Source: Raja brachyura (lineage: Eukaryota). From it: a stretch of DNA of 64,000 nucleotides. Of the stretch, positions 1 through 64,000 are shown one piece after another (within the stretch, counting starts at the first letter, position 1; the number at the start of each line of letters is the position of its first letter). The stretch covers positions 44,702,001-44,766,000 of the forward strand of contig OY740788.1 of NCBI GenBank assembly GCA_963514005.1, read 5' to 3'. A program made the position numbers and the translations under genes. The notes under the pieces were generated by a model. The model searched no databases, was not told where the DNA came from, and saw only the letters and a program-made list of their open reading frames with translations.

Positions 1-99
1 TTGTGTTTAATTCCATTATATCAGCTGCATAATATCATCAGTAAAAACCAAAGGAATGTTTTTCTATGCACGCACAACCTAACAATTAAATAAAGTTCA

Positions 100-365
100 T
101 GTCCCTTCGTTATCACCTCGTTCACAGCCTGCAGTGGACCATTGTGTGCCCCACCTTCCCAGAGTCATCAGTGCCAGCTCTGATTTGTTCTGTACTTTTT
201 CATACCTCTAGTTTCCTTCTACTGTGACACAGTCTGAGGAAGGGTCTCGACCCTGAACATCACCTATTCCTTTTGTTCAGATTTACTTCCTGACCCGCTG
301 AGTTATTCCAGCATTTTGTGTCAATGGTCAGTGTAAACTAGCATCTGCAGTTCTTTCCTACTCAT
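100..365 (+). repeat. Penelope-like element (PLE) 3'/pLTR remnant with degenerate minimal hammerhead motif
   Basis: agtctgaggaagggtctcgaccctgaacatcacctattcc...gctgagttattccagcattttgtgtc matches the family at 28083 and 27297. Confidence 0.7.
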
Positions 366-446
366 TTTAATACAGTTTGCTAATGCTACTCTTCTGCCTC
401 TGCGACAGTAGCTGGGATAATGTTGAGGTTCATCAATGGACACTGA

Positions 447-745
447 CTTTAGACTTTAGAGATTGCAATGTGGAAACAGGCCCTTCGGCCCACTGACTCC
501 GTGCCGACTAACAGTCACCCAGTACACTAGCACTATTCTACACACCAGGGGCAATTTTTATTTTTATTTTACCAAAGCCAATTAACCTACAAAGCTGCAC
601 ATCTTTGGAGTTTGGGAGGGAACTGGAGCACCGGGAGAAAAGCTCCACGTGGTCACAGGGAGAATGTACAAACTCTGCACAGACAGCACCCATAGTCAGG
701 ATCAAACCCAGGTCTCTGGAGCTGTAATGCAGCAACTCTGCCGCT
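447..745 (-). mobile_element. HE1-type tRNA-derived V-SINE
   Basis: Reverse complement has tRNA-like head, V-domain (ggtgctccagttccctcccaaactccaaagatgtgcag), CR1-derived tail (gggccgaagggcctgtttcc) and (tctaaag)n end. Confidence 0.8.
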
Positions 746-1279
746 GTTATTAGACCCGTAACTGTTATTAGAGATAACACTGCCAAGGAGAGAATTAGTT
801 AAATCCTAATTAGATAGCTAGATTTGTGCTGAAAATTTGGCACCTTGTCTTGTTCCATTTCATGGCTTTGAAGGTGGCGGGACAGCTGGGGTAAGAAGTG
901 GTGATGATACCTTTTCATCAGGAATGCAATCTTTCATATAGATGGAAAGATAAGAAATGCTGTAATGCGATTCAACAATCTTAGGGAAATCTTTCAACGT
1001 ATTATTTCAGCTCATGGTTCTTTCTATTGTGTCGACGTTCCCTGAAGCTGCATCCCAGTGTCCAGCATAACTTTCTGCTCTACATCAGATCATATCTTCG
1101 CAGCACCTGAAAAGCAAAATGCAGAAAGTGCTGGAAATACTCTGCTGGTTGGACATTGTCTTTATACCTTTGAAATATAAGACACGCGTATTGCGGAAAG
1201 TCAAAAAGGACGGTATTATCTCATGACATGCTGCCCTTCATCCGTCAGGGGATTGTATATAGAAGTTGGGATGTTATGT

Positions 1280-2010
1280 TACAGTTGTACTATGTGTTGT
1301 TCGGGCTGCACTTCGAGTCTTGCGTTCAGTTTTACTCACTGCTATTGGGCAGTTGCCATTAAGCTGGAAGATTTATGGGAATGGTGCCAGGACCCAAAGG
1401 CCTGAGTTATAGGGAGAGGTTGGAAGAATGGTCCCGACCCAAAACATCACCCATCGTTTATCTCCAGGGATGCTGCCGGACCTGCTGAGTTACTGCAGCA
1501 CATTGCATCTATCTTTGGAATAGACCAACATCTGCAGTTGCTTGTTTCTAGATGGCTTGGGCTTTGTTCCTTGTAATGCAGGAGGCTGAGGGATGATCTA
1601 ATAGGGGTGTACAAACTCATATGGGGAATAGATGGGGTGAATGCACAATGTCTTTCTCCCAGAGTAGGAGAATCAAGAACTAGAAGACATAGGTTTAAAG
1701 TGAGAGGAGAAATGTATAATTGGAACCTGAGCGACAATCTTTTCCCACAGGGGGTGGTGGATATACAGAATGAGCTGCCAGATGAAGTATTTTTCCCGCT
1801 GAGTTGCTCCAGCATTGTGTGTCTATCAAAGTAGTTGAGGGAGATACTGTACCATTTAAAAAAATATTTTGATTGTTACATGGTTAGGAAAGGTTCCTGG
1901 GGATATGGGCCAAGCACAGGCAAATAGGACTAGCTTAGACAAGGCATCTTGTTCGGCATGGACTGGTTGGGCTGAAGGGCCTGCCTCGGTGCAGGATGAC
2001 TCTATAACCC
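1280..2010 (+). mobile_element. Degraded CR1 (HER1-like) LINE 3' fragment, interrupted by a PLE fragment at ~1430-1550
   Basis: ORF 1607-1834 YKLIWGID..LSPRVGESRTRRHRFKVRGE..FPQGVV is the CR1 ORF2 C-terminus; tail gggctgaagggcctg. Confidence 0.8.
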
Positions 2011-2459
2011 CATGGCGTTTTCTTCTCACGTGTGCAGCTTGAGCACAACTTGGTGGAACAAAAAGCCAATCACAGATTGTACTAGCATCAGAGATGGACA
2101 CAAAATACTGGAGGGACAGATATTGCTGGATACTCAGCGGGACAGATATTGTGTCTATCTTGGGTATAAACCAGCATCTGCAATTCCTTCCTACACACTT
2201 GCACTAGCATCAGATTTGATTACGATGCCTACCTCTCATGTTGGACAAAGAGTGCACTGGAAAGAGGGCATGTAGTTTTATAGATACATTGTTGGGGTTG
2301 GGGGCTCTGATCCAATTCCTCTATTTCTGCTGCTCACTTCCTGCTGGAGTGTTAGGGCCAGAAATATCCAAACTCCTGCTTTTCTACTTTGCTTCCTCCA
2401 CTGTGTTACTTAAATCTAGACAAGAGAATCAAACCGCATCATCCCATTTGCCTCTTTCA

Positions 2460-2615
2460 GTTTAGTTTAGTTCAGTTTAGTTTATAGTTTAGTTCCATTT
2501 AGTTTAATTTAGTTTATTGTCACGTCTACTGAGGTACAGTGAAAATCTGTTGTTGTGTGCCAACATGGCTACAATCAAGCCATCCACGGTGTACTGATAC
2601 ATGATGAAAGGAATA
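2460..2615 (-). repeat. LINE 3' tail (Rex1/Babar-like) with (tttag)n microsatellite end
   Basis: (tttag)n followed by tttattgtcacgtctactgaggtacagtgaaaa; same tail at ~39250-39640, ~30440-30545 and ~56200-56560. Confidence 0.55.
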
Positions 2616-2619
2616 GCGA

Positions 2620-2945
2620 GGAATAGATCGGGTAGATGCACAGTCTCTAGCCCAGAGTAGGTGAATCAAGGGCCAGAGGACATGGATTTAAGGTAAAGGG
2701 GAAAAGATTTAATAGGAATCTGAGGGGTAACGTTTTCACGCAAAAGGTGAGGAACGAGCTGCCAGAGGAGGTAGTTGAGTCAGGGGCTATCCCAACGTTT
2801 AAGAACAGTTAGACAGGACATCTCATATGGACAGGTTTGGAGGGACTGGGCCAAACGCTGGCAGGTAGGACTATGTTGCTGGGACATGTTGGCCAATGTG
2901 GCCAAGTTGGGCCGAAGGAACTGTTTCCACACTGTATGACTCTAT
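2620..2945 (+). mobile_element. CR1 LINE 3' fragment
   Basis: cccagagtaggtgaatcaagggccagaggacatggatttaagg...gggccgaaggaactgtttccacactgtatgactctatg. Confidence 0.75.
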
Positions 2946-3374
2946 GATTCTAATAACGTTTAAGAAATGCTGCTGTTGGTGTAGAGATTTAAAAGAGTGG
3001 AGCAGTTGTAATGCGTGATTGCAGATCCACTTCAGATCCAGCACGCAAAGAGTCACTTGACTTGGGTGCCATCTTGGATCATTTGTCCAAGGACTTTCCT
3101 TGGAGCCAAGTCCTCTGCAATTGTCACATAGCAGAATGTAAAACTATATGAAGCCTGCATGAGATTGATGAGCAGGGATTAGCTGTACAGAAATATCTGT
3201 TCGCAAGAATGGCAAGCTCTCCTGCAATGCTGTATGCATTTTTTTTTTACTTAAACGTATACATTATCCTCCATGTCTATAAGTGGGTATGATTACTGCT
3301 TTCCTATGATGCATCTAACAGGGAAATGCTATTTTGACTTGTCAATCATGAAGATTGTGGAATGAAAAGTGCGA

Positions 3375-3685
3375 AGTTGTGCAGCTGGTAGACCTGCAGT
3401 CTCATGGAGATTCGGGTTCAATCCTGACCTTTGGTGCTGTCTGTGTGTAGTTTGCATGTTCTCCCTGTGCCCGTGTGAGTTTCCTCTGAGAGTTTCGATT
3501 TTTTCCCACATCCCAAAGACGTGCGGGTTTGTACGTTAATTGGCTTCTGTAAATTGCCCCCAGTTTGTAGGGAGTGGATGCAGGTGTGATAACGTGACTG
3601 TGTGAATAGGTCAATCAATGGTCAGCTTGGACTCAAAGGGCCAAAGGGCCTGTTCCATGTTGTATCCTTCAATCAATCAATCAAA
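3375..3685 (+). mobile_element. HE1-type V-SINE
   Basis: B-box-like gggttcaatcctgac, V-domain cccacatcccaaagacgtgcgggtttg, CR1 tail and (caat)n end. Confidence 0.75.
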
Positions 3686-4120
3686 ACACTTTTTAAAAAT
3701 TAAATTGGGTTTTTAAAACAAAAATAAATCAATGATTATTCGTACTCAAGGATTCCACTCTTGCCATTTTATCATTGTAGATTTCAAATGTAAATTAAGC
3801 TAACAACTGGCCAGACTTCACTAGAGAACTCCTTGTTTTTAATGTGCATGTTAGGAGAATGTATAATTATGTTTTTAAATATTGCATTTAGCTTAAAAAA
3901 TGTTGCTGTGGCTTTTTTAAAGTGTTGAAATCTATCTTAATGGCAGCTATAACTAGAAATGTTACGTCGGAATCATGTGAGTGACTACGTGAAGAGCCCG
4001 CCAGCCCGCATGCACGTCTTTATCGTCTAACGCATGGTGCACAACTGGCTGGGAGGCACGTTGCTCCTCCATCGGTAAGTTTAAAAGGCCCTACAGGTAA
4101 GTTTTGCACTTATTCTGAGG

Positions 4121-5029
4121 TTGTTTTTTGTTCGTAATATTGGTTACAGAACGGAGAGATTCCAATCATTATTGAAAAGTCCAGGGCGAAGTCCAAATGG
4201 GCCGCGGGGAAACCGGCTACGGAGGACCACGGGAGTGTGGGTAGCTGGCGGTATGTCTGAGGAGCATACCAGCATGCACGAGGTGCACAAAGCACTGGAT
4301 TTGTCTACCATAGCTTCTAAATTTGCGATACCCTCTTACACAGGGGAGCCGCTACAGGAGGAACTTGCTGCAAGCATCAACTACCTCACTTCCCACCAGC
4401 TGCAGGAGCAGGTAATGATAGATACATCTGCCAAATACCATACACCTGGGAACTGTGCTTCGCTAAATGTACCGGCTGTCAACAACTCAATTTGGGTATA
4501 TATTGGAGGGGGCATCAAGGCCCAGGAGGTAAAGCTCCAGAGAATCCTCAAAATGCTGGACTCAGGCATAATGGCGTTTGCCAGGTCCGTGGATGGGGTT
4601 CCATGGGCTGATGTACAGCAGGATGCCCTGGCATTAATGTGCAATGTACATTCCGAAATCACTCGCTTTCACAAAAATGCCATCCGACCTGCCCTGTACC
4701 CCAAATTTGCGGGGTTGTGCAAAGCCAGCAACATTCAGCCGCCGAATCTTCTCTTTGAAGAAAATTTGCCAAAACAGGTCAAGGACCTCGATGAAGAAGC
4801 GAAAGCTGTCGGGCTGATGAATGCGCCGTCGACCAACAAAGCTTCTCCATTCCGGCAGCATCACCCCTACGCTTCCACCAGCAGCAAGCGGTTCGCTGAA
4901 GCTGGTGGCAGGTCAAAGGCCGTATATTCTGGGCAGAAGTATTTTTTAGGGCAAGGCTGGCCCTCGTGGAAGATGTGCAATCCGCGCACTCCAGCACCCC
5001 TACCCCCCAAACCTCTGGGGCGGAAATAA
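4121..5029 (+). pseudogene. DIRS ORF1 (gag-like), 5' part deleted relative to copy B
   Basis: Aligns with ORF 19335 (LAASINY.T..QLQEQ, KY..P.NC.SL.VPAVNN.IW, VKLQRILK); lies between left ITR and RT. Confidence 0.8.
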
Positions 5030-5057
5030 AAACCACCGGTAACCATGTAGGTAGGTG

Positions 5058-6091
5058 TAGGTATGTTGCAAAACTTACCTTGAGCAGCGCTGCACTTCTG
5101 CCGCTCCCCGTGTGCGCGACTTTGGCGCCTTTCAGAGGGGGGCGGGCTTAAGGTGCCGTTTTTCAACAGGCAGGACAAATCGATGAATGTCAGGCGATTT
5201 GGTTGCGGAAGAAAAATCGCTCCGACATTTCATGAATGAAGGTATTTTTAAATTACTCTAAATTATTTATTAACTAGAGTAATTTAAAAATCAACTTCAA
5301 AAGCCGTGAGAACAGACAACCGGAAGGATTTTGCGTAGGGGAGAAAAAAAGGTAAATAGTTTATTTTTATATTAAAAGTTGGTTTTTCGGGAGCCTTTAA
5401 TAATATTTTTATGTTGCGAAATGGGGTCCCAAAAAATCTATGAACAAACAGTATTTTTCCCCCCGACTTCACCGCTAACCGCAACATTCCAATCCACCGC
5501 ATTCCACTAAAACCCACTCGCTAGTTGATTTAAATGGCCATTAATTTACAGGAATCAAACACTAAATTCCTTCCATTTGGCCCAGAAATTCATGAAAATG
5601 AGATTTAAAAATTATGTTATATTGTGGATTATTGTGTGAATGTTATTTGGACACTTAGGCAATTTAAAAAAAGTTTATCTTTTCTTAAGAAATGGATAGA
5701 TGTTTAGATCTACTCATTGAATTTTTTAATTAGCTACAATTAGATAACTAACTAATTATATGCTTTAATTTCAGGTCATCCAAGTAAGATTGTTTCATAT
5801 TTGTTTCAGAATGCTTCAATCTATAATAACTGAAAATTTCATTGAGTTCTCTTAATTTTTAAGAAAGTTATTGGCTTTTAACTTTTCCAGATCACAGCTT
5901 TTGAGTTAAGTCAATTGAAAGGCAATGGGGAGCAAGATGCTAATTTCCGAGTATGAAAATGGCCATAACTTTCTTAATACTGAAGATATGAAAGTAAATT
6001 AGGTGTCAAATTAAACTTTTTTTTATGCTTTATCTGATGGGATAAATTGCAGACTTGATTTTTTAAATCTCAAAATTTTGTAACATTGCTA
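5058..6091. mobile_element. Non-autonomous DNA transposon, 1034 bp, TAG...CTA termini, 7-bp TSD (hAT-like?)
   Basis: TIRs taggtatgttgcaaaa / ttttgtaacattgcta; TSD gtaggtg at 5051-5057 and 6092-6098; inverted second copy at 43633-44664. Confidence 0.9.
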
Positions 6092-7121
6092 GTAGGTGGG
6101 TCTGGTTCTTTCTGGAACATAGGGTGCGTGGACCGTATTCAAGTTGGTGGTAGATTACACTTGTTTTTGAATGAATGGAGATGGATAATGTCAGATCCGT
6201 TTATACTGCACAGTATACAGGGGTTCCTAATCGAATTCCTTCCCAATTCATTGCCACCCACACAGCGTGCACCGAACCGGATGTTTGTTCATTCACAACA
6301 GGAAGGTTTGGATGTGCAGGCTGAAATTCAAAAGTTATATTCAAAAGGGGTAATTGAGAGGTCGATTCATGAACCTCACGAATTTGTTTTTAATATGTTT
6401 ACAAAACAAAAGAAAGATGGAGGATGCCGAATCATCCTTGATTTGACTCAAATTAACGTTTATGTGTAGTTTGGACAGTTTAAAATGGAAACCTTTATTA
6501 CTGCCAAACAACTGATTTCCAAAGGATGCTTTATGGCCTGCATCGATCTCGGTACCCATACTATTCGGTACCCATTCACAGGGATCACCTGAGGTGTTTG
6601 AAATTTAACTGGATGGGGCAACTGTGGCAGTTTAAAGCATTGCCTAATGGGTTAACATCAGCCCCCAGATTATTTGCCAAATTATTAAAACTGACACTTG
6701 GGCTTCTCAGAGCTCAAAAACATATTGTTATGGCATACCTGGATGGTATCCTAATTATAGGAAAAACTCTGAAATGAGCTAAATTAGCTGTTTCAGCAAC
6801 TAAACTCTTGTTTGAGAGATTGGGGTGTCTCATCCATCCAGATAAATCTATGTTGATACCATCCTCAGTTATTGATTATTTGGGATTTACCATTAACTCT
6901 ATTCACATGTCTGTAACTCTGCCCTGGGGCAAGGGATTAGAATTAATAGAAGCCTGTAACAACCTTGTTGTTATTGAGCATCCATCTATTCAACAAGTGG
7001 CCAGGGTAATTGGCAGATTAGTGGTTGCCTTTCCAGATGCACAGTTCTTTTGCATTATCAGAATTTACAACGTGCAAAGGAGCAAGCACTCAAAGACCAT
7101 GCAGGTCATTTTAACAGACCT
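6092..7121 (+). pseudogene. DIRS reverse transcriptase, frameshifted (5' part of pol)
   Basis: VGGRL..F...W, KKDGG.RIILDL, YYSVPIH, QFKALPNGLTSAPRLF, YLDG (YLDD motif), DYLGFTI. Confidence 0.9.
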
Positions 7122-7499
7122 TTTTTTTAAAAAATGTTAATTATATTAGAAGAAAGTACATGAATATGGCGCCAAGGTGCCTAATATATATTGACATATT
7201 ACATTTAATGTACAGCTTCTTTTTTGTTTAAATAATGAAAAAGAAAAAGAGAGAATAGATAATAAAAGTCAGAGAAACATGTGATATCTTGTGTGTGAAA
7301 AGGAAAAAAAGTGTGAAAGAAGAAAATTGAAAAAAAGAAAGAAAAAGAGTAGAAAGTAAGAGATGGTTATCTATATTCTTGACCATCCCTCACCCAATCC
7401 TGAAACAGCTACCTTCTACGATTTTGTTGCACCATATGCTTCCAAAAAATCGACAAATGGAGACCAACTCGTTAAGAATTGGTCTGATTTATCTATTAG

Positions 7500-10400
7500 T
7501 AGGAATCGCATTTCCTCAAGATCTGCGGTGTCCAACATGTTTGAAATTCACATTTTAAGCGTTGGTATGGATGTATTTTTCCAAAAGTTAAGTATGTTTT
7601 TTTGCCGTTATTAACCCATAATTTAAAAATAAATTTTGAGATTAGTTCAATTTATTCCCATTTTCCATTATTCCAAATATAATAATTTCAGTATTTGGTT
7701 CCATTTTTATCTTAAATAATTTTGTAAATAATTCAAAAATAGCACTCCAGAATTTATAAAGTTTCATGCAGGGGACAAAATAGTGTGTTATAGTTGCATT
7801 TTGGGATAGACATTTATCATAAATGGAGGAAGTATTTGGATAGAATTTATTCAATCTAGTTTTTGAATAATATAATCTATGTAAAATTATAAATTGAATT
7901 AAATTATGTCTTACATTAATCAAACATTTGTGTATATATATCAAATACTTTTCCTGTTTCCTTTGTAATTTTATCATTAATTCTCATTCCCACTCTTCTC
8001 TAAGTGCCTCTGTTGATGGTAAGTATATTTAAAATACTATTATATAAATATGATATTAATATCTGTGTCAGCCTTAATATCTAAAGTTCTGTTTGGATAT
8101 ATTTGTATGTATTTCTTCATGAAGTCGCAGATCTGAAGATATTTAAAATATTGGCTATTTTTCAGTTTAAATTTTAATTGTAATTGTTGGAATGATAGCA
8201 GATTTCCCATTTCATACATATCACCGGTCCTTTTAATTCCCATTCTTTCCCATTGATTATATGTTTTATCTATAAGAGATGGTTTAAATGAAAGATTATT
8301 CACTATTGCCATTAACAATGATAGGTTTCTTAATTTTAAGGATAATTTTATTTGTTTCCAAATTCTTATTGTATTATGCATAATTGGGTTATTCTTATAT
8401 ATTGTGTTGTTCAGTTTTATCGTGGAGAAGAGGATTGCTCCTATGTTACAAGGAGAACAGTCCTCTTTCTCCATTCTTATCCATTCTGTCTGTTGGATAG
8501 AACTGTCCAACCAGTAAATTATATTCTTAATATGCACTGCCCAATAATAATACAAAAAGTTCAGAAGTGAAAGTCCCCCAACATCTTTTGGCTTGCACAA
8601 ATGTTTTCTTTGAATTCTGTGTGATCTATAGTCCCAGATAAAATTGGTAATATTAGAGACTAGTATTTAAAAAATGTTTTTTAGTATATATAATGGTATA
8701 GATTGAAATATCAATATAGGTATTGTGGTAAAAAGATCATTTTTATAGCGTTTATTCTGCCTATTAACGATAACGGAAGTGTTTTCCAGAATTTAATCAA
8801 CGTATTGAGTTTATTTAATAAAGGCATAAAATTAGCATTAAATAATGCTTTGTATTTTCTAGTAATTTGAGTACCCAAATACTTAAATTTTTCTGTTGCA
8901 ATTTTAAAGGGGAATTTTAATAGGTGTGTAGATTCTCGAGGTTTTAACGTCATGATTTCACTTTTATTCCAATTTATTCTATATCCATAAAAAGAACCAG
9001 ATTCCTCTATTAAATTTAATAAGTTTGGTATGCTTGTTTATGATTTTGTAATGTATAAAAGTATATCGTCTACATGTAATGAAATTTTATTATTTGAGTC
9101 CCGAATATTTTATCCCTGAATATTCGAATGAATTCTTATACTTTCAGCCAGGGACTCTATCATAAGGGCAAATAGCAGAGGTAATAAAGCACATCCCTGC
9201 CTATTGCCCCTCGATAATTGAAATTTTGGAGATAACATATTATTGGTTAATATTCATGCCGTCGGTTTATCATATAATAATTTTACCCATACAATAAAGT
9301 TCTCTCCCATATTAAGTTTTTGCAATACTTTATATAAATACTGCCACGCTACCTGATCAAATGCTTTCTCTGCGTCCAGAGAAACAATTGACATATCTTC
9401 TTCCTCCGTTTTATGTGAGTACATTATATTAAACAGGCGTCACAAATTATTAAATGAATGTTTTTTGGGTATAAACCCCGTTTGATCAGGATTTATCAAT
9501 TTACTAATATATTTAATCTTCTTGCTAAGGTCTTTGCTAAAATTATCTGATCTGTATTTAAAAGTGATATAGCTCTATATGAGCCCGGTTCATCTAAATC
9601 TTTATCTTTTTTTGGTATAAGCGTAATAGTTGATTCAGCTAATGTTTCTGGTAATTTACTTTCTTTAAAGGCATGAGTACATAAATTAAGTAAGCGTGGA
9701 GCCGTTATCTCGTGAAATATTTTATAAAATTTGGTACTAAAACCATCTGGTCCTAATTCCTCTTGTTCTGAAAGGTCAAGTTTTGGAAGATTACAGCTAT
9801 CTAAAAAATGTATAATTTTACCATCTTCTATTTTTGTTTTAGATGTATACAATTTTTGATAAAATTGAGCAAATCTATTGTTAATATCCTTAGGTAATGT
9901 TAGTAATTCACCTTTCTCTGATTTAATTTTAGTGATAGTATTTTCCTTTTCTTGTTTTTTCAATTGACGAGCTAAGAGTTTATGTGGCTTGTCACCAAAT
10001 TCGAAAATGTTCCTGTTTCGTGATTTGGAATAATCTTATTACTCTTGCCGATAAAATTCGATTAAGTTTAAATTTCAATAGTATTATTTTATTATGTTTA
10101 TCTCCAGTTGGATCTTTGGCATTATCTAACTCTAATTATGTAATTTCTTGTTCTAGCTCCTGTTGTTCTATCTTATTCTTTTTATTTTGAAACATTTGTT
10201 ATGAGATTATAACTCCTCTGATAAATGCCTTGAAAGTTTCCCATAATAGAGAAGGTGAAATACCTGGTGTTTCACTTGTCTCATAAAAAAATGTAATCTG
10301 TTGTTTTAAATATTTATACCCTTGTGGGTCATTTAGAATTTGTGTGTTAAACCTCCAAAAAGAATTCTTACCCGGCATTCCCTCAAATTTTCATAGAAAA

Positions 10401-11110
10401 GTCAACGGAGAATGATCAGAAATAATAGTGGTGTGGTATGAAGGATTAATTGTATATGGAATTAATTTTGTATCCACTAAAAAAATAATCAATTCGTGAA
10501 TAAGTTTTATGTACCGATGAGTAAAATGAATATTCCCTTATTAGTATTTTATTATACATGTATTTAGAAGTTCACTAGTCTTAGATTTTAAGTTACCCCT
10601 CCTTTATTTTACTGATTTGTCTAAATATGGATCTAAAATGCAATTGAAGTCCCCCCCTATTATTACATTTTGGTAATTAAATACTGATATTATATTTATA
10701 ATTTTATTTAAAAATTCGGGGTTGTCAAAATTCGGAGCGTAAATATTTATCATAGTCAGTGGGGTTGAATAAATTTCTCCCAAAACTATAATATACCTTC
10801 CCTCTTTATCTGAAATAGTATTCTTTAATTTAAATGGTATACCATTCTGAATAATAATAGCCGTACCTCTAGCTTTAGAAGTAAATGAAGAATAATACGT
10901 TTGACCTATCGAGTTTGCCTTCAATCTCATCTGTGTTTGTTGTTTCATGTGTGTTTCTTGCAAAAACATGATGTCAGAATTTAATGATTTTAATTGAGCA
11001 TGACTTCCATTGATGTTGTTGTACATTGAGCTCCGTCCCATTAGCAGAGTCTCGTGAAAGGCTGCGAACCGTTTGATATTTTTAAAAATTTTTTTATCAA
11101 ACCAGAGCAA
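7500..11110 (-). pseudogene. L1 ORF2 (APE endonuclease + RT), broken
   Basis: DIMFLQETH, NIYAPN, GGDFN; GPDGF, ITLIPKKDKD..SYRAISLLNTD; FKYLG; LSLIGRINAIKM; GGLSL.NF..YYWA. Confidence 0.9.
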
Positions 11111-11849
11111 TTAAAAACTGAAAAAATTCAGAAAAAGAGGAGAAAAATCAAAAATCAAAAATAAAACAACGTTTGTTCAGTTCTATCAGTATATATGCCT
11201 TTCCAATTTATCTAACATTAATCTATTCTAAACGTTACCATATATATCCACCCCAAATTATTATATTCTTTAATACAAGCAGGTTCCAAGGGGTTAAACA
11301 AAGCCACGCATCTGGATCATTTCCAATTGTATGATGCTCCTTCCTCCTTCACACACAGTGGTAGTTTGTTAGTATTATTATGAACATTTTAGTTAATTAC
11401 TGTGTATTAGTATATATCATCAATATTAGTTCATTTCCCTTGAACTAGTTTAAATTTATTTATTCAATTTTATATACACTCCCATTATCTCCTTCCCAGC
11501 TCCATGGGTTATTCATATTTGTAGCTTACATTAACAGATCATTAGTATTATTACGTTAGATTAATTAGATTTGTTAGATTATTTATTATTAAAATATAGT
11601 AATTAAAGATTTTCTTAAATCAACAGCTTTATATTCCAATCCGTAATATCTCATTCCATGTCCCTCATTAATTCCCTCATTAATTCTGTATCTTCAACGT
11701 CCCTTTGTTTATCTTTAAGTTTTCCATTCAAGGTGAAACATGGACTGTACGTTCGAAAACACATTCCAGACAGATAAGCATATCTGGTAACTGTCTGGAA
11801 ATGTTCCGCCATTTTAATTAGAGCAAGATCGTGTATTAAAAAGTTTAAT

Positions 11850-12856
11850 CTTCATGCTTGTCTTCATCTTCATCCTCTATTTCCTTTACGATATCTTGTG
11901 CGTACTTAAAAGCCATTTCGGGGTCCGTGAATGAGCGTTTGGTAGCCTTATAAGTAATCTTCATTTTAGCAGGATAAACCACCCCATATCTCACTTGGGA
12001 TATTCCTTTTCAAATATTTCTTGCCTGTGTCAACAAGATCCTTTTTTGGATGACTTCACATGGATAATTACGGGAAAGTCTAATATTATCTCCAGAATGT
12101 GTAAGATTCTCCCCGTGAACAATCTTATTCAGTATATTTTCCAGTGAAGAAATGTAGAGGAATTTCACAATTATCTGTCTACGGGGAGCATTTGTCCCTT
12201 TTGGAAAGCGTCCAACCCGATGAGCAACATAAATTCTTGGATTTTCCAGCAGTTTAAAAACTTCTTTAAGTAAGTCAGCAATGAAAGTATGTGTATGAGA
12301 TCTATGCCCCTCTCGTCCTTCCTTCACTCCTTCAATTTTTAAATTCTGCCTTCTCGATCTCACCTCCAAGTCCAAACACGTATCAGTCATTTTAATGAGT
12401 TGCTCCCCCTCAAATTTTTGTGCCTTTTTCAGATTCAATATTTCCAAAGACATCTCTTTCATTTCGCCCTCCATTTCTTCCATCAGCTTATCAGACTTTT
12501 TCACGTTCTCATACATCTTATCAAATTTCTTATTATAATCTTTTTCCAATCTGGCACATTCTCCCAATAATTTTTTATCAAGCTCCTTATACTGCTTCTT
12601 CAACTCCTTTAACTCACCACAAGCAGTATCAATTTTTTTTAGAAAGATTAATCTCCATTTTCTCCAATGTAGTATTCATGTCTGCTAGCATTTTCTTCAC
12701 CTCCTTCTCCTCTCCTTTTGTAGCCATTTCAGACACAAATCCTTGGGAGTAAGACTCTTCTTCTGAGCTTTCTGCTGTCATTTGCAGAGTTTCCAAAACT
12801 TCCTGAAGCTTGAGAGTAGCTTTCTTAGGTCCTCGTGAGCGTTTTTCCTTGCTCAT
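11850..12856 (-). pseudogene. L1 ORF1 (coiled coil + RRM), frameshifted
   Basis: MSKEKRSRG start, K/E-rich coiled coil, DLEVRSRRQNLKIEGVKEG, AHRVG, PRRQIIVKF. Confidence 0.88.
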
Positions 12857-13018
12857 TTAAAACTCCCGTTAAACTCCAGCTCCGGTGGGCTTTTTTAAAA
12901 TCGGTCCTGTCTCTCAAAACAGCTTTTTCGTAATTTTAACAAGAGAGGAGCTCAATACTGCGACCTTACAGCTTCATGGCCGCCCCCGGAAGTCATTGAA
13001 TGAAGTAATGTTAAAATG

Positions 13019-13918
13019 AACAGACCTATGTGGCTACCAGCCAATGTTATTTCAGAATTACAATGGTGGACAACCAATATTCGGCATTGCTCCAATACCA
13101 TGTTAGTCAGCAAACCTTCAGTTATATTACAAACTGATGCTAGTGCTCAAGGATGGGGAGCTACTAATACCTTCTCTAGTTGCGGAGGCAGATGGGATGT
13201 GCATGAGTCATCATTTCTTCAGTCATGTGATATTAATTAATTAGAGATGCTGGGAGCATTCTATGGGCTGAAGGCTTATTGTGTGAAGGCATCATCTGCA
13301 TGTTCAACTTCAGATTGACAACACTACAGCGGTGGCATATATTAATCACATGAAGGAACCAAGTCAGTATCCTGTGATCATTTGGCTAACCTTATTTGGC
13401 ACTGGTGTATTGTAAGAAGCATTTGGATTTCAGCTACCTACCTGCCAGGTAGGCTCAATATAGTGGCAGGCACCAGGTCACGGAAATTTCATGACAACAC
13501 AGAATGTATGTTGGATCATAAAGTGTTCACCGACATTGGTGCTTGGTATGGAATGTCGGATATTGATTTATTCGCATCCAGGCTTAATCACCATTTACCA
13601 AAGTATGTTGCATGGGAGCCAGATCCAGGCGCAGTGGCGATGGATGCATTCTTGCTACACTGGGGAGGAATATTCTTCTTTGCATTCCCTCCTTTTTGCC
13701 TCATCAGTCGGGTCTTGCAAAAGATCCAACAAGACTCCGCGTCAGACATTTTGGTAGTGCCTGACTGGCCTACACAGCCATGGTTCCCATTGATTTTGGG
13801 AATGATATCAGAGCCTTTTATGGCCATTCCCAAATGCAGTAATCTACTGGTTCATCCTGTAACTGGGGAGAGGCACCCATTACATGACCGAATACATTTG
13901 TTGATTTGCAGACTCTGA
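13019..13918 (+). pseudogene. DIRS RNase H and methyltransferase-like domain (3' part of pol)
   Basis: LQTDASAQGWGA (RNase H); ATYLPGRLN; DIDLFASRLNH, FAFPPF and LVVPDWPTQPWF (DIRS1 MT-like domain). Confidence 0.9.
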
Positions 13919-14885
13919 GGAGACCTTTCTTAGGGCTCGGACTGTCTGATCGAACTGTGGACGTGATCACTGCGGCTTGGAGAGATAGCACCAAGAAGCA
14001 GTACATCTCCTATATCAGGAGATGGGAAACATTCTGTTCACAGTCCAACATCACGTATGACACGGCACTTGTGACAGATGTCTTGGAATTTCTGTCCAGT
14101 CTATTTTTTGATGAAAGATTGAGTTTGCCATTAATTGTGCCAGGAGTGCATTGTCATCATACTTGTTGCTGGGTACGGGACACCATGCTGTTGGGTCGCA
14201 CCTGTTGATATCCAGGTTCATGAAGGGTATCTTCAACACCAATCCCCCCAGGTCAAGATACTCGGAGATATGGGATGTGAACATTGTACTGACACTGCTG
14301 CGGTGGTGGGCTCCAGCTACATCCTTGTCACTGGTCAAACACACTTTTAAAGTGGTTATGCTCATGCTGCTGGTTTTGGTGCAACAGGTCCAGCCATTGT
14401 ATAAACTGCGACTGGACACAATGGTTACATCTGACTGTAAAATAACTTTTTATGTGCATGACTTAGTCAACCAGAGCAGACCAGGGGTGTCAGGTCTCAA
14501 ATTAGAGTTTATGGCATACCCCGTGGACCTTCGGTTGTGTGTGGTCACACATCTACAACATTATATTAAGGTCACAAAAAGTCTCAGAGGCACTGAACTA
14601 GCAGTGTTTGTTAGTTACAAAAAACCTCACAAGAGGGTGTCAGTGCAGACCATCTCATGGTGGTTAAGACAGGTTTTGGCTTGTGCAGGTGTGGACACTG
14701 ATATTTTAAAATCTCACTCCACCAGGGCTGCAACAACATCAGCAGTGAGGGTTTTGGAGGTTCCACTGGACCACATCCTAACGGCGGCAGGATGGTCAAA
14801 CGAGAAAACTTTCCAAAGGTTTTATAACAAACCCATTGCCAGGCCGGGTGTGTTTGCTAATTCAATTTTAAGTTCTGTTTTATAA
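13906..14885 (+). pseudogene. DIRS tyrosine recombinase (YR), one frameshift near 14120-14150
   Basis: STKKQY..Y...W; RFMKGIFN..PP..RY..WDV; KSHSTRAA (HxxR); AAGWS..TFQRFYNKP (catalytic Y). Confidence 0.92.
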
Positions 14886-15068
14886 TTTACCCCGGATGTG
14901 AGGGGTCACTATTATTTTCATATATACCATTTTGTTTAATAAAAGCATCAGCATGCTTTAAATCTATGTCATATCTGAATGCATTATGATTTTCACTCCT
15001 CCTTTGTCAACTAATGCAGTGTGTTGCATGGACTCGTGTTCATGGCATGAAATCACAGCGCTTTGAAA

Positions 15069-15178
15069 TCTGCACATAGTCACTCACGTGACTCCGAAGT
15101 AAAATCGGACAATTAAATGAGAACTTACCAGTTTGCAGTTTGATCTTTATTTTATGAGGAGTTACGATGAGGGATTAC
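15069..15178 (+). other. Internal complementary region (ICR) of DIRS copy A
   Basis: First part complements 3959-3996; second part complements the terminal extension 15311-15390. Confidence 0.9.
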
Positions 15179-15563
15179 CAACCCTCTCTCATTAAGGTCA
15201 GCTGGTAGTTCTAGTTTCTCGAATCTTCCTATATTCAGTTCAACAAATGTTATCTGTTATTTCACACCGCTGCTTTGAAGATTGACGCGCATGCGGGCTG
15301 GCGGGCTCTTCACGTAATCCCTCATCGTAACTTCTCATAAAAATAAAGATCAAACTTCAAACTGGTAAGTTCTTGTTTAATCTTCCTATTATTCAAACCT
15401 ACAACAGTTAAACACATGCTTTTAGTAAGCAACTAGACTAAGTGGTGTGGGCTGAAGGGCCTGGTTTCATGAGGGCTAGTATGGACCTTGTCGGCCAAAT
15501 GGATTCTTGGGCTGGCGGCTCAGTCACTCAAGCCTGTTGTGCTGGCAGCTCACTCCTTGAAAT

Positions 15564-16024
15564 TCCATTTCAAGCAGGGTGCAAGACTACTAAAGTGAAG
15601 TGCAGTTTCATACCATTTCAAGCAAGGTGCAAGGCCACCAAGTTCAAGTGCAGTCCCATACCACTTAAAACAGGGTGCAAGGCCACCAAATTCAAGTGCA
15701 CTTTCATGCCACTTCAAGCAGGGTGCAAGGTCACCAAATTCAAGTGCAGTTTCGTGCCACTTCAAGCAGGGTGCAAGGCCACCAAATTCAAGTGCAGTTT
15801 CATACCACTTCAAGCAGGATGCAAGGCCACCAAATTCAAGGGTAAGTTTCAGACCACCAAGCAGGGTGCAAGGCCACCAAATTCAAGTGCAGTTTCATAC
15901 CACTTCAAGCAGGGTGCAAGGCCACCAAATTCAAGTGTAGTTTCATACCATTTTAAGCAGGGTGCAAGGCCACCAAATTCAAATGCAGTTTCATACCATT
16001 TCAAGCAGGTGCAAGGCCACTAAA
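15564..16024. repeat. 48-bp minisatellite, ~9 copies
   Basis: Unit ccacttcaagcagggtgcaaggccaccaaattcaagtgcagtttcata; 16-aa periodicity in overlapping ORFs. Confidence 0.95.
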
Positions 16025-16328
16025 GACAGAGACTCATAACCTCTCCCTCCCCCATCTTACAGAGACTGAGCCATGCTCACACTTCTGGGTTTATAGTCCC
16101 TCCCCCCTCCCACCACTTCATGGCGTGATTGAGAGGAGAGAGAATCTCAATATTTTTTAAACACTAATAACTCTTTTATTTTTCATCAATGGGAAAAATC
16201 CTCAGCACATTATGAGCGGAGGGGGAGTGAGTAAGATGGTGAAAAATGACATCTATACGTGGAAATGTTTTTTTCTAAAATCAATATGCAGTGCAAACAG
16301 GTCAAGATTAGACTTTTAATTATATAGA

Positions 16329-17030
16329 AGGCAACACCACTTTTCAAATAGGCAACACCAACTTTTGCATTTTTGAACTGAGGGCAACTTTTGCATTTTC
16401 GAACCGAAGGCAACTTTTGTATTTTCAAACCGAAGTCAACTTGTGCATTTTTGAACCAAATGCAAGTTTTGCATTTTCAATCAGAAGGCAACTTTTGCAT
16501 TTTCGACCCAAAGGCAACTTTTGCATTTTTGAACCGAAGGCACCTTTTGCATTTTCAAACCAAAGGCAACTTTTGCATTTTTGAACCAAAGGTAAATTTT
16601 GCATTTTCGAATTGAAGGCAACTTTTACATTTTCGAACCGAAGGCAACTTTTGCATTCTCGAACCAAAGGCAACTTTTGCATTTTCAATCAGAAGGCAAC
16701 TTTTGCATTTTTGACCTGAAGGCAACTTTTGCATTTTCGACCCAAAGGCAACTTTTGCATTTTCGAACCAAAGGCAACTTTTGTATTTTCAATCAGAAGG
16801 CAACTTTCGCATTTTCGATCCGAAGGCAACTTTTGCATTTTCGACCCGAAGGCAACTTTTGCATTTTCGAACCAAAGGCAACGTTTGCATTTTCGAACCA
16901 AAGGCAATGTTTGCATTTTCGAACCAAAGGCAACTTTTGCATTTTGGAACTGAAGGCAACTTTTGCATTTTGAATCCAGGCAACTTTTGCATTTTCAAAC
17001 CAAAAACACTTTTGCTTTTTCAAACTACAT
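16329..17030. repeat. 26-bp minisatellite, ~25 copies
   Basis: Unit aaggcaacttttgcattttcgaacc(a/g). Confidence 0.95.
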
Positions 17031-18039
17031 TTTCAAACCACATTCAGGGCACTCACAGGTCAATAGACACATAAAACTACACTCACAGTTTAGTAGGCAT
17101 GTGTTTAGTTTTATTCGCAGCTCAGACTGAGAGTCGTGAGCTCTCACTCCCCCATCTTGCAGAGAACTGAGGTACCTCCACACTTCCGGATTTTATAGTC
17201 GCTCCTCCATCCCACCAGAAGGGGTGTGGCCTTCATGGCATGATTGGCAGGAGAGAGAATCTCAACATTTTAAAAACATTAATAAGTTTTTTATTTTTCA
17301 TCGATGGAAAAATCTTTGTGTCCTACGCAGTGGAGGGGGACTCTGAGTAAGATGGCCAAAATTCACAGCCGTAAGTGGTCACGATTTTTCTAAAATCAAT
17401 ATGCAGTGCAAACAGGAAGTCGTCAAGATCAGAGTTTTAATTATATAGATAATATTGGCACGGCAATCTATTTTCCTGCTGACTTTCATTTTATTTAATG
17501 AGTTAAATCTTTTTAACTTTATTACTAGGTTGAAAAGAAAACATGCCCAGCTTCTAAGGTTGTGTAATTGCTCATTACCTGGCCACTGCTGATACAAATA
17601 TACTGGGACTGGCAAATTAAAACAAAATCATCAGAAAATTTGAAAAGGTTTTTTTTAATAGATCAAGAACATCAATGGAACTGCCCAGCTGGATGATAAT
17701 CTTTATTTTAACCCCATACAGAAAAGGCAAATAGAAGTGACCGAATAAACCGGTCCCTCAGAAGATGCCGCTGCATCCGCACTATTGAAGATGCATTAAA
17801 AATATGGTGCAAATTTACTTTGATTTATTTAAGCACACCATTCAACTGAAGCAATTATTTTGTCATTGACTGCATTGTTGAACATGTGCACAGAGAATAT
17901 TCTTCCTGCTCCGCACCTCAGTGATGATTCGCAGAGATTTTCTACGTATTGTGACAACCAGCAGATATGAAATCTGCCAAAACAATAACCGATATATTTT
18001 AAAATAAGCCAAATGACACGAATATTGCTTGCAATAAAT

Positions 18040-18465
18040 TCCCACACTCCAAAGATATACAGGTTTGTATGTTCATTGTCATTGGTATCCCTGGTGTGTA
18101 GGACAATGCTAGTGTGCGCTGGTCGGCACACATTCAGTGGGCAGAAGAGCCTGTTTTCACGCTGAAACTTTAAATTATACTAGGAGGGGGGCACAGTGGC
18201 GTAGTGGTAGAATTGTTGCCTTACATCATCAGTGACCTGGGTTCGATCCTGACCACGGGTGCTGTCAGTACAGAGTTTGTATGTTTCCCTGTGACCGCGT
18301 GGGTTTTCTCCAGGTGTTCCTGTTTCCTCCCACACTCCAAAGATGTACAGGTTTTTGGGTTAAAAAATTGGAATTGACCCTAATGTGTAGGATAGTTCTC
18401 GTGTATGTGGTGATCACTGGTCGGCGTGGTCAACGGTCATCAGAAGGGCCTATTTCCACATTGTG
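18040..18465 (+). mobile_element. Two adjacent HE1-type V-SINEs (5'-truncated copy plus near-complete copy from 18187)
   Basis: ggcacagtggcgtagtggtaga (A box), gggttcgatcctgac (B box), cctcccacactccaaagatgtacagg. Confidence 0.8.
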
Positions 18466-18859
18466 AGATTTGTAAAGGGAGATCCAGAAATTGAAATCAG
18501 CTGAAGGATATTTAATAAGAGATGGGTAACCAGACTTCTTGCTACAAGGGATCTATTGCAGTGATACGGAGCAGACAATGACCCACAATGCCATTGTAAT
18601 TAGAGGCAGGGCAAACGTCCTTAGTTTGTTCACCCATGACTGGTCAGTAAATCTCTTGTGTATCGAAAATCCTGTGCTGTTGGAAAGCCATCCTAAAGAT
18701 TGTTGCCTTGTTGTTCACAGACACAGTGACCTCTCTTCAAGATCCCTGCTGTCTCTTGAATGGACTCTTCCATGAAAACCCTTTCAGAAAGCTCTCAATG
18801 GCCTAATCACATGCAACAAACCATCAAACCTGCACCTTAGGAAACAGCTTTTCAGTTGG

Positions 18860-19183
18860 CTCTTGGACCTCCTGGATGTTGAGAGAAAGTTTCCACCAGT
18901 AAGAGAGTCTGGGACCAAACCTCATAGACTCAGAATAAAAGGACGTACTAGAAATGAGATGAGGAGGAATTTCTTTTATCATGGTGGTGAATCTGTGGAA
19001 TTCATTGCCACGGACAGCTGTGCAGACCATCAGTGGTATTTTTAAGGCGCAGATTGCCAGATTCATGATTGGTGCGGTTGTCGGGGATTATGGGGAGAAG
19101 GCAAGAGAATGGGGTTGAGAGGAAAAGATAGATCAGCCATGATTGAATGGTGGGGATAAATTGATGGGCTGAATGGCCTAATT
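18860..19183 (+). mobile_element. CR1 LINE 3' end split by DIRS copy B (resumes at 23770-23790)
   Basis: FPPVRESGTKPHRLRIKG..MRRNFF; tail gatgggctgaatggcctaatt continues as ctgctcctataacttatga after the DIRS. Confidence 0.85.
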
Positions 19184-19334
19184 TTACTTCGGAGTCACGT
19201 GAGTGACTACGTGAAGACCCCGCCAGCACGCATGCGCGACATATCGTCGTTCGCATGCGGAAGCGGCAGTCGGGAGGAGCGGGGCTCCTCCAGCGTAAGT
19301 TTATCAAAACTTACGAACGGTAAGACTCACCGGA

Positions 19335-20505
19335 GTGGTGAGCGCGGCGGAAAGAGCAGCGGCAAGAGCTGCTGCCATAGAGAGCAGCCAGCAGCGTGCC
19401 GCTTCTCCTGAGCTGCAGGTGCTACCTGCAGCTCCCGACTTCTCGCCCGGGAGGGCCGCTGGTTCGCCACGGACAGGCGGTAAATCCACCCGGAAGCCGG
19501 ACGGGACTGCCGACTCAGCTGGGTCCAGTCCCGAGGACACCCCATTCGCTGTTAGCGACGGAGGTCGTCTTACCCGCATGAAGCGGATGGTGGAGCTATT
19601 GCTCCAGCGTGACCTGCTTTTGCAGGGGCAGGGTCACAGTGGGCCTCTTCGCAGGCCCACGGCAGGATCCTTTTATGGACTGCCTAATGTCTCACCCTCT
19701 TCGCAGGGGAGCATTGGGGGTCAGAACTGGGCTGACCCTGAAGATGGGGAGTTGGCTGAACAACCAACAGTGTCAGGGGTGCAAGAAGAGTTACTGGATA
19801 TGGTAAGCAAAAATGCAGTTCCTTCTCAAAAAGGTCTACCTATCCACCCTAAGCTGGCAGCTAGTATCAATTATATGACTACAAACCAGCTTCAGGAGCA
19901 GGCCATCAATGCTACAGCTGATAAGTATCTTGCTCCTGAAAATTGTAACTCGCTGATTGTTCCCGCGGTGAATAACCCTATTTGGGGGAACATGAGCCCT
20001 ACGATTAGAGGGCAAGGAGTCAAACTTCAGAGGATCCTGAAGCTTTTGACCGCCGGAATTACGGCAGTGGCCAGAACTGTGGTAGGTATAGAGCTACCGG
20101 TAGCATTACAGAATGCTCTGGCCTTACTGTGTAACACACAGTTTGAGATAATAACTACAGGAAGAGCATTATCAAACCGGCACTCAACCCCAAAATTGCG
20201 GGGTTATGCAAACCAGGTAACGCTCAACCACCAAATCTGCTGTGCGGAGATAACCTCCCCAAACAGGTGAAAGACCTGGACGAAGAGGCCAAGGCCATAG
20301 GCCTGATAAAGGTACCCAGTACCTCCAAACCGCACTACCAACAGCGACAGCACCCCTACACACCCACCGGACAGCGATATCGTCCGGTGGTGAAAGCTCG
20401 AAGGCCGGCCCACCTGCACAACAGCCTTTTTTAGGCCATGGCCCAGCCCGGCCTTCTTAGAAAATGCGCCACCCCTACAACGCAGCAACTCAACAGAAGA
20501 AATAA
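19335..20505 (+). pseudogene. DIRS ORF1 (gag-like), frameshifted near 20160
   Basis: Low-complexity N-terminus, then homology to ORF 4121; LPKQVKDLDEEAKAIGL continues in a shifted frame. Confidence 0.8.
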
Positions 20506-20537
20506 CGGTGGTATTGGACCGCAACACCGGCAATACC

Positions 20538-22355
20538 TTGGAGGTAGGTGGGTCTGCCTCCCCCAGGAACATCATTTTGTCTAAATTCATCTTATGGGGG
20601 AGGCCGGTTGCACTTGTTTTATGAAGTATGGTGCACTTTTACCTCTGATCCTTACATGCTCGGAAGTATTCAGGGCTATAAAATTGAATTAATTTACGAA
20701 CTCCCTATCCCGGTCCAGCATTCGCCTAGCCGAAAGTTTATGCTTTCACAAAAAGAAAGAACGGCGGGCCATGCTGAACTATTAAGACTAATTAGCAAAG
20801 GGGTAATTGAGAGAACCACCAGAGAATCACAGGAGTTCGTATCTAATATATTTACCAAAAATAAAAAGATGGCGGATGCCGCATAATCATAGACCTGACC
20901 GAACTGAATACTTCTGTGCAGTATGTTCATTTCAAAATGGACACTTTCGACACAGCCAGACAGCTAATAGCTAATGGGTACTACATGGCATGCATTGACC
21001 TCAAAGATGCATACTATTCAGTACCAATACACAAGGATCATAGGAAATACCTTAAATTTATCTGGATGGGACAATTATGGCAATATAAAGCCTTACCCAA
21101 TGGGTTATCATCAGCACCCAGGCTGTTCACCAAATTATTGAAACCAGCTTTGGCCTATTTAAGGAAACAAAATCATACTGTTATGGCCTACCTTGATGAT
21201 ATCCTCATTGTCGGGGAGAATTTGGAAACGGCTACATTGGCAGTTCTAGCCACAAAACATCTCTTTCAATAGCTGGGGTTCATCATACATCCAGATAAAT
21301 CAAAGTTGGAACCCTCCACTACCATGGATTACTTGGGGTTCACCATTGACTCGGTGCAAATGTCTACCACCTTACCACCAAACAAGGTGGTGGACTTGAT
21401 AGAAGCTTGCAGAAGCCTTACTGGCATCCGGGATCCATCCATACAGCAGGTGGCCATGGTAACTGGGAAGATAGTGGCTGCTTTTCCCGCAGCGCAATTC
21501 GGACCACTACATTATCAAAACCTACAAAGAGCTAAAATTATAGCTCTCAAAAGTCATGCATGCCATTTCGACAGGCCTATGAAGTTATCAGAAAAGGTAG
21601 AGTTGAATTAAATTGGTGGATAGAAAATGCTTAATTCTGTTCCAAACCCATCACTATCATGAATCCCTCGGTTACATTACAGACTGATGCCAGTGTTAAA
21701 GGTGGGGAGCAGCTAATACCACCACTAGTTGTGGTGGCAGATGGAGTGCACAAGATTTAACCCTGTTGGGAGCACTAGGGATTAATTATCTAGAAATACT
21801 GGGAGCATTTCATGGACACCGGGCCTACTGCTTAGATATGCACCAGTTGCATGTACGGTTACAAATTAATAATACCACAGTGGTGGCCTATATTAATCAT
21901 ATGTATGGAATAAAATCGATATCATGTGATGAATTGCCTAATTATATCTGGCACTGGTGTCTGGATAAGAGATTTGGATCTCAGCCACTTACCTTTCAGG
22001 TAAACTAAATACGGTGGCGAACACCAGGTCACGCAATTCAACGACAACATTGAATGGATGTTGGATCGGGACCCGGGGCCAGTAGCGATGGATGTTTCTC
22101 GCTGCATTGGGGGGATTGTTGCTATGCATTTCCCCCCTTCTGCCTCATCAGTCGGGTCTTACAAATAATTAAATAGACTCCGCAACGGGTATTTCGGGTT
22201 TCCCGACTGGCCTACCCAACCATGGTCCCCAGCAGTACAAAGATGGCCGCAGAACACTGCTTTCGGATCCTCAAACGGCCGGGCCTGTTGGCACACCCTG
22301 TGACGGGTAAGTCATCCGTGCCATGATCGCATGAACCTATTGATGCTGATTCTGA
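20538..22355 (+). pseudogene. DIRS pol (RT-RNase H-MT), multiple stops and frameshifts
   Basis: GGRLHLF, HFKMDT, IDLKDAYYSVPIH, YKALPNGLSSAPRLFTK, YLDDIL, TDAS, INYLE, YAFPPF. Confidence 0.92.
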
Positions 22356-23262
22356 ACAGGCCATTTCTGGACTTCGGACTCTCCGACAGGACGATCAATG
22401 TCATCACATCGTCGTGCAGGGAGTCCACCAGGGACAGCACTGACATTTGTCAGAAGATGGGAGTGTTCTGCTTTAGAACAAACACTTCATATGACTCGGC
22501 CACCCTTCATTCCATGAAGGTTTGAGCTACAGTGCCATTAAATTTGCAAGGAGTGCCCTACCTACTAACCTGGACCGAGGGAGTGATCACCTGCCTATAG
22601 GATCACACCCACTGGTATCATACTGATGAGGGGTATTAATTCTATTCCCCCAGGACCAGATACACCCATTCATGGGACTTAGGCATAGAATTTACTATGC
22701 TTCGAGGATGGACACCAATATCGGGGCTCACTCTGGATAACTACATATAATATGGTTATGTTTATGGCACTTGTAACAGCTCAACGGGTCCAGTCTTATA
22801 AAGCTAAGTATGTATGCCATGGGTTTACCTATGGTAGATAACCTTTCTGATACAGGGGGACTCAAACTATATCGACCCAGTTCCTCTGGCCTAAAATTAT
22901 CATTCTGGCCTACCCTGCAGATAGTCGTCTCTGCATTGTGACATATATTTTACGATATAGAAGGAACCAGTAATCTAGGGGCTCGGAGAGGACTTTACCC
23001 ATAAGCCACAAACGCCCTCATCATAAGGTCACAGTGCAAGCCACTTCGAGTTGGTTTAGGGTGGTATTGGGTGCAGCGGAGATGGACACTGATGATTAAA
23101 TCTCACTCCACCAGGGCTGCATCCACGTCGGCGGCTAGGATGATGGGAGTTCATATGGACCACATCCTTGCTACAGCGGGTTGGAGCAGTGTACGGACTA
23201 TTCAGCACTTCTATTATAAACCCGTGGCCGCTCCGGAGACATTTGCAGGGGGAATATGTTAA
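22349..23262 (+). pseudogene. DIRS tyrosine recombinase, heavily degraded
   Basis: RPFLDFGLSDRTINVIT; KSHSTRAASTSAA; ATAGWSS..TIQHFYYKP. Confidence 0.88.
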
Positions 23263-23435
23263 GTTTTCTGTTACATGATTTACCCAATGTGGGGCATATC
23301 ATTTTAGGTATGATTAAATACCTTCTTTGTTTTTCAGCACAGTATCATGTCTGAAATACGTTCATCCTCCATCACTAGCATGGCAGTGTGTGAGCTTGGA
23401 CTCGTTCCAGGGCATGAAATCACAGAGCTTTGAAA

Positions 23436-23548
23436 TCTTCACGTAGTCACTCACGTGACTCCGAAGTAAAATAGTAAGATTAAATGAGAACTTACCAGTT
23501 TGAAGTTTGATCTTTATTTTATGAGGAGTTACGATGAGGGATTACGTG
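23436..23548 (+). other. ICR of DIRS copy B
   Basis: Reverse complement of the joined element ends (...cttactATTttacttcgg...). Confidence 0.95.
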
Positions 23549-24077
23549 CCCTCCGCTCCCAGAACCCTCTATTATAAAGTTCAACTGGTATGGAAGTTCT
23601 CTCTTATCTTACTATATTAGTCTACGTTGCTATCTGTGATTTCACACCACTGCTTTGAAGAATGTCGCGCATGCGTGCTGGCGGGGTCTTCACGTAATCC
23701 CTCATCGTAACTCCTCATAAAATAAAGATCAAACTTCAAACTGGTAAGTTCTCATTTAATCTTACTATTCTGCTCCTATAACTTATGAATTAATGTTGTG
23801 TTTGTCTCATTCTCTCTGAGATATTAGAAAAATCAATAGTAATTCATATTAACAACAAAAAAAAGCAAGTTCAATGGCACTTTATTGTCACATGTACTTA
23901 GTGAAATTATTTTTTTGCTTACAATTCAATAAAATCTTATTATACATAAGCACAATTATACCAAGAGTATAAAAATACTAATTTACAATAGGACAGTGCA
24001 CAAGAGTCACCATTTTTCTGGCACCACTTGTATCCTTCAAGTTTCAAAGTTCTTAAAAGTATTATCTTGGCTTTAAT

Positions 24078-24395
24078 TTGGTTTAGTTTAGTTTAGTTTA
24101 GTTTAGTTTAGATATACAGCATGGAAACAGGCCCTTCGGCCCATCGAGTGCGTGCCGACGAATGATCACCCATACACTAGTTCTACCCTACACACTAGGG
24201 CCAATTTTTACAGAAGCTAGTTAACCTACAAACCTGCATGTCTTTGGATTGTGGGAGGAAACCCGAGCACCCAGAGAAAACTCACTTGTTCACAGGGAGA
24301 ACATGCAAACTTCATACAGATGACACCTGTACTCAGGATTGAACCATGGTCTCTGGTGCTGTAAAAAAGCTACTCTACTGCTGTGCCACTGTGCC
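24078..24395 (-). mobile_element. HE1-type V-SINE with (tttag)n tail
   Basis: gatatacagcatggaaacaggcccttcggccc...tgtgggaggaaacccgagcacccagagaaaa...ctgtgccactgtgcc. Confidence 0.82.
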
Positions 24396-24829
24396 TCCAC
24401 TTCAAGACTCATTGTACTGTCGGCAGCACTGAGTGGGATTTGACAGGGATCGGCCTGGCATGGCAATGCTTTCAGTTTCTTCCACCGTTGCCCTGCTGCT
24501 CCATGCTGCTGCAGGCCACAAGCAATCCGTGCGCTGGTCTGACCCATCGCTGCTCCAGGGCTTCAAGCGGCTACTTCCATGGGTATATTGATGTGGACAT
24601 GGATGCCTCCATGTGCCGAGGCACCGCCTGCAGCCGACCTCAGAATCCACAGAGCACCTCCGAAAATCGGGAGTCAAACCCACAGCCCATTCAATTTCAC
24701 GTAGTGTCAAAACAGTGATCAGCGGAACGTTCAACATTGAGCAATGTTGCTACAACATAGAGAGTAGCTGGTCATGTCATACACATTGTAATGTATTACC
24801 AACCAATATTACACATGACACATCTTTAA

Positions 24830-25095
24830 AATTTAGTTTTGAGATACAGCATGGAAACAGGCCCTTCGGCGCACTGTGTCCAAGCCAACCAGCAATCCCT
24901 GCACACTATTTCCATCCTACACTAGAGACAATTTACAGAAATCAATTAACTTACAAACCCGCACGTCTTTGGAATGTGGGAGGAAACCAGAGAACCTATC
25001 GAAAGCCCATCCATACAGACAGCACCTGTAGTCAGGACTGAACCTGGGTCTCTGGCACTGCAAGGCAGCAACTCCATCGCTGCACCACTGTGCCG
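24830..25095 (-). mobile_element. HE1-type V-SINE (internal deletion)
   Basis: Same motifs as 24078-24395. Confidence 0.78.
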
Positions 25096-25984
25096 AATGA
25101 CTGTTTGCACTTTGTCACGATCACCTTAAATATTTAACATGAGTATTCATGGAATTGAGCAGGACCTTCCCAAAATGCATGCCCAGTATGTTCTTGTATG
25201 CTTATGCAGACCTGTTCATCGAGGTGCACAGCAATAATTTAAACCTCGCTTTTGATGGACGTCTTCAGTTCCATCACCAGTGGAAATGGACACTGTACAT
25301 TCCACCCAAATTGTACATAAACCGATGTTATTCAGGGAGTCGGCTCCTTGCAGTAGCCGAGGTGTAGCTGGATGATTTGTGACAGCAAGAGCAGAAATGT
25401 CTTTATGTTTGTGGAAGTAATATGAAGGACAGCCTAACTAGTTGACTACCTTGTACTTGGGGCAAAGGGATGAGTACAGAACATGCAAGTGATTCCAGCA
25501 ACGGTGGAAGAAAACATGCTAAAGTTGTGTGAGCAAAAAAAAACATCTTATTCCTTTGACAGCTGTCCAGCTGGAAGTGCTTCCACAAATATTTAGCTTT
25601 AAGAAGTGTGAGGCAGGGCCAGTGATTTGCAGGCTGCACTGCAGATGTGGAAGCACATTCTGGGTTGAGTATTTGGTGTTTGCATATCGTATGCTTCCCC
25701 TTGTGGGCCCCATTAATGTTCGCTAGCTTGGCACTCTTCCGTAGTGGTGAGAACTTTTTTCTCGTTTCGTCCCATGACTGACAAGAAAGCATTGACATGA
25801 TTAGCCCCCACTTGCCAAGCTTGCTGTAAAATAACGCCACTTCAACAATTTTCCACTGCTGCAAATGCTGCCATTTTCTCAAGCTTCTCTTCCTACAGTC
25901 AGATGTCACGCGGTCCATACTCTTTCTGGCCATGATATATCATTTCTGTTTCTCACTCCACAGATGTTAAACTCATAGATGAGG

Positions 25985-26300
25985 AGGCATGGTGGTGCAG
26001 CGGTAGATTTGCTGCCTTATAATGCCAGTGACCTGGGTTCGATCCTGACTATGGGTGCCGTTCGTATGGAGTTTGTATGTTCTCCCTGAGACCATGTGGA
26101 TTGCCTCTGAGTGCACCGGTTTCTTCCCACATTCCAAAGACATGAAAGTTTGTAGGTTAATTGGTTTCTGTAAATTGGTCCTAGTGTGTAGGATAGAGCT
26201 AGTGTTGGTTAGTTCTAGAAATATTGATCGGATAGTTAGTGTAAACGATGGGCCGAAGGGCCTGTTTCCATGTTGTACCTCTAAATGATACTAAACTGAA
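25985..26300 (+). mobile_element. HE1-type V-SINE
   Basis: ggcatggtggtgcagcggtaga...gggttcgatcctgac...cccacattccaaagac...gggccgaagggcctgtttcc. Confidence 0.82.
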
Positions 26301-27179
26301 TAGATGTTACAATTTTTTACTGTAATTAAGAGTCATACTGAAATATCTGAAGTTTTTGCGAATTATTTAATTATTGGTCAGAGTGATTATGGTGTGCAGA
26401 CCACTTATAGCCATAATTGTACACCTGACCCTACTTTCTTGACCTTAATAATTTCAAATTTAGTCAACATTTTTTTCTGATCTAATGTGAAATTCGAGGC
26501 CCTTTCGCATCAAAATTATCATTTTGCCTTAAATCCATATTGATTATTGAAGTGAAATGCTGTGGAAATTTGCTATGAAACCTATATTCTGTAAAGTTCA
26601 CTTGTTCTAATGCTCTGTGTTCCATGTAGAAACAAATCAGTATCATATGTTAAACAATATGAATTCTTGGATCCAAATGTTCTGGAGAAAAGAGATGTCG
26701 CTCAATTGGAGGATTTCAAAATCACATTGCATCATGTAAAACCTATAAATTCGTTGTTGAAATGTTATGGTCTGAATAGATTCATAGAGGTTCATAGATT
26801 CATTGTTACACTGTTTGGAAACAGGCCCATTGGGCCACCTTGATGTTAACGACCAAGATGCTAACCTTCGTTGATCACATTTCCTTGCATTTAGCCCATT
26901 CCCCTCCAAACATTTTACTCTTGAAAATGTATTTATTTGTAAAATGTATTTATAGCTGCCTTGGCCATCTCTTCTGACAACTCTTTCCATCAATGTATGT
27001 AACTCCCCCTTCAGATCCCCAATCTTGTGGGTTTATTTGCAGTAGGTAATTGGCTTATTTTTGAAGTTCTGTTCATGTCCACAAAAGCAGTGGGCTAATA
27101 TATCACTGATACCCTTGATGGGATTATGATCTTCTTCCAGTTTGTTGTTGTGATAAAGTTCCTGTGTACACCTGGACTA

Positions 27180-27390
27180 TGTAGGAAGGAACTGCAGATG
27201 CTGGTTTAAACAGAAGAATAACACAAAATGCTGGAGTAACTCAGCGGGACAGGCAGCATCTCTGCAGAGAAGGCATAGGTGACATTTCTTCACAGACTGA
27301 AGAAAGGTCTCGACCTGAAGCTTCACCCATTCCTTCTCTCCAGAGATGCTGCCTGTCCCGTTGAGTTACTCTAGCATTTTGTGTCAATCT
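27180..27390. repeat. Palindromic (inverted) PLE pLTR remnant with central degenerate hammerhead
   Basis: cacaaaatgctggagtaactcagcgggacaggcagcatctct is inverted against agagatgctgcctgtcccgttgagttactctagcattttgtg; centre ctgaagaaaggtctcgacctgaagcttc. Confidence 0.8.
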
Positions 27391-27897
27391 CTGCTCAACT
27401 ATTCTGGCTGCTTGCAATGGAAACTGATTCTCATCGATTTGCATTGGTCTCAAGACCTATCCAGAGGTTGTCTGGGGAAGCTGCATGGTCCTATTGGAGT
27501 ACTGCATGCATCCGCAATGGTTGCACTGGTTCAACCTTGCAGCTTGGAGAGTTTTATTTGTTTCAGTCTGATGATGTTCACTAGGGAACTGGGGAAGTAT
27601 TTGGAATGGTTGCACAGAGCACCAAGACAAAACTATAGGAGGACGAAAAATCACGAAGGAACGTTGCTTTTTTATCATTGATCCCTTTACAGTAAAACAA
27701 GTACACTCCCGGCATGAATGTTCGAAAAAAATAGCTCTGATAAATTAAAATGGCATCATAAACTAAATTAAGGATTGATAGAATTAGAATATATACATTA
27801 GGAAGGTTATTCAACCTGGATTTAATCCAGATTGTACAGTAAGTATTAGTGGTATTATCAAGAATAAAATAATCTCCTTAAATGTGATTTACACGTT

Positions 27898-28000
27898 TAA
27901 TTTTCAAAACATAGATACGTTAAGTGCTGAACTACACAGATGTTAACATAACAAACATCTGTGCAGTTCAGCACTTAACATATCCATGTTTTGAAAATTA
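27898..28000. repeat. Near-perfect fold-back inverted repeat (47-bp arms, 9-nt spacer)
   Basis: taattttcaaaacatagatacgttaagtgctgaactacacagatgtt / aacatctgtgcagttcagcacttaacatatccatgttttgaaaatta; 3 mismatches. Confidence 0.92.
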
Positions 28001-28087
28001 TCAGATTCTGTTGAGTTTCATCAGATTTCATCAGAATTTTAGTCACATTGAATCTATTGTCTCGACCCGAAACGTCGCCTATTGACC

Positions 28088-28124
28088 AGTCTGAAGAAGG
28101 GTCTCGACCCGAAACGTCGCCTAT
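28088..28124 (+). ncRNA. Minimal type I hammerhead ribozyme motif (PLE type)
   Basis: CTGAAGA-A-[GGGTC-TC-GACCC]-GAAA-CG-TC; helix I is weak. Confidence 0.65.
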
Positions 28125-28343
28125 CTCCTTCACTCCTTAGATGCTGCTGCACCCGCTGAGTTTCTCCAGCTTTTTGTGTAAACCCCCCCCAAGTCGCACT
28201 AGCTTCTCATTTTCACACCAGAAACAGCTTACAATGGCCTGCTTTCCTTATCACCAATACTTTTTTGCATATCTTTCACTCATTGTTCTTGCTTTATCTC
28301 TCCATATCACTGTTTATATCTCTCGTTTCCCTGATCCCTGACC

Positions 28344-28380
28344 AGTCTGAAGAAGGGTCTCGACCCGAAACGTCGCCTAT
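28344..28380 (+). ncRNA. Minimal type I hammerhead ribozyme motif (second identical copy)
   Basis: Same sequence, 256 nt downstream. Confidence 0.65.
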
Positions 28381-29051
28381 CTCCTTCACTCCTTAGATGC
28401 TGCTGCACCCGCTGAGTTTCTCCAGCTTTTTGTGTAACCCTTGAATCTATGTTTACCTCTTTTTATTGATTGAAAAAGGCAATTTCAATTATCAATTGCA
28501 CGGTAAGTTTTGGTGGTAACAATATAATGACTGAATTTTCTGTGCTCGAACAGAATAAATCCCAGCTGCTGCACAGTGAGAAACATAATGGAATGAGCCA
28601 TTTCTAACTTGCTGGCAAGTCAGTGCATGACCCACCTGGCCGTCTCCGTCACACAACCTCACTAACTCTTGCGCCTGCACAAATACCGCTGGCTTTTGCG
28701 CTTGTAGAATTACATGTATGCACACAATGTCACCAGCTGCACAAGTGTGGAACTCCTTGGGTATTTGCATGCATAACATAAAATCTGGCATAAGTTAAAT
28801 CTCCGACATCACTGACTATAAAACTGTCTAAGGTTTGCTGCTGACATGCTGACAACCCTACAAAGATTTTTGATAGTTATTGTGCATGAGGAAAAAAAAA
28901 CCCAGCTTTCTCTTCAATAACCTCAGAGATAAAATGTCAGAGGATTGAAGGCAAAGTTCAGAAGCTGCCCCAATATTTCACTCCCCATTCCCACTCTAAT
29001 TCTATGAAGATTATGTTTCTTAGTGTGCACAACAACAAACTACAAACAACA

Positions 29052-29500
29052 GAAGATGGATACAAAAAGTTGGAGTAACTCAGCGGGACAGGCAACAGCT
29101 CTGGAGATAAGGAATGGGTGACGCTTTGGGTCGAGACCCTTCTGCAGTTCCTTACCTTCTCTCCAGAGATGCTGCCAGTCCCACTGAGTTACTCCACCTT
29201 TTTTAGTCTATCTTCAGTTTAGACCAGCATCTGCAGTTCCTTCTTAAACAACAAACACCAATAGGAATTGTCACAACCTACCATAAATCAGACTGTGTAA
29301 ATCACAAAGTGCTGGTGTAACTCAATGGGTCAGGCAGCGTCTGTGGAGGGAATGGATAGGCGACGTTTTGGATTGGGAGCCTTCTCCCGGCCCAAAACAT
29401 CGTCTATCCATTCCTTCAACTGATGCTGCCTGACGCGTTGGGTTACTCTAGCACTTTGTGTTTCACTCAATGATTCCATCATCTGCAATTCCTTCTATTT
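29052..29500. repeat. Two palindromic PLE pLTR remnants (~29052-29248, ~29302-29500)
   Basis: ggagtaactcagcgggacaggc / gctgccagtcccactgagttactcc arms; hammerhead remnants gacgctttgggtcgagacccttc. Confidence 0.75.
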
Positions 29501-30439
29501 CCATAAATCGGACAGGATTTTTTGTGTTGCGTTTGCTTCCTTTTAGACAGTACAAATTATAACAGTTGTCTGAGGCAACTGAATTCAGCAAAGGTATGCA
29601 TAAAATACTTTGATATCCTCACTGAAATCAGCACTTAGAACCACTTTACACTCTGTCTGCAGAAATGGGGGAAAAAAACACACCTCCCATGGAAGATATC
29701 AATGAAAGGATTTTTTTTTTAATATTACAACATTACTTTACACTTTCACGGAACAAGTCTGGGGATTTATATTTCAAGTAAATCAAAGTGAGGAGTTAAC
29801 ATTTATATGACAAAAGACACAGTAAATCTGGGAATAATGATTAGGCAATGGTGAGCTGAAGATTGGGGAAAATCATGAAGATTGTAGAAAGATTTGCGGA
29901 GAGAGCAAATCATTGCCAGAATAACTTGGTTTATAAAGTATTCTATGAATCTTTAAAATTGGAAATCATGTTTTTATTGTTTCCTTTATATGGCTCAGAT
30001 GGGATGGTGGGGGTGAACTGTTTATAATCCTTCCCCTGTGGAAAACTATTGGAATCTTAATGCATGTTCTATTTTATGATGCCTGGGGCAATGTGCAGTT
30101 TCTCAGCACTCCACCTTCTCTTACTGTTCTAAGAATCCACTCTGAATATGCAGTAAGTAATAAACATCAAAACCTTGTGTACTGAATACTGAGGCCACAG
30201 GCAAAGACACTTATGGTTGTACAGAAGACAATTGTTTGGCTGAGCAGTTTATAATAGTAATGTTTTCTGCAGAAAATTCTCATATTCAATTTTGAAGAAG
30301 TAAAAGTAAACACATGCTGCAGTAAAATACTGTGGGTGCTGAAAATACCAAAGTTCTATGAGCAACACTTTTTATGGTTCAAATTGATAACCTTTCACTG
30401 GACCATTCTTGCAAAACATTTGAAAGTATCCCAAGAGCT

Positions 30440-30545
30440 TTTCACTATAGCTCTGTACATGTGACAATAATAAACTAAACCAAACTAAAGTAAACTAAAC
30501 TCAACTAAACCAAACTAAACTAAACTAAACTAAACTAAACTATAT
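30440..30545 (+). repeat. LINE tail with (ctaaa)n microsatellite
   Basis: ttttcactatagctctgtacatgtgacaataataaactaaac followed by ctaaa repeats. Confidence 0.75.
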
Positions 30546-31394
30546 TAATTGGATGTAAATATGGTATAAGGACAGTTACTCAGTCCAAAATATTGTATTC
30601 CATGATCAGAGCTTAAGTTGTCATGTAATCATATATTTTACAACATATATTTAAAAGTGAAGAAAATGGCAGATGAAAATTAACTTGGATAAGTGTGAAG
30701 TAATGCATTTTACATAATAAAACAAGGCATTACATACACAGATAGAGGCAATAACAGTGGTGTGGAACGGAAGGTATGTGGCATACTTGCCTTAATTGGC
30801 AAAAGCATGAATACCTGATTTGAGGCGTCGTGTTAGAGTTGTACGAACCATTGGTTGGGTTGCATTTGGAGTATTGTGTGCATTTCTGGTCACCACGCTA
30901 CAGGAAAGATGTAATTAAGATGGAAGGGGTGCAGTAAAGATTCACAAGGATGTTGACTGGATTAGAGGATTTGGATAAAGGGAGATTGGATAGGCTGCGG
31001 TTGTTTTCCAGCGAACAAAGGATGCTGAAATGACGAGTCATAGAATCACACAGCACAGAATCAGGCCCTTCGACCCAACATACCCATGCTGTCAAGATGC
31101 CCAAACTGCTCTAGTTCCACTTGCACGCATTTGGTCTATAATCCCTCTAAACCTTTCCTTTCCATGTACCTGTCTAAATATCTTATAAATTGTTGTTGTA
31201 CCTGTAGCTGTAGTACCTGCCTCAAACATCTTTGATGCCTCATTCCAAATACCCACCACACACTGTGTGAAAAAGCTGTCCCTCGGGTTCCCATTAAAAC
31301 TTGCCCCTCTCATCTTAAACATATGCCTCTGGTTCTTGATTCCCCTACTCTGGATAAAAGACTGCAATCACCCTATCTATTCCCTTCATGACTT

Positions 31395-31544
31395 TGTTCG
31401 CTCGTGTGTCAGACGACGTGCAGCTCGCTGTTGACTTCTGTCCTCCTCCAACATGTTGACAGAATTGGTCGGCAGACGCGTCATAGAGTGCATTGTGTCA
31501 TCGTTTCTGGGGATCGCCTCGAGGAGGCTTCTGTCATGACCCCC
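31395..31544 (-). mobile_element. 150-bp ribozyme-headed short retroelement
   Basis: TSD ccttcatgactt at 31383-31394 and 31545-31556 inside a CR1; CpG-rich insert; homologue at 56419. Confidence 0.85.
31457..31544 (-). ncRNA. HDV-like (CPEB3-type) ribozyme fold
   Basis: P1 GGGGGTC/GATCCCC, P2 TGACAGAA/TTCTGTCA, P3 GCC/GGC, L3 TCCTCGA, P4 gacac/gcgtc, J4/2 CCAA. Confidence 0.8.
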
Positions 31545-32679
31545 CCTTCATGACTTGAAACATTTCTATAAGATCACCCCTCCTCAGCCTCCTGTGCTCC
31601 AAGGAATAAACTCCTAGCCAACCTAACCTCTCCCTGTAGCTCAGGCCCTCAAGTCCTGGCAACCTCCTTGTAAATCTTCCCTATTCTCTCTGCAGCTTAA
31701 CAATGTCCTTCCTATAGCAGAGTGACCAAAACTGAACACAATACTCAGCAAAGTGTTGTACAACTGTAACATAACATCTCAACCTTTATACTCAATACTC
31801 TGATTGATGAAGGCCAATGAACTGAAAGCCTTCTTTCTACTCTATCTACCTGTGATATGATTTTCAGAAACTATGTACCTACACTCCTAAACCACTCAGC
31901 TCCACAACATTCCCCAGGACCCTGCCATTCACTGTGAAGTTCCTGACTTTGTTTGACAAAATCACCTCACACTTAACTGTGTAAAATACCATCAGCCATT
32001 CCTCAGCCCACTTGCTCAGTTGAATAAAATCACGCTGTAATTTTTGATGACTACCTAAAGCAGCATCTTGATAAACCTATAAAAAAACAAGAGAGACATA
32101 GGGTAGCTTGCCAGTGTCTATTTCTCTTGATAGGGTGGTAAGAAGGAGATAGTTTAAAGGGGATCTGAGAATACATTTTTCATACAAAGAGTACTTGATC
32201 ATCTGGAGGTGGTCGTGGAGGAAGGAACAGTAACAACATTTAAGAGGCACCTTTCAAGTCCTTGAATGAATGAGAATAGAGGAGTATGAATGCAGCAAAT
32301 TAGTTTATTATAGATATTGTAGATAGGCATGATGGTTGGAATAGATGGTGGGCAGAAAGAACTGTTTCTACGTTGTGCAACTCAATGACTATGTATATGA
32401 TGCTTTTTTTAACTGCGCCTTTCCTAAATGCCTTACCGTCAACAAAAGATTTTTAAAGTGTTGTAAAGAAAAGAATCAAAGCAAACTGCACTTGGCAAAG
32501 TACCACAAGATCTAGTAATCATTATTCTATCCATACAAGATCCCCACCCAGCAGTTAAATGCACCCATATGAATCCAATCAGAGATTATTAAATCAGATT
32601 GGATAATCCATTCGACTCTTGTTTTACTGACTAAGGGCCTGTTGCATTTGGACCAAGACTATAATATATCAGTTAATTT

Positions 32680-33030
32680 AAGGCCGCATATTGGCACAGC
32701 TGATGGAACTGCTGCCTCACAGCGCCTGATACCTGGGTTTGATCTTGACTTTGGGTGCTTTCTGTGTTCTCCCTATGAACACATGGGTTTACACTGGTTT
32801 ACACATTCTCCCTATGAACACATGGGTTTCCACTGGGTGCTCAAGTTTCCTCCCACATCCTGAGGATCTGTGGTTTTGCAGGTTAATTGTCCTCTGTAAA
32901 TTGCCCCTATTGTATAGGGAGTGGATGTGAAAGTGTAATAACATGGAATTAGTATGAACCGGTGATCGATGGTCGGCATGGACTCAGTGGGCTAAAGAGC
33001 CTGCTTTCATGCTATATCTTTTAATCAATT
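32680..33030 (+). mobile_element. V-SINE with internal ~39-bp tandem duplication
   Basis: ttctccctatgaacacatgggttt occurs twice; V-domain tttcctcccacatcc. Confidence 0.72.
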
Positions 33031-33299
33031 AATCATTTTTCCAGTCCAAAACCTTAAGCAGAGGAGTGGGTCTTATCTTCATTGGCATACCTCAAACCCC
33101 ATTCTACTATACCTGACCTAACAAAAATTCACTGAGCTTAATTCTGGAAGTTTGGACTGCACCGCTTCCAAATTACCTTATATAGTGCTGCAGGCCACGG
33201 GTCATGGATCTTCACTGTAAACATTAAATTAGTCTGTGATCTTGCCCTTTCCCATTCCCTTCAACAAAGTACAACAGAAGAATTAATACTATTGATTAT

Positions 33300-34390
33300 A
33301 TAGAGGTGTACTTGATCTTATGGGAGGTGTACAGAATCATGAGTGGAATATATCTGGTAAACGCACAGTGTCTCTTGCCCAGAGTAGGTGAATCGAAAAC
33401 CAGAGGACATAGGTTCAAGGTGAGAGGGGGCGGGGGGAAATTAATAGATAACCTGAGGACTAACTTTTTCACTTAAAGTGTGGTGGGTGTATGGGACGAG
33501 CAGCTGGAGGAGGTAGATGAGGCAGGTACTACTGCAACATTTAAGAAAAATTTATTGTGGAACATGGATAGGATAGGATAGGTTTAGGGGGATATGGACC
33601 AAACAAAGATAGGTGGGACTACTGTAGATGGGATCTGTTGGTCAGCATGGGCAACATGGGCTGAAGGGCCTGTTTCCACCCTGTCTGACTATAACATATA
33701 TCAAAATTGATTGTAACTAGGGAGAATAAACTATTAAATGAAATTAGAGTCTATGAGACAAAGGATTAGTTAAGGGGCAGAAAACAGAGAGTAAGAACAA
33801 ATGGGTCACATTTGTGTTGGGATGGTGTGACTGATCAGATGCTGAAGAGATTGATAATGGGGTCCAGAAATTCATGGTTTATATCTGTGACGTGCATAAA
33901 AGCACCAAGTGTAACGTATCCATGTTGTCACAAAGCTGGGTGGCAGTGGAAGTTATGAGGGGATACAGAGAGGCTTCAGAAGGGTGTAGGCAAGCTGTAA
34001 GTGGGCACGGGCATCGCAGCTGGAATATAATATGGAAAAATATGAGCTCATTCATTTCAGTAGGAAAAACAAAATCACGGAGTATTTTTTTAATGGTGAG
34101 CGTTCAAAGACCTCAGTAAAACCTGGGTGCCCTGGCATACAAATCACTGCAAATTGACATGCAAGCAATTCAAAGGCAACAAAGGGTCTTTGACCTGAAA
34201 TCTTAACTCTGTTGCTCTTTCCATCAATGCCTGCTTGACCTGCTGAGTGTTTCCGGCATCTTCTGTTTTTATGTAAGGTAAATAGTATGTTGGCGCATAT
34301 TTTAAGAGGATTTTTGAAGCCTCAGTTGCAGAGTAAGTTCAAGATGGAGATTGAATGATTTTTGGATATTCAGAGATTGAAGAGATTTAG
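33300..34390 (+). mobile_element. Degraded CR1 fragments
   Basis: cccagagtaggtgaatcgaaaaccagaggacataggttcaagg; tail gggctgaagggcctgtttcc; older RT remnants at 33700-34390. Confidence 0.65.
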
Positions 34391-34395
34391 CTTTA

Positions 34396-34955
34396 CATAG
34401 AAACATAGAAAATAGGTGCAGGAGGAGGCCATTTGGCCCTTTGAGCCAGCACCGCCATTCATTGTAATCATGGCTGATCGTCCCCTATCAATAACCTGTG
34501 CCTGCCTTCTCCCCATATCCTTTTCCACTAGCCCCTAGAGCTCTATCTAACTCTCTCTTAAATCCATCCAGTGACTTGGCCTCCACTGCCCTCTGTGGCA
34601 GGGAATTCCATAAATTCACAACTCTCTGGGTGAAAAACTTTTTTTTCACCTCAGTCTTAAATGACCTCCCCTTTATTCTAAGACTGTGGCCCCTGATTCT
34701 GGACTCGCCCAACATTGGGAACATTTTTCCTGCATCTAGCTTGTCCAGTCCTTTTATAATTTTATATGTTTCTATAAGATCCATTTTATATGTTTCTATA
34801 AGATCCTCATCCTTCTAAACTCCAGTGAATACAAGCCTAGTCTTTTCAATCTTTCCTCATATGACAGTCCCGCCATCCTAGGGATCAATCTCGTGAACCT
34901 ACGCTGCACTGCCTCAATCACAAGGATGTCCTTCCTCAAATTAGGAGACCAAGGT
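34396..34955 (-). mobile_element. Young CR1 LINE 3' fragment
   Basis: WSPNLRKDILVIEAVQRRFTRLIP..LYSLEFRRMR, DLIETYKIIKGLD..FTQRVVNLWNSLP; (catagaaa)n tail. Confidence 0.9.
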
Positions 34956-36599
34956 TGGAGACAAATTAGGAGACTCATTGCCACTTTAGTACAGGAAAGT
35001 GGCAATGAGGTTAAAGATCAGCAATAATTTTCCTGAATGGCAGCATGGCTTCAAAGCCTCATCCTCACTTCCATTTTTTAAGTTGGAACCCACTTGATTG
35101 ACATCCAAATCTACAATCCTTAAAACCCTCAATTAATTATAAAAAACATTAAGCTTGATTCAGCAGCACTTTGGGGACAAAGCTCCAGATTTGTGGAAAC
35201 CTTTTCTGATGCCAAGAACTGCCCTTCTAGTTCTCTGCTCTGGCTTGTTGAGTATCCCCACTCTTTGCCTTACTATTGGGAGACACTTTATCAACTGAAT
35301 GCATCTTAGCTTCCCAAAACTCTTCCATTACAGTGCATTGACCCAGCTTTGTGCAGACCTCAATCTCTCCTTCTTTGCCCTGTGGCCAGCTTTTAACTCT
35401 CCAACTCCATGAAGTTGCTGGGAATATTTTTCCATTCAGAAAATTCAAAATGAATGCAATTATTGGTATTAAATCATTTTTCTATTTCTACCAGTTAAAC
35501 GTGAAATTTCAAATATGCAAATTAAAGCTTGGGAGGTTGGAGTTCTTAGTTAAAAAAAACATTTTGTTTCTTGGATAATTCAGTTTCAAGCTGTTTCAAA
35601 ATAAGCTGTTTCTTGGATAATTCTTTGAGCAGTCAAACTCAATGATAAATCCATTTAACTTTAACACATTAAATGAGCAAATTTATTGAGGTTTTTAATA
35701 TAATGACATGTATCAAATGTGAGTCATGTCATTAATGAAGTCAGTATTTGAAAAACTCCACTTGCTTTCCAGCTCCTGGTAACAGTAATTCCTTAGATGT
35801 TGCAATGGGAAACCTGATTCTGTAACTGGTCAGAGGCCTTTTACTTCTCTGTTGAATGCTCCTTTTTTTTAAATAAGATTTGAGATAAGAGCTTATTTTT
35901 CTTTAGTGAGCTGCATGTCCGTACCATTACAAATAACAAGAACTCTAGTTTCATTAGAAAAATTCAGTTTCAAGATATTGAACTAAAAGTTGTTAAGCTG
36001 TAAAGTTGTTAAAAGTTGGTTCTAAGTCCTTTTAACAACTTTGATGAATCAATGTTGTAGGAAGGAAATGCAGGTGCTGGTTTAAACCGAATATAGACAC
36101 AAAATGCCCGAGTAACTCAGCAGGCCAGGCAGCATTACTGGATAGAAGGAATTGGTTGATGAATCAATCTACATTATTGTATAAACAACATTGTAAACCT
36201 CATTATCCCATTAATAACAAACTCATCCCATCTACAAATCCAAGGAACTCCTAAACTATCAATGCTTTTATCTGTAACGTCACTTCCTTTTACTTTTATC
36301 TAGGGACACAACATAGGCATTGTATACATCAGAAAAACAAATAGAGCATGCTATTGACATGCTAAAGCAGAGTTTTAGGTTAAGTTTAGTTTGAAGCCAT
36401 TCTGTCCCATGGTTAGTCTAAGGGACTACTGATGAGAATATTCTCGAAGGGATACTCAAAGGAAAAAATATATTTAACTGCAAACAAATGCACAAGCAAG
36501 AAGAGTGAAAGGGCATGAAGACATTGTATATACTGCTGCACAAACTATAAGAACACAATCAAATTTTATGTTCAGGATGGTCTGAATTGGCTATTTGTT

Positions 36600-37390
36600 G
36601 TGTGTCGACCAGAGTTGGTTAGTATTGAGGCGATTTTCAACCACGTAGTTGTATTAAGATAGCACTGGAATTGTAACCAAAATGTAACACCTTACAGGTG
36701 TCACTTAAATTCTATTTTCCATTCCTTTGCCCACCTTCCCAATTGATTTAGATTTTGTAAAGTTAATAACCTTCCTTACTGTCCACTATACCTCTGAGAT
36801 TTGTGACATCTGCAAATTCACAAACAATGTTAACTTTGTCATAACAGCGGTAGAACAAACGCCAACCTCTGGTGAAAATGACAGTAACTATTCATTTTAT
36901 AAAAGCCTCTCAAGATTTTATATACCTCAACTATGTCTCCCGTCAGCCTCTTATGCTCCAAGGAAAGAAAATCCTAAGCAAGCCTCTTTTTATGACTTAA
37001 ACCCTCCAGAATCGGCAATATCTTCACATATTTTTTTTGCACCCTTTCCAGTTTAATTACATTATTTCTTACAGCAGGGTTTCCAGAACAGTTTATGGTA
37101 CTCCAAATTTGGCCTTACCAATGTCTTGTTCAACAGTAACATGAGATTCTAACTTCTGTGCTCAATACCTTGACCAAGGAAGACAAATGTGCCAAATGTC
37201 TTCTTCACCACCCTATCAACCTCTGTCGACACTTTCATGGAATGTTGTACCGGCACTCCCAGATCTCGCTCTGCTCTACAACACTCCAGTGGCTCTACCA
37301 TTTACTGCGTAAGTCTGGCTCAGTATTCTCCTCCTAAAATGCAACACCCAGCATTTATCTGAATTAAACCCCACCTGACATTCCCATGAT
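36600..37390 (-). mobile_element. Old CR1 fragment
   Basis: aatgtgccaaatgtcttcttcaccaccctatcaacc, aaaatgcaacacccagcatttatctgaattaaac; typical CR1 RT in antisense. Confidence 0.55.
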
Positions 37391-37574
37391 TTAACTGTGC
37401 ATTAATTTCTGAATTTACTCTGTCCTTGACAGCAAGCCCAAGGAAAAAAGATCAAAATTATTTAAAATTGAGAAAGAATGGGGTGTGTCCTTAGTGAGTG
37501 AATGGCCAACATGTTCAGACAGCTGTTCACTCAACAGATGTACAGTTATCAATTTTCTCCACGAACGTTTCTAA

Positions 37575-37890
37575 ATTTTAGTTTAGTTTTAGTTTTATAG
37601 ATACAGCATGGAAACAAACCCTCGAGTCCCTGCTGGCCATCGATCACTCATTCACACCCGTTTGATGCCATCTATTCTCTACACAGTAAGGGCACATTTG
37701 TAGGCAAAATTAACCTACAAACCTGCATGTCTTTGGGTTGTGGGGGGAAACTGAAGCACCCGGAAGAAACCCACATGGTCACAGGGAGAACCTGCAAACT
37801 CCAGACAGGCAACATCTGAGGTCAGGATTGAACTCGGATCTCTGGCGCTGTCAGGCAGCAGCTTTCCCAACTGTGGCACTATGCCACAAA
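37575..37890 (-). mobile_element. HE1-type V-SINE
   Basis: gatacagcatggaaaca...aacctacaaacctgcatgtctttgg...ggtcacagggagaac. Confidence 0.78.
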
Positions 37891-39249
37891 ATGGCAAATA
37901 TGTGAACTTAGACGACAAAAAACCAGAAGCCCACAGACTGAATCCCTGGTAACTATCTTGTGATCAGACAACACACCTTTGCACATGAAGCTACAGGCAT
38001 CGGTATGACAACACCTTAGCAGTACTTACTGTGCCTGCTCTTAGGGTTTAGGATTGCATAGCGTGTGAATGGTTCTGATGGATGCCTGGGCACGTGTACA
38101 TATTGAGCCTCTGGCTAGCTACTGGAAAGCATATGCAGCCATGCCATAGTGTAAATGACACAACCTGTAGCTTGTTTAACTCAGACCCTATTTGCCAGGA
38201 AGCAAAGGCCAACTTAATCCCAAGAGGATGTCATGAAGGCAGAGCAACTCCGTTACCTAAACATCAGGCTTTCCAAGCCTATGTGATGCTGCGTCCAATG
38301 TAATGTTGCACTATCTTGACCTATTTTACTTAGAGTAAATGACAAATTATAATAATATTTACTTTTGTTGTCATTGCTCCTAATGTACCCGTAAAGCAAG
38401 TAAGATTTTTTGTGTTCCATTTCATAACTGTCACATATAAGGCATATGCTTATCACTCTTGATCCCTTGAATATTCCTCAAATGCATCACTGGTGATGCT
38501 AGGACCATTTGATACCTCATACACATTTCTTTAAAGGCCGAGGAAAACTATCAGAATTGAGAATACTTTCTTTGGCACCAGCTTTGCTGCTATGGCTGGT
38601 TCTCCCCAGATGACTGACTGCAAACATGCAGCCATTAAGACTTGTCACGACCAGCCAGGAGTTTTCATCAATCACTGTTCCAGTTAACTTGAATGGCTAA
38701 GAAAATGTTCCTGCAGTGCCTTTGGTCAGGAAGCAGTTGTGGCTTGTCATTTTTAGCTGCATCTAATGCAATTGCTGACCGGAGCAGATATTGTCAGGCA
38801 ATTCTTCAGTCTGAAAGGCACATAAAACAATTTAAAATTGAATGTGCTGTTCTATGTTCTGTGAATATATTTAGAGGGGATCATGAAACTTGTACAACTG
38901 AGGAGATGCAAGAAAAAAACATGAGATGCATCACTCAGTTGACTGTTGGGACGTCCAAACTTTCATATCGGCTCACCATTCCCTACAATGTATTTCCATT
39001 CAGAGTCTCATGAGCCACGGTGCAAGTTCACGTCCTTGAGACCACGGCACAACAAAGAGAACTGAATAAAGTCGAGTAAAAGATATCAAGATCTGACGCT
39101 TCTGCATGGGTTGCTAAAGGTGGAGGGAGAAAGAAAGAAGATGATACAAGATGATTATTTGTCTATTTCACCTCAATCATTTCTGCTCTTTCACAGTATC
39201 ATTCACAGATAGCCAACACATGAAAGACCTGTCAACAACTTCCTGACTG

Positions 39250-39640
39250 AAGTTTAGTTTATTTAGTTTAGTTTACTATTTAGTTTAAATCAGTTTAGTT
39301 TATTGTCACATGTGCTAAGGTACAGTGAAAAGCTTTTTTTGTTACGTGCTATCCAGTTAGCGGAAACACGGGACATGATTGCAATCAAGCTGCCACAGTG
39401 TATAGATACAGGATAAAGGGAATAATGTTTAGTGCAAGATCAAGTCCAGAAAAGTCCGAGTAAAGATAGTCAGAGGATCTCCAATGAGATAGGTGGTAGC
39501 TCAGGACTGCTCTCTAGTTTGTGATAGGATGGTTCATTTGCCTGATAACAGCAGGGAAGAAACTGTCCCTGAATCTGGAGGTGTGCGTTTTCACACTTCT
39601 GTACATCGTGCCTGATGGAAAATGGGATTGGTCCTTGATT
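39250..39640 (-). repeat. LINE 3' UTR fragment (Rex1/Babar-like)
   Basis: (tttag)n, tttattgtcacatgtgctaaggtacagtgaaaagcttt, gggaagaaactgtccctgaatctggaggtgtgcgttttcacacttctgtac. Confidence 0.65.
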
Positions 39641-39974
39641 ATGTCGATTATCCGGATAAATGGTATATTTGAGGTCAAGGGTACAAGGTACTTCTGGTAC
39701 TACAGAGACTGTTTAGTACTATTGGCTGAGGATGAATTTTCATCTTGAGTATCCAATGGGAAGTAATGGGAAGAGGATTTGAATGATTACAGCACATGAG
39801 AAGAGATCAATATTAAAGAATGCAGTGAACAAGTGGTGAAGATGTCTCAGATTACACATAATCTGCCTTGTGACTGGTGGCATGAATAATGATGCAGGGC
39901 TGGTGTGAATGGTGGAGGATTTGGGAGGACAGCAGCTATGTTCACCTTTCTTAATCAAGTGAGATTTTAATTTC

Positions 39975-40258
39975 ATTTAGAGATACAGTGTGGAAACAGG
40001 CCCTTTGACCCACCAAGTCCTCACAGATCAGCGATGCCTGTACACTCTCACCTAAATTTACAATTTTACCAAAACCAATAATCTTACAAACCCAAAAGTC
40101 TTTGGAGTGTGGGAGGAAACCGAAGAACCTAGAGAAAACCCATGCGAAGAACGTGGAAGAACGTAAAACTCTGTACAGACAGCACCCATAATCAGGATCG
40201 AACACAGGTCTTTGGTGCTGGAAGGCAGCACTCTACCAATGCATCACTGTGCTGCCCT
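39975..40258 (-). mobile_element. HE1-type V-SINE
   Basis: tttagagatacagtgtggaaacaggccc...gtctttggagtgtgggaggaaacc...caggatcgaac. Confidence 0.8.
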
Positions 40259-42314
40259 AGAGATCCAAGAAATCTTTCCAGTGTTGGCTGCATGTTCTCT
40301 GGGTGATGGTTTAGCTACGTACTTCATCGGATATGTGCATGGCAAGCCTGCTGGACATTAGAAAATAAAGTATCCATCCCATCTCTTCAGGTTGCCAGCA
40401 GCAGGAAGTCTTTGAAGACTCTGAGCTGGCCCAGCATCCCTCACGGATCATTGCAAAACATACACAGTTTCACTGCAGCAACTTCCGCCAGAACTTCACT
40501 TCAGTGAATGCAACCTCTGTGCAAAGTATGCGTTTAAATCCTGGCGTGATTCCCACTGAGGGTGGTGTCATGTGGATAGGTGACCTGTGGCCAACACAAA
40601 GGGGAAGAATACCCTGACCATAGGATCAGCCGGACTTCAATGTTTCTTTTTCTGTCTGTACTGTACACTACTGTATTCACAATCTCCTGTTAAAACCGAG
40701 TATTCATTTCTGTACTGGTACTTATGGTTTGTTAATGGATTACAGTGCAATACTGCTGCAGGCTTATGTTTAGCTTAAATTTTCCCTAAATAACTAGTTT
40801 TCAATTACACTTAATTAGGCAATCTCAATGAAGACCTCCAACAAGTTTCTATTTCTGATTTTTTTTAAGATTCTGGTCAAAAACTGCAGTTTTATGTGGA
40901 AAATCAAGAGCATGATCAAGTTTTTGGCTTCTTTTCACCAATCACAATAATTTAGTGTGTTTAAGTTATTATTCCCTCGCTACTACAAATAACAGTTACC
41001 ATATTACTCAATTTATAATAACGCTCAATTTACAAGGGGAAAATGTTGATGCCTACCAGTTTTTGGACAATAGCTCCATTGGATATTTGTATAACATTAC
41101 ACTTGGCAAGGAGACAGCAGTACACTCAGCCCATGTACAGTATTACAGAATTTCCAGTCCCATTAGAGAGTGGATCACTTCTACTACATAAGCAGATTTT
41201 AAATGTTAATTTTAATTATTCTAGACTGAGAAAATAGACCCATTTAATAGAAGACCAATATTGCACACACAAGCATTGGAGTGTGTCGAATGTTGGAGAT
41301 ACAGCTGCTAAAGTCTACCGTGATTCTCTTATTGGCCCTAAAACAATTCCACTTTTATCCAGTTTTCGTCGGTTTTGTGTGTCCCACTCCATGTTTTTTT
41401 TTCTTCCTCGGAAAACAGAGGCCGACAGTAGACCCACTACTGTTGTCCGGTCAAAGCTTGTCACATTTGAGTTACATTTACTTCTTATCAGCCATGCAAG
41501 AAAAACTGAGCATTAAAATGCCACTCTTCCATGAGCATGGCACAATGTGAAACTGCATCAGGAAACCACTGCTGTGTAAAAGATAAATGTTCACATCTCC
41601 TTCTGCACACTCACTTATTGTGCCTCTTCAAGCATATCCCCTAAAAGTACCATTGGACTCCCCTCTCAGCTGCATGTGGAGCACTGATCTGATGAGGCAG
41701 TTTTATGTAAGGCAGCAGCAGCATCTGAACCGTACAATTAACTGCATAGCAACTGCAGCGAGATGAAGCCACTGATTGTAAAGTACAAAGTGTAGCAGAA
41801 GGATCATTAGTAGTTTCTGATCTAGGAGGTGAATTCTGTTTAATTATTTTACATGTTGTTACTCCGCTGCTGCCATTAAATTATTAACCAATATTTTTAT
41901 TAATGCCTTTGCTATAAATGAATATAAATGATATATGTATATTTTTTACATTTTCTTAGAAATCTCACATTTATATATTTAAAACATTTTGCAAGTGTTT
42001 CAACCACTTTATTCAATCATTGGCTTGGTATATCTAGCCCAGAGTAATGTTGGCAGGCCAAACTGGTTTGGAAATTTTAGGCCCCCACTCCTTCCTGATG
42101 CCTCATTTAATTAATTCAGCAGATGAAAAGTTAGAGTTGCAGGTCTACAATTTCCAGACCATTAACTCCAGTAAGGTCAATTCTACACCAAGTGGAACCA
42201 ATTCAACAACCACCCCTTGTAAGTACTCAGTCAGTAGACATTCTGTGTTTCTTTGCCCCCTACTTTGCCTCCCTTTTGGGTGACTTTTCTCCACTATCAG
42301 CCTCAGCTATAGGT

Positions 42315-42610
42315 CAGTTTAGTTTAGAGATACAGATTGGGAACAGGCCCTTCGGCCCACCGCGTCCACGCTGACCAGCGATCACCCTTACACTAATTCT
42401 ATCCTACACACTAGGGACAATTTACAGAAGCCAATTAACCTACAAACCTGCACCTCTTTGGAATGTGGGAGGTAACCGGAGCACCCGGAGAAAACCCACG
42501 TGGTTATAGGGAGAATGGACAAACTCAATACAGATAGCACCCCAGTCAGGATCGAACCCAGGTCTCCGACACTATATAAGGCAGCAACTCTCCAAACTGT
42601 GCTGCCACTT
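42315..42610 (-). mobile_element. HE1-type V-SINE
   Basis: Same motif set as the other copies. Confidence 0.82.
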
Positions 42611-43064
42611 AGGGCAGGTCAATTAAAATATAATAGCTAATCAGCCCACCTAGATACCATTATATTAATTTCCATACACCACTGGAAAGTATCATTTTCT
42701 GCAGGTCTACATTCTCCATCTCTCTCTCACAACAGGGTTCACAAAACACTTCCAAATACCTTTTAGGTCATGATTACAAGCACATACCTCTCACGCAAAT
42801 TAACAAGAGTACAACAAAGAATAAGGCAGTTTGGAAGTTAAACATTCTAATTCTAGGAAAATATGAGAGATTGTTTGTCCCAGATCCATTTAAAGGTCAT
42901 AAGGAATGTTCATTTAGAACTACTCCACAATAAACAAATAACACTAATGAAGCATTGTTAAATGAGCAAAATGTAACCATTTTTTTTTGCCTGCTGAGAT
43001 TCAGAGTTGAGCAATATAAAGTTGGGTGATTTGTGTGTGTTTGAAATAGGCAAGTATTAAAGGT

Positions 43065-43370
43065 TTTAGACTTGAGACTTTAGAGATAGAGTGGAAACAG
43101 GCCTTCCGGCACTCTCAGTCTGCGCCGACCAGCGATCCCCGTGCACATACACTATCCTACACACACTAGGGACAATTTACAATTTTACTGAAACCAATTA
43201 ACTTATAAACCTGTGCGTCTTCTGAATGTGGAAGGAAACCAAAGCACCTGGAGAAAACCCACGCGGTCACAGGGAGAAAGTACAATTTCCATACAGACAG
43301 CACCCATAGTCAGGATCGAACCCGGGTCTCTGGCGCCGTAAGGCAGCTGCTCTACCGCTGCGCCACCATG
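43065..43370 (-). mobile_element. HE1-type V-SINE
   Basis: caggatcgaacccgggtctctggcgccgtaaggcagctgctctaccgctgcgccacc. Confidence 0.85.
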
Positions 43371-43632
43371 CAGTCGGCTGCGGGGAGATGGACATTAATG
43401 GACCGTTAAATGTCAACAACTTTTTTTCTATGGATAATCAGATATCTAATATATAATTCATAGGTTATTATCTCATTCTTTTTGTAAGTTCCTGGATCTG
43501 TTTGAACTAGTGTGCGTTAATGAATTTCAATAATATTACTTTAATTTGAACCTGATTATTACCAAAAAGCATATTATGTGAAACGTTCAATCATTGTATT
43601 TAATTCTGTAGGGATGAAGTTGTTACTATATA

Positions 43633-44664
43633 TAGCAATGTTACAACATTTTGAGATTTAAAAAATCAAGTCTGCAATTTATCCCATCAGATAAAGCATA
43701 AAAGGAAGTTTAATTTGACACCTAATTCACTTTCATATCTTCAGTATTAAGAAAGTTATGACCATTTTCATACTCGGAAATTAGCATCTTGTTCCCCATT
43801 GCCTTTCAATTGACTTAACTCAAAAGCTGTGATCCAGAACAGTCACAAGCCCATAACTTTCTCAAAAATGAAGAGAACTCAATGAAATTTTCAGTTATTA
43901 TAGATTGAAGCATTCTGAAACAAATATGAAACAATCTTACTTGGATGACCTGAAATTAAAGCATATAATTAGTTAGTTATCTAATTGTAGCTAATTACAA
44001 AATTCAATTAGATCTAAACATCTATCCATTTCTTAAGAAAAGATAAACTTTTTTTTAATTGCCTAAGTGTCCAAATGACATTCACACAATAATCTACAAC
44101 ATAACATAATTTTTAAATCTAATTTTCATGAATTTATAGGCCAAATGGAAGGAATTTAGTGTTTAATGCCTGTAAATTAATGGCCATTTAAATCAACTAG
44201 CGAGTGTGTTTTAGTGGAATGCGGTGGATTAGAACGTTGTGGTTTACGGTGAAGTCTGTATGAAAAATACAGCCGGTTCATACATTTTTTTTTGTCCCCT
44301 TTTCGCAACATGAAAATGTGATTAAAGCCTTCCTAAAAACCAAGTTTTAATGTAAAAATAAACTGTGTAGCTTCTTTTATCGCCTACCTTAGGTCCGTTC
44401 CGCTGTCACCGTTCAGAGCTTTAGAAGATGAGTTTTAAACTACTCTAGTTAATAAATAATCTAGCGTAGTTTAAAAATACCTTTATGAATGAAATGACGG
44501 AGTGATTTCTCTTTAGCGACGAAATCGCCCGACATGGATCGACTTGGACTGCCTAGAAAAAATCGTCATTTTAAACGCAATCCCCTCTGAAAGGCGCCAA
44601 AGTCGCGCACACGGGGAGCGGCAGAACTGCAGCGCTGCTAAAGGTAGGTATTGTAACATACCTA
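43633..44664. mobile_element. Second copy (opposite orientation) of the 1-kb DNA transposon
   Basis: Termini tagcaatgttacaa / ttgtaacataccta; 7-bp TSD ctatata at 43626-43632 and 44665-44671; collinear reverse complement of 5058-6091. Confidence 0.92.
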
Positions 44665-47600
44665 CTATATATTAATAATCATCTTGTCACAAGGTATAAA
44701 ATAGAGATAGTGGCAAAAGAAGCAATAATGCCGGAAAAATTGGCTCATGTAAGAGTGTTGGTGTGATAATGGTAAAATATCAAGGGTGCAGGAGGGCTTA
44801 GGCACATTACATTATCTGTTGCCTGTAGCAGAATGCTTATGGCAAAAAATCATTTATCATGGTAAAGCCTGAACAGATCAGTCTGTGTAATGGCGATCTC
44901 AGGGGATTCCTGCAAGTGAGTTAATACCGTTAAAACTGGCAAGGTAAAAAATGGATGCAGCCCGTATCTTTCTATTTAAATAGTAGAACTTTCCAATATG
45001 ATAAAAACTGTATTCAAAACTGAGAGGCAACAGTTAACCAAATAAATTTTGACAGCCCTGAATGGCTAAAGATTTATTTTCTGTCAATACGGGACTCTGT
45101 ACTCAAGGGACTGCTATACTAAAATCCTCAAAATACTTTGGCTTGATATACATCACATCAATTGACTTGGTTGTTTAATAATTTCTGCATCAGTGACTGA
45201 AACATATGGGTAGGCAAGCAGTCTCCTTGGCAACACTAAATCAGTTTCAAACAATAATGTAAAGCCAGGTCAAACTTATAATTACTGAAATTAATAACCT
45301 GTTTCTACTGTAAGAGGTATCAAAAGATGACATTAATGTTACAGACTCATTGATTATTTGCTATGAATGATGACCTGTACGTATCTAAGATATAATCTTT
45401 CAACAGAAACCTAAATAACACTATGAGGCCAAAGTCACATTGCAGCAAGTTTTGCTTTACTAAGCTAAGACCAATTGTTTCCCCTTCTATTAGTCTTATT
45501 TTTCATGTCTGCTTCCGCCTTGCACATTTGTTTCAGTGCACAGGAATCATTCTCACTATGTTGATATCTTAGCCATGATTAAATCTCTTTTATCTTGCAT
45601 GGTCGTTCAGCCCACCTGTGGTTCTGATATCCCATGTTCAGCAAAAGTGTAATCATTTCCAGAGACCTTCACTTGGCACGAATGGGACAGAATAAAGTCT
45701 AGAAATGGAAGTGGCCACAGGAAAACAGTTGTTTTGCTGCTGGCTCAGCTTTACATTGCCACTCTGTTACAATCTCCTGCTCTAATGGAGGTGACCCTGA
45801 CTAGTGTCTGAAGCTTCCATGGGAACAAAGCAGGGCCAGTGTGCCTCATCTTTGACCAGCAGCCAATCCGGATGTCAAGAAAAGCTAGGCGGTGACAAAC
45901 TCTCAGTTAGACTGGAGAATGGGAAACTATTTAAAACATTTCCATGGTTCTAAAGTTTGCAAATTGAAATGTTTCAAAGCTCAGCCCTGCATTTATTTTG
46001 AGGAGAAGCTATCTCTGATGTGTACTGATATTGCCCTAAACTCCCCTTGGTGATATAAGAGTTTTTAACAGCATACTAGACAAAACGGGGAAATAGAGAA
46101 ATATTGTCAACATTTATTTTGCATGCATATCTGCACTCTGATGCCTGCAAGGAGAGGCAGTGTCACTTTAAAAGATGGTGGTGGTGGAAACTCCTCTTCA
46201 CAATGATAACATTAGGTTAGGGTTAGCTATCACGGCGATGTGTGAAATCATCTCCCTAACTTCCATGCAGGAAGCTGCTTCAGAAACTTCCCTAATGTGT
46301 GCTACGAACCAGAGAATACTGCAAGAAAGATAGTGAGCACAGGTCATCCAGAGTCAGGTGGGAGCGAATGTGTAAGACACCAACAGGGCTAAACACTGAA
46401 GACTCTTCCAGCAGGGCATTGCAAGGTTATCAGAGACCGTCATACAGCTTGGAGTTTGTGTCGATACCATGGCAGCACCATTCAAACTTAATTGCATAAT
46501 CTTGTATGTATGCTGAACCCTGACCATAAAATGCTACTCTAAAGTAACATGGAGAAAAAACCTCACAAGTAGCAACTCAACAAACACCTTAGAAATGATG
46601 CCATATGTTGTGTGCTGGTGTTGCTTCTTCTTGACTCATGGCTGTACTACCTTTCAGCCCTTTATGCTTACACTTTTTAACCATTCTTTCTTAACCAACA
46701 CTTATTAAAATGTAATTCACCTATTTGAGGCATTCCTCTTTAAACAAACACAGTCCTTTAAATTTGACTTTTCAATAATATATCTCCTCTCAGCATAGAA
46801 TCAATGGAATTGCCTGCAAATATGAATCACAATGCAAACTGATTTAGTGATGAACTAGTGTGCTGGTGGCACTTGAGGTTCAGGTAGGTCTTAAAGTTTG
46901 CAGAAACAATCCTCTAAAAGTTTTGCAGTGAAAAACAAAAAAACACAATGTTTATCTGCTGAATATGATTGTACTATGTTTGAATATTATCAAGGCATTA
47001 TCAGAAGCTGAAAATGTGCAACTTGGAATATTGGGTTTGTTCTTCACAAGCATGTATCATGACTAACTGGTAGGCGTTTTGGACATTCAAACTGATATTG
47101 AAAATCCTTGCTTGTAAATAAGCTGAGGTGGATGGCACGTTGGATGGGACATTTTGGTCTGTGTGGGCAAGTTGAGCCGAATGGCCTGGGTCCATGGTGT
47201 ATGACTCAATGAATTTTGAGTAGCTTCAAATGGTTAATATTATAAATAGATAGTGTACAAGATAGTTACGTAAGGTTACATCTTTGTTTCTGAATGTGCA
47301 AAAATGGGGAGGGAATCTAATGAGGACTTTTCTAATCATTACAGTGTTATCACAGGTAATTGTTCTTTGGTAGTCATTCACAGTTCAATATAATGGACTG
47401 AACAGTTTCAGCCATCTTAAGACTTCAAGTACTATTATCTGGATGATCTGAAACATTAAATGAATTCTCCCATTTCGCTGCTTTCAGGAATAGAACCTTT
47501 TGATGTAGGAGGTTTAGCCAATCACTCAGGGAAAAACTATATCCGATTTCTTGCATAAAGAGATGTTTCTACCCCACACATGATAATAATCAGAGATTTT

Positions 47601-47807
47601 CTTGACAATAAGATCAACTCCTAAAACTTTTAGATGTGTCCATCATAGGAAACACAGGTTAACCATAATGTTTGGACACAATTTCTTAAAATTTAACAAA
47701 TTCAGTGTCACTGAACTTAGTAAACTTGTCTTTAGTGTTGCATTCCAAGTTATTCTGCCTCCTCCATTAAGGCTTTAAATTTTCTTTATAAAGGAGGCTA
47801 TATATTG

Positions 47808-48100
47808 AGGCGGTACAGTGGCACAGCGGTAGAGTTGCTGCCTTACAGCACCAGAGACCCAGGTTTGCGCCTGACTACGGGTGCTGTCTGTACGGAGATT
47901 GTAGATTCTCCCTGTGAACGTATGGGTTTTCTCCGGGTACTCTGGTTTCCTCCCACATTCCAAAGATGTGCAGGTTTGTAAGTTAATTGTCTTCTGTAAA
48001 TTGTCCCTAGTGTGTAGGATAGAACTAGTGTATGGGAGATCGCTGGCCGGTGCGGACCCAGTGGGCCAAAGGGCCTCCATCCACGGTGTATCTCTTAAAA
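47808..48100 (+). mobile_element. HE1-type V-SINE
   Basis: ggcggtacagtggcacagcggtagagttgctgccttacagc...ggtttcctcccacattccaaagatgtgcagg. Confidence 0.85.
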
Positions 48101-48994
48101 AATCAACTTTTGTTCATTCAATTGTGAAAGTAGAAGCCACTCCTTCAAATATTGCAGTTGCAATTACGTTATATACAGCAGCTGAATATTTGTTACATTT
48201 AAAAACCCTGACTTTTAATTATTCAGTACAATTTCATAGCCATAGGCTGACAAATATATTGGCAACAAAACTGCTGGAAAAAATGTAATCTATCATACTG
48301 CCTTATCAGTATGTAAGATAAAAAGCCATTTTTAGGGAGGGAGAGATGAGCAGCACCCTTAATGACGTTTTTGATATCAGACAGCATCAAATATGGATAA
48401 TTTATGGACCACAAAACATATTTTATTCCGATTCTCAAAGCATCACTATTTCTTGTCCAGTTGGAATATCTAAGATGAACAAATCATCAACACCTTCCTA
48501 TTTAAAGTAACTTTACTATGAGCAGTTGGAAAACTGAGTGAAGGATGCCATCCTGGCGTGGTTTCAGTGCGGAATGTGCTGCAGCAGCTAACTGATGGTT
48601 TGTAGTGATAACGATTGCTGAAGAGAAGATAACGAAGATCAAAACACGCAGTTAGTGTTAAACTGAAAACAGGATGAGATGCCTGTTTCTTGAGGATAAT
48701 TGCTGGATATCTATTGTCCAGCTGATTTCTATCATACATTTAAACATACCAATATATTGATTATTTTATGTGTAATCCAAAGGATCACATGCGTATCAAC
48801 CCGTGCGTTTGTAAGTCAACTATAAATTCATCAGGATCACCTACCTCATTGTGGTCTTTGCACTTTCTTCGAATCTGCCCTTTCTCTGTAGATGTAACAC
48901 TATATTCTGCCACCTGGTTATTTTTGTCTTTGCACTACATGTGGCAATAGTGTGTGGCTTGATTGCACTCATGTATAGTATAATGTAATAAAAT

Positions 48995-49215
48995 GGGACA
49001 CAAAGTGCTGGAGTGACTCTGCGGGTCAAGCAGTATCTCTGGAAAGCATTTCTTAGGTGACATTTCAGGTTGGGACACTTCAGACTGATCAATCTGAAGA
49101 ATGGTCCCAAGCCAAAACATCATCTATTCATGTTGTCCAGAGATGCTGCTTGACTCACTGAGTTGCTCCAGCAGTTTGTATCCTTTTGTGCAAACTAGCA
49201 TCTACAGTTCCTTGT
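48995..49215. repeat. Palindromic PLE remnant inserted in a LINE tail (~48880-49315)
   Basis: Inverted arms with cttcagact and atctgaaga hammerhead remnants back to back at ~49078-49100. Confidence 0.7.
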
Positions 49216-50354
49216 TTTGATTCTGGTATGATATACCGTACCTGAATAGCAGGCAAAACAGCGTTTTTCACTGTGTCTCGGTACATGTGGCAATATTAAA
49301 CCAATACCAATACCAAATGATTTGTATATAATCAATGACTCTCTCCAATGCTAGAGAAAAATAGTATGGCTAGCTTACTTTGATGTTGCCCATATCCGCA
49401 TAAAATATTCACTGTCATAGCCATGCTGAATATCAGTTCTGTTCTTGCCCTGTTGTGAAGTTTCATTTGTAGTTGCTTTGGCAGCAGATTTCAGTAAAGA
49501 CATTCTTATTAAAACATAAATGCCTTATATATTAAATAGCAGGTAAAGCCACCAGTTAATCAACAGAAAGTTTTAGCGGAACTCTTGTAATCAACAAAAT
49601 GTCCTCCAGGAGCTGACACATCATATCCTGCAACTTGAAGCAGCTCCAGAAAGCACCCATGTTTGCGGTTTGGTGGCAAAACCCAGACGGAATAAAGCAG
49701 GGACTAATCAACAGAGGTTGATAATTCCTTCTGATTACATTTACAGTGGGTCCTTTTAGCTGCTAAACATGTGTTCTGACAGGCGAGGTTTGAAAAGGCC
49801 ATCAGCAGAAGCATTAATGGCAACTGATGTATGGCCACTGCTTGATGTCATGATCTGCCTGGTTTGGAATTCTAACACCATTTATGATGTCCCAAGAAGA
49901 AGCAAAACTGAGCTCAGTTTCTCTTTTTGACTTGTCGGTTCTTTCAGGAACGTGTCAACATTCTTGGATCCGTTTGTCAGCTACTTTGACTTTTATGGGC
50001 TAATATGATTGTAATACGGATCCCAAGAGGGGCCACTGTGCACTGGGGTGGTCTGCTATGTAGTCATTCAAATTGCAGGGTGCAGGAAAATATTTATCAG
50101 TTACCAAACATTGTGCATTAAATTGTGCGTCCAACATGTGGAAGTGGGAGGGGGAGGGCAGATTGGAAGGCGTACTGTAAATCAAATAAATGGCAATGAG
50201 ATAAATATGACCTTAGATGGATGTTTTCGTATTTAAAAAATTGCCAAACTTCCTTTTAAACCCAGGTGTCCAATGACTAGGGAGGAGCAGAATTTTTTTT
50301 TTCTTTGGGTAGCCAGACCACTCAGTCAACCTTACATTAGGAATTATCAATGTA

Positions 50355-52025
50355 AAAGTCAAAGTCAAGTTTATTGTCATGTGTCCCTGACAGGACAATG
50401 AAATTCTTTCTTTGCTTAGCACAACAGAACACAGTTAGGCATTGACTACAAAACAGATCAGTGTGTCCATATACCATTATATACTGTACATAAATACACA
50501 CATGAATGAATAAATCGATAAAGTGCAAATAACAGATAAAGGGGTATTAATGTTCAGAGTTTTGTCCGAGCCAAGTTTAATAGCCTGATGGCTGTGGGGA
50601 AGTAGCTATTCCTGAACCTGGTTGTTGCAGAACTCAGGCTCCTGTACCTTCTACCTGAAGGTAGCAGGGAGATGAGTGTGTGGCCAGGATGGTGTGGGTC
50701 CTTGATGATGCTGCCATCCTTTTTGATGCAGCGACTGTGATAGATCCCCTTGATGGAAGGAAGATCAGAGCCGATGATGGACTGGGCAGTGTTTACTACT
50801 CTTTGTAGTCTTTTCCTCTCCAGGGCGCTCAAGTTGCCGAACCAAGCCACGATGCAACCGGTCAGCAAGCTCTCTACTGTGCACCTGTCGAACTTAGAGA
50901 GAGTCCTCCTTGACAGACCGGCTCTCCGTAATCTTCTCAGGAAGTAGAGGCGCTGATGAGGTTTCTTAATAATTGCATCTGTTTTCTCGGACCAGGAAAG
51001 ATCTTCAGAGATGTGCACGCCCAGGAATTTGAAGCTCTTGACCCTTTCAACCATCGACCCGTTGATATAGACAGGACTGTGGGTCCCCATCCTACTCCTT
51101 CCAAAGTCCACAATCAGTTTCTGGGTTTTGCTGGTGTTGAGGGCCAGGTTATTGTGCTGGCACCATATGGACAGTCGCTCGATCTCTCTTCTATACTCTG
51201 ACATCCCCGTCAGTGATACGTCCCACAACAGTAGTGTAGTCAGCGAACTTTATGATGGAGTTCGCACTATGACTGGCTACGCAGTCATGAGTATAGAGTG
51301 AGTACAGCAGGGGACTGAGTACGCAGCCATGAGGTGCTCCCGTGCTGATTGATATCGAGTTTGACACATTACCACCAATACGAACAGACTGTGGTCTTTG
51401 AATGAGGACGTTGAGGATCTAATTGCAGAGGGATGCGCAGAGACCCAGTTCTGCGAGTTTGGTAACCAGCTTGGAGGGGATGATTGTGTTAAATGCCGAG
51501 CTGTAATCGATGAATAACAGCCTGACATATGAGTTTTTGTTGTCCAAGTGGTCCAGAGCGGAGTAGAGGGCCAGCGAGATCGCATCCACCTTTGATCTGT
51601 TGTGGCGGTAAGCGAACTGCAGTGGGTCCAGGTTTTTGTCGAGGTAGGAGTTGATTTGCGCCATGATCAATCTCTCAAAGCACTTCATCACCACAGGCGT
51701 TAGTGCCACTGGTCGATAGTCATTGAGGCATGTCACCTTGCTCTTCTTGGGCACTGGTATAATTGATGCCCTTTTAAAACAGGTGGGGACCTCAGACCTC
51801 AGCAGTGAGAGGTTGAAAATGTCCGTAAAAACTCCAGCCAGTTGGTGCGCACAGGTTTTTAGGACACGACCAGGTATACCATCAGGTCCAGATGCTTTTC
51901 GAGGGTTCACCCCTCTGAAGGATTTCCTGACGTCGGCATCTGTGACTGAGACTGAAATACCATCACAGCGAATGGGGGCTCGGGAAGGCACATCGGTGTT
52001 CTCCCTATCAAAGCGTGCGTAAAAA
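50355..52025 (-). mobile_element. Rex1/Babar-clade LINE, 5'-truncated, RT region with few lesions
   Basis: [86 protein letters not shown]; (tgactt)n tail. Confidence 0.92.
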
Positions 52026-53449
52026 TTGTTGGAATAGTGGAGCTGAAGACAGAGAGGACAGGTTGGGAATAAGGAAAAGAATTAAAGAGAAATATCAGGA
52101 ATTTTAAGTTCAATTTGAAATTATAAATTGACTCCAGTTGATGAAATTAATTATTAGCTGAATATATCTTCCGTATTTTGAACGACAAGACTCAACTTTA
52201 AAATTATTGTTAAAAATATACTTTACACTCCTTCTGTGATTTAATAAATTGGCCTGTAGCTCTTCACATCTCAGTGCTGGGAGAAAGCAGGCTTTGTTGT
52301 CCTTGGTAGAATGCTGAAATGACACCCAGGATGAACATTATTGTTACAATAATTTAAGTGTTGCTATGGTTCCTCACTGCAGTTCGTAAGAGCAGCTCCA
52401 AATGCAGTGCTGAAGTACAAAGCAGGCAGTGAAATTAAAAATGTCAAACCTTGAGACCATTTGAATAAAACTACTCATTGGAGTTAATTCAAGTATATTT
52501 TAATATTTTATATATTTTTGTCCTTTGTCTGCTCTAAAGCATCATAAAATATGGTGGTGGGTAATTCATTGACTTATTAAATGCCAATTAACCAAGTGTG
52601 TGTTCATGGTACATACAATGTAACCCCTGTAAAACCCAAGGGTTGAGGAATATGATCACTGCAGAAAACAGACACCAAATTAGCGAAGTAGCCACCCCAC
52701 CTACTCTGCAAGACACTGTACCTGAGAAGGAAATTTACATTGGGAGTAATTTAAATATTGTCAATTTCACCTTTCCATGAGATCGTGGCAGATCAGTCAC
52801 TTAACTACTTATAATTGCTTTTCTCCCATATCTCTTCATTAATATCTTTGTTTGGAAACATCCAGGAATTTCAAATTAAAATTTAACAACTGACCCAGAA
52901 TCAGTTGCCACATGTTGAAAAATTCCAAATTCTCATCAATCTTTGTCTTTAATTTTTTTTTTTTTTGCTTCAGTCTGGAAAGACGTGACATTAAGTTTGA
53001 GATTGTGAAACATGCTTTCCGGAATGGTTCTGAAATAATTTCTGACTAATCGCTTTCTCCTAATATATTGAAAACTAATTAACCTTTGAATTCCAAAGCA
53101 TATAACCCCATTCTCTATAATTTCTCCTGCAATCAAAATATCAGTCTATAAAATCCAGGACTAATATCCTTCCTAAGCATTGGTGTCTGGAACTTTGTAC
53201 ATTTTTCCAGATGTAGACTAATCACGGCTCAAATGGCTATAATATAGCTTTGACCTACCATCTTCTACTTCCCTAGATACTTTGATAATCTAATTAAAAG
53301 GATTTTAAAGTTCCCAGTTCCTCCAAATATTTCTAAATGTCACAATTTTTATTTAAACGCTCATTCATCTGCATCGGGTAAACCAGCTGCAGAATGTGGT
53401 TTGGTTGTTAGATGTTAAAGGACAGACAACCAACTCCTTACAATTGCGC

Positions 53450-53565
53450 TTCAGACCTGGAACTTCACCCATTCCTTTTCTTTAGAGATGCTGTCTGACC
53501 CGCTGAGTTATTCCAGCTTTTGGTGTCTATCTTCCTTTTAAATCAGCATCTGCAGCTCATTCTTA
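53450..53565 (+). repeat. PLE pLTR fragment
   Basis: cacccattccttttctttagagatgctgtctgacccgctgagttattccagc. Confidence 0.65.
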
Positions 53566-54154
53566 CAACATTATTGCAACTGCTGAGCACTTGTATTCCA
53601 GGCACAGAATGGACAGCCACAATGCACATTTCTCCCTTGTGATACAAAGTCAGATAGTTCTCAGGATTGTATGGTGGCTACACTGCACTTAAACCACATT
53701 GTACAGATTCACTGAGAAATGCCCTATTGCAGGCTCCTTTGCCATATCAATGTCCAGCCTTCAATTAGTTGCATTGAGCAAAACCAAAATCCAGGTTTTC
53801 CTTGATGCAATCAAATAAACTTTAATTCAGCAAAAAAGATATGCTTCACATAATCCAAATGTTCAGAGATAAAAAATATCCCTGCCCTGAGAGACATTTT
53901 GGTTACTAAGACAATATAACATCTATCTCATAGCTCAAGTTTTCACTTCAAACATCTGTTTTTGTGATTTTAAGTGGTGTTATTATAATTGAGTGTTTTG
54001 TTAGGATTAAGATTATTACATAAACATTTGTTATTGGCAAAGATGATTTGCTATTCAAATGTTTTAGTTTAGTTTATTTAGTTTAGATATATAGGCCCTT
54101 CAGCCCACCAAAGATCCCCAATGTTTTTACTATCTGAGCAAATGTCTTTTCATC

Positions 54155-54272
54155 TGTGTAGGAAGGAACTGCAGATGCTGGTTTACACCAAAGATAGATA
54201 CAAAATGCTGGAGTAACTCAGCGGGACAGGCAGCATATCTGGAGAGAAGGAATGGGTGACGTCCTGTGTCGA
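54155..54272 (-). repeat. PLE pLTR fragment
   Basis: gtaggaaggaactgcagatgctgg...ggagtaactcagcgggacaggcagc...gaatgggtgacg. Confidence 0.7.
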
Positions 54273-55639
54273 AATGAGATATAGAAAGGTACAAATGCTG
54301 CCATCCAGGATTAAGCTGCCCTATGGATCTGTAAAGAGATTGAATTTAATTACTACAAAGCATAAAGGATTTGCATTTGAATGTAATCTCAAAATATGAA
54401 AGCCTAAATACTTTGGTTTTTTTTCTAAATTAAGTGTTTTATGGGTGCTAAAAAAAACCCTAATGTCACAACAGGCTTTCAAAACCAAGTTTAATCTTTG
54501 AACATTTGGACATAATAACAAAATATTTTATACATGGCATTTTTTGTAGTTTAATCCAAGTCTCTTAATACCTGTCCCTTTTCATTAGGACTGTGCCACT
54601 ATGAGAATCTGAGAGTCATTACCAATTAATCATTCCAATTTAAATTGAAACTGCTAATGTCGCCAACCAATAGCAATTATAACATCAACCTACATTATTT
54701 ATGTAGATAACATCACAAAGCACTTCAGAAAAACATAATCAAAAAATTGATGCTGGGCCAAAAACAAAGAAACACTACATAGGGCGGCCAAGAGCTTGGT
54801 CGGGGGGTGGGGGTGGGGGCAGCGTTTGTCAGGAAGGTCCAAAAGCGCAAATGTTGGTTGCAGATAGGAAGGACAGTAATGGGATGTAACTCAAAATGGT
54901 TCATAGTTGGAGAAAAAAGTACGTTATTTTTACCTTCCAGAAGCAATTGACAATTTTAACAGAAAAGAATGAGGTCCAATAACCCTTTCCGGTCAGATAT
55001 GGTGATGTATGCTTAAACTGTTTATGCTCCAGTTCAGATCAAAACAAGACCCCTCTGACGGAGGGACATTATTCCAGTATAAAGTAGCAACTGCCTTTTA
55101 AGCTGTGTGGCAGTATTACTTTACAGCGTTAATGTTTTCATAATGTTCCACCGAATATTAACTGGAAAATTGTGACTTTAAATGGCATATCAATGGCAGT
55201 AAATGTAAATAGGCACTGAAGCACAGAATGGGTGTACGGCATCTGAATTGGATAATAATTGAAAGATAGAGAATGGACCAGAATCCAAAAATAACCAAGA
55301 GAAGGCAAAACACTATTAGAGAGGAATGGGATTAGATCTATTGTCCTTGTTTGCACACTCAGCCTTTCTTCAAAGTTCTGGTACTTGAGATGCACATGCA
55401 CTTTTCTATAAAATGGAATAAATTGTCATTATTTTTCAGTTTTTCTTTAATCTAATTGCAAAAGCCAAAATTTTTAAACCTGTTCTCCTTTTGTTCAAAT
55501 CAAACATTATCAGTTTCAAAACATTACTATGAGGCCATGTCTTATATATAAAAATCTCAAGAGTATTTTGAATACATTCAAACATAAAGCATACTAAGTA
55601 AAAATCCCACAAACCAGCAATTACCAATGATATTCTAAT

Positions 55640-56900
55640 ATTTTATCCTCTTAGCCCATCTCTTCTGACAGCCTCCTCCAGATTAGCCAGTTTCCTGGAA
55701 CTGTCTCATTTTCATATTGGACATCCAATCCCTCTACGCCTCCAGTACTCTACAGGATTACCTGTGGGACCTCTCTCCCTTCCATGAACAAAGACCCAAC
55801 TTGTCTCCAACAACCACCACCTTCCTCCGCCTGACTGAACTGACAATTATTTCCTCTAACTTCATTCAATCATTCCAAGTAAAATGTGTAACAGTAAAAA
55901 CTTCTGTGGGTCCAACCTGAATCTGCCTTTTTTAAAGGATACACAAAAGATTGCTCTAATTTTGCTTGGGTCACCTGTGATCACATCTTTTCCTTTACAT
56001 TGTTGAACTTCTTGGTATAGATTTCTCCATGCTGGAAATTTCTTTCACTTTAGCTTCAAAGTACCACAAACTCCTCACCTTTACATGGTCCACATCTGAT
56101 TTTGTTGTTTTCTTCCTCTCCATTTTTGAGGATAAGCACGCCTGGTACCAACGTAAGCCCACCAGTTTCCAACTACATTGAATATATCGTTGAATATAGA
56201 GGATGAACCACCCTATCAACAACTAGAGAGCGGTTCTGAGCTACTAGTTACCTTATAGGAGTCGCTTGGACTAACTTTAATCAGACTTTACTGGACTCTG
56301 TCTTGCACTAAACGTTATTCCCTCTATCATGTATCTGTACACTGTAGAGGGCTCTATTGTAATCATAGTATCGCCTGGCTGGTTAGCACACAACAAAAAA
56401 GCTTTTCACTCTACCTCAGGGGATCATGACAGAAGCCTTCTCGTGGCGATCCCCAGAAACGAAGACACGATGCACTATGTGACGTGTCGGGCAACCAATT
56501 CTGTCAACAGTGAGTTTCACAATAACAATAATGCGACAATAAACAAAGCTAAATTAAACTATATAGCATCCCACTTCCCTTCCTGAGGAACTATTTCATT
56601 CTCCCAATTCCTTTGCCTGATCAGGTAATGCCGCTTCCAATTGGGGTTTCTGCTTGATCCTCATTTTTATCCTGAACTGGGATCCTCTATCACAGATTTT
56701 CTCCTGTGTCCTTTGTCTCCACATTATTTTCGCCCTCTACTTGCGTGTCTCTAACTTCTCTGAGTTCTAAAGGAAGGTTGTCGACCTGAAATGCTAACTT
56801 TGCCTCGCTCTCTGCAAATGCTTCCCAACTTGCTTAGTATTTCCAGCAGTTCCTATTTTTTTATTTCATGTCACCAGCACCTGCAATATTTTATTTATAT
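55640..56900 (+). pseudogene. Ancient Penelope-like RT remnant ending in a degenerate pLTR/hammerhead; interrupted by a LINE tail (~56200-56560)
   Basis: DIQSLY..RPNLSPTTTTFLRLTEL..FQVKCV...VGP resembles PLE RT motifs (DVxSLY; QxxGxxMGxxxGP); hammerhead remnant ~56764-56800. Confidence 0.65.
56419..56506 (+). ncRNA. HDV-like ribozyme fold, second copy
   Basis: P1 GGGGATC(56419-25)/GATCCCC(56448-54); P2 TGACAGAA(56427-34)/TTCTGTCA(56499-506); P3 GCC/GGC; L3 TTCTCGT; P4 GACACG/CGTGTC; J4/2 CCAA. Confidence 0.8.
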
Positions 56901-56989
56901 TTGAATTGTGCTTGTTTTCTTTATGACCTTACAACGTAATTCAATCAGTTTGTAAAGTTGACTTGCGTAAAAAGGGAAAAGGTTGAACA

Positions 56990-57290
56990 TTTTCAACAGT
57001 CAGAACCTTTGTCCCCAGGTGGAATTGTCAAAGACTGGAGGACCTAGTTTCAAGGTGAAAGGGGCAAAGTTTAAAGGAAATGTGCAGGCATGATTTTAAC
57101 GTAGGGATGGATATCTTGGTTGAGGCACATATACAATAGTGTCATTTAAGTGGCTTTCAGGTAGGCATATGGATATGCAGGGCACAGAGGCATATGGGTC
57201 ACATGCAGGCACAGGAGATTAGTTTATCTTGGCTTCATTTTGGCACCGACATTGTGGACTGTTTTGTACGTTTTTATGTTCTGTGTCCTA
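56990..57290 (+). mobile_element. CR1 3' fragment
   Basis: gtcaagactggaggacctagtttcaaggtgaaaggggcaaagtttaaagg. Confidence 0.65.
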
Positions 57291-58769
57291 CAACTCTTAG
57301 ACAGGGCAGGCAGCATGTGTGGAGCGAAGATCCTTTCAATGGAGCTGGAAACATTTAGTAGTGGAGCTAGCGTGTCAGGTTGATGATTCATGGTGATGGT
57401 GGTGATGGACATCTGCCATGAACCTGGGACATTGGTTCCATTCCATTCTCCGCCCTGACTGCCTGGCCTGATAAGTGTTTACAGCAGTTTCTATTTCTGT
57501 TTATGATTTCCAGCATCTGCAGTTTTTTGCTTCTCAAGCCAGTTCTGAAATAATTCTGTATACTCTCTCTCCATAGATGTACTTTACATTGTAGAGGTTT
57601 CCAATCTTTCTCGTTTATTTCTAATTTCCATCAACCTTTTTGGTCTTTATCCAACATTTCCCTCCCTCTGGTCTCCTTCTATTCAAATCTCTTGCAGACG
57701 GATTAATTGCCATTAGCAAGCCATCATCACTACTCTCTGTATCAAATGTTCTCTCTTGGATCTGCACCCTTTACTAAACGTTCCCCTTGCTTTCTTTCCC
57801 CTCCCACCTCCACAAATCAAAACTTAACTATCTTTTTTTTCCCCCAGTTCTGGTGTAAGGTCGTTGAACTGAATCATTTAATTTGCTTTCTTCCCTCAGA
57901 TGCTGCCTGACCTGCTCATTATTTCCAACATTTTCAGGATTTAAAGCATCTGTATTTTTTCACGTTATAAAGTGAGCCATTTGTAAGGTCAGATGCATGA
58001 ATTAGAACCAATGAACTATTTTACTAATGTACAGGAAAGAGCGGAAATACTGGCAGGACCCAACCTGCCCTATAGAAGAACAGTTAGTCAATCATTGAGT
58101 CATGCTCAATTCAGGCAAGGAAACCTCAATGCTCACTGTGTCTTGGTGTTCCGCTGTATAATGAGCTCTGGCTCTCAGAGGCTGTGGCAAAATACCTCAG
58201 TGGAAAGGAAAGTCAGATGGGATGTGTAATAAGAGGCTAATTTGTTTCCGCTGTTTAATTCCCACTGCTGAGCAGAGAAAATGTGTCCTTAGACTTACAG
58301 AGATACCACTATTGAATACTATGGTGCTGCGTAACTGCAGCTTCAAGTGATGTCATGCTGGTTTCAATATGTGCTCCAATTCATAAAGCATCTGACAATG
58401 CTTCTGATCCTGGCTTACCACTCATCATTACTGATGAGCACAAAGATATTATACAATGGGTCATAGTTAATGAAAAGAGGTGGAGGAATTAGCCTTGGGG
58501 GAGATTGGAAAACAAGCATGTTTTAGTTCCATGTGTAATGATCTCTGAAGATCTTCAAGTGCACAATAAGGGGAGAGTGGGACAGGATACAGACCATAGA
58601 TCTTTAGATGATCTGAGGTTTGCAATAAAGGAAAACCCAGCAGAAATAATGCAATAGTTGATTCTGGAAATAAAACCAATGAGAGTTTCACCAATGGATG
58701 GACTTCAACTGGTGAAATGATGTGCATTTCAGGCGTGGAAGTGGGAATCTTGGCAGCGGGGAGAATATA

Positions 58770-59110
58770 GGATGGAGACTAAAGGAACTGCAAATGCTGG
58801 AATCTTGAGCAAAACACAAGGTATTTGTGGGTTGCACAGCATTTTGGAGGGAATGGATAGGCGTCCCAATATAGGACGAAAAGCTTCGCTCAGCAGCAAA
58901 CATAGCAGAGTAATGAACAATTTGATGGACTTACCTTGGATCAATATAAAATACTTGAAAATAAACACAAAAAGCTGGAGTAACTCAGCGGGACAGTCGG
59001 CATCTCTGGAGAAAAGGAATGGGTGATGTTTCAGGTCGAGACCCTTCTTCAATCTCCAATTTGTTGTGTCTATCTTTGGTTTAAACCAGCATCACAATTC
59101 TTTCCTGCAC
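58770..59110. repeat. PLE pLTR remnants, mostly on the minus strand
   Basis: gctggagtaactcagcgggacag...gaatgggtgatgtttcaggtcgagacccttcttca (antisense hammerhead remnant). Confidence 0.7.
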
Positions 59111-60479
59111 ATAAAATATGACAATAGTTAGAATATTATTTCCTGTGTCAGCACAATTCCTTTTCTTCAAAAAGATTGCAGCAAGAGATGAAAAAGAGAG
59201 GTGAGAAATTTGGATCCAAATAAGTCAGTGATGGATTGAGTAGCAATTCAAGTATTCTCAGAAGTTGACTGGTTCTGAAACAAACTATTTTAGAGAAAAG
59301 CATGTGCTGGAACTGAAATGTCCTTTCAATTGTGTGTTTCGTTTATAGATGAGAGATGTTTAAGTTGTTTAAAAATAAGATTTTTTTCCATTTACTTTAA
59401 GCATAGCACGATTAAGAATGTTAATGGTCCCAAGAGTCAGATGCTGCAGGATAGGCAGCTGTTGAATGTGATCGTTAAGGCCGTGCTGAGACAAAGACAG
59501 CAATTCCTGAAAAGTTCTGTCCGTTTACTAGCGGCTTTTCTCACACAGAAATCTACCTGTCCGATCCTCTGTCATCTCACTGCAGGTCAAATTAACACAC
59601 AGCTTCTGGGAGGAATCAAAGAGATGTAGTAATATTGCCTTTTTAAAAGACGTCATACTATACAGCTCCAGAGATGCCATTTGTGCCTATCCATTGTGAC
59701 AAGCTGATACAAGTGAAATATTGACCAGCTTCTCATTCTGTTACTGCAACTTAGGTCAGTCATGATATGTGCATGTGCATTGTGATGTGATTAATTCATA
59801 TTTCCTAGGATATTTTTCTATCTTAAACACATTACTGAAAATTGTACTCTTTCTACGAGTGTGCTGCTTTTTTAAAGGATTAACACAATACTGTAGATAA
59901 CTCAAGTCTGTGGATAAAGTGCTGATCTGTTAACTTACTTTGTTCTGAATAATGTCAAAATTATCCAGACAGAATCTTAATTTATGCCTTGCTAATGGTA
60001 AAGAGGTTTTGTGGAGTCAGGATATGAGTCATTTACCACAGAATACCCACCTCTGACCTACTTCAATGGCTGCACCATTTATGTGGGTGGTTCACCTCAG
60101 CTTACAGTATCTGAAGTTCAGTTTTATTAATCGTCTAGGATTTATTATCATATTCCAGATCTTCTTCATGAGATTGTGGTATTTCTTCATTTCCTACAAA
60201 ATTCTGAATGGAACTTTAAAAAGAACCATTGAATGATTAGCACAGTGATTTGGGGCAAAGGCACAATCATGCATGAAGCAACAGACAATAGATGATATGG
60301 TTAGCACAGCCATCTTTGTGTCAGGTAAGACTTATGGCATTGGACAGTTTATCCCTTATCCTCACCTATCCTCTACTGCAAGCAGTCACAAAGTAAGAAA
60401 TGAAAATAACCGCAAGATTTTCAATTACGGCCACTGCTTTCTCACATCAGTATACTTGCTGGATGCTCAATTTCAGTAT

Positions 60480-60680
60480 TTGTCAAGGAGACGGTGCTAG
60501 CGTTCAACAGTCAATCTCCTGTGATGGAGACAGTGGGATCAAGAAACATTAGGGAGATGCCGGAGATAGTCCAAATGAAGTTGCGTGCAGGATGGATATT
60601 AGTAGTGAAGATAACAAAGTCTGTGAGATCTGCATGGGTGCAGGAGGTAGCCCCGGTGCAGTCGCCAATGTAGCGGAGAT
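60480..60680 (-). pseudogene. Penelope-like RT fragment (YIDD region)
   Basis: LRYIGDCTGATSCTHADLTDFVIFTTNIHPARNFIWTISGISLMFLD matches the PLE pattern RYIDD...F..F.N..HP.LKFT......FLD. Confidence 0.75.
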
Positions 60681-60689
60681 TTTTGATAG

Positions 60690-60790
60690 AATATTTCCTG
60701 TGATCTCTCGTTTTCACACATTACCCTTCCATATCTCTGTGTCTCCCTCTCCCCTGACTCAGAGTGAAGAAAGGTCTCGACCCAAAACTA
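60690..60790 (+). repeat. PLE pLTR split by a CR1 insertion (resumes at 62051-62130)
   Basis: gtgaagaaaggtctcgacccaaaac|...CR1...|caaaatgttacccattccttctgtccagagatgctgcc. Confidence 0.7.
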
Positions 60791-60799
60791 ATCTTCTGG

Positions 60800-62050
60800 A
60801 ATTTTATTTTAGGATGTAACTCGGAAAATTGACAAGGGAGAGGTAGTGGGTGTAGTGTACCTGGACTTTCAGAAAGTCTTTGATAAGGTCCCACAAAGGA
60901 GATTAGTGGGCAAAATTAGAGCACATGGTATTGGGTTAGGGTACTGACATGGATAGAAAATTGGTTGGCAGACAGGGAACAAAGAGTATGGAATAACAGG
61001 TCGCTTTCAGAATGCCAGGTAGTGACTATTGGGGTACCACAAGGCTTGGTGCTGAGACCGCAGCTATTTACAATATACATTAATGATTTAGATGAAGGGA
61101 TTAAAAGTAACATTAGCAAATTTGCAGATGACACAAAGCTGGGTTGCAGTGTGAACTATGAGGAGGATGCTATGAGGATGCAGGGTGACTTGGACAGGTT
61201 GGGTGAGTGGGCAGATGCATGGCAGATGCAGTTTAATGTGGATAAATGTGAGGTTATCCACTTTGGTGGCAAGAACAGATAGGCAGATTATTCTCTGAAT
61301 GGTGTCAAGTTGGCAAAAGGAGAAGTACAACGGGATCTGGGGGTCCTTGTTCATCAGTCAATGAAAGTAAGTATGCAGGTACAGCAGGTAGTGAAGAGGC
61401 TAATGGCATGTTGGCCTTCATAACATGAGGAGTTGAGTATAGGAGCAAAGAGGTCCTTCTGCAGTTGTACAGGGCCCTGGTGAGACCACACCTGGAGTAC
61501 TGTGTGCAGTTTTGGTCTCCAAATTTGAGGAAGGACGTTCTTGCTATTGAGGGAGTGCAGCGTAGGTTCACAGGGTTAATTCCCAGGGTGGCAGGACTGT
61601 CATATGTTGAAAGAATGGAGCGACTGGGCTTGTATACACTGGAATTTAGAAGGATGAGATGGGATCTTATTGAAACATATAAGATTATTAAGGGATTGGA
61701 CACGCTAGAGGCAGGAAACATGTTCCCGATGTTGGGGGAGTTCAGAATCAAGGGCTACAGTTTAAGAATAAAGGGTAGGCCATTATGACCAGAGATGAGG
61801 AAAAACGTTTTCACCCAGAGAGTTGTGAATTTGTGGAATTCTCTGCCTCAGAAGGCATTGGAGGCCGATTCTCTGAATGCTTTCAAGAGAGAGTTAGATG
61901 GAGCTCTTACAGATAGCGGAGTCAACGGATATGGGGAGAAGGCAGGAACGGGGTACTGATTGTGGATGATTGTCATTATCACATGAATGCCGATGCTGGC
62001 TCGAAGGGCCAAATGGCCTACTCCTGCACCTATTGTCTATTGTTTATTGT
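60800..62050 (+). mobile_element. Young 5'-truncated CR1 LINE
   Basis: YLDFQKVFDKVP, GVPQGLVL, SKFADDTKL, RPHLEYCVQFWSP, DLIETYKII; (tattgt)n tail. Confidence 0.93.
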
Positions 62051-62811
62051 CAAAATGTTACCCATTCCTTCTGTCCAGAGATGCTGCCTGTCCCACTGAG
62101 ATACTCCAGCATTTTGCATCTATCTTCAGTATTTGTCAATATTTTTTCCACTAGCTGCTCTCTTCATCCTTATGCCGTTATCACCTAATTTCCCTCTATG
62201 GGCATTTCACCTACCAGTGGTAAGGTGAGCTCTAGCTAAAGGACACCGGGACACCAGTACGCCACAAGCTTAATCACTTTAGTAGGTGTCAACTGCAGGG
62301 CATACTGTATCCTGACACCTTAACAGACCTCGATGCTTCAATGTATTTTAAGTGCCAGTAGATGAAGACCTATAGTGACAATGTATCGATCCAAATTGAG
62401 AACACTGTGCAATATTCCCAAATTTCACAGATTAGGAATATTGCTAGTTAATTGGAAAGGTATGTTTAGTATCCTTGCAGTTATTGTAAAATCATACCTA
62501 GAAATACCACTATACAAATTATTAAGCATTTTTCAAGGATGCATATCCTGCCATTACTAGTTTCAAGACACACATACCCATTGGACAGGTACATGGATAG
62601 GTTATGTTTAGAGGAATTTGGGCCAAACATAGGCAGCTGGGACTAGCGTAGATGGGGCATCTTGGTTGGCATGGGCAAGTTGGGCCGAAGTGCCTGTTAC
62701 CATGCTATATGACTATAACTATATCTTTTGTCGCCAGACCAGTTTCTTGTCAACTTCACGCATTGCCACATTCATTGAAGCATCAGGCGGAGGAAGCGCT
62801 ACATATATATG

Positions 62812-63110
62812 CGGCACGGTGGTGCAACTGTAGAGTTGCAACCATACAGCGCCAGAAACCTGGGTTTGATCATTCAGTTGCTGTCTGTACAGAGTTTGTA
62901 CGTGCTCCCTGTGACCGCATGGGTTTTCTCCGGGAGTTCCGGTTTCCTCCCACACTCAAAAGATGTACAGGTATATAGGTTAATTGGCCTCAGTAAAAAT
63001 TGTAAATTGTCCCTAGTGTATAGGATAGTGCTGGTGTATAGGGATCGCCGGTCTGCACTGACTCGGTGAGTCAAAGGTTCTTTTCCACGCAATATCGCTA
63101 AACCGAACTA
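62812..63110 (+). mobile_element. HE1-type V-SINE
   Basis: cggcacggtggtgcaactgtagagttgc...ccggtttcctcccacactcaaaagatgtacagg. Confidence 0.8.
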
Positions 63111-63699
63111 AGAATGAAAACTTAATGAAAACATTTGCAAAAGAATGGGCAATGTCAATCTTGTAGTACTCAAAATGGGTAGATTATGCATCCTTTAAAA
63201 ATACTTAATAATTTGTATAGTGGAATTTCTAGGTATGATTTTACAGTAACTTCAAGGATTCTAAACACTCCAATTAATCTTGAGTTGGGGGGGGGTTCCG
63301 CCGTGAGGTAGGGGAAGGGGGGGGAGAAAAAAAGGGGTACCTGGCACGGATACTCTGTCTTTGTAAGCACCCTTTATGGGCGACTATTTGCATACCTTGG
63401 GTATGCAAGCAAAGAATTTCACTGTGACTTGTCACATGTGACCATAAAGTATTCATTCATTCATTCATTTATGTGGCAACCACCAGGAGATCCTCAACCA
63501 GACAGATTTTTTGCATTTAAATGGGGGCAATCAACCTCTGCACCAAGTTAGATTTGGCACATCTACATCATTATAGAGAGAGCCAACTATAAAAGGCCTC
63601 TCCAATAAAAGCCATTTGGTTTAAACGCTTACATCAAATCACTGAATATTTCCTCAGTGGAGAAGGCCATGCAAGGCACAAACCAATGCCAATGTAACC

Positions 63700-64000
63700 A
63701 GGAGGATGTGATTGGACTGGGAAAGATGCAGAGAAGATTGACCAGGCTGCAGTCTGGGATGGATCATTTCAGAAACTGGATCGGCTGAGTTTGTTTTCCT
63801 TGGAGCAGAGGAAGCTGAGGTAAGACCTGGTAGAAATAAACAATATTAGGTGGGACATGAATAGAGTAGATAGTAGGAAATGTTTCCCCTTAGCTGAAGT
63901 GTCTAAAACTAGAGGGCATAGGTTTAATCAAAGGAGGAAGACATTTTGCAGGGATCTAGGAAAACGTTTTTCACCCAGAGCATGGCTAGACATAAATAAG
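63700..64000 (+). mobile_element. CR1 fragment running off the window end
   Basis: ttttccttggagcagaggaagctgagg...aaaactagagggcataggttta...ttttcacccagag. Confidence 0.75.

Follow-up and report, generated by a model that had tools for sequence, protein, structure and literature searches.

A two-hammerhead insertion in the genome of Raja brachyura is a probable ordinary by-product of a Penelope-like retrotransposon family

The locus described here raises a simple question, namely whether two hammerhead motifs enclosed by one TSD are sufficient to recognize a retrozyme. In the window, that is the whole 64,000-nt stretch of Raja brachyura DNA that was analysed (contig OY740788.1, positions 44,702,001 to 44,766,000), a preliminary description had pointed out two identical motifs 256 nt apart inside a 10-bp TSD and had read them as a retrozyme-like unit. 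Our results support another view: the locus is an ordinary by-product of a Penelope-like family and not a spreading circular-RNA element.

The insertion comprises 383 nt plus one copy of the TSD (Table 1). The window holds the 10-mer TTGAATCTAT at two positions only, 28048 and 28441, and the right copy begins with a T that is also the next base in the parent element. An empty site, in which 28047 is joined directly to 28441 with a single copy of the 10-mer, is seen in a related organism, in a contig of 1,313 nt from run X21, whose organism label differs from that of the run holding the insertion. Run X19, which may be the window's own sample, gave contigs covering the left flank through 28108, left junction included, and the right flank from 28419; the contigs of runs X1 and X2 cover the repeat only. 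These four runs come from a list of 24, all of them consisting of contigs, and the two guessed to be RNA bear other organism labels and do not reach the flanks. Given the contigs of run X19 and the empty site of run X21, an assembly artefact is unlikely. Inside the TSD, the repeats at 28083-28181 and 28339-28437 agree at all 99 positions and first differ at base 100, and their starts are separated by 256 nt. At 28059-28082 lies the 24-nt piece, an exact pLTR match placed 42 nt (not 256 nt) upstream, which ends in CTAT, as does the TSD. The TSD, the 24-nt partial repeat and the two 99-bp direct repeats, each with its hammerhead motif, were therefore confirmed as they had been described. The extra T at 28058 is likely untemplated, and the 24-nt fragment would be the last piece copied. 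No ORF of at least 100 aa runs across the element, and the order 3' UTR, hammerhead, junction, 3' UTR is not present at the locus.

The surroundings contain other repeats. Older pLTR copies in the window (Table 1) are 70-85% related and belong to other Penelope subfamilies, several of them forming palindromic pairs. Just left of the insertion, at 27898-28000, lies a MITE-like inverted repeat whose 47-nt arms are 94% complementary and enclose a 9-nt loop. An AAACT-type tandem repeat occupies 30462-30558, and the pLTR in locus L160 of the genome has a comparable run beside it.

Table 1. Positions of the features discussed in the text; plain numbers are window positions and those with a G000 prefix lie elsewhere in the genome
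Feature	Position	Strand	Remarks
Left TSD TTGAATCTAT	28048..28057	+	Sequence; empty site in run X21
Extra T and 24-nt pLTR fragment	28058..28082	+	Hammerhead stem II to 6 nt past the predicted cut
99-nt solo-pLTR unit	28083..28181	+	Family 5'-end hot spot to 3'-end site 1
Hammerhead motif 1	core 28091-28118	+	Predicted cut after 28118
157-nt spacer, read as 5'-truncated Penelope-like 3' UTR	28182..28338	+	Begins inside a C-tract
3' pLTR	28339..28440	+	Short 3' end of the family, without the ~35-nt tail
Hammerhead motif 2	core 28347-28374	+	Predicted cut after 28374
Right TSD	28441..28450	+	First T common to the next base of the element
Older pLTR copies	27215-27390, 29048-29219, 29294-29469, 194-324, 48998-49179, 58965-59051		
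Full-length tandem unit (L213)	G000:C2:3639000-3644700	-	4,043 nt
311-nt unit	G000:C1:162939573-162940480 (L194), G000:C1:28056231 (L214)		
328-nt unit	G000:C22:20179069-20180086 (L221), G000:C2:59590105 (L195), G000:C1:39474181 (L218)		
Cut-site arrays	G000:C1:74835287 (L230), G000:C1:117724508 (L238), G000:C2:55272483 (L250), G000:C16:40473355		

Both repeats read CTGAAGA-A-GGGTCTCGACCC-GAAA-CGTC, with predicted cuts after 28118 and 28374. The core, the extra A, stem II and the ACGU helix III can all be read from the letters, which bears out the proposal of a minimal hammerhead of the Penelope pLTR type. The caveat of a short helix I also held, since this helix has 2 contiguous pairs, then 3 mismatches, then 2 further pairs. 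With no loop 3 and 2 contiguous pairs in helix I, the motif lies outside the canonical type I, which has a 6-bp helix I and loop 1-loop 2 contacts. An Rfam scan of the window returned 0 matches at the gathering threshold, and the motif region, folded as a single strand, is no stabler than shuffles (z 0.2-0.4).

The origin of the spacer was more informative. In its own 2.7-Gb genome, the spacer is present at 90-100% identity at no fewer than 11 other loci among the 42 matches listed (40 scored out of 292 candidates), and it is 100% identical at 3 other loci. Upstream of the spacer, these other loci carry the end of a reading frame and not a pLTR; in L003, L005, L009-L011 and L213 it adjoins the 3' end of a GIY-YIG frame. 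In L213, a head-to-tail unit of 4,043 nt, an open frame of 774 aa immediately precedes the spacer, and spacer and repeat 2 together are 98.9% identical to both ends of this unit. The 774-aa frame matched RVT_1 (E 4e-4) and GIY-YIG (E 9e-4) in Pfam, both below the curated cut-offs, and the motifs YIDD and YIGETKR can be read in its translation. A 346-aa open frame of L213 lies in a different frame from the 774-aa one. The linker from RT to EN is Cys-rich (CNRKRCYTC); Neptune is recognized by a Zn-finger-like linker between RT and EN together with RT phylogeny (PMC8557442), and the clade may be Neptune-like, judging by the linker. At the scale of the genome, the context pattern joining 3' UTR and hammerhead has 12,137 exact matches, and the 35-mer downstream of the motif has 53,498. 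The frame upstream, the match to L213 and these pattern counts identify the spacer as 3'-terminal sequence of an autonomous Penelope-like element, one of the results that the preliminary description had named beforehand as refuting its reading. The parent family is a very abundant and young Penelope-like retrotransposon, in agreement with the recent event that had been proposed.

One explanation for the second motif is that 1.4 rounds were copied from a 256-nt circular RNA released by the hammerheads, which would make the locus a true non-LTR retrozyme insertion. Indeed, the two intact motifs lie in phase, and the size of the unit, its 45.7% GC and the long TSD agree with the description in PMC7229834: the 256 nt fall within the 150-450 bp range, are non-coding with GC <50%, and are accompanied by a TSD of 10 bp, longer than 4 bp. 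A circle, however, needs a donor with the same junction. The monomer junction, TGTGTAA joined to ACCCCCCCCAAG, had 1 match in 2.7 Gb, the window itself, in an exact search (0-12 nt of slack) that is blind to sister copies which have diverged or are not assembled, as compared with 4 and 6 matches for two control units, an amplified unit being expected of a retrozyme. The genome check for multimers and circular permutations that had been proposed thus yielded none with this single-copy junction, and a similarity search across it, with 40 of 292 candidates scored, returned only the locus itself. Moreover, the right end of the insertion and the linear parent share TAACCC(T), whereas a circle would give TAAACC, the sequence of the internal junction. 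Copying from a circle should have left 3' UTR upstream of motif 1, but the piece found there is offset by 42 nt and out of register. The motif is a minimal one of the PLE kind, whose helix I has 2 bp, and folding gives the putative circle no excess stability (-27.2 kcal/mol vs -30.7 +/- 4.0 for 60 shuffles, z +0.87). In 10.64898/2026.07.22.740005, 1 of 9 Xenopus dimers cleaved in vitro. Two features of the family presented below do speak for circles, the existence of shared-junction multimers and the preference of tandem junctions for the cut site; for the locus itself, we consider a circular template very improbable. The single-copy junction, the linear right end and the out-of-register 24-nt piece tell against a retrozyme-like unit copied from a circle. 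Of the two routes that had been offered for the ~1.4-mer arrangement, tandem pLTR formation is supported and copying round a circular template is not.

The structures of other copies were examined in the first 100 places listed for the 35-mer, which gave 106 matches in 85 clusters, all within the first 3.9 Mb of one contig (G000:C1, L074-L163) and with a few duplicated segments included. Nearly all of these copies (103/106) end at one of two sites ~35 nt apart, 61 at site 1, where our locus also ends, and 42 at the other, which matches the optional tail of 30-40 nt and the two internal RT start sites known from the Anolis element (PMC11167929). Their starts are similarly focused, 63 of the 106 lying inside a 13-nt window just 5' of CUGAAGA that would represent the RNA 5' end. 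Solo pLTRs of ~100 or 130 nt dominate the family, often as head-to-head palindromes. Since it runs from the 5'-end hot spot to site 1, repeat 1 is the commonest product of the family, a solo pLTR, set upstream of a truncated 3' end. An adjacent inverted piece was present in 24 of the 85 clusters. Four of the 85 contain two hammerhead pieces on one strand, with a junction particular to each: the script detected L080 and L091, and inspection added L089 and L160. Among tail-read-through loci, 12 of 30 had two same-strand hammerheads, at 12 different spacings of 191-1,275 nt; tail read-through itself had 622 matches vs 53,498, so that full-length copies are rare. Of 59 simple copies, a crude script assigned TSDs of 7-18 nt to 27 and left 32 with none. 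In contigs of runs X19 and X21, a pLTR end is likewise joined to different positions upstream. Three other insertions with unrelated flanks contain reiterated hammerhead pieces of ~40 nt that resemble the 24-nt piece, and L070, L072 and L073 have the same boundaries as repeat 1. Extrapolation from the 4 of 85 clusters, hence from sampling and not from a direct genome-wide count, indicates that the genome probably holds around a thousand two-hammerhead scraps. At L171/L172 (G000:C1:10468000-10468700), an inverted insertion carries a repeated 191-nt unit on its two arms, with one and the same junction.

The origin that we favor, and judge to be likely, is that the locus would be a single-copy, 5'-truncated Penelope-like insertion whose extra pLTR pieces came from two template jumps during one TPRT. 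Starting from what is directly visible, namely where the three pieces come from and how they are arranged, the TSD and the single-copy junction, the jump steps can be deduced from the junctions as follows. The element endonuclease would make a 10-bp staggered cut at an AT-rich site, and reverse transcription would start at a short internal start site (…TGTGTAACCC) and copy ~259 nt into the 3' UTR. A first jump would lead to the same start site in the 5' pLTR of the same or a second RNA, from which 99 nt would be copied to the RNA 5' end (run-off). A second jump would land just 3' of the hammerhead cut, and 24 nt would be copied before being joined to the target.

The middle junction has a second possible history, as an internal deletion in a full-length copy would give an identical join. 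A pLTR-ORF-pLTR copy might have lost ~3.8 kb internally, either as DNA after insertion or in the donor copy, leaving its pLTRs 256 nt apart, the 24-nt piece being then the usual 5' partial-tandem scrap. Repeat 1 does begin where full-length RNAs appear to begin, the 4,043-nt unit minus 256 corresponds to the deletion size, and ACCC is found near both breakpoints. We nevertheless hold this deletion to be unlikely: the join is blunt or has one extra A and is not a clean microhomology, full-length copies are rare, and the break lies 3 nt from 3'-end site 1, the end of 61 of the 106 copies, a position that fits re-initiation and not random loss. Slippage in second-strand synthesis or repair on one cDNA, with back-jumps of 42 and 256 nt, is barely plausible. 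A single 259-nt cDNA can supply all three pieces, and the CTAT end is common to the 24-nt piece and the TSD, but slippage leaves unexplained the boundaries of repeat 1, which are set by the RNA (5'-end hot spot and RT start site 1), as well as the same boundaries at L070, L072 and L073. The locus is likely a dead end that cannot be re-mobilised, since it is without the tail and the downstream ORF segment and the Anolis protein needs downstream RNA, a requirement borrowed here from the Anolis element.

Two units found elsewhere in the genome look like nascent retrozymes and, judged by their junctions and content, would be better candidates than the window locus. The junction of a 311-nt unit had 4 matches at 2 loci, with one array of three, and that of a 328-nt unit had 6 matches at 3 loci on 3 contigs, with arrays of four and about two. 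Both have kept the pLTR, the tail and >100 nt of the downstream 5' ORF region; the window unit is without the latter two.

The family also bears on the activity of its hammerheads. Among the 5' ends, 180 matches fall at the predicted cut vs 125 at +3 and 215 at +2, the +2 control being mis-specified since it admits the native base at -2, with which about three quarters of the sequences listed begin (by eye); total 5' ends at the cut thus show at most a mild enrichment. Direct junctions from site 1 to the cut region numbered 27 at 17 loci, and 14 of the 27 start exactly after GTC. When distinct starts are counted once per locus, 6 of 18 are at the base after GTC, and 1 of 18 lies >1 base upstream of the cut. 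The corresponding binomial p is 0.0008-0.006 (15 or 10 possible positions), or 0.006-0.05 with the neighbouring base pooled, these values being optimistic because the junction test was run after the arrays were seen. In the arrays, 60-65-nt units start exactly at the predicted cut and end at 3'-end site 1, and TSDs were seen at L230 and L238; at three loci viewed, the units measure 61-65 nt. Tandem junctions at the predicted cut site might possibly be a footprint of cleavage in vivo, and at the family level they suggest indirect support for this site. Their pattern is what run-off on a cleaved RNA would give; a similar one is predicted if RT stalls at the 3' border of the folded motif.

We propose tentatively, and with more doubt than confidence, that the minimal hammerhead would cleave in the germ line, that the cleaved RNA would serve as template, that run-off and jump would make the tandems, and that units with the tail and 5' ORF segment (311 and 328 nt) would re-mobilise as multimers, those that have lost them, such as the window locus, staying single. 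If this were true, the genome would record cleavage in vivo together with a birth rule of animal retrozymes from PLEs. Cleavage of PLE hammerheads in vivo is described as being without evidence in PMC4209133, and PMC11167929 found no reads at the cut site in Anolis. A thin literature check, limited to titles and abstract starts, gave nothing on point for genomic footprints of in vivo cleavage by Penelope hammerheads, and a search for Penelope hammerheads in skate or shark gave unrelated items only.

The locus in itself is of little weight, being one two-hammerhead scrap among many from a known retrotransposon class, and it calls for caution: a TSD that encloses two hammerheads in phase is not enough for a retrozyme. 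A family of >50,000 young copies, on the other hand, makes possible a genome-wide test of cleavage footprints and a test of which PLE pieces turn a derivative into a spreading retrozyme.

Partial tandems, inverted pLTRs and optional tails have been published for PLEs (PMC8557442, PMC3846280), and minimal hammerheads, inversions and PLE-derived retrozymes are equally on record (including PMC6765202). EN+ PLEs, and in particular the Anolis Poseidon PAc (PMC11167929), provide the mechanistic model, with two internal RT start sites and a need for RNA downstream of them. Like the skate family, they have RT plus GIY-YIG at the C terminus in full copies, a pLTR with a minimal hammerhead and two 3' ends ~35 nt apart, and they form partial tandems, inversions and TSDs of variable length. 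In contrast to these PLEs, both tandem partners at our locus are truncated, the ORF is absent and three pieces lie inside one TSD, and sharp-5'-end solo pLTRs dominate the skate family. The minimal type I hammerheads of PLEs (PMC4209133) likewise have an extra nucleotide between A9 and G10.1, a G10.1-C11.1 pair, a loop-less palindromic helix III (ACGU) and, in D. virilis, a 2-bp helix I, whereas stem II of the putative ribozyme at the locus is only 4-5 bp. Animal non-LTR retrozymes (PMC7229834, bioRxiv 10.64898/2026.07.22.740005) are similarly non-coding and PLE-derived, with GC <50%, a long TSD and two tandem motifs, the period at the locus being 256 nt. Unlike them, the locus has a minimal and not a canonical motif, 1.4 units, a single genomic position and a unique junction, and the 311- and 328-nt units fit this class better. 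The locus is a PLE fragment; it lacks the canonical motif and the amplified unit, two defining features of retrozymes.
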